Positions 1 to 64,000 of a stretch of DNA of 64,000 bases are shown in pieces. The DNA is taken from the NCBI RefSeq assembly GCF_000002075.1, contig NW_004797297.1, positions 1,661,323-1,725,322 of the forward strand. The letters are read 5' to 3'. The position numbers and the translations under genes are program-made. Numbering within the stretch: the first letter of the stretch is position 1; the number at the start of each line of letters is the position of its first letter. The notes under the pieces were generated by a model, which was given only the letters and a program-made list of their open reading frames with translations, was not told the origin of the DNA and did not search any database. This stretch comes from Aplysia californica. Its lineage: Eukaryota.

Positions 1-14464: not shown

Positions 14465-17400
14465 AAGAGCACCTTGCCACCATTGATATTTTTCCCCGTC
14501 TCCAGAGGTAATGTTATTTTTCGTGAGGTTTTTTTGTTCCTTTCCAACTGCTCACGGATTACTCAGCGGCCAGACATCCATCTCTACCTGTTGCGAAACG
14601 CCGCTCTAGAGTGAGTGTAGACGAGATTCTCTCCACTATAAAGCTGGCGTGCATGAGTAGGGGAGTAGTAAACGATGTCTCACCCTCCAGGAGCGCGCGT
14701 GTCTGAGACATCGGGGGAACCCCACAGTGTGAGCAATACGCTCGGCGTTTCTGGAATTTCGATCCGATAACGAAGCCTCTTTGAAGCAGCGCAAAGACAG
14801 GCAATAACTTTAACAACATGAGCAAAAGAAGCCGGACTCGCCACGAGATTCCACATGTTTGTTCCTGAAAACTTTGAGACAGAAAGGAAAGGGCAGTGCA
14901 ATAAGAGTTAAAGGTTTATTGACGCTATACAAGAGTACGTATGGTGTCGAAGTTCATGTCAGAACAGTAAACATGCCATGAAGGTATTTACAAGTATGTG
15001 AACAACAACCAATACACGCTGCAAAATCGCACACAATACACTTACCAAAAAGAAAATTGAGAAAGGACCTTGCTGCCAGATAATTCATCTGACACAACAC
15101 ATGGCGTTCGTCCCCCCCCCCCCCCCCCCTTTCCTCAAAATACAGTAATAGCATACTGCAAAGCTAATGTAACCAAGTAAGCAAACAGCAACAAATGAGC
15201 CTGCTCTAGTGACCACCTGTCCAAGACGATCACCTGCACAAAAACCTACTTCCCACTTCAACACCACCATCCCTTGTATTAATTGTTATTAATACAAAGA
15301 TGAGGCAACTATTCGGATGGTGTTGTCTTGGTAGAGCATGCATGACGCGCGACTCAAAAGTCATGTTTTAAATCATATTGTTCTGATCATGTTGTTACAA
15401 AATGTAACATGAAAGTGTCATGTCATGTCTTGGTTTTGCATGAGCCTACGCCCTGCCCTGTCATTTTAAGAGAGGAGCACTGAACCCAGTGTTGTTCACC
15501 ATCAAAACTTACACGGTTCCGCCAGAGCCGATCAGTGCTTTTGGTCTGCGCTATAATGGGATGATGACAAGTTTGTGTTGTCCACAGTATAAGATGAGCT
15601 GTTTTCTTAGCCAGAACATACCAACCAAGATGCCACCTGGAGGTGACCCAAAAGGCTGGCAGTGCTCGTACCCCCCCTCCCCCTCCCCAAAAACCCTCCA
15701 ACGTTCTCGTCCCCGACTTTGTAGAGCCCCGTGCCATGTCTGCCTAACCAATACACACCACCGATCGCACCACGTAAGGGAGCATGCAACAATCTGTTCT
15801 TAAAGTGGTAGTAGAAGAAGTAGACTCACTGCCAGTCAAATGAAAACTATCTGACAAATTCACGTTGATCTTTTAGCGAAGTTGCTGGACCTTGCTGCAG
15901 TACCGTTCTAAGATTCCGGCTTAATGAGTACATGAGATCAATCGAATTTTTGTGACTTCATCAGCTTTCATTTTCCTATTTTTTGTGTTTATAATATTAG
16001 TGACTACATCACCCATTCCCTCTCTCAAGGTAAATTCAAGCAAACAAATAAAAATCATATCGGCGTACATGTCCTGTTATAAAACTTTTGGCAGATGAGT
16101 CAGAAGGCTTAGTTGTAGTACATGAAGGGTTTCTGCCGGGCAAAAATGTTGGCCGTTCGCTACCGAGTTCCATATAAGACACATACTTAGTGGCGCGTAA
16201 CCTGTCGTCACCGGCGTGGAAGTGTCCGGGTGCAAGACACAGCGTGTTGACACGGGCACGCTGACAAAGATAACTTGCCGTCAAACCCACACACTCGGGG
16301 ACATTCGATACCTGCTCGGCCTGCTTGCAGCCAGACGAACTCGGTGAACTCATAAGTCACTGCCGTCTACACTTTGGTCCTTTTCCTCAGGAAAACATAA
16401 GGCACGAACGTGCCGGCCGGGGATTTATGAGAGCAGAGAGGAGCCTCGATCCTACCCTGCTTTGACAAATGGGACCGACTTCTACTGTCTCCGAACAACA
16501 ACCACGAGATCAAACGTAGAGCTGGCAAGTTCGCCTTCACGAGAACGATGAAAGGGTTTTGAGGGCGTGGGCAATATCTCAACAACAAAAAAGCACGCCC
16601 GAAGAAACACTACCTCTTTTCCTTGCAAGATTTTTTCAAATACCTCTTTCCTAACGTTTATTAATATCTTGGTTCTATTCAGTATAGTGTGACAAAGAGG
16701 TGGTATTCGAGCAGGAGCGTGACCGCGCCTAAGCGAGGAACGTGTTGGGTCAGCAACAGGGTTACACACACACACACACACTACTTTAGGATCAACGATC
16801 TCACCTACGTCAAGACCAATTCTGTCTTAAGCACCAGCAAAACTACGTAGGCGTCGTTATCGCAGTGTCATACCAGGTAACAACCCCCCCCCCCTTGAGG
16901 CCAAAAATATCTTCATCCGTAAACAACAAATTTCAACAACAGCAGAGGCAGTACAACCCTTGTTCAAGACAAGTTGGTCAGTATTAATACCAGCATAACA
17001 TCCCAAGGACTCAATTTCAATACCAGTTGTGATAAACGGACTACAGCTGAAACATGTACAGTAGACAAGAGCTGAAGCGACCTCTGAAAGTCTCAATGTA
17101 CAAAAACAATAACAATTTCGTAATTTAACCATACCATTATTATCAATATAAAAAATAAAACCTGCCATCTACTCTATCTGATCAAAAGCAAACTGGACAC
17201 ACAATGAAAAAGTCAGCAAAATATATCACAGGATTTGCATAAAAAACAAACAACTTAAAGACGACAAAGGTAAAGGGAAAACTAAAACAGCGATCCGAAT
17301 ACATGCACACGCGAAATAACTCCAGTGGCTCAAATCTTTGTTCGCTAAGAAAAAGATTTAAGGGGAAATCATTTAACTTAAAAACTATTACAAAGAGTCT

Positions 17401-18429
17401 TCCACATAATTGTCTCCCTTGTCAGTGGAACCAAAATTTGCTCTCACCGTCAATAGTTCTCTCCCTACCGGGTTTCATACCGGCTCGTCATAAACTGTCA
17501 TTAAACGTCAGTTTGATGAAAGAAACTTTTGAATTATTTACCATTCTGCCTAGGACATATAGTGAGACGGTGATAAACTGTCCTCTGGCTAAAACCCAAA
17601 AAAACTACGTAATTTAATATTATGCTGACATAACATTCCAAATCTAAAATCTAGTTTTCGCAGTGTTTTTAAAAACTGGACAGACGCACCTCAGGACTGG
17701 ACAAAACTCTTTAACTATCACATGCTTGAACTCAAAACAAAAGCAGACTTAGTGTAGGTGTATAAAGCACATTTGGAAATAAGATCACTATAATAAATCC
17801 CCAAAGCAGAATTGAACTGAGTACACATACAAGCCATAAATCTCAGGACATGCATAGAACAATGGTCACTTCCAAATTCCTTAAGGTTGATAATCAACAA
17901 TTGTGTACGACAGTTGTATGTTTATTCAGATCTCTGTAGGATTGACTAACAAAACAAGTAAAATTCACATTCTTATTTATAACGGCTCACTACTGTCTTC
18001 CCCAAATGAGAAAAGAAATAAGCCTGTGGACCATTAGCCATACATTCAAACAATATATATTCTGAAGACATTAAACACTTTCAAAAAAAGGTTGCAAGTT
18101 GTAGTGGCTGCAAAGTCAGCACGATAACTGCCACATTCTACCAATTTGGTGGAGAAGGACAACAAAGCCTGCCCAAATCATTCCCATTTCCAAATTAAAT
18201 TTTGTTAATTCAAATTTTAAACAGGAACGGAAACTGATCAGTCCAAATCTTACTGAACTTTTCGCAGGCTATACAGATTTGGAAAAATACACTTATTCAA
18301 TGGTAGATTAGTACAAACAGTAGAATGGCTCACCATTGAAAGTAAACAAATAAAAATTACGGTTGCCCGAAAATTTCCATCCCTGTTAAAAAAATTTTTT
18401 ATTTCAAAGCACGAAGGAAGCTGACTAAC

Positions 18430-18783
18430 CTGATGGGGTGTCCTGCGCCGCAGACTGTGAGGAAGTGGAAGCTCTGGCATGGGAAAGAAATTCTCGCTTG
18501 TCTTGCTGCCTGTACTGTCCCAACTGGGGCTCATTCCACTCGGGGCGAACCTCCTGGAGTGCTGACACTTTGTCTGCAGGCAAGCCACTTTGGTAGAACT
18601 GTCTGGTGTCTCTGGCCACCTCTTGCTGAGCCAGCTGGCCAGTGTCAGGCTGATGAGACCTGGAGGAAAAGCTTGCCTCCACCACTTGACCGTGCAGCCC
18701 CCCCTGCAGCGGTTGGGGCAGCTGGCGTGATGACTCACGACCCCCAGACCCCGGTCTAAACCGACTGCTGGACATGGCAGCAT
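18430..18783 (-). CDS. Probable coding exon of an unidentified minus-strand gene (Gln/Ser-rich, disordered N-terminus)
   Basis: GC-rich island in AT-rich DNA with acceptor ttttttgtcttcccag, donor CAG|GTTAGT, GCCATG start at 18775, open frame MSSSRFRPGSGGRESSRQLPQ...AAQDTPSG. No homology recognised. Confidence 0.55.
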
Positions 18784-21700
18784 CTGGGAAGACAAAAAAA
18801 CCCCACAAACACTGAGGAAAAGCAAACCACAAGAAAAAGACAAGGTGAGACCTCAGCAATCGGCTCAAACAAAAAATAAAAATTGTGGGAAACAGTTATG
18901 GTCAAAATTAACTGAAACTGAAACATGTCAGGAGTCACAAATCAAAATGTACCGTATTGAGGGTTTTGTTACAGAATTGTGTCATTCTTTGAGAGATAAA
19001 GTAATTTTCATAATGTCAGTGAAAGTAACGCAAACATCATGGCCTGTCTCCATGTCCAAAAATTTCTCAAATTTAGATTTCCTTGCCTCCTAAACAAAAC
19101 AAAGTACAAACAAACATTAGATGCAACCATTATGAAGACTACAGTTTAATTTAGTTTAAGACAAGATTAACAACAAAATTTTCTAAACATGTGCACAATA
19201 ATCTATTCTTTATTTTTTCCCATCTCCATCAAAATGTTTTAAAATTAGAAATGATATCACAGACTGCATAATAAGAATAGCCCCAAAAAACACCTTACAC
19301 GTATACATTTGAACTTGCTCTTACGACCATCTGTAAAGACTTGTACAAACAACCACTTCCCTTTTGACATTTTTGCGTATTTTTTTATATATCACGTCCA
19401 TGAGGACCACCTGTCTAAGATACCACTTTTCTCCTCAATAAAGTTCGGTCATCTTCTAGAAGTTCAACAGTATATTGTTATATTATTATCAAGCTTTTCT
19501 TTTCCCTTCTTAATGGGGCATTGTATTTCAATTATTCCTGGAACTCTTTTTCCTGTTCGAAGATCTGTCATAAACTCAATAGTAAACAAATCATTGGAAC
19601 TTTTCCAACCTTTTATTTGCAGAAAAAAAATGTACAAGGAAAACAGGAACTCACATAGCGCTCTACTCAAGAAACACGTTCTTCATCAGAAAGCCAGATA
19701 ATATTCCACACAGGTTTTTCATTGTTTAAATTTTCACATTAACTGACTTGATTACTGTTTCTACACCCGGTCCGCATCTTCTTTTCTTCTTGAAATCTAA
19801 CAGCTTTTTAATAAAGTACACAATCACAGAATCAAGAAAATTCAAAGTTCGTAAACAATGAAGCCAAAATCCCCCCCCNNNNNNNNNNNNNNNNNNNNNN
19901 NNNNNNNNNNNNNNNNNNNNNNNNNNNNNNNNNNNNNNNNNNNNNNNNNNNNNNNNNNNNNNNNNNNNNNNNNNNNNNNNNNNNNNNNNNNNNNNNNNNN
20001 NNNNNNNNNNNNNNNNNNNNNNNNNNNNNNNNNNNNNNNNNNNNNNNNNNNGGGGTGTTTGTCAGGGGTAATAAGGCTACAATTTGAGTGCAATATTAAA
20101 TACAAAAGCCTAGGCTAGGCTGTCTTGTCTCCTCATTGTACTTTAAAAGGAAAGGCAACTATTTAACAAGTAGCCCTGCTGTTCACCATGAGATTAAAAG
20201 CGTAAAAGGCAATAGCAAAACTGAAAGGAAGAAGACCATATTAGAGCGACCATCACACATCTGCTAATTTCCAGAATGAATTGTTCAATCTGACCAACTA
20301 AAGGAACAAGGAGAGGATGAGAAACTATGATAATGATTGTATATAAAAATACAAAGAAGATGAAAAGAGAGAAAAATAAATAAAGGTGAAAAACAATTGT
20401 AAGAGTAAAACATGAAAAAAAAATACACATTGAAAAAAAAGACACTCCATCTGTATGTCTGTTTTTATCCATCATTCAAGGCAATAATGACCAGGTCTAC
20501 TTCAGCTAACTTGGGTGCTGAAAAGGCGAGGGCAGCTTAACGGCAACACTGATGTCAGATCAATTTTAAGTATTAGTGACAGTTTTATTGCAACACAAAT
20601 TGGTCCCATGGCCTAGAATTAGAGGTGTTATGGTGTTATGGAATTATTACTACAGCGCAACATTCAAGGACAGGAAGTAAGATCGATAAATGTTGATGTG
20701 AAAGAAGAAGCACACCACACCAAAGTACCTGCCAACAACCCATTGTCAGATCAATGATAAGGCTAGGGAATAGGCATAAAACTCTTGAACAAAAGTCTGA
20801 GCAGGGAAAAAGGGTGAAATCAAAATCATCTTGGGAACTGCTTTTAAAAAAAGGGGGGGGGGGGAGGGGGGTGTCTGATTTTTTAATATGAATATATGCT
20901 GTATGTATTGCAGTGTGTCCATACACACAAAAACATCATAGATATAACAAAAATAACTCTCCACAGTACATTACATTTTTTTCTCCAGTCTTATTTCACT
21001 GTTATGTCCATAACACACAAAAATATCTACTTATTAAGTGAAAAGCTCAATTGTGTAAACTTAGCAAACAAAGTAAAGCTAGTGAATATTAGTTATGAGA
21101 CTTGATACTGATGACTGTAACTATGCCATAGACCAACCAAATTAAAAATTTTAACACTAAATCATTTATCATCAAATAAGGTCTATCAGATGAGCATACT
21201 TATCACACACTTTTAGCTATTTTTAAGTGTATACGAAAAGCTTTAAGCACAAATCTAACATTGACTTGATCTCTAAATGTTGTGCACTGTATCAAGGAAA
21301 ATTCTCACCTCGATTGTCATGTGATTCTCAGGCCAAAATCAATTTCCAAAACATTTTGGCTAATTCTTTGATTGACCTATTACCTAAACACACAAGACTC
21401 CAAAAATATCCAAAAGGGGCAAATACTTTTCGTGCGCATGTGAAGCAGAAGCGCGGACTCAATGTAATGATATATGCACCAAATGTCGGGAACGAATAAG
21501 ACTATGATAAGAGGCTTTCTTTTGGTGATAGTCATAGGGACGATTGCTCAGCTATGTGGCTTTCCAAGTGACCACCCCCTACAGTAAATTTACGGAAGAC
21601 ATCAGAAGCGGACATTCTGAGAGACTTTTCTCTTATAATTCGTTGGACAACTACGTTATAAGTTCTTCGAGCGCAGCTGATTTCTCAACTAATGTTTAAT

Positions 21701-23810
21701 CCCAGAGACCTATCTAATGTTCTATAGCATTCAAGCGCGTTGCGCATCATATGCCTCGGTCAAACCAAACATTACACGCAATCACCCAAACACCAGTCAA
21801 AAACCTTCTCTCAAAGATGCATTTCCAGTGACCTATCAAAAACATTTCAGACCCCCCCCCCCCCCCCCCCCCAACATCCTCCAGTCCTAGACCTGTGTCC
21901 GAAGAAAAAAATAGGTGGGAAACACTGTCTATCACTCTCTTTGTTCTGCGCGAGGGGCAGTCTCACCAAATATCCGGTTGTCTAGACTTGTCTTATGCAA
22001 GCTGTGCAGGTTGTAGAGAAAATTGCGTTTTGTCAAGTGTTACTTGTCCGCGTGTTTCACAGATCGAAGCGTGCGTTCAGACTTAAATTTAGAGGGAGTG
22101 ACAGAGCGTTTGTAGGTCTAAATTATACAGTAAAAAAAACACATCATATGACGAACGCTTGCCTTTGAACGGAGCCTGCTTTTGTACATGCGTTTGGGCG
22201 GAGACTAGAGGCCTACAAGTTCGCACCAGTCAGGATCGCAAGATTATGTGAACTCTTCCCCGCCCATTGCACAAGTTGTCTCTACTCTCAAATTTGCGAG
22301 ACAGACTGAATTTAATTTGTGTGGTTACAACATGATGCGTAAGGACAAAAGCGGGGGAAGAGATGGAAGGCTATAAATTTTAGACAGGTAAAGGGGAGGA
22401 GTAGCTGGATAAGGGTAGATCTTGAGACTCAAGATAGGATAATGAGTAAAAATGACAGGCCATAAGTTATATAAACTCACCAAGGGGTCACTTCAGTTCA
22501 TTTTAGAGTAAAGTGAGACCATTTTACCGGTTGTGAGCCTGAACATGGGTCACTGTGGATTCTTCCCTTGGTGCGTCGGCTAAGATCCCATTTGCTTAAG
22601 ATTCCACATTTTCCTTGCTCTCGAGCATAGGGATCTAAGGCGAAGACTACTGTATTTTCAAGACATCAGGGAGGCAGCCATTTTAATATAGCCAATGACA
22701 GTCCAAAGCTTATGTGAACCACAAACAGTGTGGTAAACCTTCAACTAAATCATTTGTCAGATCAGGTAGGCTGGTTGTCTTTATTTTTCTATGCATTCAG
22801 AGTACAGTATTGTCAACAATATCGTTGTAGACTGAACTGTGCTCCGCATTCTCTCATTTTCCCAGCCCACTTTGACAAAAGTTTGGTGACCCCTTCCCTA
22901 GACTACTGCTTGAAGAATACATCTTGGTCACTTCAAAAGAAGAGTAGAATAACTTGGCCCTGTGCAAAGCCACCTTCTAACAGAGGGAAACTGTTTTTCA
23001 AGCAAAAGAAGAAAAACGACTACCTTCAAGCTAAGACTAAGATTTTTTTAAAAACAATATGCGCATAGCCACAGGCTATTATTTTATATTTAAAGTCAAT
23101 AAGTTTATGAATAACAAATTTTTTATCTTGATATATCTAGCCTCAATTGTTGATGAAAAATATGATTAAGTTAATACAAATTGAGACAAACTGGTGTGCA
23201 AAGTATGGGTGACATAGATTCACCTGTTAAAAATATATTAATTTGAGGATAAATTGTGCCACGAATTCTTTACCACACTATAGATCTACACTCAGCTGTC
23301 CACCATCAGCACTTGTACTACATTGCTAGAACCACAGAATGTCAACCAGATCTGGACTTGGGGACTACTTACCCAGTGCGGTCCCCTCTCTTTTGTTTAC
23401 GTGACGGCCATATTGGATACTGGGGGTGGGGGGGGGAAATCGTGCAAGAGTTATTGGGACGAGGGCTTGAGATGGCCAGATTTTTTAGCATATAATATGG
23501 GTAAAAATGATTTTAAATGTGGCTGCAAACTCCTTAGTATAGATGCTACGACACTTCTAATTCCATGTAAGTAGACATCACAGAAAATGTAAGTACGCAT
23601 TTGGCAATTATTCTACAAAGTTTTTTCGCGTCTTTCGGAAATACTTATCCCGCTCCTTTCATCAGTTTTCATCAGTATTTCACTACGTTCAGTTCAAGTC
23701 TGCTCTTACCTAGAGTGTATTTCACCTGTTCTTGGATGTGAATTTCTTTTTTTTGTGATTTTTTGTGGAAACGTGTGCTGAAATAGATTATGTGATGAGC
23801 TTTTTTTTTC

Positions 23811-24719
23811 ATGGCATACAATATTTTGTACGAGAGGGCTTCAAGTGAAGAAAAGGCTTTAGAATTTCTACTAAGAAATTTGTTAGCCTGGTCCACGCCT
23901 CCAGAAAGCCCTGATGTTCAGTGTGGAAAGTTGATGACTTTAGGGAAGACAGGCAGAGGAGAAGAAAGTTGTTTTTGTTGCCCTTCACATAAAGAACGTA
24001 AGGTATTTTTGTGTACAGACACATTTTGGGAGAACAGTCAGCTGTCATACAGAAACATTGTAGAGTTGTTATTTTTCTGGAGCTTCAAAGAACCCGTAGA
24101 TCATACGACATTACTCACTGGACTTTCCGAAAAAACTGTTGTCCAGTGGTTCGCTTATTTTAGATATGTTTGTTCGAGGCGGCTAGTTGAAAACAATTAT
24201 CAGATAGGTGGTCCAGGTCATGAAGTTGAAATAGATGAAACTTTAGAAGTCAGGAGAAAATACAACAAAGGGAGGGTAGTAGAACAGAGGTGGGTTTTTG
24301 GTGGGGTGGATAGGGCAACAAACAAAGGATTTTTTAAAATTGTTCCAGACAGAACTGCTGCAACTCTTTTAAACATTATCCAGAACCGCATTGCACCCGC
24401 TAACTCTATAATCCATAGTGATGACTTTGCTGCGTACAACAATATAGTTAATATTCCAGTGAACCCCCCCATATATGCGCATCTGACCGTAATTCATGAA
24501 CAGAATTTCGTTGACCTAGTGACAGTTGCATGCACTAACCGAGTTGAGGGTTATTGGAAAAACGTAAAAATAAGATTCAAGTGCATGCAAGGAGTACACA
24601 ACTCCAGGCTTGCCTCGCACTTGGATGAGTTCATGTGGCAAGAGCTGCACGGAAAAGACCCGACAAGTGCCTTCAACAACTTTATTGACCGCTGGTCTCA
24701 GTGGCATCCTGCACCATAG
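23811..24719 (+). CDS. Merlin/IS1595-family DDE transposase, 302 aa, open frame
   Basis: IGGPGHEVEIDET, RKYNKGR, WVFGGVDR, VPDRTAATL, IHSDD..AY, HLTVIH..NFVD, TNRVEGYW, HLDEFMW motifs; D-D-E triad present. Confidence 0.9.
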   Translation: MAYNILYERASSEEKALEFLLRNLLAWSTPPESPDVQCGKLMTLGKTGRGEESCFCCPSHKERKVFLCTDTFWENSQLSYRNIVELLFFWSFKEPVDHTTLLTGLSEKTVVQWFAYFRYVCSRRLVENNYQIGGPGHEVEIDETLEVRRKYNKGRVVEQRWVFGGVDRATNKGFFKIVPDRTAATLLNIIQNRIAPANSIIHSDDFAAYNNIVNIPVNPPIYAHLTVIHEQNFVDLVTVACTNRVEGYWKNVKIRFKCMQGVHNSRLASHLDEFMWQELHGKDPTSAFNNFIDRWSQWHPAP

Positions 24720-24963
24720 TGATAAGTTGATATATATGCCATTTAAATGTTGTTTTAAATATCTAGTCTAGCCTACTAATTCTATCTAAATAGCAGCACC
24801 ACCTTTTTTTTGGTAGTTTGGGTTTTGGCTCATTTTAGACTCAGCCAAACCGCCCTCCCCAAACCAAGATCTCACATGATTCGCCAAGTCTCGTTTCAAA
24901 TCGGTAAGCTATCCAATATGGCTGCCAAGTAAACTAAAGAGACGGGACCGCACTGGGTAAGTA

Positions 24964-25748
24964 CAGTGGGTGTCGCATTCAACGAGGTTGCTGAGACCGG
25001 CTTGTTGTCCTCGTTGGATCCGACCTCTCGTTGAACGTGACAGAGGCTATCTAAAGCAAAGAAAAGAGACAATTTATTATATCACAGGATGTACCAATAC
25101 CAGTAATTAAAACAGTTGTTACCCCTGATGACGAAAATCTCAAACAGCATCAGTGTACGCATTAAAGCTGTGTTCTGACCGTCATTTCTGCATTTTTTAA
25201 AAAAAATTGTTCCTGAATACTTTTCTTGTGTAAACGCACCCTCTCACATCTAGGCTTAGATCTACATAAAGTAAAGGCGGGAGCTTGGCTTTTCCGATCA
25301 GGGGAAGAAAATAACATTGAAATAAATGAGAGTCTCAATTTGGACCTAGACCTTGAGGCTACCCATCTAGAGTTCATCCAGTTTCACACAGCCCGCATCG
25401 CGTTCCCACCCACCCCTACCGTAGGCTAACCCTCGCCCATCCTCTTTGCTTTGGGGCCCATATTAGGAGGCACACAAGATCTAGCCATACGATGTGTTAG
25501 TGTTTGGAGGAATCGATGATGGGCCTTGTGCTTCACGTGGGATGGAGGAAAAGGAGAAAAATTCTTCGCTTTTGGGGCCGGTAATAGCTTTTATATTTGG
25601 TTATCGCAACCTCATTGAAAGCGACTTCAGTCTGTTTGCAACCCCATTGGAGCCGACGTACATTTACAAAGAGATATAGAGGAAAAGATCGGGGATTGAG
25701 GATTGCCTCGTTGGAGCCGACTTCTCGTTGAATGCGACAACCACACTG
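24964..25748. mobile_element. Non-autonomous Tc1/mariner (pogo/Tigger-like) element nested in Merlin TIR
   Basis: TIRs CAGTGGGTGTCGCATTCAACGAG / CTCGTTGAATGCGACAACCACACTG, TA duplication on both sides (24962-24963, 25749-25750). Confidence 0.85.
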
Positions 25749-26599
25749 TAGTACCCTGGACTTGGTTTCATCCTCCTATGGATCTAGATCTAGATCTAAT
25801 CGCTTTATTTATCCTTGTGAGCCTTGTCGGTGATCTTGTAGTTTCATTCATTAAAGTCCACGATCCATTTGTTTACATCCAGAGAAGAAATCCAGAAGTC
25901 TTGATGACCAAATATATAGGCAACACAAAGAACAGGGATGCAACCTAACTGCAAAACTCCCTGAACCCCCCCTCCATATTTTTATTAGGTCAGGGGCTTG
26001 CCCCCTGAGACCCCCCTACTCTTCACTTTAACGAACAAAACTGCAAAATCACGAAACTACAAAATTACCGCCTTGTCTTTCTAGCAGCAGGACCTTTTCT
26101 ATCAGCCTGAAAGTGAATGGAATTCTAGATTAGATTTCTAAGTGTAACAGTAAGGCAAGGTAAGGCAATTGTTATTGAATTATTGCTAGACTAGATCTAT
26201 ACACTAGATTTTAGATCTAGATTAGATTCTAGATATCTAGAATCTAGATATCTAGGCTCTAGATTAGATCTTATGTCTTATAATGTTAGTAGAAATTACC
26301 TAGAATCTAAGACTAAGACTACTATAGAGGCTAGATCTAGAGACCTCCTAAGGACTCTTGATCAAGCGGTATTAACTTTGTAACTATTGTCACAGATTAG
26401 TAATGCATTGCCATGTCTTGTGTGGCGAGTGACCTGTTACACATATGCAGGGTGCAGCACTCCAGTCGTGCAGAACTTACCACAATGGGGGGGAAATGCA
26501 ACGGGTAAAATTGGTCTTTATGGTGGCCGGGAAGTAGTCTGCAAGTTGCGGGATAACATCTTCTCCCGGAGTGAGTGAAAGAAAGCACTGTAGTACAGA

Positions 26600-26690
26600 A
26601 ATTTCCATTGGTCGCTGTGGCTCGAGTCAACCAATCAAAACACAGTTTTCTTCATACTTTGGCTACAGATCCGGTACCAATTCTTGTTCC
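26600..26690. promoter_or_regulatory. Oppositely oriented CCAAT boxes, probable shared SSR1/divergent-gene promoter
   Basis: CCATTGGT (~26606-26613) and AACCAATCA (~26629-26637); only ~220 bp from the SSR1 ATG once the hAT insertion is removed. Confidence 0.5.
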
Positions 26691-26698
26691 GTTATTCG

Positions 26699-27294
26699 TA
26701 GAGGTGTGCGAGTCCAGCATATTAAGATTCGAGTCCACACTCGAGTATCTGCTCTGGACTCGAGTAATTACTCGAGTAATTACTCGAGTCCCACGGCTCT
26801 AAAGACTCGAGTAATTACTCGAGTAATAGTATCCCAAAAGGGAATTTTAGTGGGTTTCAAAAAAAGTTTTGTTGAATATCGGACAGAAAATAGAGTGCCT
26901 TCCTTGGAGGGAGCTTGAGTAGGCTTATGGCAATTCTAGACACATGCTGTTTATACCTTATTTATTTTATTTTATCTTAGGAAGAGGCTATTCTCACCCC
27001 AGGTGAGAATAAAAATGTGATCGACCTCTCACCCCGGGTGAGACTTGCCAGCGTTGGCTATTCTCACCCGGTGTGAAACAAAACCGGTTTTTCCTAATTT
27101 CTGAATACTTCCTATCGGGGAGGATGATTAAATAGACAAACCCCTTCTTTAAAAAAATGATATTATAACACAAAAGTAAAACTAATTTGACGGTCTACAA
27201 AGATGCTACTGCTATTTCACTTTTAGAATAGAGCCGAACTACCCTAATCGGCATTTTGTTTTGCCCAGAAATTCTCGCAATATCTAGGCTACTC

Positions 27295-27341
<47 letters not shown>

Positions 27342-28025
27342 AATGCCCGCAGATAAAATTGCATGTTTTTAACACTAGAGAACTGGAACGTTTGTTTACA
27401 CCACAGAATTCAATTTTTTAAAAGTGTAGACCTAGAATTCTGTGGTTTACACTGGGTATCACGGTAAACGCACACCGGAAGAGAATAGCCAAAAGGCTCG
27501 CTCTCTCACTCCAGGTGAGTGAGAAGCTTACAACTGTATAACAACTAAGCTAGAATAGAGGTGGTCTTTATCTTATCTTTTCTTTTCTTTAAAAAAAAAA
27601 AAAAAAATTCTCTATTACAACAGTAAGAATAAAATGTACACGGATGGTAAACCTCAGACAGTGGACTTCATAAAGAAAAGAAGTTTGATTGGTCATCGTG
27701 GGTTTTTAACAGTGGTTTCCTTTTTGCTTTTTTCTGGGGGGGGGGTTCGTTTTTTTCCTTTGAGGGAAGGGATTTTTTTGTTTTTGTTGTTTCTTTTCCT
27801 TCAGTTTAAAAAATTGCTTATTAGAATGTTTCTTTTATCTATTCTTAACTTTAAAAAAAAACAAATTTTTCTCCTTTTTTCTGTTTTTTCCCCCTACAGA
27901 CTCGAGTCTGGACTCGAGTCCAGACTCGAGTCCTTACTCGAGTAATTTACTTGTGACTCGAGTCTGGACTCGCTGCATGTATTACTCGAGTACTCGAGTC
28001 TGGACTCGTTACTCGCACACCTCTA
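26699..28025. mobile_element. Non-autonomous hAT-type element in the SSR1 promoter
   Basis: Perfect 15-bp TIR TAGAGGTGTGCGAGT, perfect 8-bp TSD GTTATTCG (26691-26698, 28026-28033), multiple subterminal ACTCGAGT palindromes at both ends. Confidence 0.92.
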
Positions 28026-28143
28026 GTTATTCGGCTTTATGCTACTTCCGCTTGCGGTTGTGATTTGTGTTTGCACCTTGATTCAACAGGCAAGCCGGTT
28101 GTTTCTATCAATAAACATCTAGAAATTTATTTCTTCGCTGAAA

Positions 28144-28219
28144 ATGGGAAAGTTTTGGGGAAAGCTGCTATTCTTAGTCCTCCTTCTCATGCCGACGACG
28201 TTGATGCTTGTAGAACAAG
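28144..28219 (+). CDS. SSR1: SSR1 exon 1 (signal peptide)
   Basis: ATG in AAAATGG context, hydrophobic signal peptide, donor G|GTAATA. Confidence 0.88.
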
Positions 28220-31200
28220 GTAATAACTGTTATGTTTATGAACAGCTTGTTTGGGTCAACTATCTACGTGGCAAATATACCTATGTAGGCCAACTCATTT
28301 CATGATCTTAATATCACTCCCTTTTGATATTATTCTAAATTTATAATGTCTCTACGCTTGCAAATTGTAAATACTACCTGCTGCATATTAGCAGTGAGTC
28401 TTGGGACCCCTCTACACTTTGTAAATTGTCCTGGGAAGTAATATTTGGACTTGGGAGCTTGTCGAAAGTTTCATTATTGCAACGATTGACTGATTCTGAT
28501 GTATTGTTCTTGCAAGCTGTGGATACTTAGGCCCTAACTAACGCCCTAACCCTCGGCCTGCGGGGGCCGGGTTTATGTCGCCCGATAAGCGTATTTCAAA
28601 TCAAAACGAAGTGTATTCAGACTCGGTAACTGGGAACAAAGTCACAAAGTATACAGACCCGGTAGGGGAACTCTTTTGTGATTTCGGAGGGTTTCAGCGC
28701 CCAGACCCGGTAATGTATGTGTGTGTGTGTGTGTGTGAGTGAGTTAAAGAGAGAGAGAGAGAGAGCGCAGGGGGAAGTGCTAGCAAAAAGTATATAATAT
28801 GACATGTCTGCCAGTTGGCAGGAAGGAACGAAAGACAGAGACAAACAAAGAAAAAAAGAATACGAGCGATACAGAGAGAGAGAGAGACTGCTCGATTGAA
28901 ATTATGACATTGTTCTTTTCTTCAAATTGTGATTCCTCCAACTCCAAAACAGGGGAAAAACGATCGTTCATCGAAAAGACATCCGCAATCTTCATTTAGT
29001 TTTAGATCTAGAATCTAGATCTAGATCTAGAATCTAGATCTAGGTCTACAGTCTAGATCTAGATCTAGGCTAGCCTCGAAACTAGATCAATGATTTATAT
29101 CTGTCTGTCTAGATCTAGACCTAGGCCATAGATCTAGAAGAACCTAGTTCTACCCTGAGCCAAGAGGGTGCTGAAAGTTTCCGAAATCACAAAAGAGTTC
29201 CCCTACCGGGTCTGTATACTTTGTGACTTTATTCCCGGTTACCGGGTCTGTATACAGTACTCCCATTTCAAAACCTCGCCTGCATTCTGGTCCCACGTCT
29301 AGCCCCTTGCTCAGCGCTCGTGCGCCGAGCATCATATCCCCTTCAATTCGGGTCCAAAGAGTAAGACGTGCTACTAATGTTTCTTTCTGCAATCTCGTTG
29401 AAAACATTGGTTATTCTTTGAAATATATTGTGAATTTTTGCACAATTCTACTGTGCATAAACGAGAAATGTCCCCCCTTTGGGAATGGCCTAAAGACACT
29501 TCAGTCAGTGGCACCGCCTGGGGTGAGGGGGGGGGGGGGGGGGGTCCATACACTACTTTGTATAGATCTAGAATCTAGATCAAGTAAATCTGTCAAAATA
29601 ATTTTTTGAGAAATACTGAAAGTTTCAAAGAGATCTTCGTACTAGATCTAGAAGTATTCTAAAATGTAAAGAATACAAATCTGGAGGTTTAAAATGACCC
29701 CATGGCATACGGATATATGGTTAAAGTAATGCTAACTTGAATTGTTGTGTGTCAAAGACTTGCAAAGAGTACTAACCATGACTGGCTAAGAAGTTACACA
29801 GTTATTTTCAATTTTGTCATGTTTCTCAGGCAAAGGAAGCAATGTAGCTTTTGCTCAAGATTCCATGGAAGGTGAAGATGATGAGGCAACAGTTGAGACG
29901 GAGACTGCTGGAGATGAAGAAAGTCCAGAAGATGTTGAAGGATCGGTAACTGGAAAGGTACTAATTTGCTATTAATAATTTGGAAGTGATTATTTCTCCG
30001 AACGCTCAGGGAAATAAAGTTGACCTTTATTTCTCCAAACGGTTTCCGTTCTCAAAGTTTTTCAGTTATTTGCAAGATTTAGGCGTCATCATTCATTCTG
30101 CCGTTCTTCAAGGACTGAAGAAGCATTTTTTGCATCATATTCAAGTTCTAGAGTTACAGATTTTTTTGATGTCTGAATATTAAGATACTTCAATTGTGGT
30201 TGGAGCAACGTTCCCGGACTATACTTCATTTGAAAAGGTACTGCGAGAAAACAAGACTGCCCGACTTTTGCAGTAACCTATTTTGCATTTAGTCAACCCT
30301 AAAGCATAAAGTAAAATCTTTCATATAAACAACACACAAAAAACACGCCCCTTTCGCATGTTATATATATAAATTCTCTCTCTCGTTCGTGTGCACGCTT
30401 CCCGAGCGTTCGGAGAAATAGAGCCGGCCTAATAATATTATGATGGTAAACTTAAATCATCGGTTACGGCTTTTGCCTTTTATGTCTCGTTTTAAATCCG
30501 TAACTCCCTTTGGGCGTGATAAATGCCCTGTATGAGTGTTTTCACTATTAGTACAATATGGGCAGGTTATTTATAATTTATCTCGCTATAGTTCTGTGAT
30601 TGGCCCAAATGTAGATTACCTATTTTCGTCATCTTCCGGGGTTTCCTCCAACTTGTGGGTTTCCCTCACCAGTAACTGTTGACTAGATCTCGCCGTATTT
30701 GTTTTGTTTTTTGGGGAGTTTTTTTGTTTTTTGCTGTTGGGTTTTTGTTTTTAAATTTGTGTTATATTTTATAAACAATCTTAGCAATCCTTGTTCCATA
30801 AATTTACCTTCTCACCTTCTCCTCAAAGTTGTACACACACACACAGCGTGTGCACACAATTCGACAAATGCGCGCGCTCACATCCCAAGTTGTCGGCTGA
30901 AACTTAGTGTCGTAGCCCATGGCGCAGGCCCGCCATGGTGAGATGTAGTCAACTGGCGAGGGAAGCCCCAGGAGATGGCGGAAATACGACATCTATATAT
31001 TTGGCCAATCACTGAGGTGTGCTAGGTGCTCGCTGTAGCTTCATGTGTCGTGACTGTAGGTTTGTAGTCAATACTCTTGAATTTCATCGAATAAAAAAAA
31101 TAATGTAACTGCTCCAGTAAATTAAACTTATAATATTACGGTAAAAAACGAATTGATCTTTCAATGCATCTTTATTTGACCAGGATCACTTCAAGGCCGA

Positions 31201-34200
31201 AGTATCTTTTTTTATTTTAAAAGTTTTCGGGGATTGATCCACAAAGTTTCTTTCAATCAACTCTATTGTGCCCTCTGATTTTAAAGAAATTAAGAGAACA
31301 TCTTCCAGTGGATCGATTTTGTTTTAATAAAGAGTAAGGAGAAAGCTTGATTCCTTGTCTACCCAATAAATATGATATTGACCCTTAAATATCTAGTATA
31401 GCAGGAAAAAAATATTATGAAGACTTCCAAATATACCTGGGACTGGGGCTCTTGTTCTGTCAGCACCTTTAGTGGACTACCAATGGCAGGGGGGGAATTC
31501 AGTAACGAGCGACCAGAATGGAATAGAGGTTAGGGGTAAGGTTAGGGTTAGAATGTCTCTTCTATTGTTGTTTTTTGGGGGGTGGCTCGTTTCGGAAGTC
31601 CTTCCGATGGCAGCATCTCTAGTTGTCTAGTTGATTAATAACAGCTAAAGTGCTGTTGCTTCATGCCGGCTTTTCCACTTTTTAGTTAAAAATTAACCCC
31701 ATGTGGTTATTGTGTATACTTATTGGGAAATGAGTGATCAGTCCATGCGTGCAACATCGTACCATTTGGGTGACGGCTTTTACACTGAAGAACTTGTTGA
31801 AATGTTGTAGATGTTTTAATACGATTAAAATGGATTTGCTCAAGTTTTGGCTAAATCAAGTACTTAATGCACATTGCGCCCTGTAATTCCTTGGAGAGGA
31901 TGAAATTATTTTATCTTGTGAAATGGGACTGGAAGTTTTGATTTTACAATATTACTTGATTGAATACTTTGTTCCGTGGGTGGTGGGGTTTTTTTTGTGG
32001 GTTTTTTAAAGTAATTATTGTCATTGTCTTCTTACGCTACAGCTCCTTCCTGTAATGTGATTTTTTCTCTACCATGTAGACTTTTAAAATATTGTCTTTG
32101 GTGGTAATAGATGTATTCCTTCATGTCTTTTACAAGGATGCTGAAGAAGCTGCTGAGGAAGAGGAAACGGAAACTCTAAAGCCTTCCCCAGATGCAGATA
32201 CATTTGTCCTTTTCACAAAGCCAGCCAATCCTCTTGGTAAGAAAAGTGCTAAGTACTTATGGTAACCGAGTTTTTGTTGTTAATAACAATATACAATAAT
32301 TGGTTTTGTCATGTCTTACAGCGTTTATATATTAACTTATAAGTAGAGCTGTGTTTTCGTTTAGAGGTATGTGTTGGACATTGGATGAGTGTTTCTAAGC
32401 TGAAGATGTTTTTTATTGAGACAACCTGAATTGTCAAAGGTGTTCGGTAAACATAGTCTCTGATTATTTCTCATGGTTAAGTTTCAGGATGTTCTTTTTA
32501 TTTCCTTGGAATAAATTGTAGACTGAAGATTTCATTGTTCACCTATTTTCTGTTCGGTTGTTCTACAATTGTGGGGTCCCATGCCGATTCCCAAATTGTC
32601 CACTGACTGCTTTCTAAAATCAGATATTTTGGGCATGAGAGGTAGACCCAGTTTCTGTTGGCAAATAGATATCATGGCACCAAAGTTTTTTGGTAGATAA
32701 TTGCTTTATGACTTTCTGTCTCACCCCCGGTTAACACACACACACACACACACACCCTTTTTCTTCTTTTTTTTGACAGAATTGCCTGCTGGTAAACAAG
32801 TGCGCATCTTGGTTGGTTTCACTAACAAGGGCAAACTGGACTTCTTGGTGGACAGCATGGAGGCTTCTTTCAGATACCCCCAGGACTACAGTTTCTTCTT
32901 GCAGAATGTAAGTGATTAAGAGGGAATAGTTACTTATTTCAACATAATTAGGAGGATATAAATTGTGCGTGTAGGAATGTCCCTCGTGCTCAACTTCCTC
33001 AATTCTGATTAAACTGTTATTTGCCTTCTCTCTCCGAGAATTTTTTTTGGTTTTTTTTTTTTTTTTAATAGCAGATTTGCTTTGCATGGGTAATTATAGG
33101 TTTAGGCAAGGTTTAACTTAGTTGTTAAACATTTCAAGTAAATTGTAAAGCTGGTTTCAGCAAAAGTTTGCAACTCACCAAGGTCATATAAGTGCAGAAG
33201 ATTAACTCATTCGCTATGCTGAGCCGTAGGGGGCGGCGCGGCTGAAGTGCCGTCAGTACACTAAGCTGCCCCCCGGCTGCTCGAGAACCGATCTTCAATT
33301 TTAGCTTAGATTCTATTCCAATCCACATATCCATGTTAAAATAAAGGTCATAATGTTGACTTTCGGGTCAAGCGTTTCCACCGAAAAATCGGAAGTTTTG
33401 ATTCAGTTTTTAAACACAATTTTGAAGTTTATGCCACTTTGTTTTATCGCGATGCTCAAATTATAGCCCAGACCCCAGTCTTACTACTTTTACACAACAA
33501 AATATAGCATTATTTTTCATACTAAAAGAATGTAGGACTCTTCTTTAGAATATTGATACATTTGGGCTCTAATTGCCATTGCTCTGTTACTGAGAAATCA
33601 ATATTTTTCAATGCTAGATCTAGATTTAAATTGTCAAATTATTATTTTTTTCCCAAAATTCACTATTTTTTGTGAAATTACACCCCAAAAAGTACCACTC
33701 AATATCTGCAGACATGCAACATGTCGGGCCCTGCTAACAAACTTCTTTTTCTTGTGGTGAAATTAATTTATGATGTCTCTTGGGGAATGTGGATTACATT
33801 GTTTTCTGATTCAAATGTACTTAATTTTATCAACATTTTAAAAAAAAACAAATTCTGATAGTATGGTCTTCACAGACTTTGACAAAACATTTTTTTTAGA
33901 TGAATGCTGTAGCTAAATCAATTATATTTTCCCATTTTTATAAAATATTACTTACTGATGACTTTGAAAGTGTAGTGTGTGTCTTGCTTTTTGTGTCGTT
34001 TTCTTGTTCTTCATATCATTGTTCTTTTTCAGTTCACCACCATGTCTTTTGGCACTGTGGTTGAGCCAAGACGCCAGGCAACCTTTGAGTATGGATTTGT
34101 CCCAAATGAAGCTTTCAGCTCCAGGCCTTTTGGTTTGTCTGTGACGATCAACTACAGAGATTCTGTAAGTCATAGTTCTCAAAAAGTTCCTAAATTTATC

Positions 34201-37200
34201 AATTTACTTCAGGTAATGTGGGTAACACTTACTGTTATATTTGTTTAATCACTAATTTTATGTTCTGGTTGAATTCTTTATTGTTGTGCACTTCGGGGCT
34301 TTTAGAATAATGAACTAATGCAAATTATTGTTAGTAATGAACTATTGTTATGTTGAAATCTGTGCACATCAAAGTTGAAATTGTTTTTGAAAAATCTTTT
34401 CCTTTTCCATCCAGGAGGGCACCATTTTCCAGAATGCTGTTTTCAATGAGACGATCCAAGTTATTGAACCGGATGAGGGATTGGATGGGGAAACGTGAGT
34501 GTTTAATTCAATACCGTTTTAGTGTAAAGTATTGCTGTTTTCCCACTTGATGTGACCTACAAATCCTGGCATGATCGCTACAAACTCTGAAACAGGGCAT
34601 GGGCTCATCCCATTTGTCTCTCCATTCCTTTTAATGTGTATTTTATGTGATGATGGACAATGGTCTTAAACACTGAATAAAAACAACTGCATTATTCAGG
34701 GGGCGGTGGCATATCGACGAAAAAATAAACCAATTCCGAGTTACAACTGAAGTGGGGGGGGGGGGGGATATTTTTGTTAGCGCAGAAAGACTTGAGGCTT
34801 TGCAGCTGTATGGTATAGTACTGTGTAATTTATTGATTTCATTTTTATTTTGCAGGTAGATAAATGGTTGGTTGCATTTTCATAATGCCAACCAACAACT
34901 CTTACTTGCAACATTAATATTGGATGCTAGTTTGACCCGTGTTTGTATGCTGTACAAATACAGGATAAATGTCATCCCACATACAATTTATGTAGTGTTT
35001 TTATAGCATTTAAAATTTAAATAAGTACAGTTGAACCTATTAAGTTGGAAGTTTGGACCCTGTGATGGTGGAATTTTCCCCTTCACGCCTTGATAAATTC
35101 CTAACAAATCTAAGACGGAAACCTTTTCTACCCGCAAATGGGCAAAGAAATTCTTTCCCTTCTGGGGGTTTTGACCTGTCGCAGGCAACAATACTTTGTC
35201 CGCTCAGCCCTGATTCAAAAGAAAAGTCCCAACTAAGATTAATTCAGCTGGCTCTCTATGACATGGCTGCCTGGAAAGGAACAGGGGAAGAGATGCGGAC
35301 TGTGAGTAGCTGTTGTTCCACCCATATGAGCCCTGAGCGATGCAGGTGGTCATGGTAGTTTAGATGTGAAAACTGACTGCTGCTTGTCTTCAAGGTGCGC
35401 TGGCACTGAAACTTTCCCGATAGCCAGAGGTATGAAATTTGACCTTTGTTTGCCACCCTGAGCATATGGCCAATGGCCAGCCTAGGACAAAGTTCTTTGA
35501 AGTATTGTTACTTGTACACACTAGTCATGGCTTTCTACCTTTTTTATTAGAGCTCGTTATATATGATTAAAAGACTTGTGGCTTTTGTTATAATTGATTT
35601 TATCGGGGAGTTATAGCGCAGCAAACAGAGGAGGGGTGGCATTAGTGGAATGTGTTTTATTACATCCGTGATTGGGGCAAAACATGGGAGCAAAGGATAT
35701 ATTAACACCAGGTCTGGAAAAAGTCTGGAATTTTGAGATAGGTCAGGAAAAAGTCGGGAATTTTGTGATGGGTCGGTAAGTCGGGAAAGGATAGGGCCTG
35801 CGTAATGTGTAGCTATCTAGACTGTATGGCTGATGAATCCTGAAGAGGAAACATAATTGAACCGCTATGGCGGAAGTGTATGTGTGACACCGAGGCTCGA
35901 TCAGGAAGAATCAAGATCTGCTTTCGTTACCACCCAGAAATTTTCCGGTAATAGTCTGATAGATAACGCAAAATTTGTAACATGCAGGTTGTGCATTACG
36001 AACGCTTTGTCGCCTTGAAAATAAATCAATATTAAAAGTTTGTCCTCTGCTGTCACTTGTGGAAAAAAAAAAGAAAAGAAAGTTATACAAGCGTTTTGTC
36101 AGGTTCGCCCTTGTGACTGGTCAATGAACCTGTGAGTACCGGCGGTCTGAGCGCTGTGAAGTATAGGACTCCGGAATTGGNNNNNNNNNNNNNNNNNNNN
36201 NNNNNNNNNNNNNNNNNNNNNNNNNNNNNNNNNNNNNNNNNNNNNNNNNNNNNNNNNNNNNNNNNNNNNNNNNNNNNNNNTTGAAGACTACGTTAGAGGT
36301 CAAAAACTGAACTTTGAAGCAAATTTTTAGTATATTTAGAATTTTGATAACTACTATAAGAGCTCTCGGCAAAGCACGCGTTGGTGCAGGCCTTGTGTGG
36401 AATCGGGATCCGTCATGCCTTGTTATTGAACTAAAGTGTTCGCGTTTCATTGGATGGGGTGACTGTATTTATATCTACATCTATATTTTAGCTTTCTGTT
36501 CAAGATTGGCAGAATTTCAGTGTCACTGCATCTTGCCCTCCCTCAGTTCTTACACCTCTCACACTGAATAGATCTACTTGAGCCATTCAAGTTATTACTA
36601 TTACTCTACTTTGAGTTTGAGCAATAGTTTTCGTCTTCACGTTTATTATATGAATCATGACACCCAGACTGGTTATTGACAGTCGATATTCTGGTTCTAG
36701 GTATTTTCTCAGGCTCAAAGCAGGATTCCTTTTTTATATAGGGCCTATAGTTTATGTAGGCTAATATGATGAGGGGGAAATATAAATACATGTAAGTAAG
36801 AACAGACTGAAATGCCAAAGTCACTCAAGATCCCAGTGCCACACTGACATGTCGACTGGATATAATGTACCTACATGTTTGTGTGTATATGTGTTCACGA
36901 ACATATACATATATATTATATCTGATATAAATGGAGCATGCGCTGCCATTATGTAACACGCCCCTGGAAAATGGAGGGCGCGTCCCGTCCCCCCCCGGGA
37001 AATTTGAGAAGCTGGGTAGCAGTCACCCAGTATTTTAATCATCTGTTGTTTGAATGAAGACTACTACAAAATGTACATTTGCATTCATTTTAAGACATTT
37101 TGACTTTTTATCATTGATGATGGCCTTTTTGGGGGATCATTCTTGATGCGCAGCAGCCTGATTTTTCTCTCAAATTGGGGTCTTGAAAAAATTTCCAAGA

Positions 37201-40200
37201 TTTGGTGGGGACCCTGTATTAAGTCCTTTGCTTTTAATCAGTTAAAAAGTGGTCCTTTGGACCCTCCCCTTAAAAATTCCCCTGTGCAAGACATAATTTT
37301 TTTCTGTCTCCCTTGTGATTCTTTTTTTTTAGACAGGTTCACTCATGATACTGCTGGACATGACATATTTATGTCTTAACTTTTTTGTTTCAGATTTTTC
37401 CTGTACGTGTTCCTGGCTGCCATTATCATTTTACTTCTTGTTGGCGCTCAGCAGTTGGTTGCTAGCTTTGGTGTAAGTATTCCTGTCCTATTTCAGCATT
37501 CAAGAGTTTATGGGTGATGTTCTGTAGGTTTTTCAACTTGTGGAGAGCTTTGCTTGTGCAGTATTATTATGTAGGGTCTAATCTTACTTTTTCATGCTCA
37601 AAATGTATATCTGTATCAAAGTATAGTCTTTGGGTTATCACAATTCCTCAGAATGTGGCTTACTGTTGACTTATTGAATAACACAGGTTATATAGATTTT
37701 ATGCCACTGTTTCATGAGGGACCTTGTCTCATTCTCTTGTACTATCCCAGGATATATCTGTTTGACATATGTCAGAAATGGGTTGGGTTTTTTTCTTGTA
37801 ATCAGCATGGTTATAAGAAATGCAAGGAAACAGCGGGTGATGCATTGCTGTATGCTACTACCCTCCTGAGGGCTTGCTAGAGAAACTTTGGAGTGCTAGA
37901 GCATGACTTGGACTATGTTTCAAGTTGTGTGTAGAACACTCTGTACATACACCGAGAAAAGAGATAGCCGATGCTTGTATATTACAGACCTGCCAACCAC
38001 TCCATGGCCAAAAATAATTTTTCTCTAAAAATCGGGGAGATGCTCTAGAACTCGAGAAGATTGATATTGTGTTACTAACCTGTTGTGGCAAATGTGTGTG
38101 TGCCGGGAAAGGTACCGGTTAATGCATTTACCCAAACTGTAGTACACGGCAATAAAAGATCAATTTTTACCAAATTTGAGTTCCATTAAAAAGGGGGCTC
38201 TAGCTTTATTGGAGTTCTTGGTAGGTTTGACATACTGTATTCAGCTCACTATTGAAAACAACAACACTGTTTTACATTCTGTATTTGTTTTCATTTTCAA
38301 GTGCTGTGACAATGTTGCCATGTTCATTTGTGTAAGATTATAATACAAATGCTGTGAGTCGGGATAAACAGTCCACACACTATTGCGCCGTGAAGGGTTT
38401 TGGGGGTTTTTTTTAGTTAGAAAGTATGCCTTGTATTCTACATTTCAAGACTGGCTTTGACTTATCATTCCCATTTGCTGTAATCTTCTGACACCTTGAA
38501 CTGTTTTTTAAGTTGTGCATGCAACATAATTTAGAGCTATTCAACTAATAAGCCAGAAGCATTTAAACAGGGAGTTTGTCACCTGTGAATGGTTTTCATT
38601 AGAGTGCAGTCCAGATATTTTTACCTGTTCCGGTGGCATCTTGACTTCTTTTTGACATTCAAAGTAACAATTCAGAGCCTTTTAGACACTTTCATCTTTG
38701 AATAGTTACTCTCTTTGGGCAAAAAGCCCTCATCCAAACCGCAGAGTAATTGAAATGGGGCTTTGATTTGTTTCTTGTTTTGTTTTGATTGTGGGTGTTT
38801 TTGTTGTTTTTGCCCTCCCCCAACTGAGATTTTCCTTTACGAAAGAGGGATGCTGAATGACATCTATTTCATCTTGCAAGGAAACAGCGGGTGATGCATT
38901 GCTGTATGCTTCTACCCTCCTGAGGGCTTGCTAGAGAAACTTCGGAGTGCTAGAGCATGACTTGGACTATGTTTCAAGTTGTGTGTAGAACACTCTGTAC
39001 ATGGAGAGGAAAAAAGGGTTACTCATAGGGGGCGGGGAGGGGTCTGTCCACTTTTATTAAGCCGGGGTAGAGCGGTTTCAAAATTTTACAACTAGCATTA
39101 AGGTTTTGCATGGAACATTCAACCTTTTTTTAAAATAAAAAGTGCAGTCGAACCTGTCCAAAATTAACACACACACACACACACCCCTTTTTTATTTTTT
39201 ATTTTATTTGGGGGGGGGGGGGTGAAAAAAGTCTGAGACAATTGTCCTTATATTTCTGAAAGAAACGCTAGTGGGAGGGGGACTATCCTGTGAGCTTTCA
39301 TATATAAAAGACTTCGTTTTCAAATAACATTAGATGTACCACCATCTGAAGCGTCTGTGGTGTGGCGTGTTTTTATGGTTGCTTTTTAAATTGTTAATGG
39401 CGGTTTGTTTGTTGTTTGATTGGTTGTTTTTTTTATGTTCAAATAAGACCTGCCTTTGATTTAAAATGTGGGAACTATTATTCGTTACCCATGCAAGGAA
39501 ACAGCGGGTGATGCATTGCTGTATGTTTCTACCCTCCTGAGGGCTTGCTAGAGCATGACTTGGACTATGTTTCAAGTTGTGTGTAGAACACTTTGTACAT
39601 GGATAGAGAAAAAAAATTTTACTCTTTGGGGACAGGGAGGGGTCTTTCCACTTGTAATAAACCAGGGTGGAGTGGTTTCAAAATTTTGCAGTTAACATTA
39701 AGGTTTGGCATGAAAAATGCAATCTCTTTTGAAATAACAAAGTACAGTCGAACCTGTCCAAGATTACCGCCCATGTTGATGAAAAAAATGGTCTGCTTAG
39801 ACGACAGTGTCCTTATATTTCTAAGAGAAATGTTAGGGGGAAGTGGACAATCTTGTGATGTTTCATATAAAAGACTTCGTTTTCACATAACATTGGATGT
39901 ACCTCCATCATGAAGTGTCTATAGCATGTTTTAATTGTCGTTTTTGTTAATGATGGCTTGTATGTTGGGTTTTTTAATGTTCAAATAAGACTTACCTTTG
40001 ATTAAAAGTGTGGGAACTATTGTCCATTAGCCATGCAAGGAAACAGCGGGTGATGCATTGCTGTATGCTTCTACCCTCCTGAGGGCTTGCTAAAGAAACT
40101 TCGGAGTGCTAGAGCATGACTTGGACTATGTTTCAAGTTGTGTGTAGAACACTCTGTACATGGAGAGAGTAAAAAACAAACAGTTTACCCTTTGGGGGCG

Positions 40201-43200
40201 GGGAGGGGTCTGTCCACTTTTAATAAGCCAGGGTAGAATTGTTTCAAAATTTTTCAGCTAGCATTTGACACTTTGCGGTCATCTTGTGATATTTCATATA
40301 AAAGACTTCATTTTCACATAACATTGGTTGTACCACCATCATGAAGTCTATGGCATTTTGTAATAGTAGTTTTTGTTATTGGATGTTTGTATGTTGTTTG
40401 TTTGTGTAGGTACCACAAACTGAAATTTCAAAGTCCTCTGATTTCATAGTTAACTACACTACCTTATAGAATTTATCATTCTGAGCATTTTGATACCAAA
40501 TTTATACATATAGCTTCATTTTTAACAAAGTTATGAACATCTGAAGTGGCAGAAAAATGTTAGTTTTTTAATTGCGAAATGTCTACACTTTGAGATGTCA
40601 CAACATTCTTAAATTTGAACGGACATTCACAAAAACTTGTAGACACACACCTATGAACATAGAAAACAAGCTCAATTTTTTTCAGGGCTATCAAATAACC
40701 AGAAGATGGAAATTTATAGACGTAAACATGGCTTTTTGACCAAAACGGCAAGAAATACAAGGGGAGATTAAAATCCCCACTCACGACCGCCGGCTTATCG
40801 GCTGCGCGCTGAAGGGAAGAAGAGAGACTTTATACGAAAAGGGGCGATGGTGCCCTGCTTGCAAGCCGACGGGGAGCGTCCGGTGTTTATTTGCGTATAA
40901 TGGCTGTGTTATTCTTGAAGAGGAATGAATGGGCTTTCTGCCGGTATATTTTCGTAGTCAGTCCGATCACTGGTTCCATAAAAAAAACAACACCGAAAGT
41001 TTTCACACGCAAATCTCTTCTATTAATTCTCAAAGAACAGTCTTTAGAAATATATCACCGGAAAGAGCGTCTTCTTATCTTGAAATATCGACGAATCAGA
41101 TTGCAGTATTTAATACCATACGCTCCCCGTTCCTGTTCAACCGAGGTCACTCGAAAAATCAATAGACGAAACGCGCTGCCGCGACAGTGAAAACCTCGAT
41201 AGTGTTGTCTTTTTTCCCGCAAGATTTTGCTTTCAAAAGAATCGTTGATCAAATAAATATTACCACTAAAAAGTGGAAAAGCTCCTCTTTCTTCTGATAT
41301 ATCAAGTGTCTGTGTGTATGCATGATCACACAGTGTTTTAGGAGGGTAAAAATGTGGGTTTTGGTCTCTGTGACAGTGCGCCACGGGGGCGCACGGCCAG
41401 TTTGCGGTACCTAGTTTGTGTTGTTTTTTTGTTTATGTTCAAATTAAGACCTGCCTTTGATTAAAAATGTGGGAACTATTATTCGTTAGCCATGCAAGGA
41501 AACAGCGGGTGATGCATTGCTGTATGCTTCTACCCTCCTGAGGGCTTGCAAAAGAAACTTTGGAGTGCTAGAGCATGACTTGGACTATGTTTCAAGTTGT
41601 GTGTAGAACACTCTGTACATGGAGAGAGAGGGGGGAAAAGTTTACTCTTTGAGGGCGGGGAGGGGTCTGTCCGCTTTTAATAAGCCAGGGTAGAGTGGTT
41701 TCAAAATTTTAGTTAGCATTAAGGTTTTGCATGGAACATTCAATCTCTTTTTAAATAACAAAGTACAGTCCAACCTGTCGAAGATTACCGCCCATGTTGA
41801 AAAAAATCTGCTTGGACAACAGTGTCCTTATATTTCTAAAAGAAGCGCTAGTTGGAGGGGGACTATCATGTGAGCTTTCATATAAAAGACTTCGTTTTTA
41901 CTAAACATTGGATGTACCACCATCATGAATCGTCAGTGGCACGTTTTAATTGTAGTTTTTGTTATTGGTGGTTTGTATGTTGTTGTTGTTTTGTTTTTTG
42001 TTAATGTTCAAATAAGACCTGCCTTTGATTAAAAGTGTGGGAACCATTGAATTCGTTATCCATGCAAGGAAACAGCGGGTGATGCATTGCTGTATGCTCT
42101 ACCCTCCTGAGGGCTTGCAAAAGAAACTTCGGAGTGCTAGAGCATGACTTGGACTATGTTTCAAGTTGTGTGTAGAACACTCTGTACATATGCAGAGAAA
42201 AGAGAGATAGCTGATGCTTGTTTAATTCAGCTTACCCCATGATCCCTTTGTCATATCAATTCTGTCTTTATTTAACAGCGAAAACGTCTTTCGAAGCCCC
42301 GCCAGCCGGTTGAAATGGGAACACAAAATTCTGATGTGGACTATGACTGGTTGCCAAAGGAGACTCTTCAGGGTCTTAGTAAGTTTTTTTGAATTATTAT
42401 ACTTCAGTCGTTTAGTTTATGTGGGTTTTGGTTGGGGGGGGGGGGGGGTTGAAATATGGCGCTGTGTAGTACAGTGGAATCCTGTTTTAACGAGAGGGTG
42501 GGAACTGGTACGAAATGTCCGTTATAGCAGGTTTCTCTTTATGAGGGATCCAGTAAGAATTTAAAAGGAAATAATAAAGTATGAGTTTGGTGTTCTGTTG
42601 CTGTTTTTTATTATCTCCCCTGATGATGGTTTTGTTCAACATGAAATCTAGGTCTTTCTTGATCAAAAATTGAATCAGGTTTCTTTCTCTAGCGTTAAAA
42701 CGATGTTGACAGCTCGGCTTTGGTGATCAGAAAGAAAGTTCTCAAGGCTGACTTGCCCGCTGTATTTTCTCCCACCCCACCACACCCTGTGGTGCGTTCC
42801 CGCATCTGCTTGCGCACATCACACATTCGCTCCATCCATCACAGCACTGTGACCTCTCCATCCCCGCATCAGAGAAGTGAGAGGCATGATAGGCCTAGAT
42901 AATCTAGACTAGGCTGGCCTATCACAATGCGTTCTGCTTCTCTACTACAGCTCTTCTGCGCATGCAACACCCTCCCCACTCATTCGCTCCGGCTTTCATC
43001 GTTGGCACACATGGGCTCTCCCATTCTTTATTTTGCTTGATCACCAAGTGTCTCAGCTGGCGAGATTTTACATATGTAGAAATGACCTATACGCTGTGCA
43101 TGGCAACAGGAATATTCCGCTATAACCGACTCGCGCGTTTATCTGATTGAGCTATAGCAGTATTTTATTTACAAAGATGAAGAAGGGGGGGAAAATAGAC

Positions 43201-44886
43201 TTCTCGTTATTTCAGAACTCGTTATAAGTGGACTCCACTGTACCAACGTGTACTGGGCCTGGTTGAAAACACATGTATTTTTTAGAAAGGAATATTGATC
43301 GAACCAGACTATTTCAATGGGTTGATTTACATTTTTTCACTAACTTTGTTTTCCTTAACTCACTTCAGGCGGTTCACACAACAGTTGCGTTACCCCCGCC
43401 GCGACGCTCGCGACGGGTCTCACAAGCCCTGCGTGACCAACTTTGGAATTTTTTTTCCGCTCTACAAATCACGCACGGATCGCGAGACCCGCCTCGTACC
43501 CTTGTTTGGCCAAGCCTGAACTACTTAGACTTCGTTTCATATCTCTGGGGCCGGTAGTTTTTAAGTTATTGAAGGTGAAGGACAGTGACCCCCAACTGGG
43601 GTTGAACAGACCGGAACTCGCGCTTTGTTTTTTCTATGCAGCTGATAGTAATCCGACAATCGCGTTGTAGTAACGGTCGAAGACGTCGCATGAACAAGAA
43701 TCACATAATTTCACCGTTTTCTATACTTCTGTACGTTTTACTAGTTCTAGTATCTCAGAATAGGATGTGTCTAATAGTTAGGATCCTGGATATGTACCCG
43801 AACACGGCCCGAGTCGTAGTTCTAGGGCTAGATCTAGCACTAGTACCAGTGTTGTTTTTCGCGCAACGAGATCACAACGTCGTGCTGTACATCTGTCTCA
43901 TGTAATTCAGTGTATGGGTCTGAATCAATGCACAGACCAACTTTTATATTTTCGCCAAACACTCGCACATGGATACAAATCAAACCAGAACACTTTGAAC
44001 TTTTATTTTTGTTGTTGTAGTGAATTTCATTCTACTTGTCACGTCTGGAAATTTTTCGGAAAATCAAATTCATGCCAATTTTTTAAAAATCATAGAAATT
44101 AAAGTATTAGACTTAGACAATTATAGTTTTTTTGTATTAGATTAAGCTTGAATGTTACTTTACTGTGTCAAAAAATAATTACAATAGGGTAATTCTGAGA
44201 GTTGTGGTGATTTATTGAAATACCCCCAAAAACGCCAGTCTTCAACGCTTGTGACTGGTGAAAGGGCCCAGTCGCAAGTGAAAGAGTATGGAATGTAGAG
44301 AGTTGGGTGATTCGGTTCTGTTGCTACTGTTTTGTTTTTGTTTTTATTCTCAAGATGCATCTCATATGTTGCAAAGGAGGTTCAAGATTAGTAAAAACAT
44401 GTTTTAGTTTATTAACCAGAGCTTCCAGTCTTCCGCAAATGGAAAAATTTTGTGAACATTCGTGTTAAAAAAAATATATAAAATTATTTTTTAAAATGCG
44501 AAATAAAAAATTTCCGTAATTACTGATAGTCAACAAAATAGCCAACCCATATCGGAAGTGCTCTTTTATTTGCAAGTGTAGACGGTTCTTTTACGGGGTC
44601 TTTTACTTTCACTTTCTTAACTTTCTAAAGCACAAACAGCACCAGCACTGTAAACAAGAGGAAGACATAACGATTGTGGTTCAATAGATATTTGGGCCTG
44701 CCACGAAAAGAAAACTCTGAAGAGAGCTTGATTTTTTCATCAGACTTGTTTATTTGTACATATTGTTGTGGATTTAAGTTGAATATAAACTGTCAAGCTG
44801 TTTAGATCTAGATTCTAGCTGTTATACTATTACTGTTAGATATAAATCTATAATAAGGATTCTACACATTAGATCTAGAATCTAGA

Positions 44887-44923
<37 letters not shown>

Positions 44924-45954
44924 ATATAATATGGTGCAAACCAACACATGCAGAAAAAAGGTTGAACATTAACTGTCAAGTTTTATAGATCTAGCTGTTA
45001 CACTAACTGTTGTGGATGTACAGTATCAGTACAAGGGAGAAAGCATGGCTTTGAATTTATATGGATTAACACTACAGAAAATTGTGTATGCAAGGTATGT
45101 TTTTTCTTCTCTTATTTTCTTGTAAAATTTAGGCTTGAATAGCCAAAAATGACACTCTGTGGGCGTCCCCCTTCTACCCCCTGCCAGGGCGCTGCCCTGC
45201 ACCCGAAAACCTCGAACAATGATATCAGCTGCTGGAAGCTCTGATTAACTGTAAACAAAGACATTAATTGCTGTTCGTCTATTATTTTTTTCTCTTTTCC
45301 TCAAGAGATTAGCATTTTAGCATTAAGTTTGGAAACTGTTGTTTGTTTTGCCATGCAAGGAAACAGCGGGTGATGCATTGCTGTATGCTTCTACCCTCCT
45401 GAGGGCTTGCAAGAGAAACTTTGGAGTGCTAGAGCATGACTTGGACTATGTTTCAAGTTGTGTGTAGAACACTCTGTACATGAGATTGTAGGAGAAAAGC
45501 CATTGATCGTTTTATGAAATGTTTGAAAGATAACAATTTTTTACTGAGAAAGAATAGTGGACATAAAAGAGTTGACGAGGGTCTGCAATTATGTGTGCCC
45601 TTCAAGCCAGTTATTCTGTGAATTCACAAATGATGTACTTGGTAATGTTGCACTCAAAATACTTTTTTTGATAGCGCTGATATATCAGGCTCTTATGTGA
45701 GTAGTGGTCTGGGTTTTTGTTGGGACTGTATTGTGTGCATTGATCAGCTGTGGATGAACTTGGCTGTTGATGTAGATTTTTTTTTTCTTCACCAACAGTC
45801 GGTTTCCTTGAGCGATCAAATTTGACATTTCAAGACGTCTTTGAATATATCTGTTTCTTTTGTTTTCCCCACAGACAAGTCTCCCCGCAGATCACCGAAG
45901 CAATCACCAAGACAAAGGCGTAACCTCCGATCGACAGGGTCTGGAGAGGATTGA
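28144..45954 (+). CDS. SSR1: Translocon-associated protein subunit alpha (TRAP-alpha / signal sequence receptor 1), 9 coding exons, 300 aa
   Basis: Manually spliced exons 28144-28219, 29830-29957, 32137-32236, 32780-32907, 34033-34164, 34415-34494, 37394-37472, 42279-42378, 45875-45954; all introns GT-AG, phases consistent, total 903 nt. Product has signal peptide ([17 protein letters not shown]), acidic N-terminus, [80 protein letters not shown] (TM), [17 protein letters not shown] and basic tail SPR..R.TGS, all characteristic of TRAP-alpha. Confidence 0.97.
28612..29256. mobile_element. MITE with ~85-bp terminal inverted repeats (SSR1 intron 1)
   Basis: CAGACCCGGTAGGGGAACTCTTTTGTGATTTCGGA at ~28655-28689 mirrored at ~29181-29215, extending to both ends. 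Confidence 0.75.
29830..29957 (+). CDS. SSR1: SSR1 exon 2 (acidic region)
   Basis: tttctcag acceptor; [42 protein letters not shown]; donor AAG|GTACT (in-frame alternative donor 12 nt upstream possible). Confidence 0.88.
32137..32236 (+). CDS. SSR1: SSR1 exon 3
   Basis: [33 protein letters not shown]; acceptor ttttacaag, donor GTAAG. Confidence 0.92.
32780..32907 (+). CDS. SSR1: SSR1 exon 4
   Basis: [43 protein letters not shown]; canonical splice sites. Confidence 0.96.
34033..34164 (+). CDS. SSR1: SSR1 exon 5
   Basis: [44 protein letters not shown]; canonical splice sites. Confidence 0.96.
34415..34494 (+). CDS. SSR1: SSR1 exon 6
   Basis: [27 protein letters not shown]; donor GTGAGT. 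Confidence 0.95.
37394..37472 (+). CDS. SSR1: SSR1 exon 7 (transmembrane helix)
   Basis: [26 protein letters not shown]; donor GTAAGT. Confidence 0.95.
37821..37950 (+). ncRNA. Box H/ACA snoRNA copy 1 (SSR1 intron 7)
   Basis: Hairpin GCAAG..CTTGC, H box AGAGAA (37879-37884), hairpin GGAGTG..CACTCT, ACA (37945-37947)+3 nt; both pockets complementary to conserved LSU rRNA sites at 14-15 nt from the boxes. Confidence 0.88.
38875..39004 (+). ncRNA. Box H/ACA snoRNA copy 2 (SSR1 intron 7)
   Basis: Near-identical to copy 1; intact H (AGAGAA) and ACA boxes and pockets. Confidence 0.88.
39492..39602 (+). ncRNA. Box H/ACA snoRNA copy 3, 19-nt internal deletion (variant or pseudogene)
   Basis: Same sequence but lacks GAAACTTYGGAGTGCTAGA between two TGCTAGAG direct repeats; the 3' hairpin loses its lower stem. 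Confidence 0.7.
40034..40163 (+). ncRNA. Box H/ACA snoRNA copy 4 (SSR1 intron 7)
   Basis: Intact; H box AAAGAA. Confidence 0.88.
40408..41412. mobile_element. Unclassified TIR DNA transposon inserted in snoRNA array between copies 4 and 5
   Basis: Termini AGGTACCACAAACTG / CAGTTTGCGGTACCT; flanking GTTTGTGT duplicated; spacer sequence resumes on both sides. Confidence 0.75.
41493..41622 (+). ncRNA. Box H/ACA snoRNA copy 5 (SSR1 intron 7)
   Basis: Intact; H box AAAGAA. Confidence 0.88.
42063..42191 (+). ncRNA. Box H/ACA snoRNA copy 6 (SSR1 intron 7, 87 nt before exon 8)
   Basis: Intact boxes and pockets; 1-nt deletion in upper part of 5' hairpin. Confidence 0.88.
42279..42378 (+). CDS. SSR1: SSR1 exon 8
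   Basis: [33 protein letters not shown]; donor GTAAGT. Confidence 0.94.
42472..43240. mobile_element. Tc1/mariner-type MITE (SSR1 intron 8); partial second copy at ~57510-57900
   Basis: TA-CAGTGGAATCC ... GGACTCCACTG-TA; internal 42866-43230 homologous to 57512-57900. Confidence 0.75.
44417..45243. mobile_element. hAT-like non-autonomous element with 6-bp target duplication
   Basis: 12-bp TIR CAGAGCTTCCAG / CTGGAAGCTCTG; ATTAAC on both sides. Confidence 0.65.
45354..45483 (+). ncRNA. Box H/ACA snoRNA copy 7 (SSR1 intron 8)
   Basis: Intact; H box AGAGAA, ACA at 45478-45480; flanks unrelated to the intron-7 tandem unit. Confidence 0.88.
45875..45954 (+). CDS. SSR1: SSR1 exon 9 (last coding exon)
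   Basis: [26 protein letters not shown]-stop (TGA 45952-45954); pyrimidine-rich acceptor ccccacag. Confidence 0.92.
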
Positions 45955-46596
45955 ATGAATGTTGTTGTGCTCTAGTTTATTATAAATATTTGCCTCTTGT
46001 CTTTTCTGTCAGAGTCATCACTATTTATCATCGAGTCTATACTTTGTATAGCAACACAAATTTTTCTTTAAAATGCAAATGCAGGATTAATGCATGTTTA
46101 TAAGAGAAGTATTTGTTTTCTCATTTGGTCTCAAACATTGTCCTAGTGAGTGAGGTTGCTGGTCATTGGCAACTTTATACTGAAAATTGTAAGATATTTC
46201 TATATTCTACTGTCCTTTATACGTGTTGCTGCGATTTCTTTATCAATGAGGTGTTTTAATGTTTGTTACTTTTAGTGTTTTCTTTCAGAGCTGGGTGTTG
46301 GGCTGTGTCTGTGGCATCTGTGTGAGGCTGTGTGTGGATGGTTGAGCATAGACAGGGTTTTTGAAAGTGTACGGCTTGAGATATTATTGCATTGTCATTT
46401 CGTAGCATTTATTTTGGTTTTTCAGCAGAAACATGGCATTGCTCAGCAAAATTGGAGATGAGTTCTTGTATGCAAAGCACAATTTGTTGAGGAAGCATAC
46501 TCGTGTATAATGTTCATTCCAGTTTGTTATGAGTGATTGGTTGATTGTGTGATAACATCGAACTTGCACTTTTTGTTTTCATTGAAGAATGAAAGG

Positions 46597-46602
46597 AATA
46601 AA
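46597..46602 (+). terminator. Probable SSR1 polyadenylation signal AATAAA
   Basis: AATAAA ~640 nt after the stop, followed by T-rich downstream sequence. Confidence 0.55.
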
Positions 46603-46720
46603 ATTTGTGGATATATGTTTAGATCAGTCTTTTTATCTTTTTTCTGAGTGCTTAGGCTACCTGCCCGTGTTTTCAAATTTTGTCCAAGTATTTGTTCCCT
46701 TATGTGTATTTTTCATTTAA

Positions 46721-47361
46721 CTCATTACACCCTAAGGGCCTGGATGGGAAATCCATTCCTAAATCCTAAGCAAGGGGAAAGAACCCACCTCCCGTGAATA
46801 CAAGCGTTTAAAAAACATGTTTTAAAAATGATAAATTCCAAAAACTGGAAAAAAAATTAAAAGAAAAATTAATGTGGTTTCAGAAAATATACCCGATATG
46901 CGCAAACTGTTGTTCAATCGGGGTGTTTGACCTGTCACCCTCACTCTCAACCTCGTGGCCGGGCCCTAGATCTAAATTCTAGATTTTCTTTGCATGATCA
47001 ATCTGAATCGCCCCAAACTCTTGCTACGTTTTCATCAAAATCTGAGTCATCTGATTTGTCATATATATATATGCTTGTTTTTGCTGAAATCCAGCGTTAT
47101 TTCCTTTTTCGAACTCAATTGTGTCGCTTTTCAACAAGTAGAGACCCCTTCAAAGTGTCGGTTACGCGATCGCACTTCGGTCGGCTCTAATACTAAAACT
47201 GCTGGCCTGAAAAATTTCGTTTCGGTGTCTGGCGAAAGAAGGTACTTTTTGCAATAACTGCAAATCAAAATCTCGGCCCCGGAGTTTCACTAAGGCGAGA
47301 CTTATTTTCTAAAGACCCTAGGTCGGTGAGTGCGGTCCCGGGCGAGTTAGGGTGTAATGTG
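46721..47361. mobile_element. piggyBac-like MITE between SSR1 and TRAPPC2L 3' ends
   Basis: TTAA-CTCATTACACCCTAA ... TTAGGGTGTAATGTG-TTTA. Confidence 0.55.
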
Positions 47362-47979
47362 TTTACTTAACTCTTACATCCCTGTTAGATCTTTCAGTTT
47401 AGTCATGTCAGCTGGTTGTTCTCTGAGCCTTGTGGTAGTTGACACAGGTGCTGTTTGTCTTGCCACACCAGAGGGTACCAGTAAGTTTTATTTCTTTGTT
47501 TTCAGTATGGCAACAGGCGCCTGTGGTGTAAAGGAAGGGCTTTTTAATCTTTATAAAAGGGCCTACAGTTCTGATTCCCATGTGGGGAACAATTTTTTAA
47601 TGGTACGTCTTTTTCCTGGGATGTTCCCGTTCCAAGTATGTTCGTGATTCTGACATTTCATTGCAGTGTGGAAGTCCAGTTGGATTGTCCCAGATGCTTA
47701 TGCTTACAAATTGGTCTGTTCCAGCTTCAAAAAGGGGCAAGATTTGTTTTCCGTCGTTGATCCCAGCAATTCTAAATTTTACAACGGCCCTTTTGGGATT
47801 GTTTAAAAGTTGCTTTAAATTAATTTATACATCAAATTTTTAGTAGAGGTGTTGACCACAATCAGGCTGTGCGGTGTACTGTTGCGAATAGAACCAACCT
47901 TTTATTTGCGCGCTCATATGACCTTATGCAGTTGCAAGCGCTGTAAAACTCGTACTAAAACAAATAGCCTAAAATAAAA

Positions 47980-48240
47980 AGGAGGTCTTGTGGTCTAGAG
48001 GTTACAGTGTTTGCCTCTCATTCAAGGAGTCCCGGTTCGAAACCTGACGGCAACGCGGAAAATGTTCTCCTTTCCAACTCTGTAACCATCATCATGTTCT
48101 GTGGTCTGCTTTCCTCTCCCCTTTCTGTCCCTTTGCCCCCTCCTCTGGGCTCCAGACTCTTTCTGCAGCCTTTCGACATCTACTCCTTACTGCTGTCTTT
48201 CAGACACACCTCTGGTACTGGTAGGTAAGATCGAACACAT
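47980..48240 (+). repeat. tRNA-derived SINE head and body (related copies 5327-5415 +, ~60290-60560 -)
   Basis: A-box-like TGGTCTAGAGG and B-box-like GGTTCGAAACC with degenerate stems; shared downstream body with the 60290-60560 copy. Confidence 0.6.
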
Positions 48241-49620
48241 AGCATTGTGACTGGCCAGTCCAGTGATTATTGAGGTGGGAAAGAGATGCATAACGTGAGC
48301 CACTCCCAATGTGATGCGTCATAGCCCTAGCCAAAAAGACAGTAAAAGTAAAAGAGGAGAGAAGAGTGTGTAGTGTGATTTTTCTGTTGATGTTGTTTTG
48401 AGAAAATCGAAGGTAAAGTTTTTGCCCCTTGTTCAGTTTCTCTAAAAGATGAGAGTTTTTTCTAAAACCACACAAATATATATACGCACTAATGAAACCA
48501 AATTCTATAGGTAGGGCAATTCCCACTTTTGGTGTAGGTCAAGATTTCTGGAAACCCGAAAACTGGGTTAGCCTGCTTGTCCAAGCGACCAATTCCACTT
48601 TGCATAAAATTTCAACAGCAGGAACTTGGCTGTTGTGAGATTTTTTTCTGGAACTAGTAAAAGTCCTGCTTTGGCCATGTTCTACTGTAATAATAGTGTA
48701 AGTTAGTGCTCTCTTATCATCATTTCTAGATGCAATGTTCTTATTACATGAAGGGCCGCCCATCGTTATATACGAATTTGGCAGAATCAATCAATACGAT
48801 TTTTAAAATTCCATTTTATGAAAATACGATAATAATAATAATAACACCCCTGATTACAATTTTTAACAAATATTTATTTTTGCATCTTGCTTGGTAACCT
48901 TGTTTTGTTCTAGATCTATGTCACACCCTTTGTTGATACAGAAAAGCAAGCCTTAGACCAAAAACTGTATCCTTTGGGGGTTGACCATAGCTACACCCCC
49001 TTAAGATGCCACTTTGAAAAATGGTGCTTCTCAATTCACTAAAATAACAAAAAATGGAAGGAGTCAAAGAGAAAAATTCCGCCACTAGTTTACAGATTGA
49101 TTTATTGTTATTTATTGATAAATGTACACAAATTGGAATGCAGCACCATAAGAACATTACCCCATGATGCTCATTCGTAACATACAATATATCACTGAGA
49201 ACAATTTTTTGTACAAACTAAATGTCACAATCCCTTATCCCTTATCTATTGCACAAAATAGGTCGTGAATTGATTTCACATTACACAAGTTGTCAAAAGT
49301 GTGAACATACATATATCATGTACACAACACATGATGTGAAATTCTTTTCAAAAGAATTTGGACCACTCACTTAACATACCATTATTTCTTACTTTTCCAG
49401 CATACAGACTCATAAATCAAACATACACATAAATGAAATACAATAATTTTGCTTTCACACCACATACATTTCCGCAGTCCATTGTATGCAGTACGGTAGT
49501 AATATTCTGCATACTGTAGATAAATTTATAATTTTGATGTAGTCTTTGTCTTTGACACATTCAATTTAGCAGCAAAGAGAAGGAAATGGTTTTAGTTTGG
49601 GGCCTACTGGTCCTTTACCT

Positions 49621-49750
49621 CTGTACTCTCACCCTGATGATCAGGCCAGATGTCCCTTCTGTTACTGATAACAAATGCTCACATTCTGTACTCTCACCCT
49701 GATGATCAGGCCAGATGTCCCTTCTGTTACTGATAACAAATGCTCACATT
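49621..49750. repeat. Exact 2 x 65-bp tandem duplication in probable TRAPPC2L 3' UTR
   Basis: 49621-49685 identical to 49686-49750. Confidence 0.9.
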
Positions 49751-50303
49751 ATTCATCTTTCGTATAAACAAACTCTCCTAATTCAACAAACTTAAAGGTC
49801 AGGCCTGATGTCTTCATAGTTTCACTATGTCCATATGGGGCCAACTGAATGTAGAATCCCTTGCCTTTCGCATAGGCCTCTATGTCATTTTCGAAATCTC
49901 CTTAAAAGTTATTATTTATACAGACCAGAGCCGTTAATGAATTAATCCCTGCCTGCCAAGGTTATTCACCAACTGTGCATGCACCCAGACTCTTATAAAT
50001 AATCAAATCAGACACATTCATACAAAAGACAAACTTTGGGTTAACAAACTGTAGACAATTCCCCCCTCCACCCCCCCCAAGTCCCAAATGACTTTATAGC
50101 CTCAACGACTGCATTCAATCCAGGCATCAAATGCAAAATAAGAAGCTGGGACAGTGATCCTTTACACTGGTCTACGACAAAACATAAATTTCAAGTGTAC
50201 ATTGTTGTCAGAAACCAAGTGCAGGCTCAACCTTCCAACAGGTTCATATCACTTGCCTGAGTTGACCACATCTCACGTCCTTTCTCACTTGTCCACCGCA
50301 CGT

Positions 50304-50346
50304 CTAGTCTTGTTGCAGCATGGCCAGCACCACGTTCTCAAACCCT
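50304..50346 (-). CDS. TRAPPC2L: TRAPPC2L exon 5 (last coding exon)
   Basis: acceptor tttcttttgtgcag; [16 protein letters not shown]. Confidence 0.88.
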
Positions 50347-53300
50347 CTGCACAAAAGAAATAGCACGTATAAAAAAAAATTATTCACATCTAACATACAT
50401 TTTCATTGACGCCATTAGTAGTAGCCTACATGAAACAGCTTTTCCTAACCAATAAAAAATATATGTAAAAGTAAAAGAGCGGAAATCGCTTTTAATTTAG
50501 AGTCTGAGGACAGGAATAGTGAGACTGCTGATACGTTGATAAATTGTAATACATGTAACCAATTACTGTTGAAATTATCTAAGATGGCCACCTATTGTCA
50601 AAGAGAAAAACGTTTGTCTTAGACAGGCAGACATCTTTCAGTGTCATTATAAAATAGAAAAAATGCAAGAGGGGGGAAGTACCCGTTTGTAACGGTGATT
50701 GTCTTGGACAAGCTGCAACTGGAGAAGCTTTGACTGTACATGATGTAATTGAAAAATTACAGATTCTGAACGTGTAAGTTTCAGATCTCATTATACTTTT
50801 CCTTGACTAAAGACTACTTGTAATTACAGTAAAACTTCCTTACAACATCTTGCTGATACAATACACTTCAACATTACATGAGCAGCGGCAAGGTTGATTC
50901 CACACCATGGAGAAGAAAACTATGACCAGAAAACTTTAAAACACCACATCACAACTTTTCTCTTTTTATCTCAATAAATTCTCTTTGCTGACGGAGGAGC
51001 TGTATTACATAATTACAACCAGATGAAACATTAACTCGCCGGAGACTGGGGATTTTTCGCGTCTACAAGCACTGGAGACTGGCGTTTTTGGGGGTATTTC
51101 AACATTTCAAACAACACCCTTCCCAAAGACAAACAACCACCATTTTTACACCACATAACAGATCTAAACATGCCCAGTAGAACTACACATAAAACAGAAA
51201 GGCAATATCTTTTATATTTTTTAGAAATTATTTTTTGAAAAATGTGCTTATTAAATTTGCTGCTCTTCAAAATTTTTTGACGCACATGTAATGTCTAGTG
51301 TAAAAAAAAAAATTGTTTTAAACCCCAAAAATAAAAAACCTTGTGTATTTTTTGTTGTGTTTTATGTCAAAAACTGAATAAAAAGTTCAAACTCATGAAG
51401 AGGCAGGTAGGCTATATGGTAATCCTTATGTATTAGCTGTCTAATCCACTTCTGTGTGAAAAAAACAGGTCTCCAGACAAAGCGGAATTAACATTCTCCA
51501 TCAGAATCAGAGCTTTGATGCTCATTTACATTGAAACCTGGATCCCCATGGTCTAAAATATCATCAGAATTTTCTGAACTGTCAAAGTCGTCAAACACTT
51601 GATAAATGTATGCTTTTTGTGCCGCCAAAAGGTTGATTGGCGGGTGCTCTGGTGTGGTGGTTTGCTCCCTCTTTCCTATCAAACATCTTTTGTCCTCATC
51701 TCTCCTTCTTCTTTTTTGCGCTTGTTACTCTCTTGTAACACCAAATGTTCAGCAATTATGACCTTATTGTGTTGCAAGTGCTGCAAAACTCTTACTAAAA
51801 CTAAATATGCTGCCATTGTACTGACAAAGTGTTGCGAGAACAGACACTAGTTCAGAAATATGAATAAAATAGGGCCTCAATGTGACTAACTTTCCTTTCA
51901 GCTCAATAACTCAAAAAGTTTCCAGCCAATTCACGTGAAACTTCGCATGAAACGAAAGAAAGGTCGCCTGCACAGTAAGAATGGTTCACACAGCGTTTGC
52001 AAGCATACTTTACCAAGGAAAAAACGCGAAACTTGTGCCCGCTGGGGGAGCGTGAACCACCTCTTCGGAATATATTGCTGCTCGCAAATGCTGCGTGAAA
52101 TGTCTCCAGTGAGCTAATTCAGCTGTCAATTCAAAAATAGGAAGATTTCAGGCAACAGAGGCAAGCAACAAAATAAAAAGAGAATTTCTTGACCATGAGT
52201 TTCAGAAAATATTCTTACCTTGAGGTGATATTTTCCCCAGGTTTGTAAAACGGGTTACACAACATGTCCACATAGGCATTGTGAAGCTTTTTAAACATCT
52301 GTGAAAAGAAAATGGCTTCATCGTAAAAATGAGATTACATAAGATTCACAATGGAAATACTGAAAAGTTTTTGAAAACAAGTATTACATATCACACAGTA
52401 GCAACACAAGTTGCATGAATAATGACACATTGTTTATTACCTCAAGTAATTATGGATAGTTAGTTTATCACCTCGGGTAACAATGGATTGTCAGTAGAAG
52501 TAATAGAAATTCTACTTCTACTGACAGATCCATAGTCACCAGAAGAGATAAAACAATTTCATCATTCCAAAATGTATCAACTCATTATAGTACCTATCTA
52601 CCTGATTCTTTCTTGGAGTCTTTGAGGGGTTTTTTAAAAGTCAAGCTGTATGTATGCCTACCTGGTATACCATGACCCTATTTTGTGAGTTATAGTTATA
52701 ATGAGAAAGATATAAAACAAAGTATAAACAGTCTATATAATCTACAATCCAAAGTCAGATTTTTCGGGTCATTTTGAATATAAAATCAATATGACCCGTG
52801 TTCTTGAATGGAGATAACATGTACATGCCTTCATAAGTAAGAAAAATCATTAATATGATTTTGCATACAAGGGGAGACAAACAAACTCATATTACCTGAA
52901 TGAGAGAGTACAGTAATGATTTTAAAATACACCAAAGACACCAACAAGTAGACAAGACCTGACCTGCATTATCTATGCCTCTGTTTAACCCTCACTAATC
53001 CCTCAGTTGAAAAGAAAAAATTGTCCAATTAGCAGAATCGTGTCAGATTCTTAGTTTCATTATTTTGACAGCACCTGATTTTCCTGCAAAGACACATATA
53101 TTTAAACAAGTGGCAATCAGGTAAAAAGCTCACCGTTCGAATTTCATTGTCTCTCAGAGATGCATTCGTTGAGTCGACTACAATGACAAATTTAACTTTC
53201 GTATTGGTCACATATCCATATCTATGTAAAATTTTAAGGAAAATGTATGCAGAAAACATAATCTTTTTAAATCAAACGAAAGAACAATGAATATATGTCA

Positions 53301-56300
53301 AATACTGATTATCTACACTACATCACTCCACCAAGGTGAAGGTGAATTTTCACATGCAAAAAAAAAGAAGAAAAGTAGACAACAAGAGCAGAATTAACAC
53401 CAGTTTAACCCAAACCCATCCACAAATTTTAACACCAATGATTTTTTTTTTATTGGTTAAGTATTCCTCAAAATCTTTTATCGTTAAAAAAATGCACATT
53501 TCTTGTAATTCGTCCCTTTGCCTCACTGTTATTGNNNNNNNNNNNNNNNNNNNNNNNNNNNNNNNNNNNNNNNNNNNNNNNNNNNNNNNNNNNNNNNNNN
53601 NNNNNNNNNNNNNNNNNNNNNNNNNNNNNNNNNNNNNNNNNNNNNNNNNNNNNNNNNNNNNNGGCCACCTCTATAAGACGGCCACCTGTACAAACGGCCA
53701 TTTTCCATTTCCCCCCTTGCGTTTTTTCTATATAATTTAACTGTGTAAAACGGGCACCTGTTTAACGCGGCCGCGGCCACCTTATTTTAACACAACCCCT
53801 ATCATACTAAGCAAAAATACCTGTCTTAGGCGGTCGCCTTAGAGACTCCATTACGTTTTGTCATAAATTGTGCATTGGCCCCTGGCGTTGTCGGCGAGCC
53901 GTCATAATTCAATCACCTGTCGTTGTTGTTAGGTAGTCCCTCCAACCATCATGTTGCGTAGGCCCCTCCCACTGTTGACCAATAGCTACCAAATTACAGC
54001 TGCTGGTGAGGTAAGTGTGTGATCCCTCATAACCCATAAGCCCCGCCCAGAACTCATACACAAATCGTAAGTGAGATGAGTGGTCACTGTTTACCCGGCC
54101 CAGTCTGTAATAAAGTAACAAAGGACGTCAACATGAACTTGTTACAGAAACGTCCCTCGTTCTCCGAGTGGTGGCGACCCATGCGTCTGTTTTAACATGG
54201 CACTCGGTCTTCCTTGTCTGATACATTTCATTTTATTGTCACCCTTGTGCAAAAATCAGCGACAAAATAAAAATTACAAACGAAATACAAACCAACAACA
54301 ACCCCAAGAAGGACAACAACAATGGGGTTACTTTCGATTGGGGCCTCAGATGGGAATGGTTTGTTTTCTTTATCTTGATCAGTCCTGCCTAAGACGGCCA
54401 CCTGTCTTATACGGCCACTTTTCTCCTTGACAATGGGTGGCCGTCTTACACAGGTTTGATATATATATATCTATATATATATATCTATATATATCTATAT
54501 ATATATATATATATATACAGAGCTGTTAAAGTACTTTTTAAAAAGTACTTAAGTACAAATTTAAGTACAATCTAAAAAATATACAGAGCTGTTAAAGTAC
54601 TTTTTAAAAAGTACTTAAGTACAAATTTAAGTACAATCTAAAAAATGTACTTGAGTACAGTAAAAGTACTTTCCTATAAAATGTACTTGAGTACAAGTAC
54701 TTTTTAAAAAAGTACTTATGAGTACATTTTGAGTACTTTCTGCTAATATGCTAAAACACTTCAGCGCTTATGCAAAACATCATATTTTATAACTTATCCA
54801 GTATATTTGACAAATTAGGCTATTTATTACTAAAAATGTAAACAGTATACAAAGGATTTGAATATACAATGTACGCACTAAACGGTGGAAATGGTCCGTG
54901 AAGTTGAACAAAAAACAACCCAAACGAACAGACGCAACTAGTGGGTAAGTGATATTATGAATAGAACTTGTTTGAGCAAGACAATGTGATCAAATGTAAG
55001 TCAGTCCTAGAGGTCGGAAAGTTCTACAGAAAGAGTATCCAAATTGAAAAATGTAGATACAAAGTTGCTCTTAAGAAAACATAAAATTGATGAAAATGGC
55101 CCGCTTAGAAATGGACAAGTGCATTGAATTCTTCATTAACAAATCCTCAAGGAATCAATGTAGCCTTAAGCAAAAACCACCCAAAAAAAGTTTAAAAGAA
55201 ATTTAGGCAGCCTAAAAATTGTTAGATACACATTGAGAACACAGTTTCAGTTTCAATTGATTATAGTGGTCTGACAGATTTTGGTCACATTGTGTAGTCC
55301 ACGGCGCCAACGGCAAACCAAAATACAATGTACATGTAGTTTCCTAGAGTCTAATTAGTGTAGTGTAACCAAAGATTCTCTACTGCAGTAGTCTCCGCCT
55401 AAGATCCCAGTGCTCGGAAGCAAGGAAAATAATGGGATCTTAGTCAACGAAGCCAAGGAAGAATCTACAGTGACCCATGAACTGACGTGACCCCTGGGTG
55501 GATTTATGACATATGGCAAGCAAAGAGTGGTCAACCTTGATTACCAATCACAGTGGCATGAGGCATGCCATAAATAATATTATATATACACACTCATTAG
55601 CCTATCGTGAGTCTTGAGATCTTTATCTACGTTTATCCAGTTGCCCCTCCCCTTTACCTGTCCAACAATTTTAGCTTTCCATCTCTGATTGAGTTCCCCC
55701 CCCCCCCCCCCCAACCTCCTTTGTCATTACGCACCATTACGATGTGACCACACTAATTAAAATTCAGGTTGTCTCGCAAATTCGGGAAAAACTGCTTTCA
55801 ATGGTCAGGGAAGAGTTCACAGTTTGATGTGATCCCGACTGGAGCGAACTTGTAGGCCCTACCCACCCAGGGACTGATGTAAGTTTAGGTGGTGAGGTCA
55901 GATGCGAGTGCGATGTTTGGGGAAAAGAAACGCATCGGTCAGTTCACACCTTGGTGTGATCTCGTCTGGAGCAAACACTGTACTGTTTCAAGGAGTTTTA
56001 CAACGCTTGTGATCACATTCACGATAATGGCTGATCTTTGAGGCGACGGGCCGTTCTTTGATCTCAACTTTTAACTCTTGGCGGTTGATCGGGTTTTTGC
56101 TCCGTAAATTATGATCAGAAATGCCTGCACTTACCCTTTCATTAAGCTACCAAAGTACTCAAAATGTACTTAAATAGTACTCAAAAGTACTTTTATAAAA
56201 AGTATCGGAGTACAGTAAAAGTACTACCGAAAATTGTAACGTAAGTACAAGTACCGGAGTACTTGTACTCCGTTACTACCGTTACTACTATATATATACA

Positions 56301-59300
56301 CCAAAAGAACTTTGAAGATGAGCACAAAACCCATTTCTACATTCGTGAACTTTCTGAAAAGGATACACTTTATAGTCCTCTGTGGGGTAGAGAAGTCCAA
56401 GATACAATTCTCTCAGATCATTTGCATTTTTGCCCACAGAACTGATCTTTTCCTCCACCACGTCCAGGGATGTGTGCACAGTGTAAAAAAACTTGAGTTC
56501 ATTGTCTGTCGGAATTGTCTTGATAAACAGAGGATAATTCTGAAATAGAGACAATATATGTGTCACAATGGGGTGGAATCAGGCGCTCGTCAATTTTTTG
56601 GCATATGGAGCTATTGGTATCATCTAAAGCCTGTCCATTAGCCTTGCTTTCGCTGAAAACAATACCCATTTATCTTGAATGCAAGTCGAGATATTTGCGA
56701 TTGAAGGAGGTGGGGTTGCCTGGTTTCAGAGGTAAAATTAGAGAGAAAGTGGCCGCCAAAGTTTAGTTATTTACTTGACTTTAGAGTCTGCAGAAACTGA
56801 AAATTTACATCTTTTATGCATTTAATCAACATTTCTCAGTAAAATCCACACTGAAATGTGTTTTTAAAGGGCATGAAAGGTATTGAGCCAAAAAACAAAA
56901 ATGTTATAAAAATTCCCAAACCTGCTGAAAAAAGCCAGTTTATTCACTTTCATTATTTTGACGAGCGCCTGATTTCACCACGCCGCCTCACATATTCTAA
57001 CAATCTGAATTATGTAATAACCATATGAGAATGTTTTAAAAAGTAGACCCTAAATATGCAATATGCACACACACATCTTTTATGAACATTGAGCAAAAAA
57101 GAAAAATGCAAAAACCTTGAATTGAATTGAAGTAAGAGCTGTATTTTCGCAACATGCCCACATTAAGCACATTAACACTTTCCCTACCACGAGCCACATT
57201 TTGCGCTCGCGGACCTGGCCTCACTGGACCGAGAGCCGTAATATACGGCTCGAGGGGCTCGCTATCTATTCCAATGAAAAGACACGAAATTCTCGGCCGA
57301 TCCACGTTTTCAAAATAATAGAATAGACTTCCTGTTAGCAGATACGAAAGAAAATATAGCACTGAGAGATGATTTTCAGTCATTTCAGTGCTTTTTTTGC
57401 CCTCTTCGACACGTAAATATAAGAAAAAAGTACTCCCCTGACTTCAGTATGTTTCATCATACTTTCACTTCTATATTAGGTACACATACAGAACTTTCAG
57501 CATTTCCCAGTATCAGAGAAGTGAGAGGCATGGTAGGTCTTGATAATCTAAACTAGGCTTACGCTGGCCTATCACTCGATGCGTTTTGCTTGTCTACGCA
57601 TGCCACATCCTCCCTATTCAGTCGCTCCGGCCTTCATTGTTGACACACCTGGGCTCTCCCATTCTTTGTTTCGCTAGATCACCAACAAGTTTCTCAACAT
57701 GCGAGGTTTTTACATTATGTATAATTGGCCTCTATGCACTCTGCACAGCAGCAGCAATATTCTGTTATAACCGACTCGTAAGTTTATCTGATTGCGCTAT
57801 AGCAGTATTTTATTTACAAAGGTAAAGAAGAGAAAAAAAACAGGGTTTTAGAATAGTGGCTTTATAACAGACTTCTCGTTATTTCAGGACTCATTATAAG
57901 TGGTCTTCATAGTATAATATTCCTCGCATAAGCATGTGTAAAAAATAAGTACAAGTAGGCCTACTCTTCCACAACCCCACAACCCCCCAAAATGTACGTG
58001 AACTAGAGCATCTATTATTAATCGGCAAATGTTACCCCCCCCCCTTTTGGGAGGACTTCCGTAACGAGCCATCACTATGAGACAGAGTAGAATAGAGGGT
58101 TAGGGGTTTAGGGGTTGGGGTAGATCTAGAGGTAGGGTTTGGGTTAGGGTTAGATCTAAGTCTCTTCTTTATTGGGTTTGTTGGGGTGGTCACTCGTTAC
58201 GAAAGTCCTTACCCGCTTTTATTGATATCTGGTAAATGTGTTCCCTCATTCAGAAAGCCCAGGGGAATCATCACAAGACAGTCGTTGCAATGGAACCAAC
58301 AGGAAGCACGAGGCAGGGGTAGGCCACGGGAAACATGGAGGAGATGTGTGGAAAAGGACATGAGAGAGATGAAACGAGCTTGGAACGAGCTTGGAAGGAT
58401 GGCTCAGGACAAATAAATGGAAGGAGCTTGTGTGGCCTATACCCTGCCAGGGGTGGAAGGCATTGATGATGATGATAATGAAATGTGCCCCCCCCCCCCC
58501 TTTTATTTGGAACCTCAGAGTACACTATTAACACTTTGGTTTCGTTCACCCACATTAGAACAATAACAGGCCTAACGCGAGTATGTTTACCACCCCAAGC
58601 TATAATTGAACAGCTCTCTTCACTTACGCTGCCTGAACCACTGGTTGTCACGACAACACTGCCAGTTGTTCTGTCATTTACAATGCTAGGTCTTTGCCTC
58701 TACTAAAACTACGCATAATTATAAAACCCTTAAAGCTTGCTCAGAGGACATTGTCATGGTAAGTGCCAGCCCTCTGCCAAACTCCTCTCATTTCAAGTGA
58801 GGGCCATACGCATAGCCACTTCATATCATTGGCCTTCTCCAGTTTTGGTCCCACAAGTACTGGGGATGTCAATAATACTGACTTTTAATTCCAATATCAA
58901 TGTTTTATTTTATCCGAAAGAGAGCGAGAGATGCGCTGCTATTTTTCAGTACAAAATGAGGAGTAATGCTCCACTTGTTTTTAACAAGAGGGGTTTCAGA
59001 GGGGATTGATCCCCTGACCATATAAAAAATAGAAATCTAGGCCTAATTGTTCTTATTGAGAGGTCTGGAGGAGAAGAGAGAGTGGGAAGTGGGAATGAGA
59101 GGAGAGGGAGGAATGGCAATGGTCCATGGAGAAAGCCAGGTCAGGAGGAGAGAGATGGGGGCGGAAGGAGAGATAGATATCTAATCTAGATTCTAGATCT
59201 AGAGTGAGAGACAGACTGACAGACAAAGAGAGAACGTGATGACTGCAAATGACTGGAGGCGAACATGGACTGAGCTAGATCTATACTTTAATGCTGACAA

Positions 59301-59361
59301 CTAAATAATAAATATTATTGTGACAAACCTCTTTTGCTATGACAGCAACACAGGCAGCCAT
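50304..59361 (-). CDS. TRAPPC2L: Trafficking protein particle complex subunit 2-like (sedlin family), 5 coding exons, 138 aa
   Basis: Exons 59361-59329, 56539-56367, 53221-53134, 52298-52219, 50346-50304 join in frame (417 nt): [138 protein letters not shown], recognisable TRAPPC2L. Confidence 0.97.
51035..52113 (-). mobile_element. piggyBac-like deletion derivative (TRAPPC2L intron 4)
   Basis: TTAA-CTCGCCGGAGAC ... GTCTCCAGTGAG-CTAA; acidic ORF remnant [25 protein letters not shown] resembling piggyBac transposase N-termini; contains a SINE-tail insertion at ~51650-51805. Confidence 0.55.
52219..52298 (-). CDS. TRAPPC2L: TRAPPC2L exon 4
   Basis: [26 protein letters not shown]; donor AG|GTAAG. 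Confidence 0.95.
53134..53221 (-). CDS. TRAPPC2L: TRAPPC2L exon 3
   Basis: [29 protein letters not shown]; donor GTGAGC. Confidence 0.96.
53663..54459. mobile_element. Tigger/pogo-like MITE (left end lost in N gap)
   Basis: Repeated GACGGCCACCTGT subterminal motifs; right end GGTGGCCGTCTTACACAGGTTTGA. Confidence 0.6.
54518..56289. mobile_element. DNA-transposon-like element with AGTACT-rich subterminal repeats, inserted in (TA)n; nests a dispersed repeat
   Basis: Dense AAGTAC/GTACTT motifs at 54528-54740 and 56153-56270; 65-bp duplication at left end; 55380-55858 is an inverted homolog of 22205-22655. Confidence 0.6.
56367..56539 (-). CDS. TRAPPC2L: TRAPPC2L exon 2
   Basis: NYPLFIK...LYPTEDYKV; ends at U12-type donor GTATCCTTT. 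Confidence 0.96.
56556..56995. mobile_element. MITE abutting TRAPPC2L exon 2 acceptor
   Basis: Inverted repeats GTGGAATCAGGCGCTCGTCAA / TTGACGAGCGCCTGATTTCAC, outer ATATGTG / CACATAT. Confidence 0.65.
58252..58481 (+). mobile_element. RTE-clade LINE 3' fragment
   Basis: [31 protein letters not shown]...W.EL..MAQDK is the typical RTE ORF C-terminus; ends in (TGA)n tail. Confidence 0.8.
59329..59361 (-). CDS. TRAPPC2L: TRAPPC2L exon 1
   Basis: AAGATGG start, [11 protein letters not shown], donor GAG|GTTTG. Confidence 0.92.
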
Positions 59362-61007
59362 CTTGTTTCCTTGTGGAAAGTTCCCGTCGTAGTTTTCTTA
59401 TTTCGCTTTCTTAAATTCTTAACGTCATTATAATTTTGTTTTCACTTGTTTCAGAGCATAAATTTTAAGGTAAGATAAAGGCCTTGACCATTTTGCCATT
59501 ACTGAAATATTAGACAGTGAAAGAGGCTGAAGCAGGCAGGACAACTTGTTTTGAGAACGTGAACAGGTGGGTGAAGGAAAGACGAGGAATTCAATAATAG
59601 GCCTTCAGTATAAATGTGTAGGTTCTTCGAAAGTGAAAGCATCAAAGCAATACACAGAGTGAATGGATGATGGACCAGGACTGATAATTTTCAATTAGAG
59701 GTTTTGCACTTGATTATAATTATAATAAGGATGATGAAGTGAAAACACTCTTTTTTTTCCAATATCAAGGTTCTTTACAATATTTGGCTATACTATATAT
59801 ATCCCATAGACGGTTGGGCTAATGCCCTTCACATACACACGTCCCTACTTTTTCTAAATAATCTAAACATCGTAGGCCTATATGAAGGAAAGTTCAGAGC
59901 ACAGGGTTAGGAAGAAAAGATTTGTTCGGAGTCTTCTTCTTTTTCTTTATGTTCCCCTGCTAGAGATCTCAAGAGTAATCGACTGCTGGTTCTTCAACTT
60001 GCAGCACAACTGATTTTTATATATATGTGACCATTTTTTCATTTTTATCCTACTTTATCCTACTTAGTAGGGCCCCTTGCCTTCAGGCAGCCACATTCCA
60101 ATTTCAAATATTAAAGAACTCTGTTCTTTAACCGACTAGAGTATTTTCAGGTTTGGCAGGAACTTTTAATTTTGCTCAGAAGGCGGCCGAAGCCTACTCC
60201 AATTGATTTTAGGACCACCATGGAATCTTAATGTTAGCAAACTGCACACAGGACCTCCGAGATCTTTCTCCCTAATCCGAAAGGGAAGGTGATAGATCTT
60301 ACCGACCCTAAAAACAGGGGTGTGGCTGAAAGATAGCGGTAAGAAGGAGCTATGAGAAGCAGTAGAAAGAGAAAGGACGTACCCCACATGAGGGTGGAGA
60401 TGAAAGTAGGATTACAGAACTTGACTAGAGAACATGAAAGGAGGTGAAAGGAGAAAATTTTAGAGAAAAAAATGTTTCTGTCACTGTCACGGTTTCAACC
60501 CAAGACCTATTGAATGAGGGGCGAACATCATACCTCTAGACTATGAGATTGAGAGCCCCTGTCTCTGACTGAATTTCTACACAAAAGAAAAGCTGAATGC
60601 AACATGGTGGTATTGTAGAAAAGAGACAAAGTCATAAAGTTCCAATTTGCTTTAAATTTACTTTTAATCCTATATATACCATACATGTATTGGTGAATGT
60701 GACGCACAATTACTACACACAGTATGCACAGTTCACGGAGAAAGATACTGTTGCGTAGAACATCCACCTTAGAAGGAATTTTAATTTAGAGATCTCGCAT
60801 TAGTAACAGTCAAAACCTTTTCTATTCAGTAGTCTCAAGGGAAGAACATTACTTAAGTCAGATCTTCTGTACAACCTCAGAATAAATATTTCACTTCAAG
60901 ATATATACAAAATAGGTCCAATATCAATGAATATATGTATGGAATGAAGCTTTTAATTTGGATTGTTGTTTTAGGATGAGTCCTCTATCATGCCATTGAT
61001 CTTGAAG

Positions 61008-61620
61008 TTTAGTTTAGTTTTAGTTTAGTATTGGGTTTTACAGCGCTTGCAACTGCATAAGGTCATATGACTATGAGCGCGCGAAACACAAGTTGGTAGC
61101 ATTCGCAACAGTTCACTGCACGGTTGGTCAACAATTAGACTTTAAAATGCTAAAATATTAAAATTCGGAGTAAATATATATTTACAATTTAAAACAACTC
61201 TAATAAATAACAATAAAAATTTTTAACAATATTGTTTCATTTTATAATTTGCCATTAAGGCCAATGGCCTTCATAAAATTCAAAATTCTGTTGGGACCAA
61301 CGACGGAAAAAATGTCTTGCATTTTTTTGCATTTTTAATATTTCCCAAGGATCTCTCCAAAGTCTAGACATTCGGTGAAAATGTGTCTAATGGTAAAATC
61401 TGAGTTGCATCCAACACAGAACGGCTTCTCATCTCCCTGTAGGAGGTATTTGTGGGTCAGGGCCGTGTGTCCGATGCGCAATCGAGTTAAAAATGACTTC
61501 GTCTCTTCTGGAGACGTCCGAAGGATTTCGCTGTTCCAGTTTGGGTTTTTAATATTATACAGTTTGTTATTTTTCTGTTTCTCCCAGTGGCTCTCCCACA
61601 GACTGGAGGTGACCTTGGAG
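61008..61620 (-). mobile_element. I/Nimb-clade LINE 3' fragment; more degraded + strand copy at ~47570-47965
   Basis: Minus-strand translation RLRIGHTALTHKYLLQGDEKPFCVGCNSDFTIRHIFTEC (CCHC knuckle) ... ILNFMKAIGL, then 3' UTR tail ATGACCTTATGCAGTTGCAAGCGCTGTAAAAC and (CTAAA)n. Confidence 0.85.
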
Positions 61621-64000
61621 TAACATAGTGATCTTTATGAAATTGGAAAAAATACATGAACATGGAGTGCATACTTTTGTACATGTTGCAGTTGCAATAG
61701 CAACAATTTTTTATTTTTATTTTAAGGTAATGTGTCTCTACATGTTAAAAAAACTGCTGTTGGTGGAATTTATTTAGCTTTAGTAGACGTTTTACGGCGC
61801 TTGCATAATGTCATATGAGCACCAGAAGATTAGAGGTGTTACAAGAGAGTAACAAACATAAAAAAGAAGAGGAGATAAGGACGATAGATGTTCGATAGGA
61901 AAGAAAAATGTGGAATATAATTAAATATAAATAAAAGTCAGGAAAATGTATCAAGAGCCAAAAATAAAGTCCAAACTTAATCTGTATTGCCTGGACCTAA
62001 TCCTAGTTCGAGCAGCTCTAACCTTGGAACTAATCCTGTTATATGTTTGTCCAACTTTGGATTGTTAAAGTTAAATAAATACTTTCAAATGTTGTATTGG
62101 TGTCTTTTATACTTGTACTTCAACTTTCACCTGCAAATTCAACCTGTACACAGAGCCCTTTGAGATTTTATCCTTGATTGTAAATGAAAATAAATACTTT
62201 CTGCTCTCATGGACATATTTAGGGACATTCAGAGTCAACCGTGGCTAGGTGTCAATATTAAGACAAAGGCACTTGTAACATAATTTCGTTGAGCCAGAAC
62301 TGAATTCATGTCTTCTGAGTGTAACCACAAAGAACCTAAGCACTACTTCAATTTTCATCCAAAACTACGATGACTATGGCAATCACATTAACCTTGCTGT
62401 GTGTTACTTGTTATTGCATTATCATTTCCAAAACTTAGGACCTGAAATAAAATCTCTAACTTACCGGTACTTATAATATGACTTCGATCTACATTATAAA
62501 ACTTTTGGTGTATGCCTGTTTTCTATGAAAACTATGGCCATCTTGAAAATAAACAATGTCAATGGAATTATTGGAATAAATCCCATAGGTTTTTTTTTAT
62601 TCTCGACCAAATTTTCCAAAATTTGAAAAGAGTGTTCCTCCACCTAGGAAGATTTTCAGAATCTTTTAAAATTTAAAAAAAAAGTTTTTAGAAATTTTAC
62701 AGGCATATGTAGTAGGTATAGTATGTAGTATGTTAGCATGTAAACCTTCATATTAAATTTTTTTTTTTTTCCTGTATGTGTACAACTTGGTGTGTATCCA
62801 GTAAAGGTTTCATGAAAGTTCCATGCAGATAGTATGAAAAATTTTTAAAGTAGTGGGAAAAAAACTGTACGCAAATATTGTTTTAAGAAAAAGCCTGTTT
62901 CTTGCAGAAATACTTGACTATTTTCATGTTTTCAAAGGCAATTTACGACATGAATGAGAGCCATTTAGTGGTTTCTAAATTAAATACTGGTCCTGTCTTA
63001 GCAGGGTTTTTTTAGAATATATATAGAAGTAGCTGAACTTTAATAACTACATGTAGTAAACAATTCAAATTTCATAATTTGACCCAAAATCAGCAATTTG
63101 AAGGGGTGCCTCTATCCTTAGTCGAGTCTTCAAGGCATTCTGCCTGCATATGGCTCTATCCTATCAAAGATGGATGTTACATTCAGAGATCCCACCTCAT
63201 TTATTATATTTCAGTGTTGAAGGCACATTAAACACATACCATCATACTGCAGAAAACCATTAACATCTAAAAACTGACAGGGTTTTCAAATAAAAACAGA
63301 ACATGACTGAATGAAGAACAAGACTGAATGAAGACAAACAGGCTTTGAAATATAAGAAAGTTGCAAGCACTTTGAACATGTATCTACAATCATCAACAAA
63401 AGCTAGAATCTTTACGTAACATTTCAGCCACATATGACCAACATACATAACAAACAAGTCAGATTAATCAAAAAAAAGTTTAATCAAGAGTCATGTAGGC
63501 TAAGACAAGCCCATTGATGTGGCACATTACAGAGACACACTTTGAACCATTTAACGAGAAATCATCATTACAAGAGAGTTAACGACTCAAATGACATAAA
63601 GCTACAACCCTCTGTGCAAAACACTGGTCATTCAACTCAAAAGACAATGACTCAAATCCCTGTTTGTACACATGCAAAACGTTAGAGATATCTATTAAAG
63701 AAGTCCTGCATAATTTTCTACCCATCATAAGCCTGTGACAGATTTATTTCCAAGGGACAACTGGGACAGTGATGCTGTATAAAAGGGGGAGTCACAGGTT
63801 TTAAAAAGGATTTCGTGATACTCTGACAAATCACTCAAAAAAATTCACCTCACAGCACAGAATCATTGTAACCCTTTTTCCCACTAGCTCATTGAAATGT
63901 GGACAAGAAATAATGAATTTCTTTAAGCCTTTCATTTGCAATACTTAACAAACTTTAGAGCAACCTTACCATCTAATTAAGATTTATATGTATAACTTCT

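Follow-up and report, generated by a model that had tools for sequence, protein, structure and literature searches.

A SNORA9-like H/ACA snoRNA in seven copies within two SSR1 introns of Aplysia californica, predicted to guide 28S U1183 and U2678

The window analysed here is the whole 64,000-nucleotide stretch of the Aplysia californica genome, and one segment of it had been read, in a preliminary description, as an RNA whose two pockets guide large-subunit rRNA pseudouridines that are served by separate RNAs in human and yeast. The locus raises the question of which uridines of the animal's own rRNA the two pockets would address, and whether the RNA is a lineage-specific pairing of two guide hairpins or a member of a catalogued family with a changed target. 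The reading that we consider fairly probable is that of a SNORA9-like H/ACA snoRNA, its seven copies spread over two SSR1 introns, that is predicted to guide 28S U1183 and U2678.

Anatomy, copies and host gene

Judged by its letters, the segment is a box H/ACA snoRNA gene of the double-guide type, and the positions given previously for its pockets and boxes all agreed with the sequence, as listed in Table 1. The predicted fold runs hairpin, hinge, hairpin and tail at -40.7 kcal/mol, with an H box (ANANNA) in the hinge and an ACA past the second hairpin, both of which are kept in six of the seven copies, and the pocket pairing is bipartite, with a U-N left open at 15 and 14 nt from the boxes (class range 14-16). 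The stability of the fold is modest (z -1.5, with 14 of 200 shuffles equally stable), both pockets are partly closed in it, and the fold energy is -33.1 kcal/mol when pockets and boxes are forced open. An 8-nt direct repeat was also observed in copy 1, where positions 37894-37901 equal positions 37875-37882.

Table 1. Predicted RNA features and SSR1 exons and introns, in positions of the window
Feature	Position	Strand	Details
Second H/ACA-like RNA, single copy, preceding SSR1 intron	34850..34984	+	U109 27.1 bits, E 0.97
SSR1 exon upstream of cluster, hydrophobic segment	37394..37472	+	sequence, spliced-contig joints
SSR1 intron with copies 1-6	37473..42278	+	4,806 nt, GT..AG; joint 37472-42279
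Predicted box H/ACA snoRNA gene, copy 1	37821..37950	+	3' end set 3 nt past ACA by class rule
5' pocket, 5' strand CAGC	37831..37834	+	predicted to pair downstream of host 28S U1183
5' pocket, 3' strand TCCTGAGGG	37864..37872	+	9 predicted pairs upstream of U1183; H box 15 nt away
H box AGAGAA	37879..37884	+	AAAGAA in copies 4, 5, 6; variation confined to an N position
3' pocket, 5' strand (GCTAGA 37895-37900)	37894..37900	+	6 Watson-Crick and 1 G-U predicted downstream of U2678
3' pocket, 3' strand GTAGA	37931..37935	+	5 predicted pairs upstream of U2678; ACA 14 nt away
ACA box	37945..37947	+	sequence
Copy 2	38875..39004	+	intact; 98% identity to copy 1; 50.8 bits SNORA9
Copy 3	39492..39602	+	19-nt deletion between the 8-nt direct repeats; 2 private substitutions; 35.4 bits
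Copy 4	40034..40163	+	intact
Copy 5	41493..41622	+	intact
Copy 6	42063..42191	+	intact; 1-nt deletion at bulge; ACA ~91 nt upstream of 3' splice site
SSR1 exon between two snoRNA-bearing introns	42279..42378	+	PF03896 E 0.016; spliced contig
SSR1 intron with copy 7	42379..45874	+	3,496 nt, GT..AG; X20 contig joint 42378-45875
Copy 7	45354..45483	+	intact; sole copy in next intron
Last SSR1 coding exon, up to stop codon	45875..45954	+	sequence, spliced contig

A DNA search of the animal's own genome returned seven copies, every one inside the window. The six intact cores are 97-99% identical and their 100-nt flanks 41-83%; four positions vary among these cores, all of them outside the pockets and the invariant box letters, with one turning a U-G pair of the 3' lower stem into C-G, and two-sided covariation among the near-identical copies was observed in 0 of 40 pairs. 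The pocket letters are invariant in all seven copies. The deletion in copy 3 removes the hinge and the 5' strand of the 3' lower stem, and its 3' pocket is likely dead. Copies 2-6 sit in duplicated units of several hundred bases that are 75-95% identical, and copies 1 and 7 have flanks mostly at background identity with cores that are far more alike; gene conversion could be partly behind the high core identity. As contigs from other runs tile the spacers between the copies, the array is not an assembly artefact.

The host gene is SSR1 (TRAP-alpha), on the same strand as the snoRNA copies, with PF03896 of Pfam matched by two of the five exon pieces submitted and one exon matching mammalian TRAP-alpha at E 1e-13 (27 of 41 identities, counted by eye). 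Spliced contigs carry the joints 34494-37394, 37472-42279 and 42378-45875, all GT..AG, and the latter two place copies 1-6 in one intron and copy 7 in the next. The joint 37472-42279 recurs in contigs of three of the four runs, with no internal splice joint listed, and such joints leave room for rare exons inside the 4,806-nt intron; six copies lying between 37472 and 42279 make up an intronic snoRNA cluster. Zero depth was observed across the SSR1 exon bins in three poly(A) read sets, which are uninformative for this reason, and contigs cannot reveal a mature snoRNA.

RNAs of the H/ACA class are released from introns, trimmed by exonucleases to their mature ends and assembled with dyskerin, NOP10, NHP2 and GAR1, and isomerisation acts on the uridine left unpaired. 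The Aplysia RNA would likewise be released from the spliced SSR1 introns, and the six copies in one intron would need either a cut between copies or the making of one RNA per lariat. That most copies are silent, with a single RNA made per intron (copy 6 or another, plus copy 7) and the rest being recent tandem duplicates homogenised by conversion, is judged unlikely; it would agree with the prevalence of one snoRNA per intron in animals (excerpts of PMC11028025), with the duplicated units of copies 2-6 and with the broken copy 3, but the cores are far more alike than the flanks, copies 1 and 7 included, intronic H/ACA clusters are described in Drosophila (excerpts of PMC3089462), and the C/D guides for U2678 presented below are amplified as well. 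The Drosophila clusters also hold several H/ACA RNAs per intron, whereas the Aplysia intron holds six near-identical copies of one RNA.

Pairing with the host 28S rRNA

Both target sequences, on whose presence in the host 28S the proposal depended, are found in the rDNA of the genome, where the patterns gave eight matches for the first target and six for the second (reversed controls, 0), and both sites read identically in every fetched rDNA stretch covering them. In a scan over the 1,221 uridines of 18S, 5.8S and 28S, with L020:4051-7794 as the reference host 28S, the two pockets, aligned as had been proposed, each placed the expected uridine first of 1,221, namely U1183 for the 5' pocket (9+4 Watson-Crick pairs; score 35, runner-up 18) and U2678 for the 3' pocket (5+6 Watson-Crick pairs and one G-U; score 28, runner-up 17). 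Both are uridines that are modified in other species.

Different levels of support were obtained from the nulls. When the fold set the register and only Watson-Crick pairs counted, the 5' pocket was equalled by 0 and the 3' pocket by 4 of 5,000 shuffles; with 1 nt of slack the counts were 1 and 15 of 1,666, and with a fixed register and G-U scored they were 1 and 68 of 5,000. With 44 free registers they were 73 and 1,119 of 3,000, and 29 of 3,000 for both pockets jointly, this null being too loose for testing the 3' pocket and given beside the stricter fixed-register null. As computed from the letters, the match of the 5' pocket to U1183 is beyond chance under every null used, and that of the 3' pocket is beyond chance only with the register fixed by the fold; the assignment of the 3' pocket depends on the fold and on hitting a known site. 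The guiding of U1260 by the 3' pocket was also tried and rejected, as it reaches 4+2 pairs and a score of 13 against 28 for U2678, with duplex halves of -1.7 and +0.7 kcal/mol at U1260 (the equivalent of human U1769) against -3.4 and -8.2 kcal/mol at U2678 (the equivalent of human U3830). The 5' pocket would guide the pseudouridylation of U1183, the usual SNORA9 target, and the 3' pocket that of U2678, a uridine assigned to SNORA62 in vertebrates; U1183 is very probably pseudouridylated, and U2678 is probably pseudouridylated by this RNA.

The equivalence of these uridines across species was taken from published tables and landmarks rather than from a direct human or yeast rRNA alignment. The yeast sites 960, 966, 1042, 1052 and 1056 (PMC5699541, in part) coincide, if one base of slack is allowed, with host 1177, 1183, 1260, 1270 and 1274; the human sites given for SNORA9 are U1670 and U1769 (PMC6984369, in part), and the chicken table in PMC2653536 sets its 5' pocket beside snR43 and its 3' pocket beside snR33. 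The identification of the first target with human U1670 (SNORA9) and yeast 966 (snR43) is supported by these published assignments and by the landmark spacing. Yeast snR43 and the Aplysia RNA have the first target in common, whereas the site of yeast snR33 (1042) is the vertebrate 3' target of SNORA9 and not that of the Aplysia RNA.

For the second target, the yeast T1 fragment reproduced in PMC5062969 equals the host sequence letter for letter around U2678, and host U2678 corresponds to yeast U2345 in the numbering of Taoka, U2347 in the usual one (excerpts of PMC5062969 and PMC5699541). According to the same excerpts, yeast U2347 is mostly Um through snR65 and partly pseudouridine through snR9. 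Yeast 2347 is aligned to human 3851 in the available portion of PMC11014333, where a table offset of 21 gives 3830 in the older numbering, and human U3830 and U3832 are assigned to SNORA62 (PMC6466398, in part). The second target had been equated with human U3830 (SNORA62/E2) and with yeast Psi2349 (snR82); the human part stands, whereas the yeast part is two bases off, the actual site being U2347 with snR65 and a partial snR9. The snR82 sites 2349 and 2351 lie 2 and 4 nt downstream of the second target of the Aplysia RNA and fit instead the two SNORA62-family RNAs of the genome (L049, L050), and the Aplysia RNA was rejected as a functional equivalent of snR82, its target being the equivalent of 2347 and not of 2349/2351.

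Relation to SNORA9 and origin of the 3' hairpin

At the gathering threshold, 0 Rfam matches were found in the whole window. Copy 1 aligns to positions 1-133 of the SNORA9 model (RF00411) with 48 bits and E 2.6e-7; the seven copies score 35.4-50.8 bits, all below the gathering cut-off of 85 bits, and six of the seven align at full length with 45.8-50.8 bits and E 5.2e-8 to 9.3e-7. The earlier view that the RNA is probably not a one-to-one orthologue of a catalogued family holds in that no family reaches its cut-off, and is overstated in that all 133 SNORA9 positions align. When the hairpins were compared with Rfam separately, as had been suggested, the 5' half alone matched SNORA9 (28.5 bits, E 9.2e-5) and the 3' half alone did not at E up to 10, its sole match being SCARNA13 at chance level (E 0.59); the full-length SNORA9 score is about 20 bits above that of the 5' half alone. 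The seven-copy cluster is the only SNORA9-like locus returned by the genome search, with five matches among 42 candidates scored, all in the cluster, and no second SNORA9 locus with a vertebrate-type pocket was found among the 42.

The RNA is likely, by sequence, a divergent homologue of SNORA9 (ACA9). It shares with SNORA9 the length, the two-hairpin fold and the lower-stem and H-box letters, as well as a 5' pocket for human U1670 = Xenopus U1334 = chicken 1618 = yeast 966, which is found at host U1183 on the basis of pocket letters and spacing landmarks and not of a direct rRNA alignment. It differs in its 3' pocket, which fits the equivalent of U3830 and not that of U1769, SNORA9's own 3' target, and in its host, the protein-coding SSR1 with seven copies, against one copy in human and three listed in Xenopus. 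Read in this way, it would work as an ordinary double-guide H/ACA snoRNA that is SNORA9 by sequence and departs from it in failing the Rfam cut-off and in its 3' target. The suggestion that no RNA gene is present, only a local repeat resembling H/ACA by chance, is hardly credible, since the SNORA9 E-values down to 5e-8, the two top-ranked rRNA targets at known sites, the sharp conservation boundaries and the sense-strand intronic position in a housekeeping gene all speak against it, with the missing Rfam match at cut-off and the modest folding z-score (-1.5) on its side.

With the RNA taken as a SNORA9 homologue, two origins were weighed for its 3' hairpin. The one that we lean towards is that the hairpin is SNORA9's own and that its pocket was retargeted through about three substitutions, in either direction. 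Outside the upper stem and boxes, 20 of 32 columns of the 3' hairpin and 21 of 31 columns of the 5' hairpin equal the SNORA9 consensus (copy 1, by eye), and the host U1260 and U2678 sites are identical at 7 of 11 pairing positions. The likeness of the two targets also inflates the match of the 3' hairpin to SNORA9. Three substitutions separate the 3' pocket of the SNORA9 consensus from that of Aplysia, and with three core positions distinguishing the old 3' target from the new one, drift is slightly likelier than a hairpin swap. Such a swap, in which the 5' hairpin of a SNORA9 acquired an unrelated partner already guiding U2678 as its 3' hairpin, would leave the function unchanged with a different origin, and is on the less probable side. 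A swap would account for the 3' half lacking a SNORA9 match alone and for its upper stem sharing no sequence with the consensus; the 3' pocket of the neighbouring RNA at 34850 fits the usual SNORA9 3' target (7+3 pairs), and half-snoRNA shuffling is postulated in PMC6984369 (in part). Yet the 3' hairpin aligns to SNORA9 in its length, its lower-stem letters and its pocket flanks, with about 20 bits added at full length, the upper stem of the 5' hairpin is equally diverged, the 34850 RNA has no SNORA9 match at E up to 10, and the vertebrate U3830 guide is a 5' hairpin in the chicken table of PMC2653536. When metagenomes were scanned with a pattern for homologues, 19 loci came up, of which 0 carried an H box and second hairpin, so that they were treated as chance, and the scan provided no second invertebrate homologue from which the direction of the change could be read. 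Drift inside a homologous hairpin fits slightly better than the lineage-specific pairing of two guide hairpins that was first proposed.

Other guides in the genome and what the locus may mean

Two RNAs of the SNORA62/SNORA6 family (RF00091) were found in the genome, both away from the cluster in the window. In both, the 3' pocket fits the snR82 pair, U2680 and U2682, and no U2678 fit of the 5' pocket was found among the top six scan matches. A redundant SNORA62 guide for U2678 was rejected for its absence from the top six matches of both RNAs, which leaves the U2678 guiding job open. SNORA62 (E2) resembles the Aplysia RNA in its assigned target, human U3830 (besides U3832), to which host U2678 corresponds, and differs in guiding U3830 from its 5' hairpin (chicken table, PMC2653536); the Aplysia RNA has no sequence or structure match to the RF00091 model, either at full length or as its 3' half. 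The RNA at 34850 may, by a weak fit, guide U1260 through its 3' pocket, the 7+3 pairs being reached by 17 of 5,000 shuffles by Watson-Crick count and by 535 of 5,000 by score, and no good rRNA target was found for its 5' pocket.

A pattern for a U2678 methylation guide returned six genomic loci, with 0 in the reversed control, an estimated chance expectation of about 2 loci for a 15-letter C/D pattern in a genome of this size, and 0 loci for a like-built pattern aimed at another uridine, U1259. Each of the six carries a C box and a terminal stem, as well as a guide that is invariant among them and puts the fifth base before box D on U2678 with 11 Watson-Crick pairs; the three of the six loci submitted had no Rfam match at E up to 1. 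By predicted pairing only, a single uridine is in this way served by both an H/ACA and a C/D guide in the same genome. No animal guide for Um at the equivalent of U2678 was found in the snoRNA literature searched. The methylation is mapped in yeast, tomato and tobacco and not in human or Arabidopsis according to excerpts of PMC11542601, and is marked as yeast-only among fly, human, yeast, Arabidopsis, frog and Dictyostelium in the available portion of PMC11014333.

Because six C/D guides aim at the same base, as do snR65 and snR9 in yeast, U2678 would be a mix of Um, pseudouridine and both. The yeast pair (Taoka et al. 2016, PMC5062969, in part) provides the same arrangement of H/ACA and C/D guides on one uridine in an identical rRNA context, measured in yeast and predicted in Aplysia, where both guides are amplified (seven and six copies); neither Aplysia guide matches snR9 or snR65 in Rfam. 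Yeast U2347 is reported there as 9% U, 74% Um, 4% pseudouridine and 13% both, with competing reactions, and loss of its pseudouridine is given as having no growth effect. It is quite unlikely that only the 5' pocket works, with U2678 methylated by the C/D guides and the 3' pocket outcompeted or its match incidental. The six C/D copies, each with a guide of 11 Watson-Crick pairs aimed at U2678, the yeast figures of 74% Um against 17% pseudouridine or both in two competing reactions, and the weak free-register null of the 3' pocket (1,119/3,000) would suit such a case; against it stand the invariant 3' pocket letters in all seven copies, the first rank of U2678 at 14 nt from ACA, the assigned pseudouridine guide of the equivalent human uridine, and the doubly modified base that yeast makes (13%). 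For the double guide preferred here, Deryusheva et al. (PMC6984369, in part) warn that guide activity is not readable from sequence alone.

That a snoRNA changes its target is well known and happens commonly. When frog and human are compared, only 39% of their H/ACA RNAs have retained orthologous targets, with shuffling called not rare (PMC6984369); work on chicken describes how guide functions recombine and separate (PMC2653536), and work on fungi describes target switches of snoRNAs (PMC5824354). As in this antisense-element shuffling, the Aplysia RNA is a homologous snoRNA with one guide changed, and it differs in that the combination of U1670 and U3830 as targets is absent from the available portions of those papers and tables. 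No described RNA with this target pair was found in the snoRNA guide literature searched, and the main fly and nematode catalogues were outside that search, so an invertebrate precedent is possible; the available parts of PMC13228274, PMC1821038 and one PMC4914119 supplement held nothing further on this RNA.

A wider reading is put forward tentatively, at somewhat less than even confidence, in which two amplified guide families, one of each class, converge on U2678 near the peptidyl-transferase region, namely a SNORA9 retargeted by a few point changes, with six intact copies, and six C/D guides outside Rfam, the base is mixed or doubly modified, and the displaced target of SNORA9 has passed to the neighbouring RNA of SSR1. 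If true, SSR1 would hold a readable record of a three-way guide exchange, and the animal would have a mixed or doubly modified base of the kind demonstrated in budding yeast, which the human, fly and frog methylation maps compared do not contain. If U2678 is doubly modified, the competition of yeast U2347 would also take place in an animal, where the usual methods of pseudouridine mapping might read the site wrongly. The six copies in one intron raise the question of cluster processing in animals outside insects. The working mode of H/ACA RNAs is unchanged by the finding, which would be a clear-cut case of a conserved rRNA modification passing from one guide to another. Since no more than three core positions separate the targets, it also offers a short and testable route for a target switch as an alternative to the swap of a whole hairpin; beyond this, it is of interest for the uridine predicted to be doubly guided, for the few mutations that lie between one target and the other, and for the intron with six copies.

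Further predicted guides for the host 28S rRNA

Outside the window, six box C/D snoRNA copies (L052-L057) share the C box and the terminal stem, and their D-box guide is invariant, forming 11 Watson-Crick pairs with the host 28S and placing, as judged from the sequence, a predicted methylation at U2678, the predicted 3'-pocket target of the SNORA9-like RNA. Unlike the D-box guide, their second guide region is variable, and an Rfam scan of three of the six loci gave zero matches. The 3' pocket of the two SNORA62/SNORA6-family RNAs (L049 and L050) fits U2680 and U2682, whose yeast equivalents are the pair of sites of snR82; their 5' pocket gave no clear target. A SNORD43-like RNA lies close to the L049 member.

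The 3' pocket of the single-copy H/ACA-like RNA lies 14 nt from ACA and fits U1260, the equivalent of the vertebrate SNORA9 3' target, with 7+3 Watson-Crick pairs, a fit equalled by 17 of 5,000 shuffles by Watson-Crick count and by 535 of 5,000 by score. A search for a good rRNA target of its 5' pocket found none.

Coordinates of the features (window positions; G000 and L handles denote loci of the same genome outside the window)
Feature	Position	Strand	Basis or detail
8-nt direct repeat, copy 1	37875-37882 and 37894-37901		sequence identity
Box C/D copies L052-L056	G000:C28:1657492-1660634	minus	C box, terminal stem, D-box guide
Box C/D copy L057	G000:C248:208784		C box, terminal stem, D-box guide
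High-copy repeat, ~1,026 nt	40399-41424		between SNORA9-like copies 4 and 5
Open stretch	24100-24720		upstream of SSR1; by eye
Short palindromic repeat clusters	26740-26830 and 27895-28020		XhoI-like hexamer as unit
H/ACA-like RNA, single copy	34850-34984		SSR1 intron preceding that of copies 1-6; pocket pairing
SNORA62/SNORA6-family RNA	L049:1501-1650		58.8 bits, cut-off 80
SNORA62/SNORA6-family RNA	L050:1501-1647		57.9 bits, cut-off 80
SNORD43-like box C/D RNA	L049:2984-3048		42.2 bits, cut-off 45

Repeats and mobile-element traces

Contigs from three of four runs omit the high-copy repeat, which represents a polymorphic insertion within the snoRNA cluster. The open stretch resembles, by eye, what we take to be a transposase remnant, and the palindromic clusters, which flank the region preceding the start of SSR1, are perhaps mobile-element ends.

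Direct repeat within the SNORA9-like RNA

In copy 1, the 8-nt repeat spans the base of hairpin 1 and the first letters of the H box, and it recurs in the 3' pocket as that pocket's 5' strand. The 19 nt between the direct repeats are missing from copy 3, which retains an H-box-like motif. Speculatively, the repeat might have served as the template for a new 3' pocket strand.

Follow-up and report, generated by a model that had tools for sequence, protein, structure and literature searches.

Introns that carry several snoRNAs are an established form of snoRNA gene organization (PMC5932544, PMC2780460, PMC12205218), and intronic clusters of box H/ACA genes have been described in Drosophila and rice (2004 J Mol Biol 341:669; 2005 RNA 11:1303; cited in PMC5932544 and PMC2780460). 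As far as the Drosophila clusters are described in the citing papers, the array in the SSR1 gene of Aplysia californica resembles them in that isoform copies of one snoRNA lie in a single host intron, in sense orientation and derived from local duplication. Within the same bounds, it differs from them in phylum and host, in a pairing of host and snoRNA that is kept across three phyla, and in copies that switch intron. As in the intronic and polycistronic clusters of rice and other plants, one precursor would yield more than one snoRNA and would need cuts between the units, whereas plant clusters usually mix C/D and H/ACA snoRNAs and the SSR1 array is homogeneous (PMC2780460, PMC5122169). Mammalian sno-lncRNAs, which are mentioned in PMC12205218, likewise involve more than one snoRNA per intron, inseparable by exonuclease trimming alone, but the spacers of the SSR1 intron are not conserved.

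The SSR1 units are related to SNORA9 (RF00411), whose human host is the non-coding gene SNHG15 (PMC6480895) and whose listed targets are U1683 and U1782 of 28S rRNA (PMC12288042). Like SNORA9, the Aplysia unit has the features of a box H/ACA RNA of about 130 nt, with a full-length model match and a 5' pocket that fits the same 28S site. In contrast to SNORA9, its host is a protein-coding translocon gene, it is present in seven copies instead of one, it scores 35-51 bits against a threshold of 85, and the 3' pocket of the heterobranch units fits U2678. The layout with multiple copies per intron is already known from flies and rice, but SSR1 emerges as host of the same RNA family in members of three phyla: molluscs, one brachiopod, and one annelid. 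No paper reporting SSR1 as a snoRNA host was found in the literature searched, in agreement with an earlier reading of the DNA from its letters (the sequence-only reading), nor was any relevant paper found on snoRNAs and pseudouridylation in molluscs. That reading had also measured the locus against the vertebrate rule of one snoRNA per intron, which is the wrong yardstick for a mollusc; no rule is overturned because this rule is a vertebrate feature. Nor is the layout exceptional, given the Drosophila and rice clusters (PMC5932544, PMC2780460) and six other lophotrochozoans with at least two copies per intron.

The SSR1 locus and its seven snoRNA copies

The window, i.e. the whole stretch of DNA analysed, comprises 64,000 nt, and all coordinates refer to it. 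The exon map of SSR1 was built by tblastn with the NCBI Aplysia californica TRAP-alpha protein (P0211) together with the splice context, exon by exon, and the host exons are about 100% identical to this protein. The SSR1 proteins used for the map came from a search with one exon; a PF03896 profile search of the Aplysia genome recovered a single SSR1 exon. The features of the locus are as follows:

37394-37472, + strand: SSR1 (TRAP-alpha) coding exon 7, aa 216-241, transmembrane segment; tblastn with P0211, 100% identity; followed by the donor GTAAGT
37473-42278, + strand: SSR1 intron 7, 4806 nt, GTAAGT...CAG; contains snoRNA copies 1-6
37820-37950, + strand: H/ACA snoRNA copy 1, intact; Rfam SNORA9 48 bits, E 1.8e-7; covariance model R1 93.7 bits; fold
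38874-39004, + strand: H/ACA snoRNA copy 2, intact; Rfam SNORA9 50.8 bits, E 3.6e-8; fold z -2.7
39491-39602, + strand: H/ACA snoRNA copy 3, defective; alignment; Rfam SNORA9 35.4 bits; fold without 3' basal stem
40033-40163, + strand: H/ACA snoRNA copy 4, intact; Rfam, fold, covariance model R1
40420-41400 (approximate), no strand assigned: dispersed repeat of ~1 kb, transposable-element-like, inserted between snoRNA copies 4 and 5
41492-41622, + strand: H/ACA snoRNA copy 5, intact; Rfam, fold, covariance model R1
42062-42191, + strand: H/ACA snoRNA copy 6, intact; Rfam, fold, covariance model R1; ends 87 nt before the intron's 3' splice site
42279-42378, + strand: SSR1 coding exon 8, aa 242-275; tblastn with P0211
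42379-45874, + strand: SSR1 intron 8 (last intron), contains copy 7; exon map from P0211
45353-45483, + strand: H/ACA snoRNA copy 7, intact; Rfam, fold, covariance model R1; exon 9 follows after about 390 nt
45875-45954, + strand: SSR1 coding exon 9 including the stop codon (45875-45951 in the tblastn map); P0211

Neither intron 7 nor intron 8 contains runs of N. A gap of N lies nearby at 36181-36280, and the Aplysia assembly consists of 4332 pieces.

Repeat search and alignment identified seven direct copies of a unit of ~131 nt with a common invariant core of ~130 nt, all on the + strand and sense to SSR1; intron 7 houses six of them and intron 8 the seventh. This is the arrangement given by the sequence-only reading, with starts that agree within 1 nt. 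Intron 7 thus represents an intronic snoRNA gene cluster in the sense of at least two snoRNA genes per intron in host orientation. The units within this intron are separated by spacers of 410-1330 nt. A SINE or snoRNA-derived retroposon, expected as many dispersed copies in both orientations, is ruled out: BLAST of the unit against the entire 927-Mb assembly returned exactly seven matches, every one of them within SSR1 and on the + strand, which bears out the earlier proposal of a local amplification.

The cores of the copies are 95-98% identical to each other, and their flanks 17-83%. The few differences within the cores are located in loops, at N positions of the H box, at wobble positions, or in the 3' tail; substitutions spare paired and guide positions, and the guide strands are invariant. 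In the alignment, copies 3-6 have about 70 nt of upstream flank in common; the corresponding sequence of copies 1, 2, and 7 shows no relation to it (30-50% identity). Besides two substitutions, copy 3 carries a 19-nt deletion, located between two short direct repeats, that eliminates the hinge together with the 5' strand of the 3' hairpin's basal stem. Concerted evolution alone could hold the cores identical without use of every copy.

Structure, family, and predicted 28S rRNA targets

According to folds and box positions, six of the seven copies consist of a hairpin, an H box, a second hairpin, and ACA followed by 3 nt. The H/ACA architecture proposed for the whole array from the letters therefore stands for these six and not for copy 3 with its 19-nt deletion. 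The H box is AGAGAA or AAAGAA at unit positions 59-64, and in the intact copies the tops of the pockets are 15 nt (H box) and 14 nt (ACA) away from the respective box, within the expected 14-16 nt. The intact copies are thus predicted to be box H/ACA snoRNAs with two hairpins, an H box, and an ACA box, the 3' end being a predicted one.

Among heterobranch gastropods the double-hairpin structure has been maintained, with compensatory base changes. Among 16 copies from five heterobranch species, 97.7% of the cells are paired and 15 of the 33 base pairs show changes on both sides; none of 500 shuffles reached the observed covariation, and sliding of the partners reduced pairing to 30-49%.

A covariance-model scan, which had been suggested as a check, matched Rfam SNORA9 over its full length in all seven copies (35.4-50.8 bits, E 4e-8 to 3e-4). 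None of them reaches the SNORA9 gathering score of 85 bits, and for the whole window Rfam in gathering mode returned nothing, with SNORA9 emerging solely in E-value mode. The family is accordingly best described as SNORA9-like, below the gathering score. An unannotated, probably functional guide for rRNA modification, which is missed by the Rfam threshold, can be added to the Aplysia gene set.

In the 28S rRNA of Aplysia itself, the 5' pocket pairs with 9+4 bp around U1183 and the 3' pocket with 5+7 bp around U2678; in a permissive scan of shuffled rRNA, such matches occurred in ~1/100 (5' pocket) and ~3/100 (3' pocket) and are only moderately rare. The 5' guide strands equal those of the Rfam SNORA9 consensus. 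Aplysia U1183 would correspond to the SNORA9 site U1683 of human 28S rRNA, as indicated by PMC12288042 together with the sequence context. The caenogastropod unit also reaches U1183, with its base pairs divided differently.

The second SNORA9 site (human U1782; context of Aplysia U1260) lies outside the top matches of the Aplysia 3' pocket. SSR1-hosted copies of Lingula, the chiton, and Owenia keep the second SNORA9 pocket, with a best fit to U1260 of Aplysia 28S rRNA, whereas the 3' pocket strands of Aplysia and other heterobranchs differ from SNORA9 and fit U2678 instead. This position has no record as a pseudouridine in the literature searched. An assignment of the 3' pocket to the human site psi-m3818 (SNORA48) failed: anchored on five neighbouring documented 2'-O-methyl sites (PMC5597630), psi-m3818 maps to Aplysia U2680, and the best register of the pocket is U2678, 2 nt upstream of this equivalent.

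SSR1-hosted copies in other lophotrochozoans

Inspection of SSR1 introns in related species, also suggested earlier, revealed sense-strand homologues in nine species with covariance model R1 and Rfam: two species of Elysia, Lymnaea, Biomphalaria, a caenogastropod, Haliotis, a chiton, Lingula, and Owenia. In six of the nine, at least two copies lie in one SSR1 intron. Across all ten species, every copy is on the sense strand of SSR1, and the last copy of each array lies close to a 3' splice site, at a distance of about 90-390 nt. In Owenia and Haliotis, the ACA box of some copies is replaced by AUA or missing. At the SSR1 locus of Lottia, no homologue was detected by Rfam, BLAST, or covariance model. 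Babylonia gave a weak match (E 0.057) of degenerate appearance.

Judging from these homologues, the association of SSR1 with the SNORA9 family is old and conserved and not peculiar to Aplysia, and molluscs and annelids join flies and rice as groups that use H/ACA clusters within introns. It can be put forward tentatively, at slightly less than even odds, that SSR1/TRAP-alpha has hosted the family since before the split of molluscs, brachiopods, and annelids, that the snoRNA has repeatedly shifted among introns 4, 5, 7, and 8, has been amplified into tandem arrays, and has been homogenized in each species, and that in heterobranchs the target of the second pocket changed to helix 71 of the 28S rRNA. 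If this holds, introns with multiple snoRNAs would be the normal lophotrochozoan layout, and a splicing-independent endonucleolytic release pathway would be implied that is undescribed in animals outside flies. By pairing a single host gene with a single snoRNA family over ten species, the locus offers a clean comparative system for duplication, change of intron, homogeneity, and change of target of snoRNAs, and for the way in which several snoRNAs leave one animal intron.

Processing of the array and alternative readings

The most probable reading, with a probability of nearly 0.8, is an intronic cluster of a SNORA9-family box H/ACA snoRNA in Aplysia SSR1, six of its copies intact and one broken, with the following proposed processing and origin. 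The units would be transcribed within the SSR1 pre-mRNA, and dyskerin/Cbf5, Nop10, Nhp2, and Naf1, then Gar1, would assemble on each unit during transcription. Splicing and debranching would be followed by removal of the spacers, for which endonucleolytic cleavage between the units and subsequent exonucleolytic trimming up to each protected snoRNP are the most likely means. The products of ~130 nt would guide pseudouridylation of 28S U1183, the SNORA9 site, via the 5' pocket, and the 3' pocket probably guides that of U2678 in helix 71. The array presumably originated by local tandem duplication of a segment of 540-620 nt, after which selection or gene conversion may have held the cores nearly identical while the spacers decayed. 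SSR1 hosting of the family would be ancestral in Lophotrochozoa, with turnover of copy number and intron position between lineages.

The need for a special release route and a link of rRNA modification dosage to SSR1 transcription, both put forward in the sequence-only reading, are reasonable conjectures. The spacers yielded no recognizable endonuclease signal. Internal splicing, which had been considered as a release route, finds no sequence support: a motif scan for recursive or internal splice sites in intron 7 detected neither AG|GTRAG nor a polypyrimidine-AG|GT motif, and there is only one internal GTRAGT, fewer than in a shuffle.

Sno-lncRNAs arise where two snoRNAs share one intron. Incomplete resolution of the SSR1 intron, with exonucleases halting at the outermost snoRNPs and leaving snoRNA-capped long RNAs, perhaps beside mature snoRNA, is an improbable alternative that still deserves consideration. 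Six units per intron with such long spacers, which lack recursive-splice motifs or an excess of donor-like sites, would suit it, and snoRNA-ended intronic lncRNAs are mentioned in a review (PMC12205218). However, the spacers are little conserved between copies and one of them carries the transposon-like insertion, a repeat with at least 40 genomic copies of 88-96% identity on both strands; functional spacer RNA is therefore unlikely. In addition, individual snoRNAs have been reported from the Drosophila and rice clusters.

Less probable by about half is the expression of the copies from intronic promoters of their own, independent of SSR1, as for some nematode and plant snoRNA genes. The upstream flank common to copies 3-6 could in principle contain a promoter element, but copies 1, 2, and 7 do not share it. 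The consistent sense orientation throughout the ten species, which is expected under host-dependent expression and hints at release from the SSR1 transcript, and the position of each array's last copy close to a 3' splice site also speak against such promoters.

That the repeats result from misassembly, or that they are decaying, non-functional duplicates or retrocopies among which no more than one gene works, is very improbable: the fragmented assembly with N gaps nearby, the clearly degenerate copy 3, and the deviating boxes of Owenia and Haliotis would fit, but no copy lies outside the SSR1 locus, six cores are nearly identical between near-random flanks with substitutions that avoid paired and guide positions, and the flanks differ so strongly from copy to copy that the array is neither collapsed reads nor an assembly duplication.

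Host gene and identity of the repeated unit

The Pfam family TRAP_alpha matches one exon in the window, and a search with this exon retrieved full-length TRAP-alpha proteins. A later search identified the NCBI translocon-associated protein subunit alpha of Aplysia californica (P0211), which matches the window's exons at ~100%; the gene is therefore A. californica SSR1 with nine coding exons. Its exons were searched singly. A direct-repeat search of window positions 36000-47000 revealed a single seven-copy family, and alignment of the copies showed an invariant core of ~130 nt with flanks that are unrelated or only partly related.

SSR1 exons (P0211 match, standard GT-AG borders) and copies of the unit (repeat search, alignment), in window positions
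37394-37472, +, exon 7
37820-37950, +, copy 1
38874-39004, +, copy 2
39491-39602, +, copy 3
40033-40163, +, copy 4
41492-41622, +, copy 5
42062-42191, +, copy 6
42279-42378, +, exon 8
45353-45483, +, copy 7
45875-45951, +, exon 9

Copies 1-6 are located inside intron 7 (4806 nt), with 87 nt between the end of copy 6 and the 3' splice site, and copy 7 inside intron 8. This exon map bears out the sequence-only reading, which had placed six sense copies in intron 7 and one in intron 8 of SSR1. That reading had also named SINE-like scatter of the unit as a refuting outcome. BLAST of the unit against the entire assembly (927,310,431 bases, 4332 contigs) returned exactly the seven sites, and a genome-wide Rfam SNORA9 scan returned the SSR1 locus only; a SINE is therefore excluded. 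An assembly gap of 100 N is present at 36181-36280 in intron 6, ~1.1 kb upstream of exon 7.

No Rfam family matched the unit in gathering mode. RF00411 (SNORA9, box H/ACA) was recovered in E-value mode, where each of the seven copies aligns to model positions 1-133 at 35.4-50.8 bits (E 3.6e-8 to 2.6e-4; gathering score 85). Each intact copy has two hairpins (fold z-scores -2.0 to -3.7), a hinge with an H box (AGAGAA or AAAGAA) and three nucleotides after ACA. Spacings are canonical, the top of the 5' guide pocket being 15 nt from the H box and that of the 3' guide pocket 14 nt from ACA. Family matches, folds and box positions thus agree with the proposed box H/ACA identity. Copy 3 has a 19-nt deletion located between two short direct repeats, and its 3' hairpin cannot form a basal stem. 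This copy is best read as a pseudogene, and the array therefore consists of six intact copies and one broken copy.

SSR1 as a host gene in other species

SSR1 loci of other species were obtained by exact protein look-up and scanned with Rfam and with R1, a covariance model covering the 5' hairpin and H box. Homologues are present on the sense strand of SSR1 introns in nine further species or contigs.

Homologues in SSR1 introns, all sense
Elysia chlorotica, 4 copies: one in intron 5, three in intron 7
Elysia marginata, 3 copies, intron 8
Lymnaea stagnalis, 1 copy, intron 7
Biomphalaria pfeifferi, 2 copies, intron 7
Caenogastropod contig (ENA ERZ26859067), 7 copies, intron 5
Haliotis asinina, 2-3 copies, intron 5
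Liolophura sinensis (chiton), 1 copy, intron 5
Lingula anatina (brachiopod), 1 copy, intron 5
Owenia fusiformis (annelid), 5 copies: three in intron 7, the others in introns 4 and 5

The ENA contig is assigned to the caenogastropods because its SSR1 is closest to Nucella (76%) and Babylonia. Independently of R1, the Rfam SNORA9 model gives up to 57 bits for Owenia copies and ~40 bits for those of the chiton and Lingula. The Lottia SSR1 locus has no homologue detectable with R1 or Rfam, and Babylonia SSR1 has one doubtful match only. The sense homologues across these species show that SSR1 is an old, conserved host of a SNORA9-like family, and multiple copies per SSR1 intron are common and not peculiar to Aplysia.

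Intronic gene clusters with several H/ACA isoforms per intron, as in the SSR1 array, are known from Drosophila and rice according to work cited in PMC5932544 and PMC2780460, and a recent review treats multi-H/ACA intronic clusters as a standard arrangement (PMC12205218). The human SNORA9 host is the non-coding SNHG15 (PMC6480895). No paper naming SSR1 as a snoRNA host was found in the literature searched. The sequence-only reading holds for what the locus is. It overstates how unusual the locus is, given the Drosophila and rice clusters and the SSR1 introns with two or more copies in six other lophotrochozoans. The multi-copy layout is already known and the SSR1 array adds one more case; modestly new are the deeply conserved SSR1 host link, the movement from intron to intron, and a changed second pocket.

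Conserved structure, predicted targets and proposed release

The two-hairpin structure was assessed on 16 copies from five heterobranch species: 97.7% of cells pair, against only 30-49% in slid controls. Changes on both sides occur in 15 of the 33 pairs, a level reached by none of 500 shuffles, and the pocket strands are invariant.

Targets were scanned on Aplysia's own rRNA unit. The 5' pocket is predicted to address Aplysia 28S U1183 (9+4 bp). The Rfam SNORA9 consensus has pocket strands for this site too, and the caenogastropod unit is predicted to reach it in a 3+8 bp split. SNORA9 has been assigned to 28S U1683 and U1782 (PMC12288042). The predicted target of the 3' pocket in Aplysia is U2678 in helix 71 (5+7 bp), whereas in Lingula, the chiton and Owenia the 3' pockets match the other SNORA9-type site, U1260. 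Heterobranchs therefore differ in the second pocket. U2678, the best fit of the heterobranch 3' pocket (window 37820-45483; L015:3461-7204), lies 2 nt upstream of U2680, to which the human psi-m3818 site (SNORA48, SNORD17) maps when five human 2'-O-methyl sites documented nearby serve as anchors (PMC5597630). In this permissive scan, matches of equal quality occur in ~1-3% of shuffled rRNAs, so that the target calls rest mainly on conservation and not on score alone. A Haliotis asinina paralogue (L021:8833-8960) with a divergent 5' hairpin has 3' pocket strands of the heterobranch type and shares its intron with two classic SNORA9-like copies; this pocket type therefore predates the heterobranchs.

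The data show that the units lie in introns and on the sense strand in all ten species, and that structure and guides are conserved; the SSR1 pre-mRNA would be their source. Cuts between units would be needed, because exonucleases working inward from either end of the intron would be halted by the outermost snoRNPs. Internal splicing, an option in the sequence-only reading, is unsupported, since intron 7 lacks recursive-splice motifs and is not enriched in donor-like sites. Endonucleolytic separation is the most likely route, the main alternative being a long snoRNA-capped RNA.

Amplification and turnover of copies

The cores of the six intact Aplysia copies are 95-98% identical, whereas 100 nt upstream plus 150 nt downstream are 17-83% identical; the sparse core differences fall in an apical loop and the 3' tail, at a pair that is either C-G or U-G, and at an N of the H box. 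This core-versus-flank pattern is indicative of selection or gene conversion on the RNA itself. Copies 2-6 belong to a longer repeated segment measuring 540-620 nt (families D2-D8). The odd spacing of 1459 nt between copies 4 and 5 is due to an inserted ~1-kb dispersed repeat (40420-41400), probably a non-autonomous transposable element, with at least 40 genome copies of 88-96% identity on both strands.

In the caenogastropod, the intron 5 array (L010:13071-15109) comprises 6.6 tandem units of 306 nt that are 97% identical. Every unit begins with an H/ACA RNA that shares a homologous 5' hairpin with the Aplysia unit but has a different 3' hairpin. Heterobranch copies cluster by species in a tree, even across different introns, which fits recent lineage-specific amplification or concerted evolution. 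E. chlorotica has its copies in introns 5 and 7 and E. marginata in intron 8, which shows that copy position turns over fast within the genus. Some Owenia and Haliotis copies have AUA or no recognisable box at the ACA/H-box site and are probably either duplicates undergoing decay or ANA variants:
L024:8631-8758, Owenia
L024:11285-11416, Owenia
L021:11199-11326, Haliotis

A G-rich element, 71-82% conserved, follows Aplysia copies 2-5 within ~20-40 nt and may reflect shared descent of the spacer only or a processing signal:
39004-39099, after copy 2
39604-39699, after copy 3
40170-40265, after copy 4
41627-41722, after copy 5
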